This document shows positions 1 to 64,000 of a DNA stretch of 64,000 bases, piece after piece. Both the position numbers and the translations under genes were made by a program. Below the pieces are notes generated by a model. The model was not told the origin of the DNA and did no database searches. It worked only from the letters and a program-made list of their open reading frames with translations. Source of the DNA: Myxococcota bacterium. GTDB lineage: Bacteria > Myxococcota_A > Polyangia > Nannocystales > Nannocystaceae. How positions within the stretch are numbered: the stretch's first letter is position 1; every line of letters begins with the position of its first letter. Location: positions 1-64,000 of the forward strand of contig JBCCHT010000016.1 of NCBI GenBank assembly GCA_039028615.1, read 5' to 3'.

Positions 1-90
1 CCCCTGTACCGTGGGGGGCGGCGCTCCCCCGCGGGGCCCACTACTTCCGGGGGTCTTGCCCCCCCGAACCGGGCCAAGACCCGGGGTGAC

Positions 91-438
91 CTAGCCGAAG
101 ATTTCTTCGAACATGTCCTCGTTGAAGCCGACGAGAACGGTCTTGCCCACGCGAATGGTCGGGGCCCGGAGATTACCGGTGGGTCCCAACATGGCGTCGA
201 CGGCCTCGGCCGCGACGGGTCCCTTCAGCGTCCACCTCGAGACCTTCTTGCCCTTGGCCACGAGCAGCAGCGAGCTTGCCTTGGCGATGGCCTCGGCATC
301 GTCGCGGCCGAGCTTGCGGCTGGCGGACACGGTCTCGGTGGCGTGGAGGTCGTTTGCGTCCATGAACTTGGACGCTCGTTTGCACCCCGTTCAACCGGAG
401 CGGTGGTAGTGCCAATCGATGGTCTTGGGATGAGTCAT
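91..438 (-). CDS. ArsC/Spx-family thioredoxin-fold protein, predicted selenoprotein (UxxC; in-frame UGA at 391-393)
   Basis: The ORF-track frame 91..363 continues upstream through one TGA to an ATG at 438, giving MTHPKTIDWHYHRSG-U-TGCKRASKF. The C-terminal GNLRAPTIRVGKTVLVGF is typical of ArsC/Spx proteins, and the TGA occupies the first Cys position of CxxC. Confidence 0.85.
356..375 (-). promoter_or_regulatory. Putative bacterial SECIS hairpin
   Basis: The mRNA reads GCGUCCA-AGUUCA-UGGACGC: a 7-bp perfect stem starting 16 nt after the UGA, with G at the second loop position. Confidence 0.7.
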
Positions 439-605
439 CTGGTGAGCTGGATAGCGAACCGAAGGCTCGGTCGCAATCGCTCGCCCAGATCGCCGAACGG
501 ACCGGTTCGGCTGGCCCTGACGCCGAGATCTTCGCTCCTTTGCTGACACGATGCTGTCAGGAGGGCTCTGATATATCGGCGCCCGACCCGGTGGGGCGTC
601 GCATC

Positions 606-1748
606 ATGGCCGAACAGACCGAACTCAAGCACCGCGTTTCGAAGGCCAGCATTCGGACACTGGCTGCGCACCTGCGGGCCTTCGACCCCGAGTTCCCCCG
701 CGCTCGTTTCGTGCGGCGTGCCACCCGAGGCCTCGAGCCGCTCGAGCTCAAGGCGCGGATCGGGCACGTGGCGGAGGCCCTGGCCGCATGCTTGCCCCCG
801 TCGTTTCCGCAGGCGGCGGAGGTCATCGACGGGGCCAACGCGCAGGCGCTGGCGGCCCATGGCCCCTCGGAGCGAGACATCCACCATGGGCTCGCCGACT
901 CGGCGTTCCTGTTCTGGCCGCTGTGCACCTACGTGGAGCGCCACGGGCTCGAGCATCTCGATCGTGCGCTGCAGACGATGCACGGGCTGACGCCGCTGGC
1001 CAGCTGCGAGTTCGCGATTCGGCCCTACATCGAGCAGGACTCGAAGCGGGTGTTTACGGTGCTGCGGCGCTGGGTGAAGGACCCCGATCTGCACGTGCGT
1101 CGGCTGGTCAGCGAAGGCACGCGCCCGCGGCTGCCGTGGGGCTCTCGGCTGCGCGCGCTGCAGGCCGACCCCACGCCCTCGGTGCGGCTGCTCGATGCGC
1201 TCTTCGACGACGACGAGCTGTACGTGCGGCGCTCGGTCGCCAACCATCTCAACGACATCAGCAAGGATCACCCGCAGCGGGCGGTGGAGATCGCGGCGCG
1301 CTGGCAGCAGCGCAACGGGAGCGACGAGGTCGCGTGGGTGATCCGCCATGCGCTGCGCGGCTTGATCAAGCAGGGGGACCCGGACGCACTGGCGCTGGTG
1401 GGGATCGGGCGGCCGCGCGTGGAGGTCACCCGCTTTTCGGTGTCACCGTCGCGGCTGACCTTTGGCACCGCGCTCGAGCTTTGCGTGGAGCTCCGCGCCA
1501 AGGCGGGGCAGGACCTGCTCATCGACTATGCGGTGCACCACATGAAGGCCAACGGCACCTTGTCGCCCAAGGTCTTCAAGTGGACGCGGCGCAGCGCGGC
1601 CAAGGGCGAGAGCCTCACGCTCGACAAGCGTCACGCCTTTCGCACCATTTCGACGCGGCGCTATCACGCGGGCGAGCATCGAGTGGAATTGTTGGTCAAC
1701 GGGCGCAGCCTCGGCATGCAGTCGTTCGAATTGGTGGATGTACCTTGA
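606..1748 (+). CDS. DNA alkylation repair protein (AlkC-like HEAT-repeat glycosylase with C-terminal Ig-like domain)
   Basis: Motifs RRLVSEGTRPRLPWG and LYVRRSVANHLNDISKDHP, C-terminal TRRYHAGEHRVELLVNG. Start moved to ATG 606. Confidence 0.85.
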   Translation: MAEQTELKHRVSKASIRTLAAHLRAFDPEFPRARFVRRATRGLEPLELKARIGHVAEALAACLPPSFPQAAEVIDGANAQALAAHGPSERDIHHGLADSAFLFWPLCTYVERHGLEHLDRALQTMHGLTPLASCEFAIRPYIEQDSKRVFTVLRRWVKDPDLHVRRLVSEGTRPRLPWGSRLRALQADPTPSVRLLDALFDDDELYVRRSVANHLNDISKDHPQRAVEIAARWQQRNGSDEVAWVIRHALRGLIKQGDPDALALVGIGRPRVEVTRFSVSPSRLTFGTALELCVELRAKAGQDLLIDYAVHHMKANGTLSPKVFKWTRRSAAKGESLTLDKRHAFRTISTRRYHAGEHRVELLVNGRSLGMQSFELVDVP

Positions 1749-1932
1749 GGTCCAGCCGTATCCGCCCGTGTACTACGTGTGGGAGAACGAGAAACCCCGA
1801 CGCCACCTGCCCCCGAAGGCCGTGCGATTCACCTCGGGGACCTGATCCGAATCACACCCGAACGGCCGAATTGCTCGACATTTGACGCAGTTCTTGGGAG
1901 CCTTGAAGGCGTCTGGGATGTGGGAGATGACG

Positions 1933-3282
1933 ATGCGGAACGGTTTGATTGTGAGCACGGCGCTGCTGCTGTGTGCGTGCGGCGGCGAGGATGGGCGACC
2001 CGACGACTCCGGGGGTGATGGGGGTGGCTTGAACACGCTCTCCGACAGTGCCTCGGGGAGCAGCGGAGCCTCGGGCGACGGGGCGACCGGAGTCATGAGT
2101 GCGGAAGGAACCGGCAATGCATCGGCCGACGAGTCCGGCACCGGCTCCAACAACAGCGGTGGACTGCCGTCGTTCGACGTGGGCTCACCCGACGGTGGCT
2201 CCGCGTGTGGCGGGGGCAAGGGCGGAGGCGAGGGGGCGTTCTCGTATATCTGGATCGCCAACAGCAGCCAGGGCACGGTCTCCAAGATCAACACCCAGAC
2301 GATGGGCGAGGAAGGGCGCTATATCGTCAAGCCCAACTCGGCGGGCAGCCCTTCGCGGACCTCGGTGTCGCTGTCGGGCGACGTGGCGGTGGCCAACCGC
2401 AACGGCGGCGTGGCCAAGATCTACGCCAACCACGACGACTGCCCCGAGACCAATGCCATCCCCGGGCTGCAGACCTCCACCGACGCCAACTTCCTGGCGT
2501 GGGGCGAGGACGAGTGCGTGGCCTGGTACACCGACCTCGCGTACAGCTCCAACCGGCCCATGGCGTGGGCACAGGGCGAGTTCAACAACGCCACCTGCAC
2601 CTACGACAACGAGAAGCTGTGGACGGCGGGCGCCAACGGAGTGGGGAGCACCCAGGTGCTGCTGCTCGACGGCGAGACCGGCGTGGTCGAGCAGACGATC
2701 AACATCCCCGAGGTCACCAGCTCGATCGGCCTGTATGGCGGCGCGGTCGATGGCGACGGGCACTTTTGGGGGATCGACACCGGCATCGGCACGCGGCAGA
2801 TCATTCGGGTCGACCGCGACACCTTCAACTACGAGGTCTACCCCGGGCCTGGCCTGGGCTACGGCATCTCGGTCGACTCGGTGGGGCGCCCCTGGTTCTG
2901 TGCCGGAGGCGGAGCCTCGCGCTTCGACCCGATTCTCCATACCTGGCAGACGACGCCCAGCCCGGGCGGCAATGCCTGGGGCGGCTGCATGACCGACGGC
3001 GCGGGCACCCTGTGGCACTGCCGCCAGCTCGACTCGCACCTCATCGGCATCGACACCGAGACGCTGAACGTGGTGCAGGACATCCCGCTGCCCGCCTACG
3101 CCCACGGCATCAGCGTCGACTTCGACGGCAATGTGTGGGCGGTGGGCTTCAACAGCAGCCAGGCCTTCCGCGTCGACCCGGCCACGGGCACGATCGATAC
3201 GTTCAGCAACCTCGTCGGGGCCTACTCGTATAGCGACATGACCGGGTTCGGTCTCAGCAGCGCGGGCGTCCCCAGCGGCTGA
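1933..3282 (+). CDS. Lipoprotein with beta-propeller (Vgb/NHL-like) domain
   Basis: Lipobox LLCAC, S/G/D-rich linker, then IWIANS, SPSRTSV and YSYSDMTG motifs. GGGAG lies before ATG 1933. Paralogous to 45116..46564. Confidence 0.8.
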   Translation: MRNGLIVSTALLLCACGGEDGRPDDSGGDGGGLNTLSDSASGSSGASGDGATGVMSAEGTGNASADESGTGSNNSGGLPSFDVGSPDGGSACGGGKGGGEGAFSYIWIANSSQGTVSKINTQTMGEEGRYIVKPNSAGSPSRTSVSLSGDVAVANRNGGVAKIYANHDDCPETNAIPGLQTSTDANFLAWGEDECVAWYTDLAYSSNRPMAWAQGEFNNATCTYDNEKLWTAGANGVGSTQVLLLDGETGVVEQTINIPEVTSSIGLYGGAVDGDGHFWGIDTGIGTRQIIRVDRDTFNYEVYPGPGLGYGISVDSVGRPWFCAGGGASRFDPILHTWQTTPSPGGNAWGGCMTDGAGTLWHCRQLDSHLIGIDTETLNVVQDIPLPAYAHGISVDFDGNVWAVGFNSSQAFRVDPATGTIDTFSNLVGAYSYSDMTGFGLSSAGVPSG

Positions 3283-3285
3283 TCG

Positions 3286-4257
3286 CTACGGGAAGCGCAG
3301 CGAGTCGACGAATCCGTCCGCCCACGGGGCTTCCCGTCCCGAGGGCGCGTACACGGCCGCCTGCACGAGGGTGTTGCCTTCGTGCACCAGGCGGATCGTG
3401 GCGTACATGCCATCGCGAGCGCGCAGCTCCACCCTCCGACTGGGACAGCCGCCGAAGGGGCGAGGGTCGAGCTCCACCAGCTCGGCGCCGATGCTGCGCC
3501 GCATCTCGGTCACCGAGCCATCGAGCGATTGTTCGTGGTCGGAGACGAGCACGAGGTTGGTGCTGTGGACCCCGAACTGATGTCCATCGAGCACGCCGCG
3601 GTGACCTTCGAGCGGAGGGATGCCGCTGGTGTCGAGCCAGGCGCCCATGCGGGCGGGGGCCTGCACGGTGAGGCCGCCGTCTCGTAGGGGCTCGGCGCGA
3701 GGCTTGGCGCGCACGGCCAGCGACTTCATGAAGCGCTGGGTGTCGACCTTCGGGGGCTCGCCCGACACCTCCACCAGATAGAGGGTCTGCTCGCGGAGCA
3801 GGGCCCCGATCTCGACGATGCCGACCGGCATGCGCACGGACAGGCGCAGTCCATCGCCTCGCCAGGCTTCGTTGCGGAGGACCTCGCCGTCGCGCTCGAG
3901 GCCTTGGACCAGGTCGGCGAGTGAATCGGGGGGCGGCTCGAAGATCGCGGTGACGTTGAAGCTCGCGCCGTTGCGCTCGGCCACCAGGGCCCGTTGCTGG
4001 GGCTGGCCGCTGGGGCCCGGAGCGGACGACGCGGAGCGGGGCAGCGAGGGCATGGCGACCTCGACTCGCAGGCGCGTGTCGGTGACCCAGACCCAGTCCT
4101 TGGGGAAGGCGTCGGGAGAAGGGGGGTCGGCCGTCTCGGCGGGGGGCTCGACCGCGGGGGTCGGCGCGTCGGGCTTGGGGCTCGCGCCGTCCGATTTTTC
4201 GGTGCAGCCGGCTGCGGCGAGAGCCATCACCACGAGCAATCCTCGGAAGCGGCCCAT
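3286..4257 (-). CDS. Hypothetical lipoprotein
   Basis: MGRFRGLLVVMALAAAGC signal/lipobox followed by a Pro-rich linker. Start revised to 4257. Confidence 0.7.
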   Translation of the reverse strand: MGRFRGLLVVMALAAAGCTEKSDGASPKPDAPTPAVEPPAETADPPSPDAFPKDWVWVTDTRLRVEVAMPSLPRSASSAPGPSGQPQQRALVAERNGASFNVTAIFEPPPDSLADLVQGLERDGEVLRNEAWRGDGLRLSVRMPVGIVEIGALLREQTLYLVEVSGEPPKVDTQRFMKSLAVRAKPRAEPLRDGGLTVQAPARMGAWLDTSGIPPLEGHRGVLDGHQFGVHSTNLVLVSDHEQSLDGSVTEMRRSIGAELVELDPRPFGGCPSRRVELRARDGMYATIRLVHEGNTLVQAAVYAPSGREAPWADGFVDSLRFP

Positions 4258-4357
4258 GCCTCGCCCACCGTACCACCGGCTCGCGATTGCCCCGGCCCGA
4301 AAAATCTTCTCGCCGAGTTTTGACTCGCGGCGGACCGGCCCTACCATGGAGGGCGAA

Positions 4358-4999
4358 ATGCGTTGGTCCTTCGCTCTCGGCTTCGTCTCGATTCTGTGGA
4401 CCAGTGCCTGCTTCGAAGACGCACCGCCAGCGCCGCCCATGATGGATGGGGGCAATGCGGACACCAGCGAGTCCGACTGCTCCCCGGGGGCCGAGGGCTG
4501 CGAGTGTCTCGAGGGCGAGTGCGTGGGCGAGCTGAGCTGCTTGTCCAACGTCTGCGTCGATGCCAGCGCGACCGGCGTGGCCACCACCACCGCGGACGAA
4601 GGCACGGGCGAAGAGTCGGACACGGGCAGCGTCGACGAAGGCCCGGCCGAAACGGGCTCGCCCACGACCGGCGGCACCCTGCCCGTGGACGCGCCCTGTA
4701 ACCCCACCGACGATCAGTGTGCACCCGGGTTGACCTGCAACTCGCCGGGCCTCGATGGCTTCGTCTGCGCCGAGCCGGGACCGACGGCGGCCAATGAGCC
4801 CTGCGGCGACACCACGTGCTCGACGGGGCTCATCTGCTACGACTCGGAGACCTTCGATTGCGGCGGCATCGGCTGCTGCACGGGCTTTTGCGACGTGGAC
4901 TCGCCCGACGGGTGGTGCCCGGCTGGCTTCAGCTGCGAGGCCTTCTATCCCGGGGCCAAGGCGCCTCCGGGGTACGAGCACGTCGGCGTCTGTGTCTGA
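4358..4999 (+). CDS. Cys-rich myxobacterial lipoprotein
   Basis: GGAGG before ATG 4358, lipobox WTSAC, Cys-rich modules (CSPGAEGCEC, GCCTGFCD). Confidence 0.75.
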   Translation: MRWSFALGFVSILWTSACFEDAPPAPPMMDGGNADTSESDCSPGAEGCECLEGECVGELSCLSNVCVDASATGVATTTADEGTGEESDTGSVDEGPAETGSPTTGGTLPVDAPCNPTDDQCAPGLTCNSPGLDGFVCAEPGPTAANEPCGDTTCSTGLICYDSETFDCGGIGCCTGFCDVDSPDGWCPAGFSCEAFYPGAKAPPGYEHVGVCV

Positions 5000-5015
5000 G
5001 TCGTCGCGCGGGCGG

Positions 5016-5642
5016 CTACATCTCGGTGACTTCGAACTCGTCGCTCTCGACCGGCTCGTTGCCGCCTTCTTGGGCGGCAACGATGTGCGTACCGACGTTC
5101 TGCGCCAGTACGCCCGCGCACCAGCTGACCTCCATGGGCCCGCTGCCCGCCGCCAGGGTGACGACGCAGGAGAAGCTCTCGACCAGCTCGCCGAGGTCGG
5201 GCCCGGTCATGAGGTCGGAGATGATTTCGGTGCGGGCCTCGGTCTCACCCGGGTTCTCCATCACGTAGGAGCCGCGGATCTCCTCGACGAGCGTGTAGAC
5301 GGCCTTGGCGAGCTGAACGGCGGTGAGGGCGACGGCCAGGGTGGTGACCGGGTCACCGCAGCCGGAGCTCCCGCTCCCTGCGCCGAGCAACGTGCCTCCG
5401 GCAAGCGCTCCGCTGCCCTGCAGAAAACCACGTCGTCCGACACGGGGCACCGAGGTTCGTCGTTCGATCGCCGCGGCACGTCGTTCGATGCGGTCTCGGA
5501 CCTCCGCGTGGGAGAGCGGGCGAACGGTGCACGGGATGACTCGACGGGTGACGGTGTTCACGGGATCGCTCGGCGGGTTCGATAACGAGAAGGCTACGGC
5601 GACGATCATAGCCGACGGAACTCGTGAAACGAAAGACGGCAC
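5016..5642 (-). CDS. Hypothetical protein, probable Tat-exported lipoprotein (start uncertain)
   Basis: Twin-arginine motif GRRGFLQG, then a hydrophobic stretch and SSGC. The true start is probably downstream of 5642. Confidence 0.55.
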   Translation of the reverse strand: MPSFVSRVPSAMIVAVAFSLSNPPSDPVNTVTRRVIPCTVRPLSHAEVRDRIERRAAAIERRTSVPRVGRRGFLQGSGALAGGTLLGAGSGSSGCGDPVTTLAVALTAVQLAKAVYTLVEEIRGSYVMENPGETEARTEIISDLMTGPDLGELVESFSCVVTLAAGSGPMEVSWCAGVLAQNVGTHIVAAQEGGNEPVESDEFEVTEM

Positions 5643-5722
5643 CGCTTACTCGTTGTCGTACCGCGGTCCGCACGGCCGTTTTGTGTCCCGCCGTTGGCTC
5701 GGCGGTGGCATTCTGATTGGTG

Positions 5723-7804
5723 ATGCGGAAGCGAGCGATGTTTACAGGCCTACGGGCGGCCTCGTTGGGGGGGCTGCTGGTGGGATTGCCCCTAGTGGGC
5801 TGTGGTGATGACGGGTCTACGCCAGCGGATACCGACGGGGCGACGACGACGTCGACCACGGCGGGGGAGGAGACGGGCACGACGGAGCAGGCGGACAGCA
5901 GCAGCGGGGACATGGTCGAAGAACCACCGCCCGAGGTCGACTGGGTCGAACTCGATTGTGACTCGCTGGTGCCCGACTTCTGCATGTTCCCGTTTCCATC
6001 GAATGTGCAGACCACGGCGGACGCCGACACGAGTACCGGTCGTCGGGTGGACTTCTCGGTGGAGTCGATGCCGACCAGCTACTATGACGTGACCGCGGAC
6101 CCGCGCGCGTGGGATCGCGGCGACGGGTTCTCGACCGGCGTCACCATGATGGCGCACCTGCCCGGCGCGACCTCGGCCGGGTTGCCCTCGGTGCACGACG
6201 TCGAAGCGTCGCTGGCCGAAGACTCGCCCACGATCGTGCTCGATGCGGAGACCGGCGAGCGAGTGGCTCACTTTGCCGAACTCGACGCGGTGACCGACGA
6301 CGACGAGCGCCGCACGTTCCTCATCCGCCCCGCCCAGCGACTGGAGAGCGGGCGGCGCTACATCGTGGCCATTCGCGGCGTGGTCGATGCCGCGGGGGAG
6401 CCCCTGGCGGCCTCGGAGGCCTTTGCCGCGCTGCGTGATCTCCAGCCCAGCGACGATGCGTCCGTCGACGAGCGCCGGGCACTGTACGCCGACATCTTCT
6501 CGCGCCTACGCGACGCGGGTGTCGAGCGCTCCGAGCTCCAGCTCGCCTGGGACTTCACCACCGAGAGCAGCAACAGCAGCGCAGGGTGGATCGTGCACAT
6601 GCGGGACGTGGCCCTGGAGATGACGGGGGACGCGGCCAACTTCGAGATCACCAGCGTCGAGGAGGACTTCGATCCTCGCGTCGCCTACCGCATCCGCGGG
6701 CAGTTCGAGGTGCCCTTGTTCCTCGACGTGCCCGGCCCGGTCTCGGTCATGAACCTCGGTGACGACGGCTTACCCGCGGTCAACGGCACGGCGATGTTCG
6801 ACTTCACCCTCCTCATCCCCGCCAGCGCGTCGATGCAGCCCGCGGCGCTGTTGCAGTTCGGGCACGGGTTCCTGGGCGGGCAGGGCGAGATCGAGAGAGA
6901 CAGCCTGATCGATTTCGCCGACGCCAACGGCTACGCCCTGTTCGCCTGCGACTGGATCGGCCTGTCCGACCCCGACGAGGCCTTCCTCGGCGCGATTCTC
7001 GACAGCGGGCGCATCGAGGAGTTCGGCGGGGTCTTCGCGCGAACCATGCAGGCCACCATCAACGCGCTGGTGCTCAACCGCGTGGTGGCCAACGGAATCG
7101 CAGCCGACCCGATCTACGCCGATCTCCTCGACGCGGACTCGCGCTACTACTACGGCATCAGCCTGGGCGGGATCTTGGGCACGCTGTACATGAGCCTGTC
7201 CACCGACGTGCAGCGCGGCGTGGTCGACGTGATGGGGGCGCCCTTCGGCATGGTCATCAGCCGGAGCCGCCAGTTCGATGCGTTCATGGCCATCGCCAGC
7301 GCCACGTACCAGGACCCGCGCGATGTGCAGCTGTTCCTGTCCTTGGCGCAGCTTCTGTGGGATCCGGGCGACCCGAACTCGTTGTTGCCCAACCTGCGGG
7401 AGGAGCCGCTGTCGGGCAGCGAGTCGCACGACCTGTTGATGCGGGCCGCGTTGGGCGACCACTCCGTGCCCAACGCCGCGGCGCTGTACCTGGCGCGAAG
7501 CCTGGGCGCCCCACACGTGGACACTGGGTTGCGGAGCGTGTGGGGGCTCGACTCGGCGACCGACGCCACCGGGTTGGCCTACGTCGAGTATGACTTCGGC
7601 TTGCCCGAGGATCCCGCGTGCAACCTGCCGCAGCGGGCGTGCAACGATCCGCACGGTGGCCTGCGTGGACTCGCGCCCGCCGACGCCCAGCTCGATCGGT
7701 TCTTGCGCGAAGGGACCGTCGGTAACTCTTGCGACGGTGCGTGTAGTTTCCCCGATGTGGGCGCTTGTAGCGGGGATCCGCCCGCCGACGCGTGCGTCCC
7801 CTGA
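5723..7804 (+). CDS. Lipoprotein with alpha/beta-hydrolase (lipase-like) domain
   Basis: Lipobox LVGC, PFPSN and DGFS N-terminal motifs, FGHGFLG, nucleophile elbow GISLGG, DHSVPN, DPH. Confidence 0.75.
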   Translation: MRKRAMFTGLRAASLGGLLVGLPLVGCGDDGSTPADTDGATTTSTTAGEETGTTEQADSSSGDMVEEPPPEVDWVELDCDSLVPDFCMFPFPSNVQTTADADTSTGRRVDFSVESMPTSYYDVTADPRAWDRGDGFSTGVTMMAHLPGATSAGLPSVHDVEASLAEDSPTIVLDAETGERVAHFAELDAVTDDDERRTFLIRPAQRLESGRRYIVAIRGVVDAAGEPLAASEAFAALRDLQPSDDASVDERRALYADIFSRLRDAGVERSELQLAWDFTTESSNSSAGWIVHMRDVALEMTGDAANFEITSVEEDFDPRVAYRIRGQFEVPLFLDVPGPVSVMNLGDDGLPAVNGTAMFDFTLLIPASASMQPAALLQFGHGFLGGQGEIERDSLIDFADANGYALFACDWIGLSDPDEAFLGAILDSGRIEEFGGVFARTMQATINALVLNRVVANGIAADPIYADLLDADSRYYYGISLGGILGTLYMSLSTDVQRGVVDVMGAPFGMVISRSRQFDAFMAIASATYQDPRDVQLFLSLAQLLWDPGDPNSLLPNLREEPLSGSESHDLLMRAALGDHSVPNAAALYLARSLGAPHVDTGLRSVWGLDSATDATGLAYVEYDFGLPEDPACNLPQRACNDPHGGLRGLAPADAQLDRFLREGTVGNSCDGACSFPDVGACSGDPPADACVP

Positions 7805-7936
7805 ATCGCGTTCGACCCGTGACGGGCATGCATCCGTCTCGCATGCGAGGCGAGTGTGCGGCGCCCCACGTGCGCCGACTCGGCTCCGTAGCAATGCCCA
7901 CCAACATCGGCGGAGTCGGTCGGTTACCCTCGTGTC

Positions 7937-9697
7937 GTGAGAAGCTTCGACGAGGTCGCCGGTTTCATCCGTCAAAACGAGGTGGGTCGTCGGGCCTGCG
8001 TCGAGACTCCGTTCGGGCGCCGGCTGATGTTCTATGCCGACCTGACCGCGACGGGGCGCTACCTGCACTTCGTGGAGCGCTGGATTCAGCGAATCCGGCC
8101 GTTTTACGCCAATACCCACACCGCGGTCTCGTCCACGGGTCGCATCACCACCGCGCTCCGCGAGAAGGCCCGCGAGGTCGTGGCGCGAGCGGTGCGGGCA
8201 GCGGACGACGACGTGGTGCTCTTTTGTGGCTCGGGCGCGACCGCGGCCGTGAACAAGCTGGTGGGGCTGTTGGGGCTGCGCATCGACGAGCCGCTCGAGC
8301 TGCAGTACGGCCTGTCCAAGCATGTGCCGCCCGAGGAGCGCCCGGTGGTGTTCATCGGGCCCTACGAGCATCACTCCAACGAGCTGCCCTGGGTGGAGTC
8401 CATCGCCGACGTGGTCGAGATCGATCTCGACGAGGCGGGGCGCATCGACCTCGAGGACCTGCAGCGCAAGCTCTTCGCCCACGGCGACCGCCCGCTGAAG
8501 ATCGGCAGCTTCTCCGCCGCGTCCAACGTGACCGGGGTGCTCAGCGACGTGGCCGCGGTCGCCCGCATCTTGCACCGCGGAGGGGCCTATGCGTGCTTCG
8601 ACTACGCGGCGGCCGGGCCCTACGTGCCCATCGACATGCATCCGGCCGATCCCGAGGCCCGCATCGACGCCCTGTACATCTCGACCCACAAGTTCGTGGG
8701 TGGCCCGCAGGCGTCGGGGCTGTTGGTCGCCAACGAAGCCTTGTTCCGTACCCGTCGTCCCGAGCGACCGGGCGGCGGCACGGTGCACTACGTGGCGGGC
8801 TCGGGGAAGGACGCCATCGACTACGTCGAGCGCCTCGACGAGCGTGAAGAGGGGGGCACCCCCGCCATCATCGGTGACGTGCGGGCGGGCACGGCCTTCC
8901 TCGTGCAGGAGATGATCGGCGCGGAGCGGATTCGGGAGCACGAGATCCTGCTGGCCCGGCGCGCGCTCGAGCGACTCGCCAAGCACCCGCGCATCAAGCT
9001 TCTGGGGCCGCAGGACATCGACCGGCTGGCGATCCTCTCGTTCAACATCGTCGATCTGCACCACGACCTGGTGTCGGCCCTGCTCGACCACCTGTTCGGC
9101 ATCCAGAACCGGGCGGGGTGTTCGTGTGCGGGCCCCTACGGGCACCGCTTGCTCGACATCGACCGCGAGACCTCCGAGACCTTCCGCAAGCTCATTCGGC
9201 GCGGGGTCGATGGCATCAAGCCGGGCTGGGTGCGGGTCACGGTGCCCTTTTACGCGACCGAGGCCGACGTCGAGTTCTTGCTCTCCGCCATCGAGTTCGT
9301 GGCCGATCACGGCCGCAACTTCGTGCCGCGCTATCGCCTGAGCTGGCGCGATGGCGTGTGGCGCCACGTGGAGCGGCCGGCCCCGGACATCGAGCCCATC
9401 GAGCTGACCGTCGAGGCCCTCGAAGAAGCCGCCCAGAGCTTCGCCGCCGGAGACCACGAAGCGCCGATGTCCGATCTGCAGGTGCTCGGCGAGCGGGCGC
9501 GGTACTTCGAGGAAGCCCGCGACTTGGCCCGGCGTCTCGATGATCGCTGGCGTCGAGAGCCGCCGGTGTGGAACACGGGTAGCGGCGACTCGCGGGTCGA
9601 CGACCTGGTGTGGTTCGACTACGTGCACAGCCACGACCTGCCCATCGAGTCCCTCGAGGGCGACGAAGTCGAGCAGTCCGGCGCCGTCGCCGAATAG
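7937..9697 (+). CDS. Class V PLP-dependent aminotransferase / cysteine desulfurase-like enzyme
   Basis: YADLTATG, YANTHT, EHHSNELPW, AASNVTG, STHKFVGGP (PLP Lys), EEGGTP, RAGCSCAGPYG. Confidence 0.9.
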   Translation: MRSFDEVAGFIRQNEVGRRACVETPFGRRLMFYADLTATGRYLHFVERWIQRIRPFYANTHTAVSSTGRITTALREKAREVVARAVRAADDDVVLFCGSGATAAVNKLVGLLGLRIDEPLELQYGLSKHVPPEERPVVFIGPYEHHSNELPWVESIADVVEIDLDEAGRIDLEDLQRKLFAHGDRPLKIGSFSAASNVTGVLSDVAAVARILHRGGAYACFDYAAAGPYVPIDMHPADPEARIDALYISTHKFVGGPQASGLLVANEALFRTRRPERPGGGTVHYVAGSGKDAIDYVERLDEREEGGTPAIIGDVRAGTAFLVQEMIGAERIREHEILLARRALERLAKHPRIKLLGPQDIDRLAILSFNIVDLHHDLVSALLDHLFGIQNRAGCSCAGPYGHRLLDIDRETSETFRKLIRRGVDGIKPGWVRVTVPFYATEADVEFLLSAIEFVADHGRNFVPRYRLSWRDGVWRHVERPAPDIEPIELTVEALEEAAQSFAAGDHEAPMSDLQVLGERARYFEEARDLARRLDDRWRREPPVWNTGSGDSRVDDLVWFDYVHSHDLPIESLEGDEVEQSGAVAE

Positions 9698-9863
9698 GTT
9701 CGTTCGACTCGGCGCCAGTCGAGCGAATGGCCTTCGCCGCGGGTCGGAACCCAGGTTACTCGGCGAACACGAAATGAAACGGGTCCCCCGAGCCGATGGG
9801 GGCCGATCACCCCGCGGCGGCACACCATCGCGGTCGGGCGTGACGTCCTGTACCGTGATGTGG

Positions 9864-12368
9864 ATGTGGATGCGGATGGGGATGTACTTTGGGGGACTGT
9901 GCACGCTGGCCTTCGCGGTCGCGTGCGGAGATTCGTCAGTGGAGGCGGGCTCGGCCGATGGCACGGGGTCCACGGGCAACGGGGCCACACCGATGGCCGA
10001 CACCGTCGCGCAGACCTCGGTCGAGCCCGATGGCACGGGCACGACTGGCGACGATGGGGGGGACGAAGAAGACTCCACGAGCACGACGACCGGAGAGCCC
10101 CCGTGGGACGGGATGCAGGCCGGGGTGGCCGTTCGCTATCTCGATCGTCCGGTGGGCATCTCGCAAGCGGGCTACGGCGGTCGCATCGGTGGGACGAGCA
10201 CGCCATGGAGCGGGCTGTTCCAAGGCACCCGTGGCTTCTATGCGCTGCCCACCATCAAGGCGATGGTGCTCGAGTCGGGCGAGGAGCAGCTGGTCCTGCT
10301 CAAGACGCCGATGATGAGCGGCGAGTCGGGGGTCACCGATGCGCTGGTGACCAAGCTGCAAGAGCAACACGGCATCGACCTGGCTGGCCGCATCATCCTC
10401 ACCGCGACGCACTCTCACCACGCGCACGGTCGCTACTGGCGGCTGCCCGACATCTTCGGCGCGGTGGGGGCCGACACGTCCGACGAGGAGGTCATCGATC
10501 TGCTGGCCACCGAGTTCGCCGACACCATCGTGGAGGCGCTCGACGACATGGGGCCGGCCCAGTACGCGTGGAACTACGTGGAGGACTGGGACCCGATGGA
10601 CCGGGTCTATCGCGATCGGCGGGGCGTGAACAATTTCGCCTACGGCAAGGATCCTCGGCTCACGCTCTTCGCGGTGCGGCGACCCGACGGCGAGCCGCTG
10701 GCCGCCATCGTCAACTTCGCGATGCACGGGATCCTGCTCCCCTTCGAAAACGACCTGCTCTCCGAGGACGCCGCGGGCGGCCTGGAGATGGTGTTCGAAG
10801 AGCAGTTCTTCGCGGAGCACGGGCAGCCGATCCTCGGGATGTTCACGCAGGCGGGCGGCGGTGATGCGTCCCCCGCGGGCGGCTTTTTGGGGCACGAGTC
10901 GGCCGCGCGCGCCGAGGTCATCGGCCAGGAAGCTTCGCCCGCGATCCTCGAGCAATGGGACCAGCTCGAGTGGCGGGACGACGCGCAGCTCGACGTGCAC
11001 TCGCGGCGCGTCGACCTGAACTACGCGTTCTTTGGCTACGACCGCAGCGACGAGTTCATGGGCGCGCCCTTGGGCATCCCGCTGCCGCTGCCCTACACCT
11101 GGGGGGGCTGGCAGTGCACCAGCCCCGCCGCCCCCGCGGACAACGACCCCGCGACGAGCATGGAGGGCGAGCTCAAGGAGTGCATCCCGGTCGACGTGCT
11201 GCTGCTCGGCGACGTGCCTCACCCGGAGGTGCACCAGACCTACCTGACCACGGCCCGGCTGGACGATTTCTTCATGACCACCGTACCGGGGGAGCCGACC
11301 TACTCGGTGATGCAGTACCTGCGCGAACAGGTCGCGGAACGATCCTCCGAGGACACGCAGGTCGAGGTCATGGGCATCGGCTACGCCCAGGATCACCTGC
11401 TGTACTTCACTCATCCCGACGATTGGTTCCAAGGCGGCTACGAGTCGGAGATGAGCCTGTGGGGGCCCTACGCGGGGCAGACCATCATCGACACGCAGGT
11501 CGAGGTCATCGATCAGATGCTCGGAGGGCTGGACATGCCGCCGTTCGTGGAGCAGTCGCCCTCGGGGGCCAGTCCGGGTGGGTTCACGCCCCGGGCCTTC
11601 GAGCTGAGCCTCAACGCGGGCGAGATCGTGCAGGACGTGCCCACCGACATGATGCGCACGGAGACGGTGCGCTTTCGGTTCGGCGCGGGTGACCCGAGCC
11701 TCGGCTCGCCGCGGGTGGCGGTGCAGATCGACCGGGGTGAGGGGACCTTCGAAGACGTCCCGAGCCCCTCGGGGTGGCCGGGGGTGGCGCTGGACAACTC
11801 GCGCTACCACATGATCACCCACTACGACCCGAGCCCCGCGCCCGACGGCAACATCGCGCCCGCTCGCAATCACGAGTGGTACGTCGACTGGGAGATCCCC
11901 GCCGACTTCCCCGCGGGGATCTACCGACTCGCGGTGAGCGGCCCGGTGTGGAATGGCGACGGAGCGGAGGGAGGCTTCGAGGCCACCTCCTTGCCCTTCG
12001 CGATCCGTCAGTCCGACGCCGCCGTGCTCGAGCTCGATCGCCAGGGCGACACGCTGCAGCTGCGCATGGAGCTGCCCGCCGTGCCATGGGTGACCGAGGA
12101 AACCTGGCCCATCTCGGGGTGGCGGGTGCACGACCCCACGGCCGGGGCGGCCGATCCCATCGCGGTGCGCGTGCCCCTGACCCTGACCTTCGCCGTCGAT
12201 GGCACGGCCGAGCCGGGCGAACATACGGCGGAGTTCGACCCGGAGCTGGGCGCCCACGTGTTCGAGCTGGCCGATGCGGGCGTGGATGGTGTGGCCGGGG
12301 TGCTCACCGTGCAGGCCCACGTGGCCGCGGACGTCGATCCCGATCCCATCGAAGGCACCGTGCCGTGA
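9864..12368 (+). CDS. Neutral/alkaline ceramidase-family lipoprotein
   Basis: Lipobox AVAC, then ATHSHH, NFAMHG, GDASP, VPGEPT, GYAQD and GGYESEMSLWGP in the motif order of ceramidases. The start is one of five ATGs at 9858-9882. Confidence 0.75.
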   Translation: MWMRMGMYFGGLCTLAFAVACGDSSVEAGSADGTGSTGNGATPMADTVAQTSVEPDGTGTTGDDGGDEEDSTSTTTGEPPWDGMQAGVAVRYLDRPVGISQAGYGGRIGGTSTPWSGLFQGTRGFYALPTIKAMVLESGEEQLVLLKTPMMSGESGVTDALVTKLQEQHGIDLAGRIILTATHSHHAHGRYWRLPDIFGAVGADTSDEEVIDLLATEFADTIVEALDDMGPAQYAWNYVEDWDPMDRVYRDRRGVNNFAYGKDPRLTLFAVRRPDGEPLAAIVNFAMHGILLPFENDLLSEDAAGGLEMVFEEQFFAEHGQPILGMFTQAGGGDASPAGGFLGHESAARAEVIGQEASPAILEQWDQLEWRDDAQLDVHSRRVDLNYAFFGYDRSDEFMGAPLGIPLPLPYTWGGWQCTSPAAPADNDPATSMEGELKECIPVDVLLLGDVPHPEVHQTYLTTARLDDFFMTTVPGEPTYSVMQYLREQVAERSSEDTQVEVMGIGYAQDHLLYFTHPDDWFQGGYESEMSLWGPYAGQTIIDTQVEVIDQMLGGLDMPPFVEQSPSGASPGGFTPRAFELSLNAGEIVQDVPTDMMRTETVRFRFGAGDPSLGSPRVAVQIDRGEGTFEDVPSPSGWPGVALDNSRYHMITHYDPSPAPDGNIAPARNHEWYVDWEIPADFPAGIYRLAVSGPVWNGDGAEGGFEATSLPFAIRQSDAAVLELDRQGDTLQLRMELPAVPWVTEETWPISGWRVHDPTAGAADPIAVRVPLTLTFAVDGTAEPGEHTAEFDPELGAHVFELADAGVDGVAGVLTVQAHVAADVDPDPIEGTVP

Positions 12369-12420
12369 CGCCCTGACGGGCCCCCTTCGGCCGTGTTAGC
12401 AATGGCGTGGAGTTCACGCC

Positions 12421-13305
12421 ATGCGGTTGCACCTCGTCGACGGAACCTTCGAGCTGTTTCGGGCGCACTACGGAAAGCGCCCGGACCACTTCAGCCCCGA
12501 TGGCCAGGACCTCAAGGCCACGGTCGGCGTGGTGTCGTCGCTGATCTCGCTGTTCGAAGATCCCGACGAGCGGGCGACGCACGTGGCGGTGGCCTTCGAT
12601 CGGCCGATCGAGTCGTTCCGCAACGAGCTGTTCGAGGGCTACAAGACGGGCGCGGGCATGGACCCGGTGCTGGTCGACCAGATGATCACCGTCGAAGAGG
12701 CGGTGCGCGCCCTGGGCGTGGTGGTGTGGTCGATGGATCGCTGGGAGGCCGACGACGCGCTGGCTACGGGCGCCAAGCTCTACGCCGACCAGGTCGAGCA
12801 GGTGCGCATCATGACCCCAGACAAGGATCTCGGGCAGTGCCTGTCGGGGACCAAGGTCGTGCAGATCGATCGCATCCGCCGAAAGACCATCGACGAGGCC
12901 GCGATGCGCGAGCGTCGAGGCGTGGCTCCGGCCAGCATTCCCGACTATCTGGCGCTGGTGGGGGACACGGCCGACGGCATCCCCGGGCTGCCCGGCTTCG
13001 GCGAGAAGGGGGCGGCGACGCTTTTGGGGGCCTACGAGAAGATCGAGAACATCCCCGCCGACGTCGCGACCTGGAACCCCAAGCCGCGCGGTTCGGCCCG
13101 CTTGGCCGCCACGCTGGCCGAGCGCCGCGAAGACGCGCTGCTGTACCGCACGCTCGCGACCCTGGTCGACGACGTGCCGCTGACCGAGACCCTCGAGGAC
13201 CTCGAGTGGAAAGGCGCCCCTCGCAGCGAGTACCTGGCGTGGTGCGACCGCGTGGGCAGCAATCGCCTGCGCAACCGCCCGCCCCGCTGGCGTGACGACG
13301 GCTGA
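12421..13305 (+). CDS. Stand-alone 5'-3' exonuclease / flap endonuclease (PolA N-terminal-like)
   Basis: LVDGT, VAFD, FRNELFEGYK, EADDALAT, PDKDLGQ, ALVGDTADGIPGLPGFGEKGA (H3TH). Confidence 0.92.
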   Translation: MRLHLVDGTFELFRAHYGKRPDHFSPDGQDLKATVGVVSSLISLFEDPDERATHVAVAFDRPIESFRNELFEGYKTGAGMDPVLVDQMITVEEAVRALGVVVWSMDRWEADDALATGAKLYADQVEQVRIMTPDKDLGQCLSGTKVVQIDRIRRKTIDEAAMRERRGVAPASIPDYLALVGDTADGIPGLPGFGEKGAATLLGAYEKIENIPADVATWNPKPRGSARLAATLAERREDALLYRTLATLVDDVPLTETLEDLEWKGAPRSEYLAWCDRVGSNRLRNRPPRWRDDG

Positions 13306-13320
13306 CGCTGGCGGCCGCGC

Positions 13321-15588
13321 TCAGATGAACGCGCGTAGGTAGTAGGTCAGCTTGACCGTGATCTCGTGGAAGGGCACCCGGGCCACCCCGTCGGCGTCCG
13401 TGTCCGTGAGCGGTAGGTCGTTGCGGTACACCACGAACAGGTCGCTGCCGGGCGCGAACCGCCAGCGTAGCCGCGACTGCATGCCCACCCGCGGCGATCC
13501 AGGCGACAGATCGAGCCGGCCGAGGTTGTCGAAGGCCAGGTTCCGCGTGATGGCGAAGTCGAGGTTGGCGTTGGCGAAGCCGAAGTTGAAGTCCTCGCCC
13601 GGGTCGGCGAAGCGACCCACGACATGGGTGTAGCGGCTGCCGAGCGCGAAATGCTTGCCCGCCCGGATGGTGACGCCGCCCGAGGGCAGGTGTGCTCGCC
13701 CGCCGAACAGCTCGGCCATCTCGTAGCCGCCGTTGATGCGAAACGCCCGACGCCCAGGGCTTTCGAAGCCCGTGCGGTGACGGAACCCGGTGTAGCGCTG
13801 CGCCTCGATCTCGTGCCCGTACAGCTCGAAGGGCGTCTGGACCTGATCGACGAAGTGGGTCACCCCGTAGTTGATGCTCGTGTCGTTGCGCCACGAGACG
13901 TTGACGTCGCCGTTGGCGTTCTGCCCCAGGCGCTGGGTGTAGTTCGGGTCGGTCTCGATGCTGTAGCTGGGGCCGAACCGGATCTCCCGCAGGCCCAGGG
14001 CACGCGGGCGGGGCACGAAGTTCAGCCGAGCTTCCTGCCGCGAGCTGCCCGGGCGACGGTAAAAGCCCAGGCGGGAATCGAAGTCGTCGTCGCTCCACAG
14101 CCACAGCAGGGAGGGGCGCACGAACAGGCCCTTGTACTCGAGCTGGGCCGAGGCGCTGCTGCCCAGGGTGGCGTCGGCGGGGCGAGGCGCGGCGGTGACG
14201 ACCCCGTCCTCGTCGACTTCCTCCGGCTGGGCCGGGTTCTGACCCATGGTCCCGGCGACGAAGCCGTAACCGAGCAGCTTGCCGTCGAGCGCGACGAGCT
14301 GAGAGTCCACGCCACCCGCCGCGTGTCCGCCGTTGTCGACCCCGAGGCGATATTGGCCGAGGGTCATCATGCCGACGTTGAGGCTGTCGGTGATCTGCAC
14401 GCGAACGCGACCGACGGAGACGTTCTCGGGCTCGGCCCGCGACAGCCCGCGCGAGGGGTCTTCGGGGGCGCCGAGGGTCTGGACCTGGAGCACGCCGTAG
14501 CCCACCGGGCCCACGCGGCCGTAGACCTTGGCTCCGGCGAGGATGGGCACGGGTTGACCTCCGGTCAGCCCTGCGCGTCGCGAGAAGAACAGCTGCGCTT
14601 CTCGATTGCGACCGAACGAGAAGATCTCGAGGCCGTTGATGAAGAAGGGGCGTCGCTCGGGGAAGAACAGCGGGAAGCGGTCGCGGGCGACCTGGACCTC
14701 GTCGGCCTCCACCTGGGCGAAGTCGGTGAGGATACTGGCCTCGACGTACGAGTTTCCGCCGACCTGCACCCGGATGTCGCCGCCGCTGGCGAGGTTGGGC
14801 CGACGCCGCGGATCGACCGTGAACCCTGATTGCAGGTTGGTACGAGCGAGAAAGTACGGCGTGTACTCGATGGCTCGCTGCGCCTTGATGTTGCGTAGGC
14901 CCACGAGGTGGCCGAACTGGCTGGCCGCCATCGCCGAGCGCGGGGGCACGAAGATCCGCCAGTCGTAGGTCGCGTTGCGGCTCGGGTGGTCGCGCGAGAT
15001 GTCGAGGCCGATGGTCTGCTCCGACGCGCTCTTGATGCCCAAGATGGCGAACGGAATCTTGTATTCGACGGTGTAGCCGTCGTTGCGGCGCTCGACCTCG
15101 GCGGTCCACACCGAGTCCCACTCGGTGACGAACTGCGAGCCGTCGCCCAAGCCCAGCGCATCGAGCTGAGCTCCGTCCGCATTGACGCCGAAGCTGACCG
15201 CATCGCGATGGTTGTGCGCGGGATCGAGCTTCACGTAGACGGTGTCGTCGGCGAAGATTCCCCGGTTGTCCCGCCGCAGCGTGCGAACGATGATGTCGCC
15301 CGGCTCGGACTCGCAGTCGAGCAGCACATAGAGATTGGTGTCGTCGTAGGCGACCTGGAGCACCGTTCGGACGGGCGGCGTGCCCCCGACCTCCGGGGTC
15401 CGTTCACGGAAGCGATCGTCCTTGGGTGCTTGCTTCCACGTGTCTTCGTCGCCCCGACCATCGATCTTCATCGACTCGTGGGTTCGGTACGCCTGGTAGG
15501 TCCGCTCCTCGGGTTCGACGGTGAACGAGCCCTCGCCGGGGCTCGGGGCCATCGCCAGCAGGGACGACACAGCGATCACCGAGAGCAT
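13321..15588 (-). CDS. Exported CBM9-like / DUF5916 outer-membrane protein
   Basis: Signal peptide, IDGRGDEDTW, DFAQVEAD, FPLFFPERRPFF and LFFSRR motifs, beta-strand-rich C-terminus. Confidence 0.8.
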   Translation of the reverse strand: MLSVIAVSSLLAMAPSPGEGSFTVEPEERTYQAYRTHESMKIDGRGDEDTWKQAPKDDRFRERTPEVGGTPPVRTVLQVAYDDTNLYVLLDCESEPGDIIVRTLRRDNRGIFADDTVYVKLDPAHNHRDAVSFGVNADGAQLDALGLGDGSQFVTEWDSVWTAEVERRNDGYTVEYKIPFAILGIKSASEQTIGLDISRDHPSRNATYDWRIFVPPRSAMAASQFGHLVGLRNIKAQRAIEYTPYFLARTNLQSGFTVDPRRRPNLASGGDIRVQVGGNSYVEASILTDFAQVEADEVQVARDRFPLFFPERRPFFINGLEIFSFGRNREAQLFFSRRAGLTGGQPVPILAGAKVYGRVGPVGYGVLQVQTLGAPEDPSRGLSRAEPENVSVGRVRVQITDSLNVGMMTLGQYRLGVDNGGHAAGGVDSQLVALDGKLLGYGFVAGTMGQNPAQPEEVDEDGVVTAAPRPADATLGSSASAQLEYKGLFVRPSLLWLWSDDDFDSRLGFYRRPGSSRQEARLNFVPRPRALGLREIRFGPSYSIETDPNYTQRLGQNANGDVNVSWRNDTSINYGVTHFVDQVQTPFELYGHEIEAQRYTGFRHRTGFESPGRRAFRINGGYEMAELFGGRAHLPSGGVTIRAGKHFALGSRYTHVVGRFADPGEDFNFGFANANLDFAITRNLAFDNLGRLDLSPGSPRVGMQSRLRWRFAPGSDLFVVYRNDLPLTDTDADGVARVPFHEITVKLTYYLRAFI

Positions 15589-15822
15589 CGCGACGGCCTC
15601 CCGATCGAAGGTTCGCTTTGCCCACGGTTGTCCGCGTATTCCGGGCTACGCTCGCGCAACTGCGCGCCAGACGCCCGCGAACCGCGCCGCTGCGAGGGGC
15701 TCCGAGGGGATAAAGCTTTCCCCGCGCCGAACCATCGTCTGGCGCGCGTGTAGGACCCCCTCGCCCGAACCCCCGTCCCGAGCACGGGCAGTCTCTACCG
15801 TACCCAGGTCGGGTTTGCTATA

Positions 15823-15954
15823 CGACAAGCGTCGAGCGTGCCTGGCCGGTTGGGGACCCCCCCTTCCGCATCCAACCTCGGCCGGCCAGGCTCCCGACTC
15901 TTTGTCGCTCACATCCTTCGACAACCCTTGAAGCGATTCTTCCGGCCTTTTTTT
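15823..15954 (+). ncRNA. Candidate structured small RNA (strand uncertain)
   Basis: In a 470-bp intergenic gap: nested inverted repeats 15823-15907 around a C-rich loop, a TGnTATACG-like element upstream and a T7 tract at 15948-15954. Confidence 0.4.
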
Positions 15955-16058
15955 GAAAAAAGTGCCAGGTGAAGAACCCGCTAAACCTCTCGGTGCGATC
16001 GGCGCAGTTCTGGGATGGAATTGATGGGTTTCGGTTGTTGCGGCGGGGCCGCGCGTAA

Positions 16059-16727
16059 CTAGCGCCGTGAATCGGTCCCATCCTGGACCGCGTCGATGGC
16101 CTTGTCGATGGCGTCCTTGGCTTTCGCGGTAATCCCGCCTTTTTTGTAGTGGTCGAGCACGACGCGCTCGAAGCGGGACAGATAGGCGTCCATGCCATCG
16201 GAGCCGAGCGGGGCCGCCTCGGGATCGGCTTGGTTCGGGGTGCCGGTGGGGGTCGGTGTGCCGTCCGTGAGCGCGGCCCGACGCTTCTCGCCGAACAGGT
16301 CCACCCAGCGATCGAAGTCCCGACCCCAGCGCATGACCTTATAGAAGTTCTGGCCCGGGCGTTCGCTCTTGGACAGCAAGTCCATGGCTCCGACGGCGAG
16401 GGCAACCGGCCCGAGGACCAGATCCTTGAGCCCGTCGACCAGGATCTTGCACTGGAACACGAGCATGTCTCGGACCAGCCGCCAGCGCTGGGCACGGGGC
16501 TCCTCGTCGACGGGGACGAGCGCGGAGTTCATCGCCAGCGCCTCCGCGTCCGCGGGTGGTGGTGGGGTCGTCGAGCCGACCGTGGCGGGTGCATCCGCCT
16601 GGGTCTGCTCGGCAGCGACCGCGACCTCGTTGCCATCGGTGGGCCCCGGCGCCGCGGCGGCGTTCGTGCCGTCGCCGGGCTCCGGGGCCGCACTGGGCTG
16701 CTCGCCCTTGGGTTCGGAGGATTGCAT
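16059..16727 (-). CDS. Hypothetical protein
   Basis: Low-complexity N-terminus followed by an ordered region RDMLVFQCKILVDGLKDLVLGP...FDRWVDLFG. Start revised to 16727. Confidence 0.7.
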   Translation of the reverse strand: MQSSEPKGEQPSAAPEPGDGTNAAAAPGPTDGNEVAVAAEQTQADAPATVGSTTPPPPADAEALAMNSALVPVDEEPRAQRWRLVRDMLVFQCKILVDGLKDLVLGPVALAVGAMDLLSKSERPGQNFYKVMRWGRDFDRWVDLFGEKRRAALTDGTPTPTGTPNQADPEAAPLGSDGMDAYLSRFERVVLDHYKKGGITAKAKDAIDKAIDAVQDGTDSRR

Positions 16728-16752
16728 GCCGCGCGATGATAGCGTGATGGGC

Positions 16753-17346
16753 ATGTCGGAACCGGCCAGCGCTCCCCCATCGTTGCCACGTAGCGTGTCC
16801 GTGCTGGGGCTGGTGCTCTTCGGCTGTGCATTCCTGCCCCTGACACCGGGCGGTCGGACCTTCTTCCAGGTGGCGATGGAGGCCTTCGACGGCGGCGTCA
16901 TGGCCGGCGTGATCATGGTCGTGGGCATGGGCTCGCCGTTCCTGTTCGGCCTGTGCGTGGCCCTGGGCAACCTGAGCAGCGACGACCAGTGGGGCGCGTC
17001 GTTGGTGCGGATGCCGGTCACGATGATGCACAGCCAGCTGCTGCTGGTGGCGTGGGTGATCTGGCGCAACGTCGACACGGCGATCGCATCGCTGCCGCTG
17101 CTGCTGTTCGCGGCGGTCAGCAGCATCTACGTGATGGTCCACTCGGCCGAGAGCCGCGCCAAAGGAAAGCCCGCGCCCTTTTCCTGGTACGTGCGCTGGG
17201 GCGGCACCGTGGTCGCGGCCGTCGCCGGGTGGTTGATGCTCCAGCGTGGCACCGACATGAACATGGGGATCGCCGTGCAGGTGGCTGGATCGTGCGGGCT
17301 GGGGCTCGTACTGCGTTCGACGCTGGCGAAGACTCGAGTGCAATAG
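16753..17346 (+). CDS. Hypothetical integral membrane protein (about 6 TM)
   Basis: Several hydrophobic segments. Start is 16753 (leaderless) or 16726 (GGAGG upstream). Confidence 0.75.
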   Translation: MSEPASAPPSLPRSVSVLGLVLFGCAFLPLTPGGRTFFQVAMEAFDGGVMAGVIMVVGMGSPFLFGLCVALGNLSSDDQWGASLVRMPVTMMHSQLLLVAWVIWRNVDTAIASLPLLLFAAVSSIYVMVHSAESRAKGKPAPFSWYVRWGGTVVAAVAGWLMLQRGTDMNMGIAVQVAGSCGLGLVLRSTLAKTRVQ

Positions 17347-17402
17347 CGGGTGAAAGCTCTGGCTCGCGGCCGGCGTTCGGGCGGCGGAGACAGAGCCTAC
17401 CC

Positions 17403-18347
17403 ATGAAACTACCCGCCCAATGTCTGACCATGCTCGGCCTGCTGGCGCTGAGCTTCGGCTGCGCTGCGGCCCAAAAAACGTCCGCTCCGGCCTACGACGA
17501 CTACGCCTACGAGGACGCCGTGATGGGCTCCGCGCGAGACGTCGCCGAGAAGTCCCAGTCGATGAGCGAGGCCGCGCCGATGGGCGCGGACGCGATGGCG
17601 AGCCCGGCCCCCGCCGCAGCGGTGGCCCAGCCGACCGCGGTGATGGGCTCGTTGCCGCCCCGCGCCTCCGCCGAGGGTGACGAAGCCGGCTCGCCGCAAA
17701 AGGCGATCGCCGACGACGACGACATGCCCACGACCGGCACCGATGCCGTCGATCAGATGCTCGTGTTCAACGGGGCGCTCAGCCTGCAGACGGAGCACGG
17801 CGGCATTCGGTCGGGCATCGACTCCGCCGTCGACTTCGCGGTGCGGGCCGGGGGCTACATCGCCCAGCAGACGGACACCTCGGTGACCCTGCGCGTGCCT
17901 TCGAAGCGCTTTCGCAAGCTCATGCGTCAGGTCGAAGGCCTCGGCGACGTGCACTCGCGGAGCGTCCATACCCTGGACGTGTCCGAGGAGTTCCACGACC
18001 TGAAGGTGCGGCTCGACAACCTCGAGTCCACCCGGGCGCGCATCGAGAAGCTGCTGGCGCAGGCCAAGAGCCTGAGCGAAGTGCTCACGGTGGAAAAGGA
18101 GCTCGAGCGCGTGAGCGCGGAGATCGATCGCATCCAGGGGCGCATGCGCTTCTTGTCCTCGCAGGCGGCCTTCTCCACGCTGACGATCGGCTTCACCGAG
18201 AAGCCGGCCGAGGTGGTGGTCATCGTCGAAGACGATCGCGACATCGAGCCCCCTCCGCCACCGCCTCCCCCTCCGCCCCGGGTCTTGCGTAGCAACGTGG
18301 ACTGGGTGGGCGACGTGGGTGTGCACCGCCTGATGGCCCTGGACTAG
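17403..18347 (+). CDS. DUF4349-like lipoprotein
   Basis: Lipobox SFGC, TLRVPS, DVSEEFHDL, a coiled coil, AFSTLTI. Confidence 0.8.
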   Translation: MKLPAQCLTMLGLLALSFGCAAAQKTSAPAYDDYAYEDAVMGSARDVAEKSQSMSEAAPMGADAMASPAPAAAVAQPTAVMGSLPPRASAEGDEAGSPQKAIADDDDMPTTGTDAVDQMLVFNGALSLQTEHGGIRSGIDSAVDFAVRAGGYIAQQTDTSVTLRVPSKRFRKLMRQVEGLGDVHSRSVHTLDVSEEFHDLKVRLDNLESTRARIEKLLAQAKSLSEVLTVEKELERVSAEIDRIQGRMRFLSSQAAFSTLTIGFTEKPAEVVVIVEDDRDIEPPPPPPPPPPRVLRSNVDWVGDVGVHRLMALD

Positions 18348-18378
18348 ACCCTTCGACTGAACTTTGGAGAACCGACCG

Positions 18379-18834
18379 ATGAAACGCTCGATTTGGATGC
18401 TCACCCTCGCGGCCCTGGTCTTCGGTGGCTGCGCCAACACCCAGCTTCAGACCCCCGCGGGGTTCGCCGTCCACGACGGCAACGAGACCTACGACTACCG
18501 GGCCAGTGATGGCGAAGGCGTGGTCTTGGCGGTGCGCAGCGAGAAGAACCGCATGGGCGGCGACCTGGCCTACTGGACCTCGACCCTGGACGTCGAGCTT
18601 CGCCAGCAGGGCTACGAGGCCCGGGCGCTGACCGAGGTGACCTCCGCCGATGGTCTCACCGGGCAGCAGATCCGCTACGCGCTGCCCTACGAAGGGCGCG
18701 AGCTGTCGTTCTGGGTGACCTTGTTCGTGACGCCGCGCCAGGTGGTCATCGTGGAGGCGGGGGGCGACACCGAGTTTCTGTCCGCCAAGTCCGAGGTCGT
18801 GGAGAAGGCCATCGCCTCGCTCCAGGTGGGGTGA
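18379..18834 (+). CDS. Hypothetical lipoprotein, likely co-transcribed with the DUF4349 gene
   Basis: GGAG RBS, lipobox FGGC, 31-bp gap from the upstream gene. Confidence 0.75.
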   Translation: MKRSIWMLTLAALVFGGCANTQLQTPAGFAVHDGNETYDYRASDGEGVVLAVRSEKNRMGGDLAYWTSTLDVELRQQGYEARALTEVTSADGLTGQQIRYALPYEGRELSFWVTLFVTPRQVVIVEAGGDTEFLSAKSEVVEKAIASLQVG

Positions 18835-18847
18835 GGCGGGCGGCGGC

Positions 18848-19648
18848 TCACAATGAGCAGCCGCACTGGCAGTCGAACACGGCGGGGCACGAGCAGTAGG
18901 GGCCTTCGTCGTCGATGCCCGCGTAGCACTGGTCGACGTCGCAGCTGACGTCGGCATCCGCCACCACGCAGCCGTTGCCCGTGTTCTGACAGATGCCCGT
19001 GCAGTAGGGCGCGATGGCGCCGAACACCCCGCAGTGGATGCGCCCGTTGTCGACCGCATCGTCGCAGGCGCGCTCGCACAGCTGCTCGACGGGGACCAGC
19101 TCGCCCGGGGCGGGGCGCTCGATGAACTCGCGCTCCGTCTCGAGGCCGCCGCAGTCCTGGTAGCACTCGCGCACTTCGCCTTGGATGTTGAAGTCGGCGC
19201 AGACGCAGCCCGTGCGCTCGGTGGCCGTCTCGCAGCCGCCGTTGCCGATCGCGAAGCAGTCGAGGTGAGCCTCGTTGTCGCAGGCGCAGGCGCGGTCGTC
19301 CTCGATGCAGAAGGTCTCGCCCGTGTTGCAGGTGATCTCGCAGCAGGTCTGGCTGGGATCGGGCGCGGTGGCGGGGCCGTGGTGGACGTCGAGGATGCCG
19401 AAGGGGGTGACCTCGAAGGGGATCGGGTCGATGTCTTCGTCGGGCTCGATGAAGCTGCCGCCGCCGTCGCCCGTGCTGGTGCTGGTGCTGGTGCTCGTCG
19501 AGCTGGTCCCCGAGCTGGTGGAGGTGCCGGTCGAAGTCGACGTGCCGTTGCGCCAGCCGAGGGCTCCATCCTGTGCCTGCGCTTCGGGATCGCAGGCCGT
19601 GCCCCAGATCGACAGACTCAGTAGCAACCCGACCCGCACCATGACCAT
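18848..19648 (-). CDS. Cys-rich lipoprotein with (Ser-Thr)n linker
   Basis: Lipobox GTAC, TSTSTSTST linker, many Cys in the C-terminal half. Confidence 0.7.
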   Translation of the reverse strand: MVMVRVGLLLSLSIWGTACDPEAQAQDGALGWRNGTSTSTGTSTSSGTSSTSTSTSTSTGDGGGSFIEPDEDIDPIPFEVTPFGILDVHHGPATAPDPSQTCCEITCNTGETFCIEDDRACACDNEAHLDCFAIGNGGCETATERTGCVCADFNIQGEVRECYQDCGGLETEREFIERPAPGELVPVEQLCERACDDAVDNGRIHCGVFGAIAPYCTGICQNTGNGCVVADADVSCDVDQCYAGIDDEGPYCSCPAVFDCQCGCSL

Positions 19649-19702
19649 GGGGTCATCGTGCCACGGAGTGGGCCGCGGGGGATTCGCGTTTGCGGGCGTC
19701 GG

Positions 19703-20560
19703 CTACGCGGGGGCATGGCCGTCGAGCACCTTCAAGAACACGTCCGGCTCGGGGCGAACCCGGTAGTTGTCGGTCTGGTCGCAGAACAGGATCACGCCCT
19801 GGGCATCGGTGATGACCACGGTGGGCATGACGGTGTCGTGCTCGTAGCCGAGCGCGGTCATGCCCATCGGAATGCCGTCCGGCGAAATAATCTCGAGCTG
19901 GCTGGCCACGCGGTTGCCCGGATCGACGAGGAAGTCGAAGGGCACGTCGAAGCGGTCGGCGAGGCTCTGGGTGTTGTCGTGGGGCTGGGGAGAGACCAGC
20001 CGGACCTTGGCGCCGCGCTTGTCGAGCTCGCGGTACAGGCCGGCGACCTCTTTGATCTGCGCCATGCATAGCGGGCACCAGTTGCCGCGATAGAACAGCA
20101 TGACGGTGGGGGCGCCGCGGAAGTCGTCGGAGGAGACCTCGTTGCCCTTGGCGTCTTCGAGCACGAACGAGGGCAGGGTCTTGCCCACTTGCAGCGAGCT
20201 GGACGGCGTTCGCCCGAACACGGAGTACCAGCGCACGTAGAGCAGCAGGCCGACCGCGCCGACGACCGCCAACGCCAGGGGCAGCGCGTCGAAGGTGCCC
20301 CCGATGCCCGCCAGCGGAAGCCCGGCCGCGACCACGCCCGCCACGGACAAGGCGGTGAGGGCGGGCATGTTCTCGCTGGTGCGGCTCACCGACTTCAAGA
20401 GCATCCAAAAGCTCATCATGAAGGCGATGGGCAGGTTCGCGAGCAGCACGCCGGACCACGGCAGGACGCTCGCGCCCTGCGTCAGCTGCCAGATGGCGAG
20501 GCCACCGTTGACGGAGGCAACGGCGATGAAGCTGGAAGCGAACAGCGATTTGACGCTCAT
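19703..20560 (-). CDS. Membrane-anchored peroxiredoxin-like (AhpC/TSA family) protein
   Basis: About four N-terminal TM helices, then FYRGNWCPLC and DNYRVRPEP. Start revised to ATG 20560. Confidence 0.85.
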   Translation of the reverse strand: MSVKSLFASSFIAVASVNGGLAIWQLTQGASVLPWSGVLLANLPIAFMMSFWMLLKSVSRTSENMPALTALSVAGVVAAGLPLAGIGGTFDALPLALAVVGAVGLLLYVRWYSVFGRTPSSSLQVGKTLPSFVLEDAKGNEVSSDDFRGAPTVMLFYRGNWCPLCMAQIKEVAGLYRELDKRGAKVRLVSPQPHDNTQSLADRFDVPFDFLVDPGNRVASQLEIISPDGIPMGMTALGYEHDTVMPTVVITDAQGVILFCDQTDNYRVRPEPDVFLKVLDGHAPA

Positions 20561-20601
20561 GTCGGGGCTCTCGGTTCCCAACGGCGAGCCCGACGAGCGA
20601 G

Positions 20602-21159
20602 TTACTCGGCGGCGAGGTCGGCTTGCAGAGCGGCGCGTTGTTCGGCGGTGAGTTCCTGACGGACCTCGTGCTCGGGCAGATCGACCCCGATGGCGACCGG
20701 AATCCCGGCCACCGCGAACTTGAAGTACTGCACCGAGCTGAGGCGCTGCTCGCCGACCTGGCGGGGGTCGAAGGTCGGGCGCACGCGGGCGCCGTCGGCC
20801 TGCTCGATGTACACGTGCTGGGGCAGGGCCAGCCACTGCTGCAGCTTCACCGCGCGCTCGGCTTCGTCGTCGATGCCGATGAGCAGCGTGCAGCCCAGCT
20901 CGCCCGGCCCGCCGAGCAGCTCGTTGTAGGTCGACAGCTCGTGCTGGATGTCGGACTCCTTGACGATCCGCTCGGCCCGCATCATCTCCTGCACCTGGTA
21001 GCGCACGGTGTCGCGGTTCTCGAACAGGAAGGTGAAGGTGCCGCCGGACAGCGCGATGCGACGGGGTGCCTTGGCGGCGAGCGCCCGCGGGCGCAGGGTG
21101 TCGCGCTGCTCGGAGTAGGTGACGAAATCGAGGATCTCGCTGCGGTCTACGGGCTTCAT
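20602..21159 (-). CDS. DUF3501 family protein
   Basis: FLFENRDTVRYQVQEMMRAERI, YNELL and SSVQYFKF motifs. Its start overlaps the stop of the Fe-S oxidoreductase. Confidence 0.85.
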   Translation of the reverse strand: MKPVDRSEILDFVTYSEQRDTLRPRALAAKAPRRIALSGGTFTFLFENRDTVRYQVQEMMRAERIVKESDIQHELSTYNELLGGPGELGCTLLIGIDDEAERAVKLQQWLALPQHVYIEQADGARVRPTFDPRQVGEQRLSSVQYFKFAVAGIPVAIGVDLPEHEVRQELTAEQRAALQADLAAE

Positions 21160-22538
21160 TCGCTGGAGTCTCCCTTCGCGCCGGCTTCGTCGCTCATTGC
21201 GGAGGCGGGCGCGTCGAAGCTGTCACCGCGGTAGGCCCGGGCGAGCAGCGACATGGGGTGCAGGGGGCGTCGCCCCGCATGCTGTTCGAATTGGATCGCG
21301 GCGAGCGGGCAATCGGTGGCCCACCACTGCGCGTCGGAGTCTTTCATGCCGTCGAAGGCTCGCTTGCCCACCCGCTGCGAGGGCTCGAAGCCATCGACCA
21401 TCATGGCGTAGGTGCCGTCGTGGCCGCAGCACTCCATGACCAGCTCCGGCTTGACGCCGGGCAGCTTGCGTAGCAAGTCGCGGCCCTTGAAGCCCACGCC
21501 TTGCGTGCGGAGGTGGCAGGGCGCGTGGTAGGCCACGGGCCCTTCGGGCGAGCTCTCGAACTCGGTGTTGAAGCGGTCTTCCTTGCGGATCGACCACAGG
21601 AACTCGCTCGGGTCCTTGGTGGCCTCGGCCAGCTTCTGCGCGCGCTCCCGATCCTCGCCCTCGAGCAGCTCGGGCCACTCGCGGCGCAGCATCATCGAGC
21701 AGGTGGGGTTGATCGCCAGCACGGAGGACCCCGCGTCGACGTAGGGCATCAGCACGTCGAGGGTGGCCTTGGCCTTCTTGCGCAGGCCCTTCAGGTCGCC
21801 GCGCTCCCAGGCCGGCATGCCGCAGCACTGCAGGCCCTCGGCGCAGCGGATGTCGACGCCGTTGCGCTGCATGACCTCGACCGTGTCGCGGCCGATCTGG
21901 GGCTCGTTGTGCTCGACGAAGCAGGTCTGGAACAGCACCACCTCGCCGCCGGGCCCCTCCTTGGTGAGGCCCTCGTCCTTGGCCCAGGTCTCGAAGGTCT
22001 GGTCGGCGAAGTCGGGCAGCTGCTTGTCGCGGTGGACCCCCAGCACTTTTTCCATGAACCACCGATGCAGGCGCACCTTGTTCATGCTGTTGGCCATGCC
22101 GAAGCTGGCCCGGGCGGCCTTGCCCGCGAAGTCGGGGTCGCCGAGCAGCTTGTCCTGCACCGTGGTGGCGCGCTTGCGTCGCTCGATCGCCTTGTAGCGG
22201 TGCACCAGCTTGGGGAAGTCGAGCTGAAACTCGTGCTTGTCCCGCGGGGTGTAGGGGCACTGCACCTCGCAGAGCTTGCACTGGAAGCACGCGTCCATGA
22301 TGCCGCGCGTGTCCTCCCCACTCACCTTGCGCACGTCGCCGTCGTAGCGGTCGTCGAGGAGATCGAAGAGGTTGGGGAAGGAGTCGCAGTACTTGAAGCA
22401 CATGCGGCAGCCGTGGCAGACCTCGAAGACCCTCGTGATCTCCTTGCCTAGCGCCTGCTCATCCCAGTACTTGGCCTCGCTGGGGTCGTAGCAGAGCCCA
22501 TCGGTGGGTTTGTAGGAGATGTTTTGGTCGTCGCCCAT
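21156..22538 (-). CDS. Rubrerythrin-associated Fe-S oxidoreductase (GlpC/HdrD-like, CCG domains)
   Basis: Cluster motifs [11 protein letters not shown] and [12 protein letters not shown], two CCG motifs (QCCGMP, ECCGHDG). Confidence 0.9.
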
Positions 22539-22553
22539 GATCGTCCATATGCA

Positions 22554-22577
22554 AGCGGCCACCCGAAGGTGGCCGCT
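22554..22577 (-). terminator. Intercistronic stable hairpin (cUUCGg tetraloop)
   Basis: The mRNA reads AGCGGCCACC-UUCG-GGUGGCCGCU, a perfect 10-bp stem with no U-tract. Confidence 0.6.
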
Positions 22578-22643
22578 CGTGACGAAAGTGACCGTAGATG
22601 ATGGTGGAGCCGCCTTCCGACCCCGCCGTCATCGACGTCGCGC

Positions 22644-23063
22644 CTAGAAGTGCTCTTCGAGCAGCTTCGTGAAGCGACCGGCGTGCGACTTCTCGGCCTT
22701 GGCGAGGGTCTCGAACCAGTCGGCGACCTCTTCGAAGCCCTCTTCGCGAGCGGTCTTCGCCATGCCCGGGTACATGTCGGTGTACTCGTGGGTCTCGCCG
22801 GCGACGCCGGCCTTGAGGGCACCCTCGGTGTCCTTGATGGGCAGGCCGGTGGCGGGGTCGCCCACCTGCTTGAGGTAGTCGAGGTGGCCATGGGCGTGGC
22901 CGGTCTCGCCCTCGGCGGTGTCGCGGAAGTTGCCCGCGATCTCGGGGTAGCCTTCGACGTCGGCCATCTTGGCGAAGTAGAGGTAGCGACGATTGGCCTG
23001 CGACTCGCCGGCGAAGGCGGCCTTCAGGTTGTCGTGCGTCTTGGTTCCGTCGAGTTTGCTCAT
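22644..23063 (-). CDS. rbr: Rubrerythrin (short form lacking the rubredoxin domain)
   Basis: [45 protein letters not shown]. No C-terminal CxxC pairs. Confidence 0.93.
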
Positions 23064-23322
23064 GGATGTCTCCCTAGCTCCCGCATGGACGGGGCAGCCA
23101 CGGCGGGCGGCCCTGCGGTGTCGGCGAGAAATAACATGGGTCGTCGGGGTGGGTCACGGTGCGCTCAGGGCGGGCGTTGCGGGTGGGTGGCCCCCGTCAC
23201 CGGTCGGCCGGGGGCCTCAAACCGGCTCGCAATGGGCCGTGCGCAGAGAGCAGGCCCGAACGCCTCAGGGGCGGTACCATCGGCGCGATGCGGGTCGGCT
23301 CACGGACCTGCACCGGAGCTGC

Positions 23323-24396
23323 ATGGATTCGTCTGACCCGCGCCGTGAAAACCCCCCTCTCCCCGAGCTGGTGGCCCTGGAAGGGGCGGGGCCGGGCCCG
23401 CACACCGCGTTCGTCGTGCTGCGCTCGGTCAGTAAGGGCCAGACCCGCAACGGACAGCCGTTCTTGGATCTCAAGCTGGCCGATCGCACCCGCTCGGTCG
23501 GCGCCAAGGTGTGGAGCGATGCCGCCCGCGCGATGCAGACGGCGGAGCAGCTCGATCCGGGGGCGCACGTGAAGGTGCTGTTCGAGGTCGGTGAGTATCG
23601 CGGCGCGATGCAGCTGACCATCAAGCGGCTGCGACCGGTGCAAGAGGACGAGCCGCACTACGATCCGCAGCTGTTGATCGACGAGGGCGAGGCGCTCATC
23701 GAAGGCTTGGCGGTGGACACCCTGGTCTTCGACATCGAGACGGTGCCCGCGGTCGAGCTGCGCAAGGTGCCGTCCACGGTGGCCCAGGCGGTGACCAAGT
23801 ACGCCGACCGCCAGGACTGGGACGAAGGCAAGGTCATGAGCCTGTCGCCGTTCTTCGGCAAGGTGGTCTCGCTCGCCTTCGGCGACGGCGAGGTCGAGCC
23901 GGATCGGCAGGAGACCAACGTGTTCGTGTGTCCGCCCGACGACGTCGAGGTCACCGAGCTGCCCGACAATGTGCGGCTGGTGTCGGAGACCGAGCTGCTG
24001 CAGGCGTTCTGGGCCCTGGCCGGGCACGCCAGCGTGGTCGTGACCTACAACGGCCGCGGCTTCGACGTTCCGTTCTTGGTGGGGCGCAGCCTCATCCACG
24101 ACATCCCGGTGCGGGTCGATCTGCAATCGAAGCCCTTTGCCCTGCGACCCCACCTCGACCTTTATCAGGTGGTGGCGGGGCGCCATGGCCGAGGGCCCGC
24201 CCCGCTCGACGTGGTGTGCTGGGCCTTGGGCATGCCCAGCCCCAAGGAGGTCATGGACGGCTCGATGGTCAGCACCTTCTTTGCCAAGGGCGACCTGGCG
24301 ACCATCGCCGAGTACAACGCGGGCGACGTGCGGGCTACGACGGCCGTGTATCAGCGCGTTCGCGACGGCGTGCTGCGCTACCGCGACGACTGGTAG
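23323..24396 (+). CDS. OB-fold (YhaM-like) fused to a PolB-like DEDD 3'-5' exonuclease
   Basis: N-terminal [16 protein letters not shown]...AKVW...EYRGAMQL; C-terminal [29 protein letters not shown] lies before ATG 23323. Confidence 0.8.
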
Positions 24397-25994
24397 CGCT
24401 CTCGTCGGCGGCGGGCGAGCAGGCCGAGCAGCGCCAGGCCCCACAGCGGGCCCGCGGGCGACGGCCCTCGCATGCGGCAGTCGCAACCCGATGCACTGGC
24501 GCCGCCGTCGAGCAGGCCCGAGCCCGTGCCCGCGCTCGGCCCGGTGGTGGTCCCCGAGCTGTCGGGCGTCGCCGTCATGGCATCGTCGTTGCTGTCGACA
24601 CCCTCTTCGCTCGCGGCTCCGTCGTTGCCCCCTTCGCCGCCCGTGGAATCGGCCCCGCCCGTGCCCCCCGGGGGCTCGGCCTCCGACCACTCGTAGGCCC
24701 CGACGTCGTACGCGGGCCCCACGGGCCGCACCGTGCCGTCGCGATCGCGCGAGACCTCGTCGAGCTCGATGCCCGCGTCGACGGGCGCAGAGCCTTCGAC
24801 CAGGTGATAGTCGTGCCCCGCCGCATCGATGAACACCTCCGGCCCCACCACCAGGTTGCCCAGGCCCTCGGCTGTGATGTCCGGGATGCTGTTGCCGAGC
24901 ACCAGCAGGTTGTCGATGCGCAGGTCGACGGGCGGATCGCCACCGTCGTCCACGAACAGTTCCCCGATCTCGCCGCCGAGGGTCGTGGCCAGCACGTCGG
25001 CCCCGGTCAGACCGGTGGCGTAGCGGATGCCCGTGCCCAGATCGTAGAGCACCGCGTTGTGCACCTGGGCCAGCGCCGGGCCGCGCAGGTCGAGGCCCAC
25101 CGCCGAGCCGTAGACGGTGATGCCGACCAGCTGCGCGTCGACCTGCTCCTCGATGAACATCGCCGCCTGGTCGCCGCTCGTGCCCCCGAAACCGAACGCC
25201 ACGGTGTCTTCCACCAGGAGGGTGGGGGGTGAGCCGCGGCCGTCCAGGTCGAGGCCGACCTTGGTCTCGACGGCGCTGTCGCCGATGACGGTGCCCATGG
25301 CCACGCCGTTGGCGTCCTCGTCCAGCGGCCCGCCCCACAGCATGCAGCGGCGGAGCGACAGCTCGTCCCAGGGGGCGCGCGTCGGCGACATCTGCACCGC
25401 GTCTCCCGAGATCAGGTAGATCTCGGTGTCGCGGATCTCGACGTCGAACACGCTGTCGCCGGTCACCCCGTGTGCATCGCCCTTCGCAGCCACGCAGTGG
25501 TGGATGCTCGAGTTGGCGACGAGCACGTTCTGCACCGTGTGTAGGTCGAGGCAGTCGGCCCCCGAGCGGCGGATTTCGACGTCGAAGAGCTCGAGATTGT
25601 TCGCACCGTCCGTGTCCACGGTGTCCGACGCGCCGTAGCCTCCGTCGAAGACGAGACCCTGGATCGTGTGGAACGGGTGGTGTGCGGCCATGGCGGCCCC
25701 GTCGGCCTGCACGATGGCTTCGCCCGCGGGCTCGGCCACCACGGTGATGGGGGCCGCGCCCGTGCCATCGGTCACGGTGGCGATGGGGGCGTAGGTGCCG
25801 GGCAAGACGTGCACGACGTCGCCGGCTACCGCTTGGTCGAGAGCGTCCTGGATCTCGAGGAAGGGACTGCCTTCGCTACCGTCCCCTCCTGGGTCGGCGG
25901 CGGCGTCGACATAGAGGTCTGCAGCCGCGGCGACCGAAGGAAAGGCCACTGCCGCCGCCACGAGTGGTCCCAAGACCCCGATCCATCTCTCCAT
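24378..25994 (-). CDS. Right-handed beta-helix surface protein with MYXO-CTERM sorting signal
   Basis: Signal peptide, [41 protein letters not shown]...DVGAYE, C-terminal GCDCR...[12 protein letters not shown]. Confidence 0.85.
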
Positions 25995-26187
25995 GGCCGA
26001 TCAGAGTAGAGGCTTTCGGGTTTGTGCGCTCGCCAACCCTGGTGCCCCGGGCTGGGCGTTTTCTTGCACCGACGGCGGTGGTATATCGCCACTCGCGCCC
26101 TTCCCGCTCGCGGGCAAACCACCGGTGTCACGACCGTGTTTCGCCCCGCCCGCGACCCCCCCAGAAGGCGGCGCAGGAGCTATTGCC

Positions 26188-27414
<1,227 letters not shown>

Positions 27415-27586
27415 GCACCGTCGCTTCGTCGACGATCGAGGTCGTGCGAGCACCGCGAGGGCGGGGCGCACGGCCTCTTCCGTTTCGAAGCACACCGATC
27501 TTGGCGCAAAAATCGCCCTCGCGGTGTCGGCGCGGGCTCTTCATTCGCATCACAAAGCCCTCGTTGGGTATACTTCGGCTCTATCG

Positions 27587-28423
27587 ATGCAACTACGGCC
27601 GTTCCATGTGCTTTTGACGACGAGCTTGCTGGTGGCGTGTTCCGTCGGGGAGAACTCGGCCGGAGACAACTTCACCTTCGGTGATGGTGGCGACGCGGGG
27701 GCCAACACCTCCGACCCGACCGCCGGTGCGGTGGACACCTCCGGCGGGGATGGGCTCACCAGCGGTGGCTCGATGGGTGTCACCAGCAACGACGACAACG
27801 ATGACAACGATGACAACGCCGACGGGGTGCAGTGCATCGACGGCGACGGGGACGACTACGGCGATGGCTGTGCGGCCGGCCCCGATTGCGACGACACCAA
27901 CCCCGAGGTCAACCCCGGCGCGGCCGAGACCTGCAACGGGGCCGACGACAACTGCGACGACGAGATCGACAACGGCTGCGAGTGCCCCGACGACGGGGTG
28001 AGCGGGGCCTGCAATGCGCCGTCGGATCTCGGCATCGTCGAAGCGGGCGGCAGCACGCTCGGCGTCGTCGGGACCGTGCCCCAAGAGGGCTCGGTCGACT
28101 GGTACACGGTCTCCTTCCCCTTCACCGGGCGACCGGGCGGAGGCACACCCACCATCGGCTTCGCGATCAACACGGGCGACGCCTTCGTGTTCGATGTGGT
28201 GGCCGCCGAGTGTGACGCCGCCGGAGCGCCGTGTGGCGAAGGCGGAGACGCGATGGGGTCCGCGGTCGGCCTGACCGACTGGACCTTCGCCGACACCGAT
28301 CCCGGCTGCTGCGCGCCGCCGGCCGACTCGATGGTCGCCTGGCCCGACCAGATCTGGCTGAGGGTCTATCGCACGTCCATGGGGGCGAGCTGCGATACCT
28401 ACCAGCTCGAAGTCACTCGCTGA
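27587..28423 (+). CDS. Lipoprotein with putative metal-binding (MopE-like) Asp/Cys repeat
   Basis: Lipobox LVAC, then DGDGDDYG...DCDDTNPEVNPGAAETCNGADDNCD. Confidence 0.8.
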   Translation: MQLRPFHVLLTTSLLVACSVGENSAGDNFTFGDGGDAGANTSDPTAGAVDTSGGDGLTSGGSMGVTSNDDNDDNDDNADGVQCIDGDGDDYGDGCAAGPDCDDTNPEVNPGAAETCNGADDNCDDEIDNGCECPDDGVSGACNAPSDLGIVEAGGSTLGVVGTVPQEGSVDWYTVSFPFTGRPGGGTPTIGFAINTGDAFVFDVVAAECDAAGAPCGEGGDAMGSAVGLTDWTFADTDPGCCAPPADSMVAWPDQIWLRVYRTSMGASCDTYQLEVTR

Positions 28424-28452
28424 GCCGGACCGAGCCCGACGCTCGAACGAAG

Positions 28453-28490
28453 AACGCTCGCCTCGTGAAGCCACGAGCCGAGCGTTTTTT
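28453..28490 (+). terminator. Intrinsic terminator between convergent genes
   Basis: AACGCTCG-c-CTCGTG-aagc-CACGAG-c-CGAGCGTT followed by TTTT. Confidence 0.8.
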
Positions 28491-28507
28491 CGTGGGGCGA
28501 CCCGCGG

Positions 28508-29566
28508 CTACTGGCAGGTCTGAATCACGATGTTGCAGGTCTGCCCGTCGGGGCAGTCCATGTCGCCATTGCAGGCGGTGTGGCCTTCGATCTCCACGTC
28601 GGTCGGCGTGCGGGCGCGAACCCGGAACTCCACGCAGCCCGTGGGGCCGGCGGTGCGGTCGACCGTCTGACGATAGATGTTGGCCGAAGGGAAGCCGGAC
28701 ACGCCCGAGGCCATGAGGGCGTCGACGAGCGCGGCCGGGACCGAGTAGCTGCCCGTGTCCGGTACGTCGCAGAACAGGGTGGCGGGCGAGATGCCGTGCT
28801 GGTCGATGTTCAGCTCGATGCGAACCCAGGCCTCGCCGTCCTCGGGGTCCCAGGCGAGATCGACGTTGGTGCCCTCGGCCACGTACAGCTGGGGCGTGAC
28901 GCCGGTCAGCGCTCCGAAGCCGCGGCCCTCCATCGCGATGCCGTCGGCGGCGATCTCGAGGGTCGAGCCCGCGGCGATGGCCGGGTGCGGCAGGTTGGTC
29001 TCGAAGTAGCGGCTGTCGGCGGCGGGCTCCATCTCGACCGGGACCTCCATCCCCGTGATGGTCACCGTGCCCACCGTGATGCGCTCGGGGAAGATCTCGC
29101 AGGTCTTGGCGTTCGTGCACACCTCACCGCCGCCGCAGGGCGGGTCGCAGAACGGGTTGGCCACCGTCAGCATGCGGCACTCAGCTTCCGCGGCGTTCTC
29201 GGTGATGATGGTGGTCTGCACCAAGTCGGCCCGGACCTCGCCGTTGATCGCGGAGTATTCCTCCTCGAGGATCACGTCGAACACGCCCACGCGCTCACCC
29301 ACCGGGCACTCGCCCGCGATGCCCTCGGGTTCCTCGGTCGTGCCTCCGGTCGGGGGGTCGACGGTCTCGTTGGTGTCGTCGGTGTCGTCGCCGGGACCGT
29401 TGCCCGGGCCGTTGCCGGTCTCGTCCCCGGTATCCGCTCCGCTCGGGCCCGTCGCGTCTGCGTTGTCGGTCGTCGCGTCCGGGTCGTCGGGATCGGTCGT
29501 ACATCCCACCCCGAGGACGAGGGCGATCGAAATCAACGGAGGATACGAAAACGAACGAAAGTCCAT
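28508..29566 (-). CDS. Hypothetical Cys-containing lipoprotein
   Basis: Lipobox GVGC, D/T-rich linker, CDPPC motif and a C-terminal CNGDMDCPDGQTC module. Confidence 0.75.
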   Translation of the reverse strand: MDFRSFSYPPLISIALVLGVGCTTDPDDPDATTDNADATGPSGADTGDETGNGPGNGPGDDTDDTNETVDPPTGGTTEEPEGIAGECPVGERVGVFDVILEEEYSAINGEVRADLVQTTIITENAAEAECRMLTVANPFCDPPCGGGEVCTNAKTCEIFPERITVGTVTITGMEVPVEMEPAADSRYFETNLPHPAIAAGSTLEIAADGIAMEGRGFGALTGVTPQLYVAEGTNVDLAWDPEDGEAWVRIELNIDQHGISPATLFCDVPDTGSYSVPAALVDALMASGVSGFPSANIYRQTVDRTAGPTGCVEFRVRARTPTDVEIEGHTACNGDMDCPDGQTCNIVIQTCQ

Positions 29567-29894
29567 GGGTGCCTTTAGCATGGGGCGAGCCGCACCCCAT
29601 TGGAAGTCCATGGCAGCAAGGGATGCTTTCCTTCATCGAGCGGAGGCCCACGACGGGGCCGGCCCGCGAGATTTTGGGCGATACTGGGCCGTAGAGCGCC
29701 CTTTCGCACGAAAAAGACAGTCTGATTGAAGGCGAGCCCCGCTTGGCCCCATCCATTTGGGTCGGCGGTCGAATGGAGGCGTGTTGCGCCCGCAACGCTG
29801 CCCCCTAAACTCGGAATCTCCGCTAAACTGTCAAAACCTAGCTTTGATGGTGATGGTGGTGCGGTACGCCGTTGGACAATGAACGAGAACTAGG

Positions 29895-31922
29895 ATGCTG
29901 ATGAAATCGTCTCTCCACTGGGCCCGAACGGGATTCCTCGTTTCATCGATGCTGCTCGGAGCGGCCGGCTCGGGCTGCAAAGCCGACGCGGACGGGTTGG
30001 TCTGCGAGCTGCCCGACGATGGGATGGACGTCGACTTCGCCCAGCGCATCGGGTGCCGAGCGGACTACGACCGCCTCGCGGCCACGCCGCTGAGCACGGC
30101 CAAGTCGGGTGCCGTCTCGGCCAAGACCGTGCTCGACACCATCGACGACGAGTTCTACGTCCAGAACAGCGACAAGTATCCCATCCACTGGGAGTTCGCC
30201 TTCCAGCACTTGTCGGGCATGGGCAAGCCCATCGTGCCGCAGCTCGCCGACTTCAACATGAGCGAGTACTACACGCCGGACCGTCGGTTCTTGCTCGGGG
30301 CCATCACCTACTACGAGGGGCCCGAGGTCTGGACCTACGAGATTTCTCCATATGACACCGCGACCGCCGAGATGATCGAGCGCGCGTACGTGAAGATCAC
30401 GGAGAACACCTACTTCGGCAACGAGTTGTACTTCCACCCCACCTCCGAGGGCGTGGGGCGAGAGGCGGAGAACCTCCCCGACTCGGTCAAGATCATCACC
30501 ACCGAGGAACTCTACGCCGACCAGGAGTATCAGATCCTCAATACGGGGGAGACCTACGCGCAGGTTCGCTTCGTGCGGGCGGCCGACCTCGAGACCGACT
30601 ACCTGAGCTTCCGCGAGCTGGCCATCCTCGACAGCGTGCCCAACGACATCTCCGTCGTCTCCGGCATCATCACCCAGGAGTTCCAGACCCCGCTTTCGCA
30701 CATCAACGTGCTCTCGCAAAACCGCGGCACGCCCAACATGGGGCTGCGTGATGCGTGGGACCACGAGGAGCTGCGGGCCCTCGAGGGCAAGTGGGCGCAC
30801 CTGGTGATCGAGGCCGACGGCTGGCGCATCGAAGAGACCACCCGCGAAGAGGCCGATGCCTGGTGGGAGGCCAACCGCCCCGCCGCCGTGCAGGTGCCCG
30901 GCATCGACCTGTCGGTCACCGAGCTGACCGACATGGCCGACCTGCTCGACTCCGACCTGAGCGTGGCCGAGGCCATCGACAAGGCGATTCCGGCCTTCGG
31001 CGGCAAGGCGTCCAACTACGCCGTGCTGCCCAAGATCGGCGGCAACCTCAACCCGCCGCGGGCCTTTGCCGTCCCCGTCTACTACTACGACCAGTTCCTG
31101 CGGGAAAACGGCTTCGACACCCGCATCGCCGCCATGCTCGAGGACCCGGCGTTCAACGACGACGTGGTCACCCGCGACGCCATGCTGCTGCAGCTGCGCG
31201 ACGACATGCGGGCGGCGCCGCTCAACGCCGAGTTCGAGCAGTTGCTGCTGACCAAGCTCGAAGAGGACTACCCCGGCATCCGCATGCGCTTCCGGTCGAG
31301 CACCAACGCCGAGGACCTCGACGGCTTCACCGGGGCGGGCCTGTACACCTCCAAGAGCGCGGTGCCGGGCTCCGTGGACGAGCCGGTCGCCGACGCGGTG
31401 CGCAAGGTCTGGGCCAGCGTGTGGTTCTTCCGCGCGTTCGAGGAGCGCTCGTACCGAAGCATCGACCACCTCGCGGTGGGCATGTCGTTGCTCGTGCACC
31501 GCTCCTTCCCCGACGAAGAGGCCAACGGCGTCGCGCTCACGGCCAACATCTTCGACACCACGGGAGCCGAGCCCGGCTTTTACATCAACGTGCAGCAGGG
31601 CGAGGCCTCGGTGGTCAAGCCCGAGCCCGGGGTCACCAGCGACCAGTTCATCTATCACTTCGATTTCCCCGGTCAGCCGATCGTGTCCATCGTGCGATCG
31701 AACCTGGTCCCCCCGGGGGAGACCGTCCTGACCTTCGCGCAGACCTACGAGCTGGGTAAGGCGCTCAAGGACATCCACACCTACTTTTCGACCATCTACC
31801 CGCCCAACGCCAACGGGTGGTACGCGATGGACGTCGAGTTCAAGTTCGACGACATCGGCGAATACGACGAGCCCATCTTGTGGGTGAAGCAGGCTCGTCC
31901 TCACCCTGGCCTGGGGAACTGA
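29895..31922 (+). CDS. Lipoprotein dikinase-like protein (phospho-His domain plus C-terminal PPDK_N ATP-grasp)
   Basis: Lipobox GSGC, TPLSHINVLSQNRGTP (His domain), FGGKASNY, RFRSSTNAEDLDGFTGAGLYTS, VKQARP. Confidence 0.85.
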   Translation: MLMKSSLHWARTGFLVSSMLLGAAGSGCKADADGLVCELPDDGMDVDFAQRIGCRADYDRLAATPLSTAKSGAVSAKTVLDTIDDEFYVQNSDKYPIHWEFAFQHLSGMGKPIVPQLADFNMSEYYTPDRRFLLGAITYYEGPEVWTYEISPYDTATAEMIERAYVKITENTYFGNELYFHPTSEGVGREAENLPDSVKIITTEELYADQEYQILNTGETYAQVRFVRAADLETDYLSFRELAILDSVPNDISVVSGIITQEFQTPLSHINVLSQNRGTPNMGLRDAWDHEELRALEGKWAHLVIEADGWRIEETTREEADAWWEANRPAAVQVPGIDLSVTELTDMADLLDSDLSVAEAIDKAIPAFGGKASNYAVLPKIGGNLNPPRAFAVPVYYYDQFLRENGFDTRIAAMLEDPAFNDDVVTRDAMLLQLRDDMRAAPLNAEFEQLLLTKLEEDYPGIRMRFRSSTNAEDLDGFTGAGLYTSKSAVPGSVDEPVADAVRKVWASVWFFRAFEERSYRSIDHLAVGMSLLVHRSFPDEEANGVALTANIFDTTGAEPGFYINVQQGEASVVKPEPGVTSDQFIYHFDFPGQPIVSIVRSNLVPPGETVLTFAQTYELGKALKDIHTYFSTIYPPNANGWYAMDVEFKFDDIGEYDEPILWVKQARPHPGLGN

Positions 31923-31926
31923 AATC

Positions 31927-33105
31927 ATGAGTAGCCATATGCGTTCGTCGTCATTGCTGTCGTTGCTCGGGCTGTGTGCCCTCGCCTGTGGTCCCGTGGT
32001 GAGCGGGGATACCGATGCCGCTTCGAGCAGCGGTGAGCCGTCGGAAGACTCCTCGGGTGCCGCCACGCCCGGCGCCACGACCAGCGTGACTCCGCCCGCT
32101 CCGGGGACGACCACCGGCCTCGATTCCGGCACCACCGCGGCGGCCGAAGAGACCTCCATGAGCGAGGTCGAGACCGGTGAGCCCCCGCTGTTCGACCTCG
32201 GCGTCATTCCCGACATGCCGGACGAGCCGCCGCCCGTGAAGCCCGAGTTCGACTGCTCGACGGTGCCGGACCAGTTCGTCTCGTTCCAGCACATCCCGGG
32301 CGCGCGCGGCTACCACGGCCTCGCCATCGACGAAAATGGCCTCGCCATCGGCAGTGACGGCAACTCGCTGATCCAGTCCACCTACGATGGCATGTGGAAC
32401 CTGTTCATCCCGGGCATCGGCGCGGGCCAGCAGATGGACTGGCTCGCCGATGGCGACCTGGCCTACGCCACCCAGGACGGCGCCATCACGCGGATTCGGT
32501 CCGACGCCACCACCGAGATCATCCAGCCGGGCATCAACGCCTACGGCGTCGTGCGGGGCCCCGACGACATGATCTACGTGACCGCCAACAACGGCAGCGG
32601 GATCTCGCGCATCGACCCCATGACGGGTGCCACCGAGCTCATCATGCCGGGCAACGGCATCAACATGCACTCGATGAACTTCAACGCCGAGGGCGACCGA
32701 ATCTACGTCGGCACCATCGGTGACGGCACCGCCTACTACATCGACCTCGATGCCTCCATGGACCCGGTGGGCGGCCCGCAGGTCTTGAGCGAGAACGTCG
32801 GCAACGGCAACTGCTGGCACGATGCCGTGGCCGTCGACCTGTGCGGCTACATCTACATCCCCGATTTCTGGAGCCGCAACCTGTATCGCATCGCTCCGAA
32901 CGGCGACACCGTCGTGTTCTGGGATCCCGCCGACAACGGCGACTACGCCCACGGCTTGGCCTGGGGTACGGGTGAATACGACTGGAACGAGGAAGCGCTG
33001 TACTTCCCGCAGCCGTACAACAACAACAATGTCGGCGAGGTCGTCGTCGGGGTACCGCCGCACTACTGGCCGGCCATTCCGATCAACCTGCCGCCGAGCA
33101 TGTGA
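31927..33105 (+). CDS. Lipoprotein with SMP-30/gluconolactonase-like beta-propeller
   Basis: Lipobox ALAC, S/T-rich linker, propeller blades (HGLAID, DAVAVDLCGYIYI, HGLAWG). Confidence 0.75.
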   Translation: MSSHMRSSSLLSLLGLCALACGPVVSGDTDAASSSGEPSEDSSGAATPGATTSVTPPAPGTTTGLDSGTTAAAEETSMSEVETGEPPLFDLGVIPDMPDEPPPVKPEFDCSTVPDQFVSFQHIPGARGYHGLAIDENGLAIGSDGNSLIQSTYDGMWNLFIPGIGAGQQMDWLADGDLAYATQDGAITRIRSDATTEIIQPGINAYGVVRGPDDMIYVTANNGSGISRIDPMTGATELIMPGNGINMHSMNFNAEGDRIYVGTIGDGTAYYIDLDASMDPVGGPQVLSENVGNGNCWHDAVAVDLCGYIYIPDFWSRNLYRIAPNGDTVVFWDPADNGDYAHGLAWGTGEYDWNEEALYFPQPYNNNNVGEVVVGVPPHYWPAIPINLPPSM

Positions 33106-33137
33106 GCGGCTCCGGCCCTCCTGACGAGAGCACCTTC

Positions 33138-34184
33138 ATGGATTTCGACTTCAAGCTCACCTGGGCCCTCGCGCTCAGCCTCCCCGTGCTCGCCTGTGGC
33201 ACCACGCCGGCCAGCGGCGACGACGAGTCGAGCTCGGCCGCCGACGCGACGGCGGGCACCCCCATGGCCGAGACCTCGACGCCAACATCGCCTCCGGGCA
33301 CCACGGGCAGCGCCACGCCGCCCGCCGACAGCGGTGGCACCACCAGCCTGCCCGGTGATTCGTCCGAGGGCGAAGAAGACGACCCCACCAACCCACCCGT
33401 GTTCGACCAGGGCGTCATTCCCGACGCCCCGCCCATCGACACCGAGTGCACCAAGGTCGACTTCCTGTTCATCATCGACAACAGCAGCAGCATGGCGACC
33501 TACCAGGCCAACCTGGTCGCCAACTTCCCCGCCTTCATCAATGGCATCCAGGGGTCGCTCGATACGGCCGACTCCTATCACGTCGGCGTCATCACGACCG
33601 ACGAGTACGGCTTCAACGTGGCCGGCTGCACGGATCTGTCGTCCCTCGTCGTCCAGACTGGCGGCTCGAACTCCAGCAGCAGCGTCTGCGGTCCGTTCAC
33701 CGACGGCGGCAACTTCATGACCCACAACGACGACCTCGAGGCGGCCTTCAGCTGTGCCGCCCAGGTCGGTACCTCCGGGGACGGCAACGAGCGCCCCATG
33801 CAGGCCTTGGTCGAGGCCGTCCAGGGTCTCGAGGCGGGGCCGGGCGGGTGCAACCAAGGGTTCCTGCGCGAGGATTCGTTGTTGGTCGTCGTGAACATCG
33901 GCGACGAGTCCGACAACTCGCCCGGGACGCCCATGGACTGGTACGACGCCGTCGTGGCGGCGCGCTCGGGGATTCCCGAGAACGTCGTCATACTGTCGAT
34001 CATCGATGGCCCGGGCAACCCGTGTGGGTTCGGTCAGTCCGCCGCGCGCCAGGCCTTCACCGCGCTGTGGGGCGACAACGGCTTCGAGGTGCCCATCTGC
34101 ATCGCGGACTACGAGCCCTACTTCCTCGATGCGATCGACGTCGTCGACGTCGCGTGCGAGAACTACATCCCGCCCGCGGGATGA
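33138..34184 (+). CDS. Lipoprotein with vWA-like domain
   Basis: Lipobox VLAC, KVDFLFIIDNSSSM (MIDAS DxSxS), VGVITTD, GFLREDSLLVVVNIGDE. Confidence 0.8.
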   Translation: MDFDFKLTWALALSLPVLACGTTPASGDDESSSAADATAGTPMAETSTPTSPPGTTGSATPPADSGGTTSLPGDSSEGEEDDPTNPPVFDQGVIPDAPPIDTECTKVDFLFIIDNSSSMATYQANLVANFPAFINGIQGSLDTADSYHVGVITTDEYGFNVAGCTDLSSLVVQTGGSNSSSSVCGPFTDGGNFMTHNDDLEAAFSCAAQVGTSGDGNERPMQALVEAVQGLEAGPGGCNQGFLREDSLLVVVNIGDESDNSPGTPMDWYDAVVAARSGIPENVVILSIIDGPGNPCGFGQSAARQAFTALWGDNGFEVPICIADYEPYFLDAIDVVDVACENYIPPAG

Positions 34185-34294
34185 TGGCTGGGCTCCAGGC
34201 GGAGCCCCCAGTGTTCGGCGTAGGTCGCCCCCGGTGGTTTCCCCGGGGGCGCTCTTGCGTCGGGTCGTCGCCGTTCCGCCCGCCGTGGCTCGGG

Positions 34295-35053
34295 CTAGCG
34301 CAGCGAGCTCGGGGGCATCCGGGTGCCTTCCCAGTCTTCGTACTCGGGCTGCCGCCATCCGTCGGCGTCGTCCCACTCGGCGCGCAGTCGGTCGACGGGG
34401 TAGTCCTTCTCGGCGCAGCGGTTCCAGTTCTGCTCGTAGAGTTCGAGTGCGTGGTCGGGGCCTTTCACGAGCACACGACGTCGACCGTAGGGGCAGTCAC
34501 CGTTTTCGAACTCCTCGTCGAACTCGATCGCGGCGAGCGAGCGCAGGGCCGGTCCCTCGGTGGTGTAGATGTGGAGATCGCTGCTCGTTTCGGTGATGCC
34601 CTGGCTGCCGTCACGTCGCGTGCCCGCAACCTCGAACGCGGCGATGAGCACGAGGTCCGCGCTGGCCCGCGGCGAGAGATCGTGGAGTCCAAAGTGTTCT
34701 ACGCTCGCGACGCAACGTTCATCGATGTCCTCGTGGCTGATCAGGGCGCCGTCGTCATCGAAGCGGGCGAGACCCAAGGTCGGGCACGGGGCGGTATGCG
34801 GGGTATCGTCGGACCGACCATAGCCGTAGGCGACGACGAATCCGCGGGGCAGCGTCAACGACTCGAGGACCCTCACCTCGGCCTGGTGCAGGGCGACGAG
34901 CTGCTCCGAGGGCGATCGCGAGCCGTCCGAGTTCGCCGCTTCGACCCCATTCGATACCGATGCGGGCACGGGTGGCTCCGGGCTCGACGTGGGGCGGCAG
35001 CCCGCCGCACCGCAGGCGATGCCCGCGACGAGCACCCGGGACACCGAGAACAT
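34295..35053 (-). CDS. Hypothetical lipoprotein
   Basis: Signal peptide ending AAGC. An extended -10 element lies 6 nt upstream of the ATG. Confidence 0.6.
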   Translation of the reverse strand: MFSVSRVLVAGIACGAAGCRPTSSPEPPVPASVSNGVEAANSDGSRSPSEQLVALHQAEVRVLESLTLPRGFVVAYGYGRSDDTPHTAPCPTLGLARFDDDGALISHEDIDERCVASVEHFGLHDLSPRASADLVLIAAFEVAGTRRDGSQGITETSSDLHIYTTEGPALRSLAAIEFDEEFENGDCPYGRRRVLVKGPDHALELYEQNWNRCAEKDYPVDRLRAEWDDADGWRQPEYEDWEGTRMPPSSLR

Positions 35054-35254
35054 GACCCGAGCGTATCACCCGGTGTCGATTGCTTGCCGGGGCCCGAGCC
35101 GTAGTGTCGCTCGCGGGCGAACCGGGCGCGCTCGTTGGGCGGCATCCAAGAACCGCGCCCAGTAGCTCCTGCTCGGTCATGATGGGGTCAGCCTCGCACC
35201 CGCGAGGGCCGGCTGCATGACGCGGAAACCTGCGGCGTATAGCGCCGCAGGAGC

Positions 35255-36205
35255 CTACTCGGTCTTCTTCGGGGCCCAGCACTTGTAGCCGAGCTTGGCG
35301 GTCTTCTTCGTCTTGACCTTCTTGCCGTCGGCGAAGTCGGTCTCGTTGAGCGTGATGCCCGTGACGTTGCCGACCTCGTCGTAGCGATAGTCGAAGCGGC
35401 GGTCGACCTTGCCGTCGGCGCCGTGGTCTTCGTCGATGCGGGTCACTCGACCCTCGTCGTCGTAGCGGAGCGAGACCTTCACGGCCGGACCCTCGATGGG
35501 CTCCTTGATTGTCGCCTTGCGAACGAGGCCGTCCTTGATGTCGAGCTTGATGTCGTCCTTGGCGGCGTAGAGCGGGTATCCGGGCGCGATGCCGGTGAAG
35601 GCGGGCAGGGTGATGAGCGTGATCTCCTGCTTCTTGCTCGGCTCGCTGCGCTGGTCGGTATAGGTCGCGGTGGCGAGGTTGGCCGACTCGTCGTACGTGG
35701 GCGAGATGATCGCGTCGGTGTCCTTGTCGCAGCCTTCGTCGACGCTGACCTTGTGGGTGCGCGAGTCCTTGGTCCAGAAGCGAGCGCAGACGTCGTTGCT
35801 GCCGTCGTTGTCGCCGTCGATGCGGAGCCAGCCGCTGTCGCCGTCTTTGGCGTAGCGGAAGCGCAGCACGGGACCCTTGCTCCACCGCACGTAGCAGGGG
35901 CCGTCGTAGACGGGCGTGGGCTCGGCCTCGCCACCCGTCTCGCCCCCGGTACCGCCGCTGTCGCCGACCTCGCCCACGGTGGCGACCTCGTCGGTGTCTT
36001 CGTCGGCCCAGCCCTCGGTGTCGAAGGGGTCGGCCATGGTCGTGCCCCCCGCGGCTGCGCCGGAGCTGCCCGAAGGCGCGGGCGCCTTGGTCTCGGTCTT
36101 GGTCTCCGCCTTGGGCGGCGGGGTCTTGGCGGGCGGAGGTTGTTCCGAGCCGCCGCACGCGACGGCGGCCAGGCCGAGGAGGAGGACGGGGCGGGAGATC
36201 GTCAT
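35255..36205 (-). CDS. Lipoprotein with YD-like / DxDxDG beta repeats
   Basis: Lipobox AVAC, motifs IDGDNDG, YDESAN, YDDEGRV, YRYDEVGN. Its ATG overlaps the radical SAM stop (ATGA). Confidence 0.75.
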   Translation of the reverse strand: MTISRPVLLLGLAAVACGGSEQPPPAKTPPPKAETKTETKAPAPSGSSGAAAGGTTMADPFDTEGWADEDTDEVATVGEVGDSGGTGGETGGEAEPTPVYDGPCYVRWSKGPVLRFRYAKDGDSGWLRIDGDNDGSNDVCARFWTKDSRTHKVSVDEGCDKDTDAIISPTYDESANLATATYTDQRSEPSKKQEITLITLPAFTGIAPGYPLYAAKDDIKLDIKDGLVRKATIKEPIEGPAVKVSLRYDDEGRVTRIDEDHGADGKVDRRFDYRYDEVGNVTGITLNETDFADGKKVKTKKTAKLGYKCWAPKKTE

Positions 36206-38004
36206 GGTTCGGGGGGCGCCTGGGTGACGGGCTGCAGTTCGTCCCAGCCGTACATCGTGGCGTACGCGCGGCGTAGGCCGAAGCAGCGGGGTTGTAGCAC
36301 ACATCGGGTGCAGGGGGCGGGTTTGACGAACTCGCCGCCGTCGTAGCCGGAGGGGAGCTGGGCCAACGAGAAGAACTCGCGGAGATCGCCGGGCACGAGG
36401 CACAGGGGCAGGCCGCACATGGAGTCGAACCCACCGACCGACAGGCCGTGGCGGCGCGCGAGCGCGAGGCCCCGTTGCAGAGCGGGGATGACGTCGCGGT
36501 AGCGGGGGACGAGCCAGGGCTGACGGGGCACGAGGTCGGTGGACATGCCAACGAACGAGACGGTGATCTCGACCTGGGGCCAGCGATCGGCGACGAGCTG
36601 CACGAAGTCGGGAAACTGCTCCCGGTTGAGCTCGCAGAACACGAAGTTGAGGTGGATCCGCACCGGGGTGGCGGCGAGGGCATCGATGCCGGCCACGCTG
36701 CGGTCGAAGGTTCCGGGCGCGTCGGTGACTCGATCGCTGACCTCGGCGGTGGCTCCGTGCAGCGAGATGAACGCGAAGTCGAGGCCGGCGTCGCACAAGG
36801 TCTGGCAATACCCGGGCGCGTCGAGGCGCGTGGCGTTGGTCTGCAGCTCCACCTCGCTGGCCCCGCGGTCCTTGCCGCGACGGATGTACTCGGGCAAGCG
36901 GGGATCGAGGGTGGGCTCGCCTCCGGAGAGCACGAGCACGCCGCCCTGGTCGGCGATCTCGTCGATGGCGGCCTCGACCTGCGCGACGGCGGGGGCCGGC
37001 AGGTGGGTCGAGACGAAGCAGAAGTGACAGGCCTGGTTGCAGCGAAAGCCGATGCGGACGACGTGGGAGGGGACGGTGCTGCCGTCGGGGCGGCGCAGGA
37101 TCTCGCGGGTGACCAGCTCGCGCTCGATCTGAGCGGTCGGCGATTCGATGACGGTCAGCCGACGGCGTAGTCGTTCATTGGTGATGGGGCGGGCGACGGT
37201 CTCGGGAAGATCCTCGGGCAGGCCGGGGCAGCGGTCGCGGACGGCACACTCGGCGCAGGCGTCCGGCCGACGGTAGCCGGAGCGCTCGGCCCCTCCGCTG
37301 GTGAGCGCGTAGATCGACGCGATGTGGCTCGGTCGCTCGAACAGGCAGGGCGGCAGGTACGTGCCCGCGTCGAGCGAGATCGGCAACGCGTGGGCCCGGG
37401 CTTGGTGAACCAGCGCTTGGGTGGTGGCCACCATCGCGTCGAGCGGGGCGAGAGCGGAGGGGTCGGGGGCGCTCCGCGGCAGGCGGATCCACAAGCGCTG
37501 CAGCTCGATGCCCGCGTCGCTGAGCTGGGCGGGGAGCAGGGGCAAGCTCTCGAGGTTGTCGCGCACGACCGGGCTGCAGCCCTCGATGTCGATGCCGGCT
37601 TCTTGCAAGGCGAGCAGACCGCGCTGGGTCGCCGCGGCGCCGCCGGGGTCACGGGTGATCGCGTCGAGTCGTGGGCCCCACGCGGGCAAGTGGACGCGTG
37701 CGGCATCGAGACCGGCATCCGCGAGCGCTCGGGCCAGGCGCGAGTCGATCAGGGCGGCGTTCGTCTCGAGCACGACGCGTGAGCCCTGGGCCGTCGCTCC
37801 GCGCACGATGTTGGGAAGATCGGGGCGCCGCGTCGGCTCGCCTCCGGTCAGCAGGACCTCGGTCCCTTGCTCTCGAGCTTCGGCGAGGCGCGCCCGAATG
37901 GCACTGGAACTCGCGATCGACACGCGCTCGTGAGGGCGCCGTGCATTGCAGAACCGACACGCCTGGTTGCAGGTCTCGTTGGTGACGACCCGGGCGACCC
38001 GCAC
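36202..38004 (-). CDS. Tandem two-domain radical SAM protein
   Basis: CNQACRFC and CNQACHFC, two GGEPT motifs, each half ending in CxxCx5CxG. GTG 38004 is preceded by TATCCT. Confidence 0.9.
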   Translation of the reverse strand: MRVARVVTNETCNQACRFCNARRPHERVSIASSSAIRARLAEAREQGTEVLLTGGEPTRRPDLPNIVRGATAQGSRVVLETNAALIDSRLARALADAGLDAARVHLPAWGPRLDAITRDPGGAAATQRGLLALQEAGIDIEGCSPVVRDNLESLPLLPAQLSDAGIELQRLWIRLPRSAPDPSALAPLDAMVATTQALVHQARAHALPISLDAGTYLPPCLFERPSHIASIYALTSGGAERSGYRRPDACAECAVRDRCPGLPEDLPETVARPITNERLRRRLTVIESPTAQIERELVTREILRRPDGSTVPSHVVRIGFRCNQACHFCFVSTHLPAPAVAQVEAAIDEIADQGGVLVLSGGEPTLDPRLPEYIRRGKDRGASEVELQTNATRLDAPGYCQTLCDAGLDFAFISLHGATAEVSDRVTDAPGTFDRSVAGIDALAATPVRIHLNFVFCELNREQFPDFVQLVADRWPQVEITVSFVGMSTDLVPRQPWLVPRYRDVIPALQRGLALARRHGLSVGGFDSMCGLPLCLVPGDLREFFSLAQLPSGYDGGEFVKPAPCTRCVLQPRCFGLRRAYATMYGWDELQPVTQAPPEP

Positions 38005-38111
38005 CCGGTCAGGATACACGGTGGGACTCGGCACGGGAAAATCTCGCGACGCCGTTTGCAGGCCGTCGCACATTGCGGTTTGGGCCTCGAGCGCCGTGCT
38101 ACGGTCGATTC

Positions 38112-39086
38112 ATGCCGCGTCGATGGTGGGGTCTCGTGGGCGTGGTGGCGCTGGCCATCGGTGGCTGCGGTGATGACTCCAACGCCACGCCCGGCACGGG
38201 GGCGACGGGCACCGTGTCGACGGGCGGGTCCGTCGAAGTGACCACCACGGGGGCGCCGTCGGGGTCCAGCGGCCAGGTGGAGGGGTCGAGCACGACGAGC
38301 GGTTCGTCGTCGCGGGCCGATCCCGACGGCACGAGCAGCAGCAGCAGCAGCGGCGGCGACCCGGAGTTCTGGCAGCCGGAGCCCGGCATCTCCTGGCAGT
38401 GGCAGCTCGTCGGGACCGTCGACACCTCCATCGACGTCGCCGTGTACGACATCGACCTGTTCGACGTTCCTCAGGAAACCATCGACGCGCTGCACGCCGA
38501 TGGTCGGGTCGTCATCTGCTACTTCAGCGCGGGGAGCTACGAGCAGTGGCGCGAGGATGCCGACCAGTTCCCTGCGGCGGCCATCGGTGACCCCCTCGAC
38601 GGGTGGCCCGGTGAGGCGTGGCTCGACCACCGCGATCCGACCATTCGCACGATCATGCAGGCGCGCCTCGACCTCGCGGTGACGAAGGACTGTGATGCGG
38701 TGGAGCCGGACAACGTCGATGGGTACACGAACCCGACCGGCTTCGACCTCGGCGCGGCAGACCAGCTCGACTACAACCGCTTCCTCGCCGCCGAGGCGCA
38801 TGCGCGGGGCCTGTCGATCGGCCTGAAGAACGACGTGGACCAGGTCGCGGAGCTCGTCGACGACTTCGACTGGGCGCTCAACGAAGAGTGCGTGAGCTAC
38901 CGCGAGTGCGGGACGAAGTCTCCGTTCATCCAGCAGGGCAAGGCGGTGTTTCACGTCGAGTATGTCGACGACCCCGCCGAGGGCCCGGGGCTCGCCGAGC
39001 AGGTCTGCCCGCAGACGACGGGCCTCGGCTTTTCCACCCTGATCAAGGAGTGGGACCTGACGCCGTGGCGCCTCGCGTGCGATTGA
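38112..39086 (+). CDS. Endo-alpha-1,4-polygalactosaminidase (GH114) lipoprotein
   Basis: Lipobox IGGC, WQWQL, YDIDLFD, VICYFSAGSYEQWR, DAVEPDNVDGY, GLKND, NEEC. Confidence 0.9.
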   Translation: MPRRWWGLVGVVALAIGGCGDDSNATPGTGATGTVSTGGSVEVTTTGAPSGSSGQVEGSSTTSGSSSRADPDGTSSSSSSGGDPEFWQPEPGISWQWQLVGTVDTSIDVAVYDIDLFDVPQETIDALHADGRVVICYFSAGSYEQWREDADQFPAAAIGDPLDGWPGEAWLDHRDPTIRTIMQARLDLAVTKDCDAVEPDNVDGYTNPTGFDLGAADQLDYNRFLAAEAHARGLSIGLKNDVDQVAELVDDFDWALNEECVSYRECGTKSPFIQQGKAVFHVEYVDDPAEGPGLAEQVCPQTTGLGFSTLIKEWDLTPWRLACD

Positions 39087-39189
39087 GGCTCACGAGCGCT
39101 GTTCTCGGTCGTTCCCGAGCTTCTTGCGCCTGAATTCGCCCTCGCCACGGCCCACGGCCGAGCCGCGCAGGAAAAAAATGCGAGGGTCG

Positions 39190-39219
39190 ATGACGGGAAT
39201 GCGCGGGGCCGGAGAAGAG
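39190..39219 (+). promoter_or_regulatory. Putative ECF promoter type A, upstream of lipoprotein 39237
   Basis: ATGACGGG-N12-CGGAGAAGAG, matching the motif upstream of the ECF gene 40357..41646. Confidence 0.7.
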
Positions 39220-39236
39220 GGCGTAGGAGACCATCA

Positions 39237-40328
39237 ATGGCTTATTTTGCTCGACACTCTCTACTCTTGCTTTCCATGGGGGCGGCGGCATGCATCGCCC
39301 CGGTGACGATTGGCGGCAATCCCGTCGACTCGGACTCGGACTCCGACTCGGGCGTGGACACGGACGACCCCGTGCTCACCACCGGAGAGCCGCCCGCCGA
39401 GACGGAAGACGTTCCCGCCAACGCGTGCCCCGACAGCCCGGAAGACTACGCCTGCACCGTGCCTACGACCTGCAACGGCTTTTGCGGGGGCATGGGGTCG
39501 GAATACGACGCCGACGGCTGCCTGCGCTCGCGATGCAGCATCGATGACGACTGCGCCGACGGCCGTACCTGCGTCCGCTTGGGCGACTGGGGCGGTGGTG
39601 CGCCGAGCTCGACCTTCTGCGAGATGTCCGAAGGTGAGTGCGTCTGCGGCGGGACGGCCGACGGCAACGTCGACATCCGGGTCTGCATCCCGGACGAGGA
39701 GATCCCCGAGTTCGACCCCGCCGTGTGCTCGGAGCTCGGCTCGGGCGCGTCGTTTTCGTGGGTCGTGGGCGAAGTGACGGCCGGGGAATCGACGTGCACC
39801 GTGCTCGCGGTCGGCGACATGCTCGACATGGCGTGCACGGGCGCCATCGAAGGCGACGTGACCTTGGCGCTCGCGGCCGGCATCGATCTGTTCGCAGTTG
39901 ATGACGTGATCGCGCTGGACTACCGCGTGGACACCCCGGGCAAGTGGACCGACCAATGGGTCAAGCTCCAGGTCGACGGGAAGATCGGAGCGCAGGTCGT
40001 GGCCGCGCAGACCTCGAACCTCGCGCCCTCGGGCGAAAGCGCGGGCTGGCTCACCGACGGGTCCTACGAGCTGAGCCTCGCGGAGGCCACCTGCCCCTAT
40101 ACGGCTTGCGACGGCGTGATCTCGGACTTCGGGCTGCGACCCATCGCGCTGCGAGCGGGTCAGGGCGAGAACTTCGAGGACTTCTGGCCCGGAGAGGCGG
40201 GGCCGGTGCCGGGCAAGTTCGGCGGTGTGTCCCCCGACATTTCCGTGCTGGAGATGCGCGAGGGGAGCTGCTTTCTCGATCAGCCCCCGCAGTGGTTGTC
40301 CTTCGTGATCGTTCGCGAGGGCTTCTAG
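39237..40328 (+). CDS. Cys-rich lipoprotein, putative target of the adjacent fused ECF
   Basis: AGGAG RBS, lipobox AAAC, (DS)n linker, Cys-rich region. Confidence 0.75.
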   Translation: MAYFARHSLLLLSMGAAACIAPVTIGGNPVDSDSDSDSGVDTDDPVLTTGEPPAETEDVPANACPDSPEDYACTVPTTCNGFCGGMGSEYDADGCLRSRCSIDDDCADGRTCVRLGDWGGGAPSSTFCEMSEGECVCGGTADGNVDIRVCIPDEEIPEFDPAVCSELGSGASFSWVVGEVTAGESTCTVLAVGDMLDMACTGAIEGDVTLALAAGIDLFAVDDVIALDYRVDTPGKWTDQWVKLQVDGKIGAQVVAAQTSNLAPSGESAGWLTDGSYELSLAEATCPYTACDGVISDFGLRPIALRAGQGENFEDFWPGEAGPVPGKFGGVSPDISVLEMREGSCFLDQPPQWLSFVIVREGF

Positions 40329-40356
40329 CTCCTCGTGCGCGGGGTGGTCCCGGGCC

Positions 40357-41646
40357 TCACGGTGGAGGCTCGGGACAGCCGTGCGCCAAACTGGTGGCGA
40401 TCGCCGAGCGGGGAAAGGCCCGGCGGAGCGCATCGGCTTGCTCGCGCGCGGAGGCTCGGTCGCCCGATTCACACAGTGCTTTGACGGCCGTGGCCTGACC
40501 GGCGTCGGCCAGCGTGCCATGGGGGAAGCGGCGCGCGTACTCGGTGAGGATCGACAGCGCTTCCCGGGGGCGGTCGGCGGCGAGCGAGGTCCGAGCGCGT
40601 TCGATGAGCTGCAGTTCTTCCTCGACGCTCGATGGGGTCGACGCTCCGGCGAGTGTTTGCACGGGTACGGGATCCGGCAGCTCGCCCGTGTTCGGTGGTG
40701 TGGAAGGGGAGGGACGCACCGTGGGAGAAGGCCGAGCAGACGCCGTCTTGCGCACGGGCGGTCGCGGGACGGCGGTCGGTTCGACGACGGTCGGCATTGC
40801 GCTGGGCTCGGGGGCGACGACGGCCGATGGCGCGGTCGGGGCCGATGGGGCGCGGGGCTCGTCAGCGTCGGCCACATTGGCCGGAGGTGACGCAGCGCGG
40901 TCCGAGTCTCGGGACCCCGGGGCCGCGATCAACACGCCCACCAACGCGACGCTGACGGTCGCGGCGACGCCGATCGCTTGGGCCACGCTCGCACTCGGAC
41001 GCGCGGAGGCGGCGACCGGGGTCCACGGGGCTCGAAGCAGCGGCACGAGGGCCACCCAACCTCGCTGCACGCGGGTTTCCGAGGGTCGACTGGCGGCGCG
41101 TTGCTGCGCCAGCGCATGGTCGACCGCCGTCGCCGACTCGGCCAACGCCTCGAGCCGACCTCGCACCGTGCGGATGCGGGAGTACGCCGTGTTGACCGGG
41201 ATCCCGAGCTCGGCCGCGATCTCGGGCCCGCTCATGCCCAGCACCTCCGCCATCACGATCAATCGCCGCTGTGCGGGGCTCAGCTGCTCGAGCAGCTCGC
41301 GCGCCTGTCGGGCGGCATCGTGGCCGGGGTACGGATCGTCGGGCGCCGGGGCATGGTCGGCGAGGGCCGCCGCTCGCCGGGCGGTTCGGGCCGCGCTGCG
41401 TCGGTAGCGAAAGGCCACCCGCCGCGTCACCCCGTAGAGCCAACCCCGCGGCGAGACCTCCCACCGCAGCTCGTCGAGGCGCCGATGGGCGGTGATGAAC
41501 ACGTCTTGCACCACATCGTCGACGGCCGCGGGCGGAGAGCACTGCCGCGCCACGGCCCACACGAAGGGCGCATGGGTCCGGTACAGCCGCTCGAAGCGCT
41601 CGAGCGGGGGTCCAGGCGGGGGTGAAGACGTGGAGGAGCGCGACAC
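40357..41646 (-). CDS. ECF sigma factor fused in frame to a TM / Pro-rich / TPR-like anti-sigma module
   Basis: Sigma2 (DDVVQDVF, GWLYGV), sigma4 (EIAAELGIPVNTAYSRI), one TM helix, C-terminal EEELQLIERAR...RRFPHG...ALC. Confidence 0.88.
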   Translation of the reverse strand: MSRSSTSSPPPGPPLERFERLYRTHAPFVWAVARQCSPPAAVDDVVQDVFITAHRRLDELRWEVSPRGWLYGVTRRVAFRYRRSAARTARRAAALADHAPAPDDPYPGHDAARQARELLEQLSPAQRRLIVMAEVLGMSGPEIAAELGIPVNTAYSRIRTVRGRLEALAESATAVDHALAQQRAASRPSETRVQRGWVALVPLLRAPWTPVAASARPSASVAQAIGVAATVSVALVGVLIAAPGSRDSDRAASPPANVADADEPRAPSAPTAPSAVVAPEPSAMPTVVEPTAVPRPPVRKTASARPSPTVRPSPSTPPNTGELPDPVPVQTLAGASTPSSVEEELQLIERARTSLAADRPREALSILTEYARRFPHGTLADAGQATAVKALCESGDRASAREQADALRRAFPRSAIATSLAHGCPEPPP

Positions 41647-42662
41647 TAGTTCCCGCCCTCTGTTCTCCGGCCTTCGCCGTTTCTGTCACTCGGCCCCCAG
41701 ATTTTCAGCTCCAGCCCGATCGTGGCCCGCGCGGAGACCGGACCGGGGACGAAGACCGCGGCGGCTTCGCCCGGGTCCGCGACCTGGAAGCCCGACCGCA
41801 GGATCGGCGCGGCGACCCGACCCCGGGCGAAGATGGCCAGCCGAGACGCCAGCGGCACGCGGAGCGCCGCGCTGGCGGTGGGGGCGATCCACGGCCCCAG
41901 TCCTGTCCGGGCGTCGGGGGCCCGCTGCCCGTCGCCGCGCATGGCACCCGCCTCGATGCCACCGCACAGGGGGACCTCGATCCGCGGCTGCCGAAGGCGA
42001 AGGCAGGCCCGCATCGTCGCCGCTCCCAGCATCACGCGGACGTCGGCCTCGGTCTGTTGTTCGGTCCGCGGGGTGACGAACAGCCCGCCGAGCTCCAGTC
42101 GAACACGCGGCCAGGCGAGGGCCATGTCGAGGGCGACCACACCGGAAAACAGCGGCAGCGCTCCCGTCTCCAGGCCGCCCTCGGCCGATGCGAACAACTC
42201 CGGTCGGCTCGCCTCCGTGGTCTTTTGCGGAGGCGAGGGCGCGTCAGCGCTCGGCCGTCGGTCGAGGGAGACCGCGGGCTCGACGGGTGCAGGAGGGACC
42301 TCGATCTGGGGCGGGGTCACCGGGCGCTCGGGTGCTTCGGTGCGGGTGACCGTCACCGGATCGATCGCCAGCGCGACCACCAGCGCGGTTACTCGAGCCA
42401 ACACTTTGCAGTCTTCAGCTTCGATGCGCCGTCGGTCCACGGTGGTGCCGCGTCGTACGTCGAGGTCGAGCGCATACCCGGTGGCGGTCGGGTGCACCGT
42501 CGCGCGGGCGTCGAGCCCCAGGTCGTCCGCCGGACCATCGAGGTGGCCCTCGATGAGCACGCGCACTCGATCCGAGTTCGGGCACTGCGGTGGGGCGCTC
42601 CACTCGAGCCCACCTCCGGCTGCCAACAGCCCACCGAGCGCGTACGCGACAACTCCCGTCAT
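41646..42662 (-). CDS. Exported protein: Cys-pair N-domain, Pro-rich linker, beta-strand-rich (possibly barrel) C-domain
   Basis: WSAPPQCP...C..LARVTALVVALAIDP, ending GLELKI. Its stop overlaps the ECF start (TAGTG). Paralogous to 42741..43727. Confidence 0.75.
   Translation of the reverse strand: MTGVVAYALGGLLAAGGGLEWSAPPQCPNSDRVRVLIEGHLDGPADDLGLDARATVHPTATGYALDLDVRRGTTVDRRRIEAEDCKVLARVTALVVALAIDPVTVTRTEAPERPVTPPQIEVPPAPVEPAVSLDRRPSADAPSPPQKTTEASRPELFASAEGGLETGALPLFSGVVALDMALAWPRVRLELGGLFVTPRTEQQTEADVRVMLGAATMRACLRLRQPRIEVPLCGGIEAGAMRGDGQRAPDARTGLGPWIAPTASAALRVPLASRLAIFARGRVAAPILRSGFQVADPGEAAAVFVPGPVSARATIGLELKIWGPSDRNGEGRRTEGGN
41660..41689 (-). promoter_or_regulatory. Putative autoregulatory ECF promoter type A
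   Basis: GTGACAGA-N12-CGGAGAACAG, ending 13 nt before the GTG of the fused ECF. Confidence 0.7.
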
Positions 42663-42740
42663 CGGACCGAGGGATGTCCTACCATGCCTCGCTCTTCGTC
42701 TCGCCCCAGACCGCGCGCCGACTGATAGAGTCGCTCGACG

Positions 42741-43727
42741 ATGCTCCTTTCGCTTGCGCTGGCCGTATGGGCGGAGGGAGACCCCTCCGCGGTCGGCGTG
42801 TCCTGGCGGAATCCAGACGGTTGCGCCAGCGCGGAAGAGGTGCGCGCCATGACCGAGGATTTCCTCGGTCGACCCCTGTCGGAGGCGGGCAACCGCGTGA
42901 CGCTCGACGCCGAGGTGACCCGCGATGGCGAAGGCTGGGCGCTGGACATGGTGGTGCGCACCGATTCGGGGGAGGATCGCTTCTCCGCGCATGCGTCCTC
43001 GTGCGATCCGTTGGTCGAGGCGGCGGCGCTCAAGCTGGCGCTGACCATCGACACCATGGCCGTCGTCGACGAGGTCGAAGTGCCGGGACGCGGCGAGCCG
43101 GAGCCGGAGCCCGTCGTGCGGTCGGAGCCCGAGCCGGCCGAACAACGCCCGACCGACGTCGTCGAGCCTGCGCCCGTACCTTCCGTCGAACCGCCGTCGC
43201 CTTCCGATCCTCCGGCCGAGTGGGACGTCGTGCTGGGCATTGCCGGGCTCGCCGGCTACGGCATCGTGCAAGGCTGGGGCGGAGGTCCCGAGTGGTCGGT
43301 GGGATTCGGTCGGGGCTGGTGGAGGATCGACCCGTATCTCGGCTACTCGTGGTCGCAGTCCGCCGCGGTGGGCTCCGACGGGGCGGGCGTCGCCCTGCAG
43401 ATGGGCGCGGCCGGGGTTCGTACGTGCGGGCGCCCGGCGGTGGGCCGCGTTGGTTTTCCCATCTGTGTGCTCGCCGAGGCCGGCGTGACCTGGGCTCGCG
43501 GCTATGGGCTGCCCGCCGTCGCGACCGCGGCCCGGCCTCGAGTCGTGGCCGGTGTCGCCCCCGGAGTTCGCGTCGCGCTGAGCCAGCGGATCGCGATGGT
43601 GTTCCGAACCGATGTGCTGCTCAGCGTGCTGCGCCCGCGCTTCGTCGTCGAAGGGCAGGGGGACATCTACACCGCCCCGATCTTCGCGTTTCGCGCGGGC
43701 TTGGGCCTGGAAATCACGCTGAAGTGA
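42741..43727 (+). CDS. Exported protein: Cys-pair N-domain, Pro-rich linker, beta-strand-rich (possibly barrel) C-domain
   Basis: WRNPDGC...CDPLVEAAALKLALTID, ending GLGLEITLK. Paralogous to 41646..42662. Confidence 0.75.
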   Translation: MLLSLALAVWAEGDPSAVGVSWRNPDGCASAEEVRAMTEDFLGRPLSEAGNRVTLDAEVTRDGEGWALDMVVRTDSGEDRFSAHASSCDPLVEAAALKLALTIDTMAVVDEVEVPGRGEPEPEPVVRSEPEPAEQRPTDVVEPAPVPSVEPPSPSDPPAEWDVVLGIAGLAGYGIVQGWGGGPEWSVGFGRGWWRIDPYLGYSWSQSAAVGSDGAGVALQMGAAGVRTCGRPAVGRVGFPICVLAEAGVTWARGYGLPAVATAARPRVVAGVAPGVRVALSQRIAMVFRTDVLLSVLRPRFVVEGQGDIYTAPIFAFRAGLGLEITLK

Positions 43728-43753
43728 CGGATTCATCCTCGCCTGCACATGAG
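43724..43753 (+). promoter_or_regulatory. Putative autoregulatory ECF promoter type B
   Basis: GTGACGGA-N12-TGCACATGAG, ending 5 nt before the GTG of the ECF gene. Confidence 0.8.
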
Positions 43754-43758
43754 CTGGT

Positions 43759-44343
43759 GTGTCGGCATTCACTGCCGTCGGCGACGAGACCGCGATGACG
43801 GTCTCCGAGCCGGATACACAGCGTTTCGAGCGTCTCTTCGCGCAGACGCACCGGTTCGTCTGGCGCTCGCTTCGGTACCTGGGCGTGCCCGCGGCGGAGG
43901 TCGAAGACGCGGCCCAGGAAGTGTTCATGATCGCCTATCGCCGACTGCCGGAGTACGAAGAGCGGGGCCTCGTTCAGGGGTGGCTCTACGGCATCGCGCG
44001 GGGGGTGGCGCGGAACCGAGGCCGCGCGCGGCAGCGTCGACTTCGACGTCATGCGTCGCTGGCCACCGAGTCGCAAGCGCAGCCGCAGGTCGAGACGGGG
44101 GTGTCGGAGGAGAGTGTCGACCGGGCCCGCGCGAGTCGGCTGATCCAGCAGTTTCTCGACGGCCTCAAGCCCAAGCTACGCGACGTGTTCGTGCTGGTGG
44201 AGCTCGAGCAGACCCGTGCCCCCGAGGTCGCCCAGCAGCTCGGGATCCCGCTCAATACGGTCTATTCTCGGCTTCGACTCGCGCGGGGCCACTTCCAGCG
44301 CTTCGTCGATGCCCACGGGGGCAGCGAGGAGTCCTCTTCATGA
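43759..44343 (+). CDS. ECF RNA polymerase sigma factor
   Basis: FVWRSLRYLGV, EDAAQEVF, GWLYGIAR, EVAQQLGIPLNTVYSRLRLAR. Confidence 0.93.
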   Translation: MSAFTAVGDETAMTVSEPDTQRFERLFAQTHRFVWRSLRYLGVPAAEVEDAAQEVFMIAYRRLPEYEERGLVQGWLYGIARGVARNRGRARQRRLRRHASLATESQAQPQVETGVSEESVDRARASRLIQQFLDGLKPKLRDVFVLVELEQTRAPEVAQQLGIPLNTVYSRLRLARGHFQRFVDAHGGSEESSS

Positions 44344-45083
44344 ACGACGACGCTCGGGCCTTGTTGGAGCAGTACCGCCGCGACTGTGAGCCGTCGTCGG
44401 AGGCCACGGCGAGCTTGCACCGACGGGTGTCGGAGGCCGTCGCTGCTCCGAGCACTGCGACGACGGCTGCGGGGACCAGCTCGTCGACGCTGGGCATCCT
44501 GATCGGCGGCGGCGTGCTGTTGTTGGTGTTGGGCGGCCTGTGGTTGGGGACCCGAGCAGAGCCGGACTCGACGCGGTCGGCTACACCGTCCGCGGCGGCG
44601 ATCGTCGATGCCCCGGCGCCCGAGCCCGCCGCCGAGCCGCCCGTGGTCGTGCCCTCCGCTGCCGAGGTCGCGGTGCCGCCCGTCCCGAGTCCTGCGCCCG
44701 AGTCCGAGCCGCCCGAGTCTGAGTCCGAGTCCGAAGCGACGCGTCCGACCGCGACTGCGCGCTCGCCTCGACGCACGCGTCGCCCGGCCCCTGCGCCACC
44801 GCCGTCCGCCGACACCCTGGCGGAGGAGACGCTGTTGCTCCGTCGCGCCCAGCAGGCGCTGAGCAAGGGCGATCCACGGCAGAGCCTGCAGGTGCTGGCG
44901 GAGCACGAACGACGCTTCCCTCGCGGTCTGTTGGTCAAGGAGCGGGGCTCGATGAGGGTCATCGCCTTGTGCCGCGCGGACGATCCGCGGGCAAAGACCG
45001 AGCTGACGAAGTACTTGCGACGCCATCCGGCCACGCCCTACCGCGACCGCCTGGAGCATGCGTGCGGGGAGCAAGAGGAGTGA
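44340..45083 (+). CDS. Putative single-pass anti-sigma factor with periplasmic TPR-like domain
   Basis: ATGA overlap with the ECF gene, one TM helix, Pro-rich linker, AEETLLLRRAQQAL...RRFPRG...ALC. Confidence 0.85.
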   Translation: MNDDARALLEQYRRDCEPSSEATASLHRRVSEAVAAPSTATTAAGTSSSTLGILIGGGVLLLVLGGLWLGTRAEPDSTRSATPSAAAIVDAPAPEPAAEPPVVVPSAAEVAVPPVPSPAPESEPPESESESEATRPTATARSPRRTRRPAPAPPPSADTLAEETLLLRRAQQALSKGDPRQSLQVLAEHERRFPRGLLVKERGSMRVIALCRADDPRAKTELTKYLRRHPATPYRDRLEHACGEQEE

Positions 45084-45109
45084 CGGAATTCCGGGCGCGT
45101 GCACATGAG
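45080..45109 (+). promoter_or_regulatory. Putative ECF promoter type B, upstream of lipoprotein 45116
   Basis: GTGACGGA-N12-TGCACATGAG: both boxes and the spacing are identical to 43724-43753. Confidence 0.8.
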
Positions 45110-45115
45110 GCAGCG

Positions 45116-46564
45116 ATGTGTCGCCGGGTCCCCACGATCGCCGTCCTATTGCTCTGCGCTGCGGGGTGCACGACCTCGGGGGGGTCGGTGGGCTCCATCG
45201 AGACGCTGACCAGCACCGCGGCCGAGGATGGCCCGGGCAGCGGGGAGACCGCGGGGGGCGGCAGTGGGCCGGGCGCGACCTCGGTGGCCGAGGAATCGTC
45301 GGCCTCCGCGTCGTCGTCCGCGACTTCGGCGACCGGGCCGAGCCTCGACGACACCAGCGGGACCACGGTCGGCAGCAACGACGACGGTCCCATCTTCGAC
45401 GTGGGCACCATTCCCGACGGGGGCAACACCTGCGGCGACGACTCGAGCGTGTCGTTCTCCACCATCTGGATCGCCTCGCAGTCGACGGGCACGGTGTATC
45501 GGGTCGATACCTTCACGGGGACGATCGAGGGGCGCTACTACACCGAGCCGAGCATGGGGCGGGGGTCGCCCTCGCGGACCTCGGTGAACCTTCAGGGGGA
45601 CGTCGCGGTGAGCAACCGGGCATCGGCGGGGGTCACCAAGATCGCGGGCTCGCTCGATCGCTGCGTCGATCTCGATGGCAACGGGACCATCGAGACCTCC
45701 ACGGGGCCCGAGGACGTGCTGCCCTGGGGTGAAGACGAGTGTGTGCTGTGGCACCGCGACTTCCCGGATGCCATCGCCAACAAGGGCGTTCGGCCCACGC
45801 AATGGGAGGCCGGGGTCGCGCCAGGCTTCCCCTGCGGAGACCCGAACCCTCGGCTGTGGGTGGGGTACCTCGCCACGGGAGAGGTGGCGAGGTTCGTGCG
45901 GCTCGATGGTAGCGACGGCGCCATCCTCGACACGGCCGAGGTCTCCGGGGTGTTCACCGACCACCCTCATCATCGACCCTACGGAGGGGTGGTCGATGCC
46001 GAGGGCGACCTGTGGGCGATCGGTCACGGCTCGGGGGACACGGGGCCGTTGCTGCACATCGACGCCGACACGCTGGAGGTCACGAACTACGGCAACCCCA
46101 TCGGCAGCTTCTATGGCCTGACGATCGATGCCGATGGCAACCCTTGGGCGTGCTCGCGGAACTTGGCGGCGACCCAAGCCGCGGTGTTTCGTTTCGACGC
46201 GGTGACCGAGACCTTCTCCGAGGTGCTGGTCACGGGCGGGGCCTCGCTGCGAGGCTGCGCCGCCGACGAAGCGGGGCGCCTGTGGGCCGCGGCGAACAAC
46301 CCCTGCGGGTTGGTCGAGATCGACATGGCCACGCAAACGCAGGTCGGCCCGCAGATCGAGCTTCCCGGCTGTGTGACTCCGGTCGGGGTGAGCATCGACG
46401 TCGAAGGCTATGTCTGGGTGGTGGATTCGGGGGGGGACCAGGCCTACAAAGTGGACCCGGTGACGCACAACGTGGAGATCCTCGTGGAGAACCTGATCAC
46501 GCCCTATACCTACTCGGACATGACGGGGGCCGGCCTGGGGCTGGTGTCTGGGCCGCAGGGCTGA
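45116..46564 (+). CDS. Lipoprotein with beta-propeller (Vgb/NHL-like) domain
   Basis: Lipobox AAGC, IWIAS, SPSRTSV, YTYSDMTG. Paralogous to 1933..3282. Confidence 0.8.
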   Translation: MCRRVPTIAVLLLCAAGCTTSGGSVGSIETLTSTAAEDGPGSGETAGGGSGPGATSVAEESSASASSSATSATGPSLDDTSGTTVGSNDDGPIFDVGTIPDGGNTCGDDSSVSFSTIWIASQSTGTVYRVDTFTGTIEGRYYTEPSMGRGSPSRTSVNLQGDVAVSNRASAGVTKIAGSLDRCVDLDGNGTIETSTGPEDVLPWGEDECVLWHRDFPDAIANKGVRPTQWEAGVAPGFPCGDPNPRLWVGYLATGEVARFVRLDGSDGAILDTAEVSGVFTDHPHHRPYGGVVDAEGDLWAIGHGSGDTGPLLHIDADTLEVTNYGNPIGSFYGLTIDADGNPWACSRNLAATQAAVFRFDAVTETFSEVLVTGGASLRGCAADEAGRLWAAANNPCGLVEIDMATQTQVGPQIELPGCVTPVGVSIDVEGYVWVVDSGGDQAYKVDPVTHNVEILVENLITPYTYSDMTGAGLGLVSGPQG

Positions 46565-46738
46565 GCTCGGCCGACCGGGGGCGGCGGAACCCATCGTACA
46601 TCTGCACACCCGCGCACGCGCATGCGATGGCCTTTTCGCACGGCGGGCGCGGCGGTCGACTCTCGAACTCCGCCAGCTCGCAGTGATACACCGGAGTCGG
46701 CCGGACGGGGGATCGACGAAGGGATGAGGGGAGTGCAG

Positions 46739-47623
46739 ATGCAATACTCGAAGCTGTTCACTACCGCGATGCTGGCCGCGACGATCTCGTGCGGAGACGA
46801 CGGGGGCGGGGCCGCGGGATCCGACGGAGCTGCGACCGAAGCCGACTCGGGGGAGTCGGGCGACGACGGGGCGACCTCGGCCGCGACCGCCATGGCCGAC
46901 GACGGCAGCACGGGCGAGCCCGAGCCACCCCCGCCGGGCATCGACTGCGCGGAGCCCTTCGACTACGAGGGGCGCCAGGGCTGCGTCGCCACGGTGGAAG
47001 GCATTCAGATCAAGTTCTTCCCCCTGCCCCCGGGTGAGTCGGTGGAGCACTTGGCCGTGTACTTCCACGGCGATACGGCGCCGGGCTGGTTCGACAACTG
47101 GGCGTTCCCCGAGGTCGTGGACTGGGCCGAGCCCAAGAACATCCTGACCCTCGGCGTGCTCTCGCCGGTCGAGGGCGGCAGCGGTCTGCCCGAGTGGGGC
47201 GAGTCGCAGCCCCCCGATGCCGAGGCGGTCGCGGCCGCCATCGAGGCCTTCGCCGACGCCTACGCGGCACCCCGCGAGGAGATCTTCTACTGGTCGACCT
47301 CGGGCGGCTCGTGGTTCTTCACCAGCTCGTACATCCCGGTGGCGGGGGGCCGCTTGCCCGGGTGGTTCGCGATCAGCTGCGGAGGCTCGGGCTTCTCGTA
47401 CCCGTGGCAGTGGGACAACACCGACGCCGCCCTGCGCGGCCGCATCTCGATGTTCCTCAACTACGGCTCCGAGGATTTCCTGGCCGACTTCGCCAACGAC
47501 AGCTTCCTCGAGTACCAGGGGCTAGGCTTCGACATCGAGCAATTCGTGCACGAAGGGGCGACCCACTGCGCCCACCCGATCGACGGCCCGACCCTCGAGT
47601 ACTGGGATCAGTTCGTCGACTGA
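46739..47623 (+). CDS. Lipoprotein with alpha/beta-hydrolase (esterase-like) fold
   Basis: Lipobox TISC, YFHGD, WSTSGG elbow, YGSED, HCAH. Confidence 0.65.
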   Translation: MQYSKLFTTAMLAATISCGDDGGGAAGSDGAATEADSGESGDDGATSAATAMADDGSTGEPEPPPPGIDCAEPFDYEGRQGCVATVEGIQIKFFPLPPGESVEHLAVYFHGDTAPGWFDNWAFPEVVDWAEPKNILTLGVLSPVEGGSGLPEWGESQPPDAEAVAAAIEAFADAYAAPREEIFYWSTSGGSWFFTSSYIPVAGGRLPGWFAISCGGSGFSYPWQWDNTDAALRGRISMFLNYGSEDFLADFANDSFLEYQGLGFDIEQFVHEGATHCAHPIDGPTLEYWDQFVD

Positions 47624-47629
47624 GGCCTG

Positions 47630-47657
47630 GTGCCCGCGAGGAGTCACTCGCGGGCAC
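47630..47657. terminator. Hairpin between convergent genes
   Basis: GTGCCCGCGAG-gagtca-CTCGCGGGCAC, an 11-bp perfect stem with no U-tract. Confidence 0.6.
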
Positions 47658-47664
47658 GGCCTGC

Positions 47665-48222
47665 TCACTCTTCCTTGGGAGGTGAGTCCCAGTCGGCAAA
47701 GGACTCGCCTTTGTCTCGGGACAGGATGTCGATGGCGGCTGCGGCCCCATCGCCGGCCGAGATGATCGCCTGGCTGCGACCCGGCCGGGCGAGCCGGCCC
47801 ACGACGTAGACTCCTTCGACGGCGGTGTGGCCGTTGCGGTCGGCGGCGATGCCCGTGGCCTCGTCGTGCTCGAGGCCGAGCGACGTGGCCAAGCGCGGGC
47901 TCTTCCCCTCCGAGAGCACGACGTAGCGGGCAGCGTGAGACTCTCCGCCCTCCGTGGTGACGGTGAACCCGGACTCGGCCTTGGCTACGGCGTCGACCCG
48001 TGCTTCGCGAATCTCACCGCCGAGGTCCGTCACCTGCAGGCGTGCGATCTTCTGGAACTCGCTGCCGTGCATCTTCGGGATGCCCAGGTAGTTGTAGAGC
48101 ATGGCCCAGTGCATGGCCGTCTTGTCTTGGCCGAAGACGATGACCTTCTTGCCGTTCTTTGCGAGGTAAAGGGCTGCGCTCAGGCCCCCGGGGCCGTCCC
48201 CTACTACGACTGCGTCGATCAT
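47665..48222 (-). CDS. Short thioredoxin-reductase-like FAD-binding protein
   Basis: VVGDGPGGLSAALYL, NYLG, TAVEGVYVVG, QAIISAGDG. No NADPH domain and no CxxC. Confidence 0.85.
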   Translation of the reverse strand: MIDAVVVGDGPGGLSAALYLAKNGKKVIVFGQDKTAMHWAMLYNYLGIPKMHGSEFQKIARLQVTDLGGEIREARVDAVAKAESGFTVTTEGGESHAARYVVLSEGKSPRLATSLGLEHDEATGIAADRNGHTAVEGVYVVGRLARPGRSQAIISAGDGAAAAIDILSRDKGESFADWDSPPKEE

Positions 48223-48277
48223 GCATGGGAGTTTTGCACGGGTCCGGGCCAGGTGAAAGGCGACGGGCCCGCCGTCG

Positions 48278-51200
48278 TCATGTCTCGGAGCCCGGGCCCG
48301 TCTCCAGCTCGGTGGCGAGGGCTTCGATCGTGCGACGGCGATCGGGGCGAGCCCGCCGACCGAGGCGGCGTAGCGTGGGCACGATGTCCGGGCCGTAGGC
48401 CACGATCGCTTCGTGGGCGGTGTTGCGGATGGCGAGCTCGCGGTGCTCGAGATACTCGAGCATCGTAACCAAGGCCGGTTCGTACTTGCCGTGGCCGAGG
48501 CTCTTCATCAGCTGGCCGATGACGTCCTTGCGCGACTCCATCGCGAGCGCACGGGCGGTGGCGGGGAGGGTGACCTCGCGGGGAGCGACCTTGCGGAGGG
48601 CGCGGAGGGCCGCGCTGCGTACGGGAGGGCGTCGATCGGTCACGAGAGGGTCGAGGCGCGCGATGGCTCGTTCGCCATACTCGGTCAGCGCATGCACGGC
48701 CCGCACGGCCAGGCCCTTCGCGACCCCCTTTTCACCGATTAGAGCGACGAGGCCATCGAGGTCTCGCCCGGCCAGAGGATCGTCGGGGTCCCCTTCGTCG
48801 GTGGTGAGCTCCTCCGGCGACGGTTGGGTTCGGAGTCGCGCGACTTCGTCGGGGTATCGCTCCTCGAACTCTTCGATCAGCGCGCGCGTGGGCAGTGCGG
48901 CGGAGGAATGCAGGAGCCCGAGGAGTCGCGGGTCGCCGTGCCGAGCCCGTCGGCGAGCGAGCGGGGGGAGCAGGTCCTGCCCATATCGCCGCAGCAGCGG
49001 CTCGACGTCGGCATCGCCGGCGTCCCACGCTTCGATCCACGCCGACACGAGCGTTCGCAGGCGGTGAGGAGGTACGTGGGCCACGAGGGCCGCGGCGCGC
49101 TCGCGTGCCCCTTTGTCGGCCGGCCACGCGGCGAGGGAGGGGGCCAGCTCGGTGCGATGCGGGCTGCTCAGCGTGATGCGGCCCCGCAGGTAGGCGTCGA
49201 AGATCCGGGGGCGGGCGTCGGTGGCATCGGGCCAGTTCAGCAGCTGCGCCGCGGCTCGGTCGCGCTCGGCGGAGACGTCCGAGTCGAGCATGGCGAGGAG
49301 CTCGCGCTGACGATCGGCCGACGGCAGCGTGGGGCGACGAGGCGGGGTGGGCTCGAGTTCGTCGTTCGGGGGCAGGTGCAGCGGTCGGGACTCGAGCGTT
49401 GCCGCCAGCCAGCTGCGTCGGCGCTCCGAGGTCCAGGTATGAAACTCGAGGCTCTGCTCGCGAAGCTCCGTCAGCGCGGTGGCTTCGCGCTCTCGTTCCG
49501 CGGGAATCTGGAGCGTACGTCGCAGCAACGCCGCGATCTCGTCGCTCGCCGCCGGGCGCACGCGACAGTGCTCCAGGCATTGCCACAGGTCTTCTCCACC
49601 CCGAATCGCACCCAGGCGACCCAGCAGCTCCCAGCGACGTCGTCCGCCGAAGTCGGGCGAGGGCTCGAGCGCGCGTAGCACCCGGGCCGACCGCAGCCTG
49701 CGGTGCGCGGCGACGGAGCCGAGGGCCAGGTGGTGCTCGATGAACTTCGCGGCCGCGCCCGAGCTCGGGGCCATTGCTCGCTCGAGGAGGTCGAGCAGTG
49801 CATCGCCATGCTCGATGCTCACCGGATCGGCGGCATCGAGCACCACCGCGAACGCGTCAGCGGGGACCGGGTCTTCGTGCTTGAGCCATGTGATCCAGTC
49901 GGCGAGCCCCGCACGCACGACCTCGCGAATCTCGGCCTCGTTGTCGTCGTTGCGTTCCTCCACCAGCTGCCGGGCGGCTTCGGCGGAGAACCCCTCGATG
50001 CGGAGGCGCTGGCCGGGCTCGTCTCGCTCCGGCGGCGTGGGGCGGAGCGATGCCCGGTGGAGTCGACGAGCCAGCGTGGTCGGGTCGCCATCGGCGAGCC
50101 GCAGGCGACCGGTCAGGCAGCGCTCGAGCAGGTCGGCGTGGATCGGCTGTGAAGAACGGGCGAGCCGGAGCGCAGCGGCCATGGGCAAGCGCCCCTCGAG
50201 CACCTGGCACAGAAGGCCGATGCGGCGGGCTTCGGTCTGCCGCTCGATCGCTCCCACGATGACGGCGACCAGGCTCGGCCCCGCGGCGCGCACGAGGGCA
50301 CCGACCAAGCCCTGGCGCAGGCCGGGGTTGTCGTGGTGCGCCAGCCAGCCCACCAGCGTCGGCACGGCGCGCGCGCTGGCGATGCGGGACAGCGCCTGCG
50401 CGGCTTCCTTCTTCACGATCATCTGCGGGTGCGAGAGTGCGGCCAGGACCATGGGCTCGGCCCACTGCGCGTTCAGTGATGCGACCGCGGCCAGGGCCTG
50501 CGTCACGATCCGCGGCTCGTCGCTCTGCACGAGCCGGCACAGCGACAGCTCGAGGCCCCGCGCTCGTTCCCCCGCCGCCAAGATCGTCTCGATCGCGGCG
50601 CGCCTCACTTCGCGGTGCCCGTGCCGCCACAGCGGGATGATGGTGCGCAACACCGTACTGCTGGGATCGTGGCGCCCGAGGGTCTCGAGCAACGCCACCA
50701 TGATCGGCGGCGTTGGCTCTTCCGCCAGCCAGCCGCAGACCATCCGCAGGACCAGGTCGCGGCCGGTCTCGGGGGTGTCGTCGATGAAGGGCCGCACGTG
50801 TCGACCGTCGGCGACGAGGTAGCGGCCGTAGCGGAAGATCATCTGCTCCAGCTCGGGCATGGCGAGCCGCTTGATGGAGAAGTCGCCGGCCAGGGCCTTG
50901 CCCACGTACTCGCGGAACTGCTCGCGGAACAACGCCTCGATGCGATCGGCGAAGCGGTCGTCTCCCGACTCGATGAGCAGCTCGAGCCGTTTCAAGCGAT
51001 CCAAGCGGTGCGCGTCGCTGGACTCCCAGGGCGGCTCGGCCACGAGCTGCGCGACGGTGGCATCGCGTCGCTGCAGGAAGGTGCGACCGAGCAGGCCCGA
51101 GTCGTGAGGTCCCAGGGCTGTGCTCAGGCGCTGCGGGAGGGTGGGGCGCTCCCGCGTCAGCGCCCACAGGGCCGGGAGTATCCGCGTGCGGAGCCGGGGA

Positions 51201-52513
51201 GGGGTGAGCGGGTCTTCGACCAGGGCCATCAGCGCCGACTCGGTCGCGGCGCCCCCTTTGACCCTCGCGACGGGCACGACGGCGTCGGGCAGGGTCGGCA
51301 ACCACTTCAGCAGGGTGGGCTCATCGTCGTAGTCGGGGCAGCGGCCCGCGGCATCGAGCAGGGCCAGTGCGACGGCCGGAGCGTTCGTCGTCTGCAGGAT
51401 GCGGGCGATGAGGGCCGGGGCGGCCGGGCTCACGCTCACGGCGAGGATCGTTGCCCGCCGCGTCCATCGCTCGTCGTCGGCCGGCAGCGCTCCGAGGACC
51501 TCGACCAGCTCGTGCCGCACGATGTGGGTCACTCGGCACAGCTCTTCGCCGGTCCAGGCTCGATGCGCGTCGAACTGAGCGAGCAGGGCCTCGAGGTGAT
51601 GCGCGCGCAGGAACACGCCATGACGATGGGCCTCGAGCAAGAACGTCCGCGCTCCGGGCCCGAACGCGAGCGGCTCTTCGTTGGCGATCTCGAGGACGAA
51701 CTCGAGGTCTTCGTCGCGAGCGCGGGGCCCGAGGCGTTCGAGGACCTCGACGCGAACGGCCAAGGGGGCGTCGGGCTCGAGCAGTCGCTCCCACAGCAGC
51801 TCGCGGTGCGACGCCGAGTCCTCGGCGGCGAGCGTGCGGACGGCAGCGAGCGCCACGGGCAGCTCGGCGTCGACCAGCGCCCGCTGCAGGGCAGCCTCGC
51901 GGGCTCGGGCGACGGTGGGGCTGGGCTCCCCGAGCCAGCCTTCGGCCAGCATCCCGACGGCGATGCCGCGTAGCTCGTGGTCTTCGTCTTCGGCCAGCGC
52001 GATGAGGTGCGTCGCGGCCTCGGAGGTACTCGAGGCGAGCGACTCGACGGCGGGGCGGAGCTGCTCCAGGCCCCGCCGACGAAGCGCAGGATCCTCGGCG
52101 TGGCACAGCGCCTCGATGGCTCCTCGCGGATCGAGCACCGTGTCGAGCGACCACGCCACCATCACCTGGTGCCAGGTGGGTTCGTCGAGCAGGGGCTCGG
52201 CGACGGGGCTCCCGGCCGCGATCGCCACGCGCAGCCACTGAATGCGCATCCACGGATCGAGCGCGGCCAGATCGGTGGGCAACGTGGGCTGGTGCTCGAC
52301 GAGGGCGCTCGCGACGGCGTGCACGGCCATCGCGACCTCGGGCGACAGCGCGGCGAGATTCGTCGGCAGCGCCTGCGCGAGCGCTCGCAGCTGCTCGGGA
52401 TCGTCGAGGGACGACAGCCGCTCACGGAGTGCGTCGAGCTGCTCGAGTGCGTCGATCGGATCGGCGGAGGGCAGGCCCTGCAGCAATGCGACATCGGCGG
52501 AAGGGCGGGCCAT
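48278..52513 (-). CDS. Large HEAT/ARM-repeat protein (about 1410 aa)
   Basis: Long Leu/Ala/Arg-rich helical ORF with HEAT-like units (VRRAAIETI, VKKEAAQAL, VRSAALRAL). Start revised to ATG 52513. Confidence 0.8.
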   Translation of the reverse strand: MARPSADVALLQGLPSADPIDALEQLDALRERLSSLDDPEQLRALAQALPTNLAALSPEVAMAVHAVASALVEHQPTLPTDLAALDPWMRIQWLRVAIAAGSPVAEPLLDEPTWHQVMVAWSLDTVLDPRGAIEALCHAEDPALRRRGLEQLRPAVESLASSTSEAATHLIALAEDEDHELRGIAVGMLAEGWLGEPSPTVARAREAALQRALVDAELPVALAAVRTLAAEDSASHRELLWERLLEPDAPLAVRVEVLERLGPRARDEDLEFVLEIANEEPLAFGPGARTFLLEAHRHGVFLRAHHLEALLAQFDAHRAWTGEELCRVTHIVRHELVEVLGALPADDERWTRRATILAVSVSPAAPALIARILQTTNAPAVALALLDAAGRCPDYDDEPTLLKWLPTLPDAVVPVARVKGGAATESALMALVEDPLTPPRLRTRILPALWALTRERPTLPQRLSTALGPHDSGLLGRTFLQRRDATVAQLVAEPPWESSDAHRLDRLKRLELLIESGDDRFADRIEALFREQFREYVGKALAGDFSIKRLAMPELEQMIFRYGRYLVADGRHVRPFIDDTPETGRDLVLRMVCGWLAEEPTPPIMVALLETLGRHDPSSTVLRTIIPLWRHGHREVRRAAIETILAAGERARGLELSLCRLVQSDEPRIVTQALAAVASLNAQWAEPMVLAALSHPQMIVKKEAAQALSRIASARAVPTLVGWLAHHDNPGLRQGLVGALVRAAGPSLVAVIVGAIERQTEARRIGLLCQVLEGRLPMAAALRLARSSQPIHADLLERCLTGRLRLADGDPTTLARRLHRASLRPTPPERDEPGQRLRIEGFSAEAARQLVEERNDDNEAEIREVVRAGLADWITWLKHEDPVPADAFAVVLDAADPVSIEHGDALLDLLERAMAPSSGAAAKFIEHHLALGSVAAHRRLRSARVLRALEPSPDFGGRRRWELLGRLGAIRGGEDLWQCLEHCRVRPAASDEIAALLRRTLQIPAEREREATALTELREQSLEFHTWTSERRRSWLAATLESRPLHLPPNDELEPTPPRRPTLPSADRQRELLAMLDSDVSAERDRAAAQLLNWPDATDARPRIFDAYLRGRITLSSPHRTELAPSLAAWPADKGARERAAALVAHVPPHRLRTLVSAWIEAWDAGDADVEPLLRRYGQDLLPPLARRRARHGDPRLLGLLHSSAALPTRALIEEFEERYPDEVARLRTQPSPEELTTDEGDPDDPLAGRDLDGLVALIGEKGVAKGLAVRAVHALTEYGERAIARLDPLVTDRRPPVRSAALRALRKVAPREVTLPATARALAMESRKDVIGQLMKSLGHGKYEPALVTMLEYLEHRELAIRNTAHEAIVAYGPDIVPTLRRLGRRARPDRRRTIEALATELETGPGSET

Positions 52514-52641
52514 CACGCCGCACGGTAGCAGACGCCGTCTTCGCGCTGGCCATGGCGCCCCAGCAATGGGACCCTCGGCCAACGCGTCGTGCTGCCAATG
52601 AACCTGAAGATCGTCGACTGCATGGAGCCGGGAGAGCATCG

Positions 52642-53091
52642 ATGGGCCGACTGAAGATCGTGGCGCTCGTGTTCGTGGTGCTCTACTGCGTGGCGTGGGC
52701 GGTCTTGTCGACGGTGGAGCCCTGGGCCCCGACGGGGGAGACGAACGTGAAGCCTCCCGCTCGCATCAGCGACGAGGGTCGAGCGTTGCTCGGCGGCCTC
52801 GCCGTGGGCGAGAAAATCACGGGCTGGACGGTGCGCAGACTCGATGGCCCGCGCGACAGCCAGCTGCGGGTCGACGTGGAGCGGGACGGGGTCGCGTTTG
52901 CCTTGATGGTCGCGCTCGAGGGGCGACTGCCGCAGACCCCTTTGGTGCGGACGAAGAACTACGTCGTGTTCTACGGGCACCCCGAGCCGAAGGACACCGT
53001 GCTCCCCGAGGGCACGATCCGCGCGACCACCAACGCGTTGGCGCGACGGATCCGCGAGCACGAGGCGGACGTCGAAGTCCCGGGCCTTTGA
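52642..53091 (+). CDS. Hypothetical membrane-anchored protein
   Basis: GGAG RBS and an N-terminal TM helix. Confidence 0.65.
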   Translation: MGRLKIVALVFVVLYCVAWAVLSTVEPWAPTGETNVKPPARISDEGRALLGGLAVGEKITGWTVRRLDGPRDSQLRVDVERDGVAFALMVALEGRLPQTPLVRTKNYVVFYGHPEPKDTVLPEGTIRATTNALARRIREHEADVEVPGL

Positions 53092-53109
53092 GGCCCTCGG
53101 GGCTCGAGT

Positions 53110-53616
53110 TCAGCTCAGCGAGACGGCGTAAGCCCCGGTCGGGTGCTGCTGCCGTCGCTGCCGATGGGTGAGCAGGCCGCGAGGTACCGGTTGGCGGGCG
53201 AGGGCAGCAGCCAGGACCATGGCGCCCAGCCCTTGCTCTTCATCGGTCGCACGCTCGCCCTGCGGGCCGTGACCCGACTGCGAGTTCATGACGAAGAGGC
53301 TGAAGTCCTCGGTCTGCGCCACCCCTTGGGGGCCGCCCGGGTCGCGTGCGAGCACGTCGACTTGATAGCGCTGACCGGCATCGGTCGACAGGACGACCGG
53401 GACGGCGCCGAGATGGGGGGGATGAACGCGAACGACCGTCCAGCGATCGAGGCGTTGCCCGACCAAGGACGCAAACGCCGACGGAGCGGCCTCGGGGCCT
53501 CGGGCTGCCCACCAGCGGCGAGCCGCCCAACCCATCGCCAGCAGGGCCGCGGGGGCCGCGAGCAACCAGTGGCGTCGTCGCATTCCGGGGCTGTGCTTGG
53601 CGTTCGTTTTCGTCAT
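53110..53616 (-). CDS. Hypothetical protein with Tat-like signal
   Basis: MRRRHWLL followed by a hydrophobic helix, then GAVPVVL...YQVDVLARD...TDEEQGLGAM. Confidence 0.7.
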   Translation of the reverse strand: MTKTNAKHSPGMRRRHWLLAAPAALLAMGWAARRWWAARGPEAAPSAFASLVGQRLDRWTVVRVHPPHLGAVPVVLSTDAGQRYQVDVLARDPGGPQGVAQTEDFSLFVMNSQSGHGPQGERATDEEQGLGAMVLAAALARQPVPRGLLTHRQRRQQHPTGAYAVSLS

Positions 53617-53704
53617 CGATCCCTGGGATCACCGTATCTGGCGGCGCCTGGCGAGGTCAAGCAACCGGTGTCGCCAGCAGCGCCGCCGTGAGAGGATTGT
53701 GTCC

Positions 53705-54469
53705 ATGGTCTCGCTTCGCAGCTCCTCTCGTCCGCTCGTCGCATTGTTGGCATTCGTCGGACTGGGGGCATGTGGCGACGATTCCGGGGTGGGTACGTCC
53801 ACCGCCGACACCACGTCCACCGGGACCACCGCGGGTACGACCCTCGCGGACACGACGGAAGGACCCGGCGCCACGGGGGTGCAGACCGGGGCGCAGACCG
53901 ACGGCGGCTCGAGCACCACGGTCGTCGTCGACGGCACCGCGGGCACGACGTCCTCGCCGGGAACGAGCGGCAGCACGGGCATGCCCGGTACGAGCGGAAG
54001 CACGGGTATGCCGGGCACGACCGGAGGTATGGACACCGCGGGGGTGTCCTCCGGCTCGACCGGCGCCGGGCTCTCGACGTCGAGCGGGGGCACGAGCTCC
54101 GGAGGGTTCACGACGGGAGGCTCGAGCAGCAGCACGGGCGGCGGGGGCTCGTGTGGCAACGGCGGCATCGATGCGGGCGAGCAGTGCGACGGCCTCGACC
54201 TGCAGGGCTTCGACTGCGCATCGCTGGGCCTCGGCATGGGGATCCTCGCCTGCGATCCGGCCACCTGCACCTTCGACGTGACCGGCTGCATGGCGGTCGC
54301 CGCGTGTGGCGACGGGGTCGTCGATCCGGGCGAGCAGTGCGACGGCGCCAACCTTCAGGGCTTCAACTGCGGATCGCTGGGCTTCACGGGCGGCGTCTTG
54401 GCCTGCGATCCGATCACGTGCACCTTCGATACGTCGATGTGCACGAACATCGGGGGAACGGGAGGTTGA
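53705..54469 (+). CDS. Lipoprotein with long Thr/Gly/Ser linker and two myxobacterial Cys-rich repeats
   Basis: Lipobox LGAC, PGTSGSTGM tandem units, CGNGGIDAGEQCDG and CGDGVVDPGEQCDG. Confidence 0.8.
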   Translation: MVSLRSSSRPLVALLAFVGLGACGDDSGVGTSTADTTSTGTTAGTTLADTTEGPGATGVQTGAQTDGGSSTTVVVDGTAGTTSSPGTSGSTGMPGTSGSTGMPGTTGGMDTAGVSSGSTGAGLSTSSGGTSSGGFTTGGSSSSTGGGGSCGNGGIDAGEQCDGLDLQGFDCASLGLGMGILACDPATCTFDVTGCMAVAACGDGVVDPGEQCDGANLQGFNCGSLGFTGGVLACDPITCTFDTSMCTNIGGTGG

Positions 54470-54474
54470 TGCCC

Positions 54475-54494
54475 CGTACCCGCGAGCGGGTACG
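54475..54494. terminator. Hairpin after the lipoprotein gene, between convergent genes
   Basis: CGTACCCG-cgag-CGGGTACG, an 8-bp stem. Confidence 0.5.
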
Positions 54495-54586
54495 AGGCAC
54501 AACCGAGAAGGACGAAGAGCGGTCGAACTACGGACGGGTGGGGCACCTCCAGGTTCGGGTGACAGGGGAATGGGACATGATTCGTC

Positions 54587-55192
54587 TCAGGCCTCGTCGC
54601 TGATGACGTAGCGAAGCTCGATGGGCGTGCCCAGTCGATCGACGGTGAGGGTGAAGTCGTCGGCCGTGTGCAGCCGCGCCAAGATGCGGTCAGGGTGCGG
54701 TGGATCGGCGAGCGAAATCCCGTCGACGGCGGTGATCGTGTCGCTCACGCGCAACCCGAGCAGGTCGGCGACACACCCCGGATACATGCCGAAGACCCTG
54801 AACCCGATCGGTTCTCCGTGGCGCCGGCTGGGCACGAGGCGCATGTGTTCGCGGCGGAACTCCGACTCGGTGAGCAGTCGACGGAGAAACACCCGAGAGA
54901 TCGAGCAGCCCGCGTCGGTGCAGACCACCGCGCCTTTGGCCTCGGGCGCGCGCGTCTTGGTGGGCGCGGCCTCGGGGCGAGGGGTGGGGAGACCCCGGAT
55001 CGGGTTCGAGTGCACGTGCACGTGCACGACCGGTGCGGGGGGAGCAGGGACTTGCACGATGTGCACGACGGGTGCGTCTTGGGCCTGCGAAAACCACACG
55101 ATGTGGGCCGTCGCTCCGACCACCAGCCCGGTCAGCCAAGGGAGAGTGCGTAGCCAGCGAGGCACAGGCTTGGACGTGGACGAAGGCACCAT
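54587..55192 (-). CDS. Membrane-anchored GspC-like PDZ-domain protein (no T2SS genes nearby)
   Basis: One TM helix, then RLVPS..GEPIGFRVFG...LLGLRVSDTITAVDG...LTVDRLG. Confidence 0.7.
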   Translation of the reverse strand: MVPSSTSKPVPRWLRTLPWLTGLVVGATAHIVWFSQAQDAPVVHIVQVPAPPAPVVHVHVHSNPIRGLPTPRPEAAPTKTRAPEAKGAVVCTDAGCSISRVFLRRLLTESEFRREHMRLVPSRRHGEPIGFRVFGMYPGCVADLLGLRVSDTITAVDGISLADPPHPDRILARLHTADDFTLTVDRLGTPIELRYVISDEA

Positions 55193-55204
55193 GCCTCCCT
55201 GAAG

Positions 55205-55220
55205 AGCAACTGCCGTGCCA
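55205..55220 (-). promoter_or_regulatory. Sigma-54 (-24/-12) promoter
   Basis: TGGCAC-GGCAG-TTGCT, an exact consensus match with GG-N10-GC spacing, just upstream of ATG 55192. Confidence 0.8.
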
Positions 55221-55442
55221 ACCTGCCCGACCACGCAAGGTCGCGGAGTCACGCCTCGCGGCGTGGTGCCTCCGTGCCAAAGTGTCGCCCGGGTGGGGGA
55301 ACCGGTTGTCTCGGCGTCACGATGCTCGGTGGTGCGCGGTCATCCCTTGGTGTGGGACTCGTCGTACATGCTCGAATTCTCCCGAAATCGGCCTCTGTGG
55401 ACTTTTTTTGATCATGCAGGGGTCGCGGCGCACTGAACCGAG

Positions 55443-58436
55443 GTGGATGAGCCGACCCTGTTCGACACGCTCCTGGACAGGGTGCACGCCCTGAACGACG
55501 CTGATCGGGTGGACTCGGACGACCGCGACGCGCTGGCGGACCTGCCGTGGGACCAAGTCCGCGAGTCCGACCGAGAAGGGCTGTCGGACATCGAGGCCCG
55601 CAACCGGATCCGGGCTCGGCTGCTGGGAGACGCCACGCCCGAGCTGCGCGTGGGTCGTTTTCGGATCCTCCGTACGCTGGGGCGGGGGGCGATGGGCTCG
55701 GTGCATGCCGCGTTCGACGACGAGCTGCAGCGGGAGATCGCGATCAAGGTCTTGCACCCGGACATCTGCGCCGACGAGGCGGCGCAGCACCGCCTGATCC
55801 GGGAGGCGCAGGCCCAAGCCGGCTTGTCTCATCCCCACCTCGTGCCCGTGTTCGAGGTCGGCCACCACCAGGGGCGCATCTATCTCGCGATGGAGCGCGT
55901 CGACGGGACGACCATGACCCAGTGGCTCGAGACCACCCGCCCGCCCGCGCGTCGGATCCTGGCCCAGTGGCTCGACGTGGCCCGGGCACTGGTGGTCGTG
56001 CATCGCGAAGGGCTGGTGCACCGCGACATCAAGCCGGACAACGTGCTGGTGGGGAACGACCAGCGCGTGCGCCTGGTCGACTTCGGGTTGGCGCGGGGCC
56101 AGAACGCGAGCACGGACCTCAAGCAGATCACCGATCACGGCCGCGAGCTCGACACCGACTCGGGGCGCACCCGGCTCGAGGAAATGGTGACGCAGTCCCA
56201 TGCGTTGGTCGGTACACCCGTGTACATGGCGCCCGAGGTGCTGCGGGGAGAGCCCGCGAGCCCCCATGGCGATCAGTACAGCCTGTGTGTGTCGATCTAC
56301 GAGTCGCTGGTCGGCCGACGCCCCTTCGATGGGCGGCCTCGATTCCTCGAGGAGGGAGCGGTGGAGCGAGCGTCCTTGTCGCGGGAGGTCTACGCCGTGC
56401 TCAGCCGTGGGCTGGCCTACGAGCCCCAGCGTCGCTTCCCCAGCACGGCCGCCTTGGTCGCCGCGCTCGAGCCGATCGTCCAGCGCCGACGGCAGCGGCG
56501 GACGATGGCCGCGGTCGGGGTCATCGGGGCGTTGGCCGTGGGTGGGTTGACCGTCGACATGCTGCGGGCCGAGTCGCCGACGCCGAGCAAGCCCTGCGTG
56601 GACGTCGACGTGTCGGTGGGGTCGGTGTGGAACGACGAGCGCCGAGACGCTCTGCGCGACGCGTTCGCCGACACGAGCTTGCCTTACGCGGCCCCGGCCG
56701 GCGCCTGGCTCGAACGAAGTCTCGACGAGTCCACCCGACGCTGGAGCGCGGCTCGGCTCGAGGTCTGCGAAGCGCGGGAGATCGATCATTCGCTATCTAC
56801 CGAGGCGTCGACGCGGGCAGTCACGTGTCTCGAGCAGCAACGCGAGACGCTCGACGGCTGGATCGCCACCGTGATCGAGCTTCCACCCGATCGGGTGGCG
56901 GACGCGATGGCCTCGTTGGGGACGCTCCCGGTGCCGGCGGAGTGCTTGCGGCGGGCACGGACCGAGGCGCCCGTCGAGCCCCCTCCCGAGGCGCTCCGGG
57001 CCCGGGTCGAGCAGCTGGCCAGGCAGCTGCGACGGACCCACCTGCAGGCCACGATCGAGGGCCCTCGCGGTCACCTAGAGGTGCTGCGACAGCATCACGC
57101 AGACGCGGTGGCGCTGGGCTACCGCCCGTTGGTCGCGGAAGCCTCGATGAGGCTCGGCCTGAGTCTGCGGAGCGCGGAGGATCCCGAAGCGCGCGACGTC
57201 CTCGAGCGAGCGGCCAACGATGCGGAGCGAGTCGGAGACCTGGGCGTTCGCGAGCTGGCCCTGCACGGATTGCTCGCGAACGCACTGGGCACGGACGCCG
57301 ATGCAGGAGAAGCTCGCCGCGCGCTGGATCGGGTCTGGGCGGTCTTGGGGCGCATGCAAGAGCCTCCCGATCGCATGGTTCGCGCCCTGGAAAAGCGCGC
57401 GCTGCTGTCGACCATGGAAGGCGACTACGCGGGGGCGGAGCAGGACCTTCGCTCGGTGATCGAGCTGGCGGCCGAGCTCGGACCCGCCCACATCGCCAAG
57501 GAGGTCATCGCGCTGCACTACCTCGGTTCGTTGTTGGCGGGGCGCGGCCGGACGACCGAGGCCACCGAGGCCTTTGCTCGCGCCGACGAGCGCGCGACGG
57601 CGATGGGGGTCCCCACCCTGGTCACGCTTCGCGGTGCATTGCTTCCCGGGCGCGGCGCCTTGCTGCAAGGGCTCGCGATGCTGGACGCCGGTAAGCTCGA
57701 CGAGGCGACGCGGATGCTCGAGGTCGCGGGGGAGCAGAGTCGGCAGGCGTTCGGAGCCGACAGCGTCCCCATGGCGCGCGTGCACATGGCTCAGGCCAAG
57801 GCCGCGATGACCCGGGGAAAGATCGACGACGTCCTGGCCCATGCCCAGGCGGCGGACGAGAAGATCCGTCGGTGGCTGGGCGACGACAATGCACTTCGAA
57901 TCGACCCGCTCTCGGCGGTGGGTACGGTGGCGTTTTATCAGGGGGACGTGGCGGCCTCGGTTGCTGCCTTCGAGGAGGCGGTTCGCCTGGCCGAGGCGTC
58001 GCTGCCCCACACCGGGCTATTGGTGGCGAGGCACCGCAGCAACCTCGGGGAGGCGTTGGTCTTGGCCGGGGACGACTCGCGGGCGGAGGCCCTGCTCCGG
58101 GCCGCCCTCGAGTCGATGGAAGGCCAGCTCGATGCTCACGACCCGCAGATCGCTTTGCCGGCGCAGGGCCTGGCCGAGATCGCGTGGCGAGCGAAGAACC
58201 TCGAGCAGGCGGCACGCTACGCTCAGCGGGCGCTCGAGATCCGAGAGCACCACGACAACGATCCGCCCGAGCTGGCTCGTACGCGGTGGTTGCTGGCGCG
58301 AATCGAAGACGCACGGGGCAACGGCGCGCGCGCGAAAGGGCTCGCCGAGCAGGCACGGCAGGCCTTCGAATCCCTGGGACCCGCGTTTGCCGAGCAGGTG
58401 CAGGAGATCGAGCGGCATCCGTGGAACGGGGATTGA
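55443..58436 (+). CDS. Hanks-type Ser/Thr protein kinase with TM and TPR-like region
   Basis: LGRGAMGSV, AIKVL, HRDIKPDN, DFGLA, GTPVYMAPE, DQYS, a TM helix and a helical-repeat C-terminus. Confidence 0.93.
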   Translation: MDEPTLFDTLLDRVHALNDADRVDSDDRDALADLPWDQVRESDREGLSDIEARNRIRARLLGDATPELRVGRFRILRTLGRGAMGSVHAAFDDELQREIAIKVLHPDICADEAAQHRLIREAQAQAGLSHPHLVPVFEVGHHQGRIYLAMERVDGTTMTQWLETTRPPARRILAQWLDVARALVVVHREGLVHRDIKPDNVLVGNDQRVRLVDFGLARGQNASTDLKQITDHGRELDTDSGRTRLEEMVTQSHALVGTPVYMAPEVLRGEPASPHGDQYSLCVSIYESLVGRRPFDGRPRFLEEGAVERASLSREVYAVLSRGLAYEPQRRFPSTAALVAALEPIVQRRRQRRTMAAVGVIGALAVGGLTVDMLRAESPTPSKPCVDVDVSVGSVWNDERRDALRDAFADTSLPYAAPAGAWLERSLDESTRRWSAARLEVCEAREIDHSLSTEASTRAVTCLEQQRETLDGWIATVIELPPDRVADAMASLGTLPVPAECLRRARTEAPVEPPPEALRARVEQLARQLRRTHLQATIEGPRGHLEVLRQHHADAVALGYRPLVAEASMRLGLSLRSAEDPEARDVLERAANDAERVGDLGVRELALHGLLANALGTDADAGEARRALDRVWAVLGRMQEPPDRMVRALEKRALLSTMEGDYAGAEQDLRSVIELAAELGPAHIAKEVIALHYLGSLLAGRGRTTEATEAFARADERATAMGVPTLVTLRGALLPGRGALLQGLAMLDAGKLDEATRMLEVAGEQSRQAFGADSVPMARVHMAQAKAAMTRGKIDDVLAHAQAADEKIRRWLGDDNALRIDPLSAVGTVAFYQGDVAASVAAFEEAVRLAEASLPHTGLLVARHRSNLGEALVLAGDDSRAEALLRAALESMEGQLDAHDPQIALPAQGLAEIAWRAKNLEQAARYAQRALEIREHHDNDPPELARTRWLLARIEDARGNGARAKGLAEQARQAFESLGPAFAEQVQEIERHPWNGD

Positions 58437-58456
58437 CCGCGGGTATACTCGTCCGG

Positions 58457-59065
58457 GTGCGGGAGGACACCGAGCTCCTTGCGGCGTGGCGTGGTGGCGA
58501 CCGGGCGGCAGGCGGTGAGCTCTTCGACCGGCACTACCCGTCGATCCGTCGGTTCTTCCGCTCCAAGGTCGGCGACGACTACGAGGAACTCGTCCAGACG
58601 ACCTTCAGCCGCTGCGTCGAGGGGCAGCACCGGTTTCGTGGCGACGGTAAGTTTCGTAGCTACCTGTTTTCGATCGCGGCGAACCTGCTGCGCGAACACT
58701 TGCGTCGGGCGTATAGCGGTCCGAGCTTCGATGCCGAGCAGTCCTCCATCGCGGACCTGAAGCTGCCCGGGCCGTCGACCGCCGTCGGGGCGCGGCGGGA
58801 GTACAAGATCTTGCTCGAGGCGCTGCGGCGCTTGCCGGTCAACGATCAGATCGTGCTCGAGCTGTTTTATTGGGAGCAGATGACGTCCAGCGCGATCGCG
58901 GCGGTCCTCGACGTGCCTCACGGCACGGCCCGCAGCCGCCTACGCATTGCGAAGGAGCGACTGCGGGGCCACGTCGACGAGCTGGCTCGGACCCCTCGCG
59001 AGCTCGAGTCGACAGTGGGAGGGCTCGAGCGGTGGGCGGCCGGGCTGCGCGATCAGTTGCAGTGA
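58457..59065 (+). CDS. ECF sigma factor adjacent to a Ser/Thr kinase
   Basis: DTELLAAWRGGD, EELVQTTF, FRSYLFSIA, IAAVLDVPHGTARSRLR. TATACT lies 7 nt before GTG 58457. Confidence 0.9.
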   Translation: MREDTELLAAWRGGDRAAGGELFDRHYPSIRRFFRSKVGDDYEELVQTTFSRCVEGQHRFRGDGKFRSYLFSIAANLLREHLRRAYSGPSFDAEQSSIADLKLPGPSTAVGARREYKILLEALRRLPVNDQIVLELFYWEQMTSSAIAAVLDVPHGTARSRLRIAKERLRGHVDELARTPRELESTVGGLERWAAGLRDQLQ

Positions 59066-59086
59066 CGGCGGCCGAGCGCCAGCGTG

Positions 59087-59611
59087 TCAGTCGTCGTCGG
59101 CTGAACCGCCGCAGACGCCCGTCTGCACGCTGATGGTGGGGTCGGCACAGGTCCAACAGCCGGAGTCGTTCTTGTAGTAGACGTAGAAGGTCGCCCTGCT
59201 TCCGCTCGCGGAGCTGAGGTCGTTCTGGCAGCTGCTGTCCGACTTGAACTTCACGTCGTTGGCGCTGGTGAAGGTGAAATCCGCGGAGCTGGTGCTCGTC
59301 TGGACGCAGCAACCGTCGGTGCAGGTCACCCCTTTGCCGCTGCTCTTCGGGGTGGCGGTGACGGTGGGCGCACTGCTGCATCCGCTACTGCAGGACGTCG
59401 TGGTCAACGTCACCTTGTCGTTGTTGGTCTGTTCTCCATCGGCCAGCTCGACCGCGGCCTTGTTGGCGTCGGCCTTGTTGGCGGCGGCCTTGTTGGCGTC
59501 GGCCTTGTCGTCTTCCGTCTTGGCGGGGGCGGCCTTTTTGGCTTCGGACGAGTCGCATGCGGAGAGCATGAGGGCGAGGGGCAGGGCGGCGATGAGTCTG
59601 AGGGAGTGCAT
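59087..59611 (-). CDS. Small Cys/Ser/Thr-rich lipoprotein
   Basis: Lipobox LSAC, a KADAN repeat linker and multiple Cys. Confidence 0.75.
   Translation of the reverse strand: MHSLRLIAALPLALMLSACDSSEAKKAAPAKTEDDKADANKAAANKADANKAAVELADGEQTNNDKVTLTTTSCSSGCSSAPTVTATPKSSGKGVTCTDGCCVQTSTSSADFTFTSANDVKFKSDSSCQNDLSSASGSRATFYVYYKNDSGCWTCADPTISVQTGVCGGSADDD
59456..59508. repeat. 15-bp coding tandem repeat (about 3.5 copies)
   Basis: GGCCTTGTTGGCG[T/G]C x3 plus GGCCTTGT, encoding KADAN/KAAAN on the minus strand. Confidence 0.85.
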
Positions 59612-59958
59612 CGGTCGTGGCCTTTGGGTCTGAGGAGGGGAGACAGAGCTCGGATTCGGCGCCCGTCTCATGCCCTGTCCGTCGGTTCTCGCCGATCATT
59701 GATCATCGAAAGATGAAGAAATTTCTGTAGGGCGAGACCCGATGGGGTGCCGAAGTCTTCGAGCTGCTTCAGCCTCGTCGAGGACGAACTCGAGCTGCCC
59801 CCTCGCCCATCAGGGCCGGTGACCGGGTCGGGCTGCCGCGCGATCCCGCGAGGGCCCTCGAGCCCCTCGGGTGAACGCGTCCTGGCGGCGGGCGGGCGGC
59901 AACGCAGTTTAGTGGCGGCTCGGGGGCGCCTTTGCGCGGACGGTCTGACTTGAGATGA

Positions 59959-62900
59959 TTGCCGTCGGTGGCACCGCGGGACGAGGACACGGGGTCGTCG
60001 GAGACGAAGCGGGAGGGGGCGAGCGGCGAGACCTTCGACACCGACACCGACGCCGAGCGGATCGGAGCCCGTGTGCGGGCACGGTTGCTGGCCAGCGCGC
60101 CCCAAATGGCGTGGCGCATCGGTCGGTATCAGGTCCTGGAGACCATCGGGCACGGCGGCATGGGGACCGTTCATGCGGCCTACGATGAACAGCTCGATCG
60201 CAAGGTGGCGATCAAGGTCCTGCTCGAGGACGGGGCATTCGGTCCCGAAGAGCACGCCCGGCTGATCCGCGAGGCCCAGGCGCTCGCCCGGCTGTCTCAT
60301 CCCAACGTGGTCGCCGTGCACGAGGTGGGTGAGCACGATGGCGACCTCTTCCTCGCGATGGAGTTCGTGCGCGGCGAGAGCCTGGCCAAGTGGCTGAGCA
60401 CCAACCCCGACTGGCAAAAGGTGCTGAAGACCTATGTGGAGGCGGGCCGCGGTCTGGCGGAGGCGCATCGGGTCGATCTCGTTCACCGCGACTTCAAGCC
60501 CCTGAACGTCATGCGCAGCGACGACGGTGCGGTGAAGGTCCTCGACTTCGGGCTCGCCAGCGTCGTCACCGAGCCCTCCACGAACGACCACGACGCGGGA
60601 CCCATCTCTTCGTCGTTCTCCGAGTCGCTGACGATCCCGGGCACGGTGATGGGCACGCCGCCCTATATGTCGCCCGAGCAGCACCAGGGCGACGGGGCCG
60701 ATGCGCGCAGTGACCAGTACTCGTTTTGCGTGGCGCTCTGGGAGGCGCTGACGGGCGCGCGGCCTTTTGCCGCCAAGAACGTTCAGCTGCTCTACGAGGA
60801 CAAGCTGCGGGGGCCTCCGTCGTGGCCACGGTCGGCCGCTGCGGTACCGCGGAGCATCGTCGAGGCCCTGCGGCGCGGCCTCGCCCCCGATGCCGACCAC
60901 CGCTGGCCATCGATGGAGCCCCTGCTCGATGCGTTGACTTGGGATCCGGGCCGTCGCCGACTTCGCGGAGCGTTGGCCCTCGCAGGGGTATCGGTGGTCG
61001 GGCTGGGCGGGGTGACCCTGTACACGATGACCCAGGGCGAGACCGCGTGCACCGGGGCCGAGGCGAAGCTCGCCGGGGTCTGGGACGACGCGCGCCAGGC
61101 CGAGGTGCAGGCGGCAGTGCAGGGGATCGACGAGCCCTACGCACAGGGCGTCTGGGCGCGGACGCAACGGGCCCTCGACGACTACGCCAGCGCATGGGTG
61201 GCCATGCACACCGAGGCGTGCGAGGCCACGTCGATCCGAGGAGAGCAGTCGGCCCACATGCTCGATCTACGGATGGCGTGTCTGCAGCGGGCGGCCGTCG
61301 ATCTTCAGACCACGGTCGACACGCTGGCCAGCGCCGACGAGGCGGTGGTACGTCGCGCCCATCGCCTCACGGCCCGCTTGCCGCCGCTGGCCGGCTGTGC
61401 CGACACCCAAGCCCTGTCGAGCTCCGAGGACCCGCCGCGCCCCGAAGACGCGTCCGCGGTCGAGGTCGCGCGCCTGGAGCTGTCCCGATCGGAGAGCCTC
61501 GAGCGGGCGGGTCGCTACCCGGCGGCCCGCGACGCGGTCGAGTCGGCCCGCAGCGCGCTGGAGGGCGTGGACTACGGTCCGGTCAATGCCCGGTTGGCGC
61601 TGCGCGACGGCTTGGTGAAGGGCAGGCTCGGTGACTTCGAGGCCGCTGAAGCCTCGCTCAACGAGGCGGTGACGCTGGCGTCACAGTGGAACCAACGAGA
61701 CTCGCTCGCGCAGGCGGCCATCGGGTTGTTGGAGGTCGTCGGCTACCAGCTTCGCGAGGCGGAGGGGCTGCGCTACTGGTCGATCGCCCGCGGGGCGTCC
61801 ACGGGGCAGCCTCGACGCATGGCGGAGGCGCTGACCACCCACGCGTTGGCCCTGAGCACGCTGGGCAAGCTCGACGAGGCGGAGGCCGAGCACCGGGCCG
61901 CCATCGAGCTCCAGGAATCGACCTTGGGCCCGGACCACCCCGACCTGGCGGGCTCCCACAACAACCTGGCGATCGCGTTGGCGCAGGGGGGCAAGCTCGA
62001 TGCGGCCGAGGTGGAGTTCCGAGCGACCGTCGAGCGCCGTCGCGAGTCGCTCGGCCTCGAGCACCCCGAGTCGATCAAGTCGCTCGGCAACCTCGGCAAC
62101 GTGCTCGCGCAGCAGGGCAAGCTGGCCGAGGCCGAGGCCATCACCCGCCAGGCGCTGTCGCTGGCTCAGCGCGCGCTGGGGCCCCGGCATCCCGAGGTCG
62201 CCCTGCGGCGGGGCGCGCTCGGTCATATCTTGTCGGCGCAAGGCAAGGTCGAGGAGGCCGAGACCGAGACGCGTGAAGCCCTGGCGTTGGCCGAGGCAGT
62301 CCTCGGTCCCGAGCACCCCGACGTCACCATGTCGCGCTACAACCTCGGGGCCATCTTGCAGGACCAGCTGCGCTTCGCCGAGGCGGAAGCCGAGTTCCGG
62401 GCGGCCACCGCCCAGTGGCTGAAGCAGCTGGGCCCCGAGCATCCCGACGTCGCGCTCGGTCGTAGCAGCCTCGGGGCGGTGCTCGAGGCCCAGGGCAAGC
62501 ACGAGGAGGCCGAGACGGCGCTCCGCGAGGCGGTGCAGCTGCGCGAGAAAGCGCTGGGGCCCGATCATCCCTCGCTGGCGTTCACCCGCCAGCACCTCGC
62601 TCTCACCCTGGTCGCGCTGGGTAAGCTCGAGGAGGCCGAAGCCGAGCTCCGGGCGTCGTTGTCGATCTCCGAGGAAGCGCTGGGCGCCGAGCACCCGCAG
62701 CTGTCGTTGGTGCGCAGTGACCTGGCCTCGGTATTGATCGAGCGCGGTCGCGTCACCGAGGCCTTGCCGCTCGCCGAGAAGGCCCAGCCGAAGCCCGAAC
62801 GCGACGACGTGCCGGCCGATGTTCGAGCCTACGCGTCGTTCGTGCTCGGGCGGGCGCTATGGGACATCGAGCCCCCGCAGCGCGACCGCCTCGAGGCACG

Positions 62901-63006
62901 CAAGTTGGCCGAGGCCGCACGGCAGCGCCTGAAGGCGGCGGAGGCGACGGACGAGACGCTGCTGCGGGAGGTCGAGCAGTGGCTGACGCAGCATCCCGCG
63001 CCGTGA
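59959..63006 (+). CDS. Hanks-type Ser/Thr protein kinase with TM and TPR_12-type repeats
   Basis: IGHGGMGTV, AIKVL, HRDFKPLN, DFGLA, GTPPYMSPEQ, and repeated LGP[DE]HP units. Confidence 0.93.
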   Translation: MPSVAPRDEDTGSSETKREGASGETFDTDTDAERIGARVRARLLASAPQMAWRIGRYQVLETIGHGGMGTVHAAYDEQLDRKVAIKVLLEDGAFGPEEHARLIREAQALARLSHPNVVAVHEVGEHDGDLFLAMEFVRGESLAKWLSTNPDWQKVLKTYVEAGRGLAEAHRVDLVHRDFKPLNVMRSDDGAVKVLDFGLASVVTEPSTNDHDAGPISSSFSESLTIPGTVMGTPPYMSPEQHQGDGADARSDQYSFCVALWEALTGARPFAAKNVQLLYEDKLRGPPSWPRSAAAVPRSIVEALRRGLAPDADHRWPSMEPLLDALTWDPGRRRLRGALALAGVSVVGLGGVTLYTMTQGETACTGAEAKLAGVWDDARQAEVQAAVQGIDEPYAQGVWARTQRALDDYASAWVAMHTEACEATSIRGEQSAHMLDLRMACLQRAAVDLQTTVDTLASADEAVVRRAHRLTARLPPLAGCADTQALSSSEDPPRPEDASAVEVARLELSRSESLERAGRYPAARDAVESARSALEGVDYGPVNARLALRDGLVKGRLGDFEAAEASLNEAVTLASQWNQRDSLAQAAIGLLEVVGYQLREAEGLRYWSIARGASTGQPRRMAEALTTHALALSTLGKLDEAEAEHRAAIELQESTLGPDHPDLAGSHNNLAIALAQGGKLDAAEVEFRATVERRRESLGLEHPESIKSLGNLGNVLAQQGKLAEAEAITRQALSLAQRALGPRHPEVALRRGALGHILSAQGKVEEAETETREALALAEAVLGPEHPDVTMSRYNLGAILQDQLRFAEAEAEFRAATAQWLKQLGPEHPDVALGRSSLGAVLEAQGKHEEAETALREAVQLREKALGPDHPSLAFTRQHLALTLVALGKLEEAEAELRASLSISEEALGAEHPQLSLVRSDLASVLIERGRVTEALPLAEKAQPKPERDDVPADVRAYASFVLGRALWDIEPPQRDRLEARKLAEAARQRLKAAEATDETLLREVEQWLTQHPAP

Positions 63007-63016
63007 TCGGGGCGCC

Positions 63017-63994
63017 TCAGTCGAGCGAGCTCGAGAACTCCAGCAGCGCGCGATTGACCGCCTCCGGGCGTTCTTGCTGCACCCAGTGCCCGGCCCCGGG
63101 GATCACCACTGGCTCCCGCAGGTCCTCGAAGAACGCCTCCTGGGCCTTCATCATGTTCATACCGGGGGCATAGCGGAGCACCGAGTCGTGCTCGCCGACG
63201 ATGAATGCCGCCGGCTGCTGGATCTTCATCTGGTCGAGCTGGGGCAGGGCATGCCAGTCCGCGTCCATGTTGCGGTAGCGCTCCAGCCCGCCACGAAAAC
63301 CCGAGTGCTCGTAGGCGGCGGCGTAGCGATCGAGGATCTCGGGCGGGAGCCAGTCCGGCAGCGGGTCGGGGGCGATCAGCCCGTCGAGGTAGCCCGAGTC
63401 GCGGGTCCGTGAGCGCATGCCCTGGCGGACCTGCGGGGTGACCTCGCCGCAGCTCGCGAAGTAGATCTTGGCCAGGGCATCGCGCACGTCGACCTCGAAC
63501 TCGGCCTCGGGAATGCCCCTTCGCTGGAAGTACAGGATGTAGAAGAACCGGTCGCGGTACAGCGAGGCCAACATCTGGGTGGGAGGCATCGGCCCGCCGC
63601 GCCCGAGGTGGGGCACGCTCAGGCCGACGACGGCCCGCACCCGCTCGGGGTGCAGCAGCGCGGTATGCCAGACCAGGGGCGCGCCCCAGTCGTGACCGAC
63701 CAAGATTGCACTGCGCTCGCCCAGCGCCTCCACGAGCCCCGCGATGTCGGCGGTCATCGTGGTCATGGCATAGGCCTCGACCGGCTCGGGCGCGTCGCTA
63801 TGCCCGTAGCCCTTCACGTCGGGTACCGCGACTCGATAGCCCGCGTCGACGAGCGGCTGGATCTGGTGGCGCCACGACAGCCACAGCTCGGGCCAGCCAT
63901 GAACGAGCACCACGAGCGGCCCTTCGCCTTCGAGCGCGACCCGCAGAGTGATGCCGTTGGTACGAATGCGTTCGAAGTGCGGCTCGAGCAACAT
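63017..63994 (-). CDS. Epoxide hydrolase-like alpha/beta hydrolase
   Basis: HGWPE, WRHQI, GYGHSD, GHDWGA (Asp nucleophile), GHWVQQE. Confidence 0.92.
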   Translation of the reverse strand: MLLEPHFERIRTNGITLRVALEGEGPLVVLVHGWPELWLSWRHQIQPLVDAGYRVAVPDVKGYGHSDAPEPVEAYAMTTMTADIAGLVEALGERSAILVGHDWGAPLVWHTALLHPERVRAVVGLSVPHLGRGGPMPPTQMLASLYRDRFFYILYFQRRGIPEAEFEVDVRDALAKIYFASCGEVTPQVRQGMRSRTRDSGYLDGLIAPDPLPDWLPPEILDRYAAAYEHSGFRGGLERYRNMDADWHALPQLDQMKIQQPAAFIVGEHDSVLRYAPGMNMMKAQEAFFEDLREPVVIPGAGHWVQQERPEAVNRALLEFSSSLD

Positions 63995-64000
63995 GCCACC

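Follow-up and report, generated by a model that had tools for sequence, protein, structure and literature searches.

A UGA-containing gene of the ArsC-related NF041106 family in a Nannocystaceae-like genome and its predicted thioredoxin-fold selenoprotein

An in-frame UGA at codon 16 of a minus-strand gene, at positions 91..438 of the window (the whole stretch of DNA analyzed, 64,000 nucleotides), almost certainly encodes selenocysteine (Sec). The gene runs from an ATG at 438-436 through the TGA at 393-391 to a TAG stop at 93-91. With the TGA read as Sec, the product has 115 residues and carries a U16-T-G-C19 redox motif (382..393, minus strand; Cys19 codon 384-382) where predicted helix 1 begins. 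We predict, with a probability of about 0.7, that this stand-alone gene encodes a thioredoxin-fold selenol-thiol oxidoreductase. A standard caller (table-11 ORF list) yields solely a 90-residue ORF at 363-91, which starts at the ATG of Met26 (361..363, minus strand) and lacks the active-site N-terminus. The original prediction, that reading through 391-393 restores this N-terminus and places UGA at the first Cys of a CxxC motif, was confirmed.

The read-through protein matches the curated NCBIfam family NF041106, "ArsC family (seleno)protein" (ArsC_rel_Se_1), with 106.5 bits against a cut-off of 85 and over the entire profile (1-107 of 107), and it has the UxxC near the N-terminus that is expected of members. 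The 90-residue ORF by itself scores 67.3 bits, below the cut-off. Scores of the read-through protein against related models are 19.9 bits for TIGR01617 (Spx/MgsR; cut-off 75.05), 17.5 bits for the Spx model PRK01655 (cut-off 123) and 20.1 bits for Pfam ArsC (cut-off 24), while TIGR00014 (ArsC) gave no match at E 0.01. The gene shares UxxC, UGA and a SECIS-like element with NF041106, and relatives labelled Nannocystaceae and Myxococcota already bear the NCBI name of that family. There is no difference at the family level; minor differences are UTGC in place of the usual UTSC, and a Met at codon +10 that creates the false 90-residue ORF.

This type of protein is also present in the selenoprotein literature. 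A 2026 review (PMC13188914) tabulates an "Arsenate reductase-like protein, UxxC", citing a 2008 survey (PMC2398784) in which the entry "Arsenate reductase 2, cd03032, UxxC" comprises 42 Sec and 238 Cys sequences, and the same name stands in a table of PMC9312934. Reviews describe predicted selenoproteins of this kind as largely uncharacterized (PMC13188914, PMC9312934). No experimental study of the NF041106 family came up in searches of the open-access selenoprotein literature. The "hidden selenoprotein" of the original prediction thus holds as a selenoprotein but not as a new type: its family is curated and had been catalogued before, and the value of the case is a correct annotation fix, not discovery.

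Without read-through, the active site is lost and the score falls under the family cut-off (67 vs 85 bits), so that the significance is mainly one of annotation hygiene. Truncation by gene callers, also anticipated, is widespread. A protein search returned 2444 homologs, and among the best 120, one of which is the cluster of the window's own 90-residue ORF, 105 lack the N-terminal motif as defined by our own pattern, eight have C and seven have W at position 16. The corresponding numbers for 150 cluster representatives are 107, 34 and eight, with one G. Tryptophan at this position likely reflects miscalling under a code in which TGA specifies Trp. Named homologs among the matches listed carry the labels Nannocystaceae, Myxococcota, Gemmataceae and Deltaproteobacteria. 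In a passage of PMC13326102, an arsenate reductase-like protein serves as a BLAST example, and truncated selenoprotein annotation is described as routine.

Codon 16 alternates between UGA and Cys among homologs, as had been proposed. We examined 49 loci, of which 48, including the window, are readable at this codon: it is TGA in 45 and TGC in three (L029, L031 and L032, all over the NF041106 cut-off), counts that are not independent since the loci are related to one another. L033, a contig-edge fragment without the N-terminus, was dropped from the codon counts, while L034 is among the 45 although it is an Spx/MgsR-like outlier below the NF041106 cut-off. A related-locus search with a single protein gave three loci. 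In a set of 41 genomes (our own and 40 relatives), 16 match the family: 12 with one TGA, three with none, and one with a contig-edge fragment. Both selA and selB are present in all 12 TGA genomes (12/12), and also in all three Cys-form genomes. The sole family match in the 13 genomes of this set without a selA match is the fragment, found in a genome that is 71% complete (G013). A sample of 301 genomes from the phylum contained 41 matches over the NF041106 cut-off, each with one TGA (41/41), and in the 30 of these loci that were fetched the TGA is at the Cys position (30/30).

Several of these loci have features of their own. In L032 (G006:C28:296458-296781) and L031 (G022:C1:208459-208779), both from one genus, the Cys-form gene and selA are arranged head-to-head, and selB comes just after. 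L034 (G028:C49:23845-24168) encodes an Spx/MgsR/YffB-like protein (TIGR01617, 55.5 bits) that keeps LLRRP and has a TGA at the first Cys followed by a hairpin; it shares its contig with selB and represents a further UxxC type in the ArsC/Spx superfamily.

The genome is equipped to make selenoproteins, in agreement with the original prediction of a Sec-using organism. A search for selA, selB, selC and selD located all four over their cut-offs: tRNA-Sec (selC) on contig C10 (anticodon tca, RF01852, 68.6 bits), selA on the window's own contig (C16:107744-109084, 402.7 bits), selB on C38 (280.6 bits) and selD on C12 (385.4 bits). The assembly (G000) is 96.7% complete, with 12.3 Mb and 68% G+C; its size and composition, together with the homolog labels, indicate that the host is probably a Nannocystaceae-like myxobacterium. 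The selD match (G000:C12:10471-12416, minus strand) lies within a 627-residue open frame, with a flavoprotein-oxidoreductase-like match directly upstream, perhaps as a fusion or an adjacent gene; the SelD match is free of internal stops. A 146-residue ORF (L080:6386-6826; G000:C16, about 111.4-111.8 kb) lies some 2.3 kb beyond selA, and its start, H-C-D-G-P-C-G-I-Y-D-P, resembles what we take to be the nickel hook of Ni superoxide dismutase.

A bacterial SECIS-like hairpin is located at 356..375 on the minus strand. Its 7-bp stem pairs 375-369 with 362-356. The 6-nt loop, AGUUCA (368-363), lies 22 nt beyond the UGA, and its second position is a G, followed by U; the Met26 ATG spans the loop and the 3′ arm. 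Stem, spacing and loop G are all where the original prediction had placed them. The published bSECIS rules (PMC13188914, section 5), applied by our own script and not by bSECISearch, specify a loop of 3-9 nt, a stem of 4-16 bp, a minimum free energy at or below -7.5, a G in the first two loop positions and a spacing of 16-37 nt. The window hairpin falls within all of these ranges, with a 6-nt loop, a 7-bp stem, G at the second loop position, a spacing of 22 nt and a folding energy of -12.2 kcal/mol.

Taken singly, the hairpin in the window gene is only moderately unusual and is not significant (p about 0.06): 6% of its synonymous shuffles fold equally well and 12.5% conform to the SECIS rules. 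Against dinucleotide shuffles, z depends on the length that is folded: -4.3 at 29 nt, between -1.7 and -2.5 at 41-64 nt, and -0.5 at 94 nt. The strength of the case comes from conservation, since 43 of the 45 TGA genes conform to the rules, compared with none of the three Cys genes and a mean of 14.4% of 200 synonymous-codon shuffles per gene. The two exceptions fail the energy rule (-6.8 kcal/mol). The mean hairpin energy is -12.3 in TGA genes vs -8.0 in synonymous shuffles, and 15 of the 45 genes are individually at p ≤ 0.05.

Synonymous codon choices follow the pairing of the stem. Serine at codon +7 is always TCC (37/37, vs 31/188 elsewhere in the same genes), and arginine at codon +8 is always AGG (5/5, vs 12/251 elsewhere in the same genes). 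The third bases of Ala at +6 and Asp/Glu at +11 form 25 G-C, eight G-U and two A-U pairs, with three mismatches. In a 12-sequence alignment, the seven stem pairs hold in 82% of cells, compared with 70.5% in shuffles and 26-46% in slid registers. The RNAalifold consensus of these 12 sequences did not return the hairpin and gave another, weak structure instead, which we attribute to one subclade that pairs one base out of register; the named pairs were therefore counted instead. A hairpin at a like distance in a clade with different amino acids fits selection acting on RNA structure.

An AlphaFold2 model of the protein, computed on a 56-sequence alignment with U entered as C, has a pLDDT of 94.6 and a pTM of 0.88. 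The predicted fold opens with the strand-helix-strand unit of a thioredoxin and closes with strand-strand-helix; the insert between them comprises a helix (45-53), two strands (57-62, 65-70) and a second helix (77-83). Foldseek placed Spx first (E 6.6e-4, TM 0.59, probability 1.00), while the best VIA-align matches are the ArsC-related 3gkx and YffB 1rw1 (Z 8.7, rmsd 2.8 Å over 85-89 residues), followed closely by glutathione transferases and glutaredoxins (Z about 7). These matches are moderate (TM 0.5-0.6, Z 8.7), and no close solved relative turned up, yet the model makes membership in the ArsC/Spx/YffB thioredoxin-like fold class clear. The expected superfamily features are present in the model, namely a thioredoxin core with the CxxC at helix 1 and a conserved Pro before the third core strand. 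This is Pro93, in the L-R-A-P93 motif (160..171, minus strand), at the thioredoxin-fold cis-Pro position and presumably in the cis state. C19, R91 and P93 are each invariant in the 56 aligned sequences, and A92 is found in 53. The inserted subdomain carries a conserved basic segment, VAKGKK (residues 60-65; 244..261, minus strand), at a predicted β-hairpin turn.

The "ArsC/Spx-family" assignment of the original prediction is therefore upheld for the fold, but not for the residues behind arsenate reduction in ArsC and RNA-polymerase regulation in Spx. Among solved structures, the family profile matches Spx proteins best (E 1e-11); in this alignment U16 and C19 correspond to Spx Cys10 and Cys13, K62 to Arg60 and A92 to Arg92, while Gly52 falls in a 4-residue gap, so that none of Spx Gly52, Arg60 and Arg92 is kept. 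The Arg position of the ArsC HX3CX3R motif is K20 here (T in 33/56). Of the ArsC arginine triad, Arg60 and Arg107 were mapped through the Spx alignment: K62 stands in place of Arg60, and Ala92 in place of Arg107, which we take to correspond to the residue ahead of the cis-Pro. ArsC activity is described as needing the HX3CX3R motif and an Arg60/94/107 triad, and YffB, which lacks the triad, has been proposed to be a glutathione-dependent thiol reductase (both in PMC3169414). In Spx, according to PMC2801614, Gly52 is required for α-CTD binding and Arg60 for activation.

On the best reading of these residues, the protein would be neither an arsenate reductase nor an Spx. Since neither the ArsC arginines nor Spx Gly52 and Arg92 are kept, we commit to the oxidoreductase. 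According to established bacterial biology, SelB-GTP-Sec-tRNA(Sec) would bind the hairpin at 356-375 via its loop G and deliver Sec to the UGA 22 nt upstream. As the fold and the motif suggest, Sec16 would face Pro93 from the N-terminal end of helix 1 and attack a disulfide or another oxidized thiol on a substrate; Cys19 would then resolve the mixed selenenylsulfide. The resulting U16-C19 bond may be re-reduced by glutathione or by the thioredoxin system; gshB (glutathione synthetase) and trxB (thioredoxin reductase) are both in the genome, over cut-off. The conserved basic residues R13, R21, K62, K64 and R91 probably confer selectivity for an anionic substrate or partner. YffB and its ArsC-related counterparts (PDB 1rw1, 2kok, 3gkx), likewise without the ArsC arginine triad, are only 17-18% identical to the window protein, and the Brucella protein described in PMC3169414 has a single Cys where UxxC is found here.

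It is unlikely that the protein is a Sec-using, glutaredoxin-type reductase of arsenate or another oxyanion, as the family name suggests. The ArsC fold, the H-x3-U layout (H12 in 35/56) and several conserved basic residues that lie close to the active site in the sequence favor such an activity, and the E. coli-type ArsC (TIGR00014) and its UxxS selenoprotein form share the fold and the position of the nucleophile. However, those proteins have CxxS or UxxS in place of UxxC, and the substitutions at all three mapped arginine positions, the missing TIGR00014 match and the lack of a recurring ars neighbor in the 48 loci argue against it. The genome also encodes two proteins with the LMW-phosphatase fold and a closer ArsC-like selenoprotein. 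As the ArsC arginines are not kept, "arsenate reductase" is probably a misleading label for NF041106.

Equally doubtful is an Spx/MgsR-like redox-sensing transcription regulator, in which Sec16-Cys19 would act as the switch and the VAKGKK hairpin would contact DNA or RNA polymerase. Spx is the top match by both family profile and Foldseek, and B. subtilis Spx (PDB 1z3e, 6gho) shares with the window protein the thioredoxin fold with an inserted subdomain, the place of the CxxC and the C-terminus L-R-x-P-...-VG-[FY]-N-E; in addition, this is a solitary gene with a basic product (17 K+R vs 13 D+E). Against this reading, the Gly52 loop is deleted, Arg92 is replaced by Ala and Arg60 by Lys, Sec takes the place of Cys10, and both Spx models score far below their cut-offs. 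The insert is predicted to hold a β-hairpin here, whereas the description of YffB/Spx-type proteins in PMC3169414 has a helical bundle. A broader conjecture, and a long shot, is that NF041106 as a whole comprises Sec-switched transcription regulators, an analogue of Spx outside Firmicutes in which a Sec16-Cys19 bond would sense oxidant and the basic VAKGKK β-hairpin would take over from the helical surface of Spx in touching RNA polymerase or DNA. If true, a bacterial regulator could then be produced only as far as selenium is available.

It is highly improbable that the TGA is not recoded, being instead a true stop (of a pseudogene, or ahead of a 90-residue protein from Met26), a sequencing error or a Trp codon: the frame from Met26 is open and held as a protein in databases, and W occurs at this position in seven of the best 120 of 2444 homologs, but the TGA is retained at one codon across 45 loci with both flanks conserved, the Met26 codon is ATG in only seven of the 45 genes and lies inside the hairpin, and the sense alternative in genomic loci is Cys, not Trp. 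Sequencing error was rejected, as no alternative base is listed at 391-393 in the contigs of the probable source run and of three other studies that span this codon, and 44 other loci have TGA at the same codon. A variant code was likewise rejected because TGA is the commonest stop of the genome, ending 2963 of 4669 long coding-like ORFs.

To compare the surroundings of the gene, the 864 stop-to-stop frames in the flanks of 48 loci (about 1.5 kb; 5 kb for three) were searched against one another with BLASTP. No neighbor in this set is common to more than six loci or shared with the window, and there is consequently no operon clue to the substrate or reductant of the predicted oxidoreductase. 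The divergent neighbor at 606-1748 (plus strand) encodes a DNA alkylation repair enzyme/HEAT-like protein (PF08713, 22.7 bits, cut-off 21), which does not cluster with neighbors of other loci.

A scan of positions 1-700 for σ70 promoters and terminators found neither. A promoter-like TTGCGA-17 nt-TATCCA is located at 448..476 (minus strand), 9 nt before the ATG and without a Shine-Dalgarno sequence. The same layout (TTG-N3, 17-18 nt, TA-N4, 6-10 nt before the ATG, no Shine-Dalgarno) occurs in six of 14 related loci (the window, L020-L022, L031 and L032), while four of the other eight have a Shine-Dalgarno sequence instead. A leaderless or short-leader mRNA is thus possible for this selenoprotein gene. 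One metatranscriptome contig (run X8) spans 196-427 with three differences in 232 bases, although contigs cannot show transcription. The contig end cuts off the downstream context of the gene. Positions 1-90, at the very start of contig C16, are G+C-rich and weakly palindromic; a repeat element was rejected here, as this segment is single-copy in the genome and folds no better than shuffles.

At least ten genes of the genome are candidates for redox selenoproteins, two of them ArsC-like. A motif-plus-hairpin scan of 228,720 TGA triplets gave 58 candidates, from which nine besides the window gene were picked by eye as redox-like; the remaining 48 mostly look like chance. All nine match AhpD-, Prx-, SelL-, TlpA/ResA-, DsbA- or ArsC-like models with U at the redox-motif position, three of them over the curated cut-off. 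Eight (L071-L077 and L079; C2:229521, C5:96454, C21:184047, C33:133832, C14:16632, C18:139362, C60:23537 and C68:22945) comprise four AhpD-like proteins with CxxU and one each of a TlpA/ResA-like, a Prx-like and a SelL-related protein and a DsbA-like protein with UxxC. A review states that aerobic bacteria rarely retain selenoproteins; provided that the host is, as it seems, an aerobic myxobacterium, ten candidates would be a modest counter-example. The ninth, a second ArsC-superfamily gene (G000:C65:40851; L078:89-460, plus strand), carries its TGA at the codon of the first Cys (U-G-T-C), together with a SECIS-like hairpin. It lies outside NF041106, is 15% identical to the window protein, scores 82.1 bits against the TIGR00014 cut-off of 106 and keeps the R before Pro, which places it nearer to true ArsC.

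Follow-up and report, generated by a model that had tools for sequence, protein, structure and literature searches.

Paralogous barrel-sigma-TPR cassettes of a Myxococcota genome carry matched promoter-like motifs apparently read by a residue code in the sigma factor

The window, a stretch of 64,000 nucleotides from a Myxococcota genome of 12,267,695 bases, contains side by side two of the approximately 28 barrel-sigma-TPR cassettes found in this genome. A cassette of the family consists of an ECF sigma factor, a likely membrane inhibitor and a predicted outer-membrane barrel, usually adjoined by a swappable lipoprotein (Table 1). Judged from the sequences, the sigma-side and lipoprotein-side motifs agree far more within than between cassettes, and one residue of sigma2.4 predicts the bases at -13/-12, with Asn giving AC, Asp CC and Arg AG. 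Matched addresses of this kind would let many probable surface sensors run with little cross-talk. In the promoter code, taken alone, we place high confidence.

Table 1. Features of the two cassettes; positions are counted from the first nucleotide of the window.
Feature	Position	Strand	Remarks
Left lipoprotein-side promoter-like site	39190..39219	+	ATGACGGG-N12-CGGAGAAGAG; predicted +1 = 39226
Left Cys-rich lipoprotein	39237..40328	+	363 aa, 19 Cys, lipobox Cys19
N-terminal tag C-x3-7-[LVI]-G of left lipoprotein	39291..39314	+	CIAPVTIG; sequence and family enrichment
Left fused ECF sigma-TM helix-Pro-rich linker-BamD-like TPR	40357..41646	-	429 aa; Arg80 = RpoE-Asn84-equivalent
Left sigma-side promoter-like site	41660..41689	-	GTGACAGA-N12-CGGAGAACAG; predicted +1 = 41653
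Left barrel protein: Cys-pair alpha/beta domain, Pro linker, predicted 8-stranded barrel	41646..42662	-	338 aa; fold via paralog
Right barrel protein: hydrophobic N-terminal leader, alpha/beta domain, Pro linker, predicted 8-stranded barrel	42741..43727	+	328 aa
Right sigma-side promoter-like site	43724..43753	+	GTGACGGA-N12-TGCACATGAG; predicted +1 = 43760
Right ECF sigma factor	43759..44343	+	194 aa from GTG 43759; alternative start ATG 43795
Right predicted anti-sigma: short cytoplasmic helical region, TM helix, Pro-rich linker, BamD-like TPR	44340..45083	+	247 aa
Right lipoprotein-side promoter-like site	45080..45109	+	GTGACGGA-N12-TGCACATGAG; predicted +1 = A of ATG 45116
Right beta-propeller lipoprotein	45116..46564	+	482 aa, lipobox Cys18
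N-terminal tag of right lipoprotein	45167..45193	+	CTTSGGSVG

The four motifs of the preliminary description were found exactly where it had placed them, and each strict pattern occurs twice in the genome, both times within the window locus. The left sigma-side motif falls within the 3' end of the barrel gene. Matched motifs of the own genome scored 15.9 compared to 11.3 for mismatched ones, with 10 of 28 ranking first (0/100,000 permutations). Similar values were obtained in other genomes (16.6 vs 11.3; 18/88 first, 46/88 among the top five; 0/20,000), counts in which related genomes are non-independent samples. In 76 of 116 cassettes, agreement within cassettes amounted to 6.4 vs 4.3 of 10 positions at the -10 box and 6.5 vs 5.2 of 9 at the -35 box. 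The spacers agree slightly above chance (4.2 vs 3.7 of 11, 22/20,000), and local duplication therefore contributes a little. Motif calls on both sides were obtained in just 48 of the 116 cassettes, 40 of which match at at least 5 of 6 core bases; the sigma-side call was not confident in 30.

All 20 promoter calls of the own genome represent distinct -35/-10 combinations, with ACA as the -13 to -11 core in 8 of them. The proposed constant TGAC -35 did not hold, as the -35 varies too, agreeing inside cassettes and covarying with sigma4.2. The cassette-specific -10 boxes were confirmed and covary with sigma2.4 across genomes, but the insulation expected from them is not absolute: a paralog on C8 that lacks its own barrel shares the GGAGAA -10 of the left cassette and has a sigma2 near-identical to the left one. 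The TGA of both right-cassette -35 boxes doubles as a stop codon, for the barrel gene at 43725-43727 and for the anti-sigma gene at 45081-45083. Of the 86 cassettes with a promoter call, however, only 35 have the barrel stop at motif positions 2-4, and the motif is thus independent of this overlap. Together with the second box that grew from a motif seeded with TGAC alone and the agreement within cassettes, this rules out TGAC as a mere stop-codon artefact.

The best covarying columns fall into the expected domains, all sigma4 for -35 positions 2-7 and all sigma2.4 for motif positions 22-27. Residue 86, which in the right sigma is an Asn aligned with RpoE Asn84, separates the -13/-12 bases: Asn goes with AC (26/27) and Asp with CC (11/11), while Arg has A first in 11 and G second in 13 of 18 cases. 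When new loci were tested blind, with -13/-12 masked, 33 of 41 predictions were correct (Asp CC 20/23, Asn AC 6/8, Arg AG 7/10), and His at this residue went with G first in 5 of 5. The code accounts for both window promoters (right Asn86, left Arg80), and sigma4 residues track the -35 variants as well. The blind-validated rule translates into a testable sigma-by-promoter matrix. According to the available text of Todor et al. (PMC7776599), the RpoE Asn84-equivalent governs -13/-12 and the Ser172-equivalent pairs with -34 in a general ECF protein-DNA code. The same positions are read here; that code spans families, whereas here it is used inside one genome, diversifying a single paralog family, a case of paralog insulation.

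The motifs might instead be relics of local duplication or of stop-codon context, or real promoters loosely read by many paralogs, leaving the cassettes uninsulated. The overlap with stop codons, the slight spacer similarity, the recurrent ACA core and the -10 common to the left and C8 cassettes point in this direction. We nevertheless regard it as very improbable, since the boxes are far better conserved than the spacers, covary with DNA-contacting residues in the right domain and register, and follow a code that predicts unseen loci, and since the predicted +1 carries start codons. In-frame start codons at this position were counted in 25 of 86 and 14 of 63 cases, compared to about 2 at other positions, and the right lipoprotein is predicted to be leaderless. 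The family offers natural near-orthogonal, often leaderless sigma/promoter pairs.

Allowing one mismatch, two sites genome-wide were found for the right sigma, which rules out a large regulon. A cognate promoter upstream of the barrel genes was likewise rejected: among 106 of them, four motifs scored at least 7 and none matched its own -10. A scan of 39000-46800 for sigma-70 consensus promoters gave none.

Both window sigmas are ECF sigma factors, with sigma2 and sigma4 as their only sigma domains; PF04542, PF08281 and TIGR02937 all match above cut-off. The preliminary description had assigned an exported protein, an ECF sigma and a TM/TPR anti-sigma to each cassette. This applies to the right one, whereas the left lacks a separate anti-sigma and combines sigma2-sigma4, TM, Pro linker and TPR in a single ORF (41646-40357). 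A TM-like segment is present in 37 of 40 such fused proteins. In the anti-sigmas, some 60 conserved cytoplasmic residues precede the TM helix; the N-terminal profile of the split form matches 8 of the 40 fused proteins, the left window protein not being among them. The TPR profile matches BamD (E 3.6e-5), a peptide-binding TPR. At 120 further sigmas, TPR and barrel were found together in 90. Named relatives are Myxococcota, and named fused homologs are mostly Nannocystis/Nannocystaceae. The two cassettes had been regarded as mirror-image twins. Since their sigmas are merely 37% identical and fall on separate, non-sister branches of a quick, unfinished tree, a recent mirror duplication was ruled out and the locus is better read as two members of the family lying next to each other.

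The two exported proteins are paralogous, as proposed (28% identity, E 5e-21), and modelling also bears out the suggested outer-membrane barrel. With a pLDDT of 90.8, the model of the right protein superimposes on NspA (VIA Z 18.3, rmsd 2.5 over 148 residues), which points to an alpha/beta domain followed by an 8-stranded barrel of the OmpA/OmpW/NspA type of about 170 residues. Its C-terminus reads ...EITLK, without the terminal aromatic residue in which outer-membrane proteins typically end. The Cys pair of the alpha/beta domain is invariant; fold matches of this domain are middling and tied (HPF/RaiA Z 8.9, TolB-N 8.0, LptE-type 7.4) and point to no particular function. Barrel alignments gave no informative Pfam family (low-complexity or single weak matches only) and no solved sequence. 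A protein-homolog search returned only the barrel itself, a sensitivity limit, because genome searches yielded many homologs; weak matches therein (E > ~1e-8) were mostly linker matches and were excluded from the counts. Covariation between barrel N-domain and TPR in 180 cassettes (maximum z 6.8 vs 6.0 scrambled) is weaker than in the TPR-sigma control pair, which cannot touch (z 10.9), and thus reflects ancestry.

Taken together, the cassette may be a self-contained cell-surface switch with the lipoprotein as receptor, a reading to which we give an even chance. The predicted barrel would hold the TPR end of the likely anti-sigma across the periplasm and would itself be expressed from a separate upstream promoter, while the sigma, acting at the matched address, probably serves no genes beyond its own operon and lipoprotein. 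The lipoprotein would dock on the barrel-TPR assembly via its N-terminal tag as an exchangeable receptor. A signal would then trigger proteolysis and release the sigma, which could produce more sigma, inhibitor and lipoprotein. For the fused form proteolysis is in all likelihood needed, because the sigma is tethered to a TM helix; M50 site-2 proteases are encoded in the genome. The wider picture of a modular receptor platform is more tentative, falling somewhat short of even. Here unrelated lipoprotein sensors would be plugged via an eight-residue tag into a standard barrel-TPR-sigma relay, and a change of two or three sigma residues would provide each copy with a promoter of its own. A cell would thereby gain dozens of parallel surface-sensing channels independent of TonB-dependent receptors, some with one-piece membrane-tethered sigmas.

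The cassette lipoproteins are unrelated in sequence (84 of them form 49 groups) and have the N-terminal tag in common. The detector that recovered it from 65 of 84 and from 35 of 47 lipoproteins of cassettes picked out 59 of 842 genome lipoproteins. Its sequence is short and information-poor. The right propeller lipoprotein is one of 22 genomic paralogs; of the 15 others in which a lipobox Cys was called, 14 do not have the tag. The left lipoprotein, whose gene is inverted relative to the usual layout, matched nothing in Pfam, NCBIfam or the Atlas. Its proposed membership in the left cassette is upheld, because its ortholog in L070 (33% identity over 285 aa) directly follows the orthologous fused sigma.

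In a split relay of the Dma type, the barrel would sense the outer-membrane state or a ligand and signal to the TPR, the lipoprotein being a mere product and its tag a sorting label. This is in accordance with the absence of a directly downstream lipoprotein or motif in some cassettes and, as far as the available text of PMC10927553 describes it, with Dma1, an 8-stranded barrel that controls an ECF sigma and raises NigD lipoproteins, one of them encoded next door. A general sorting label should, however, be common, which does not fit the rarity of the tag outside the cassettes, and we consider this alternative unlikely.

Still less probable, in our view, is that the lipoprotein uses the barrel as an anchor or as a partner for surface display, while its tag is read directly by the BamD-like TPR in the periplasm, as a feedback gauge of lipoprotein delivery without barrel-TPR contact. 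Besides the BamD match, the resemblance of the barrel N-terminal domain to LptE/TolB-N/PqiC-type envelope domains (Z 7-8, middling) speaks for this. Tag similarity also follows TPR identity slightly best (rho 0.15 vs 0.11-0.12), but the differences are small, and where cargo domains are unrelated tag likeness tracks partner identity weakly (rho 0.10-0.15). Moreover, 8-stranded barrels of the OmpA type are too narrow to pass a folded domain, and the long Pro linkers in anti-sigma (~95 residues) and barrel are expected of parts that meet mid-periplasm.

The preliminary description had likened the cassettes to Fec signalling without a TonB-dependent receptor. No FecR domain was matched by Pfam at E 0.1 in the anti-sigma region of the window, where the periplasmic end is the BamD-like TPR; the cassette lacks a TonB-dependent receptor, and its barrel is small. 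FecI induces fecA, whereas the cassette barrel gene has no cognate promoter. Outer-membrane barrel, inner-membrane anti-sigma and ECF sigma are common to both systems, and in the available text of PMC8999054 fused forms, among them the sigma/anti-sigma IutY, are freed by proteolysis.

By analogy, the closest studied system is Dma1/Das1 (ECF21) of Bacteroides thetaiotaomicron. On the accessible descriptions (PMC10927553; PMC7826278, Supplementary Text S2), both share an ECF sigma, a TM anti-sigma whose periplasmic linker is long and disordered, an 8-stranded outer-membrane barrel (predicted here), lipoprotein targets and a cassette without TonB-dependent receptor. ECF21 includes sigma-anti-sigma fusions and subgroups with split anti-sigma and barrel (PMC7826278). 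In Dma, anti-sigma and barrel form one polypeptide, whereas here they are always separate ORFs; no ORF of the own genome was matched by both barrel N-domain and TPR profiles. In contrast to Dma/ECF21, both proteins end in extra domains (BamD-like TPR and alpha/beta Cys-pair), the barrel gene usually lies upstream, outside the sigma's promoter, and about 28 paralogs per genome, in Myxococcota, have individual promoter addresses and unrelated but tagged lipoproteins. The models and sequences suggest a TonB-independent trans-envelope relay outside Bacteroidota, carried by cultured Nannocystis strains.

The family is probably catalogued as ECF220/ECF210. In the accessible part of PMC7826278, ECF220 is myxobacterial and has a C-terminal extension containing about one TM helix, to which one member adds a TPR. 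Its neighbour at -1 is extracytoplasmic and the one at +1 is anchored by its N-terminus; ECF210 is listed for Sorangium, Sandaracinus and Chondromyces. The left protein has the TM and TPR extension, and the family has the barrel at -1 and the lipoprotein at +1, the left window lipoprotein being inverted. The -1 protein is read there as docked by two TM helices but models here as a barrel, and ECF220 is listed for Polyangiaceae, whereas the fused forms are mostly from Nannocystis/Nannocystaceae. Promoters of both groups are given there as 'not conserved', with none found for ECF220, while here each paralog has its own motif; the promoter code would explain this entry.

Our literature search found no description of a barrel-sigma-TPR cassette, most subscription papers lying outside its reach. 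In the sigma-I/RsgI sets of cellulolytic clostridia, homologous alternative sigmas are similarly separated by promoter differences; as far as PMC6056542 was accessible, these are non-ECF and Gram-positive, carry the sensor domain on the anti-sigma and comprise about five studied paralogs, compared to dozens here.

All four promoter-like motifs, one pattern per cassette before the sigma and the lipoprotein gene, were confirmed exactly at the coordinates claimed in the preliminary description, and each strict pattern matches this 12.27 Mb genome (68% GC) twice, always within the locus. The gene layout is given in the table. A separate left TM and TPR-like anti-sigma, as described previously, was not found; sigma and anti-sigma parts form a single ORF. 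In L070, a barrel locus from another genome, the ortholog of the left lipoprotein lies directly 3' of the orthologous fused sigma with an identical -10 box. The inverted lipoprotein gene is therefore part of the left cassette, as had been suggested. The two sigmas share 37% identity and are not sister branches in a quick tree (careful search unfinished).

Gene layout of the twin cassettes and neighbouring genes in the window
Feature	Position	Remark
Right barrel	42741-43727	first gene of right cassette
Right sigma	43759-44343	second gene of right cassette
Right TM-linker-TPR protein	44340-45083	third gene of right cassette
Right propeller lipoprotein	45116-46564	last gene of right cassette
Left barrel	42662-41646	precedes fused sigma of left cassette
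Left fused ORF	41646-40357	429 aa: sigma2-sigma4, TM, Pro linker, TPR
Left Cys-rich lipoprotein	39237-40328	convergent to left fused ORF
GH114 glycoside hydrolase lipoprotein	38112-39086	directly 5' of left lipoprotein's promoter-like site
Radical SAM protein	36202-38073 (minus)	623 aa, two radical SAM domains

Iterated profiles revealed 238 ECF-like ORFs in this genome; 42 are followed by a TPR protein or preceded by a barrel, and 28 show both, 12 of these 28 being fused. The barrel is present in 16/18 same-family genomes and, at E <1e-20 with 11 candidates scored per genome, in at least 18 of 200 further genomes from the phylum. For a first set, 120 of the non-self barrel loci listed by the same-family search were taken; 92 hold a barrel-sigma cassette (89 with TPR, 29 fused), and 28 have no adjacent sigma, partly through contig ends. 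A second set (40 loci from a phylum-wide and 80 from a named-record search) yielded 120 sigmas, of which 107 have a TPR partner and 90 a barrel in addition to the TPR. The family occurs in named records of Nannocystis species and Minicystis rosea and in MAG records of Polyangiaceae, Sandaracinaceae, Kofleriaceae and Archangium. Three barrel genes of this genome lack a sigma within 3.5 kb (G000:C5:294119-295294, C6:81753-82970, C68:19024-20214), and three loci with more divergent sigmas show the order sigma, TPR anti-sigma, barrel (G000:C57:42178-44531, C31:86024-88569, C15:66876-69437).

Sequence ahead of each sigma was aligned with sequence following each anti-sigma; pairs from one cassette scored 15.9 vs 11.3 for mixed pairs in this genome (10/28 ranking first; 0/100,000 permutations) and 16.6 vs 11.3 in other genomes (18/88; 0/20,000). 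Motif discovery, run separately on the two sides with TGAC as the only seed, returned the same two-box motif from both, roughly GTGACGGAT-N11-CGG(A/G/C)(C/A/G)A. Among the 76/116 cassettes with both calls, own -10 boxes agree in 6.4 of 10 positions vs 4.3 for mixed ones, and spacers barely more than mixed (4.2 vs 3.7 of 11). Under a stricter score both calls were obtained in 48/116 cassettes, and at least 5 of 6 core bases match in 40 of these 48. The -10 boxes are thus cassette-specific, as expected. Of the proposed insulation through different -10 boxes at a common TGAC -35, the cassette-specific -10 is supported, but the -35 box matches within the same 76 cassettes as well (6.5 vs 5.2 of 9). 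Before barrel genes no cognate motif was found (4/106 scored 7 or more, none of them cognate).

Covariation was analyzed in those 86/116 cassettes whose motif was called confidently (weighted, ~61). For -35 positions 2-7 the sigma column that covaries most strongly lies within sigma4, and for motif positions 22-27 it lies within sigma2.4. The alignment equates RpoE Asn84 with residue 86 of the right sigma; Asn84 was shown by experiment to set -13/-12, and Ser172 sets -34 (PMC7776599). Asn at residue 86 occurs with AC in 26/27 cassettes of this first covariation set, Asp with CC in 11/11, Arg mainly with AG, and His with G in first place in 14/15. At residue 170, presumably the RpoE Ser172 equivalent by alignment offset, Ser accompanies TGAC in 63/67 and Ala TCAC in 10/11. 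Leave-out prediction at -13, with predictors of <50% identity, was correct for 65/86 vs a baseline of 30; a sigma4 residue as predictor gave no gain at this position (32 correct). With -13/-12 hidden, the rule was applied to 61 sigmas of the second set (TPR partner, call >=7, <70% identity to the training set; several close Nannocystis orthologs included in the set): Asp gave CC in 20/23, Asn AC in 6/8, Arg AG in 7/10 and His a leading G in 5/5, and 15/61 bear residues without a clear prior rule. Since the second set was chosen by sigma4 pattern, it is no test of the -35. Both window cassettes fit (right Asn86 with TGC-AC-ATG, left Arg80 at the equivalent position with CGG-AG-AA). Taken together, a putative promoter code is strongly supported by these sequence comparisons; it is unusually clean for paralogs and open to direct testing. 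L234 and L261, two loci from other genomes, have paired GGTGTC -10 boxes despite Asn86 and are either exceptions or shifted in register.

Start codons provide an independent check of the register, in which +1 would fall on motif position 37 when -13 is placed at position 24. In-frame sigma start codons occur at position 37 in 25/86 and 14/63 cases vs ~2 at other positions, and downstream-gene starts peak at positions 36-37. With start codons on the predicted +1, as for the right lipoprotein, whose ATG (45116) falls exactly there, many cassette transcripts would be leaderless. One sigma clade on a long branch is strongly conserved (G000:C50:10298 and L021, L043, L053, L072, L083 and L120 of other genomes); it shows a TGAAGG -35, a start codon immediately 3' of the -10 and one conserved lipoprotein family, in contrast to the fast-changing remaining family.

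In the predicted structure of the barrel protein (pLDDT 90.8), a flexible linker connects an alpha/beta domain to an 8-stranded barrel, which resembles OmpA, OmpX, NspA and OmpW (for NspA, Z 18.3, rmsd 2.5, 148 aligned), in agreement with the possible outer-membrane barrel proposed before. Its N-domain is a common fold type with middling, tied matches, and in the Atlas the barrel is found in unnamed Myxococcota clusters only. The TPR profile resembles BamD. TM-like segments were detected in 72/76 split and 37/40 fused anti-sigma parts, and the Pro-rich linkers span ~95 residues. A lipoprotein-like gene follows 84/116 cassettes (49 sequence groups). The tag C-x3-7-[LVI]-G after the lipobox Cys, found in 65 of the same 84 lipoproteins on which it was defined, was replicated in 35/47 lipoproteins from 82 further cassettes; the same detector gave 59/842 for all lipoproteins of this genome. 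Right-propeller paralogs with a called Cys carry it in 2/16 cases, one being the cassette member. An untagged stand-alone lipoprotein at G000:C12:199290 is preceded by GTGACGGAT-N11-GTGCACATC and is possibly a distant target of the right sigma or a relative. A second short motif, ~PxFDxGxxPD, sits where the low-complexity linker ends in several unrelated lipoproteins, among them the right propeller and those at 31927-33105 and 33102-34184 (23/842 genome lipoproteins vs 6 in a control window).

Co-occurrence, topology and analogy suggest that barrel, TPR anti-sigma, sigma and lipoprotein may act as a trans-envelope relay, for which covariation analysis gave no support. The lipoprotein would dock on this relay as an exchangeable receptor with positive feedback, a reading which we favour and give about an even chance. 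That the lipoprotein is a pure output of the relay appears unlikely, and that the TPR gauges the lipoprotein tag directly, quite improbable.

The cassettes are real and appear to represent a variant of ECF trans-envelope signalling that is new relative to known systems; literature searches returned no published description. Judging from the description in PMC7826278, the family is probably already catalogued as ECF220/ECF210, there without mechanism or promoter, and a table of ECFs with regulatory extensions in PMC8999054 places ECF220 under 'Others'. The section on fused IutY in the latter describes release by proteolysis. Split and fused forms both occur in ECF21, as among the cassettes here (group entry, PMC7826278 supplement). 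Dma1/Das1, the ECF21 system of Bacteroides thetaiotaomicron, shares the overall wiring, combined there in one polypeptide, and induces NigD lipoproteins (PMC10927553).

The combined -35/-10 boxes are distinct in all 20 confident calls of this genome, 8 of which have an ACA core in common. A close paralog of the left sigma (G000:C8:21585-24962, minus) is a fused sigma without barrel, accompanied by two tandem tagged lipoproteins. Because its sigma2 is nearly identical to the left one and three GGAGAA-type sites with a 13-base spacer lie one before each gene, it probably engages in cross-talk with the left cassette, and this fused sigma may borrow the left barrel.
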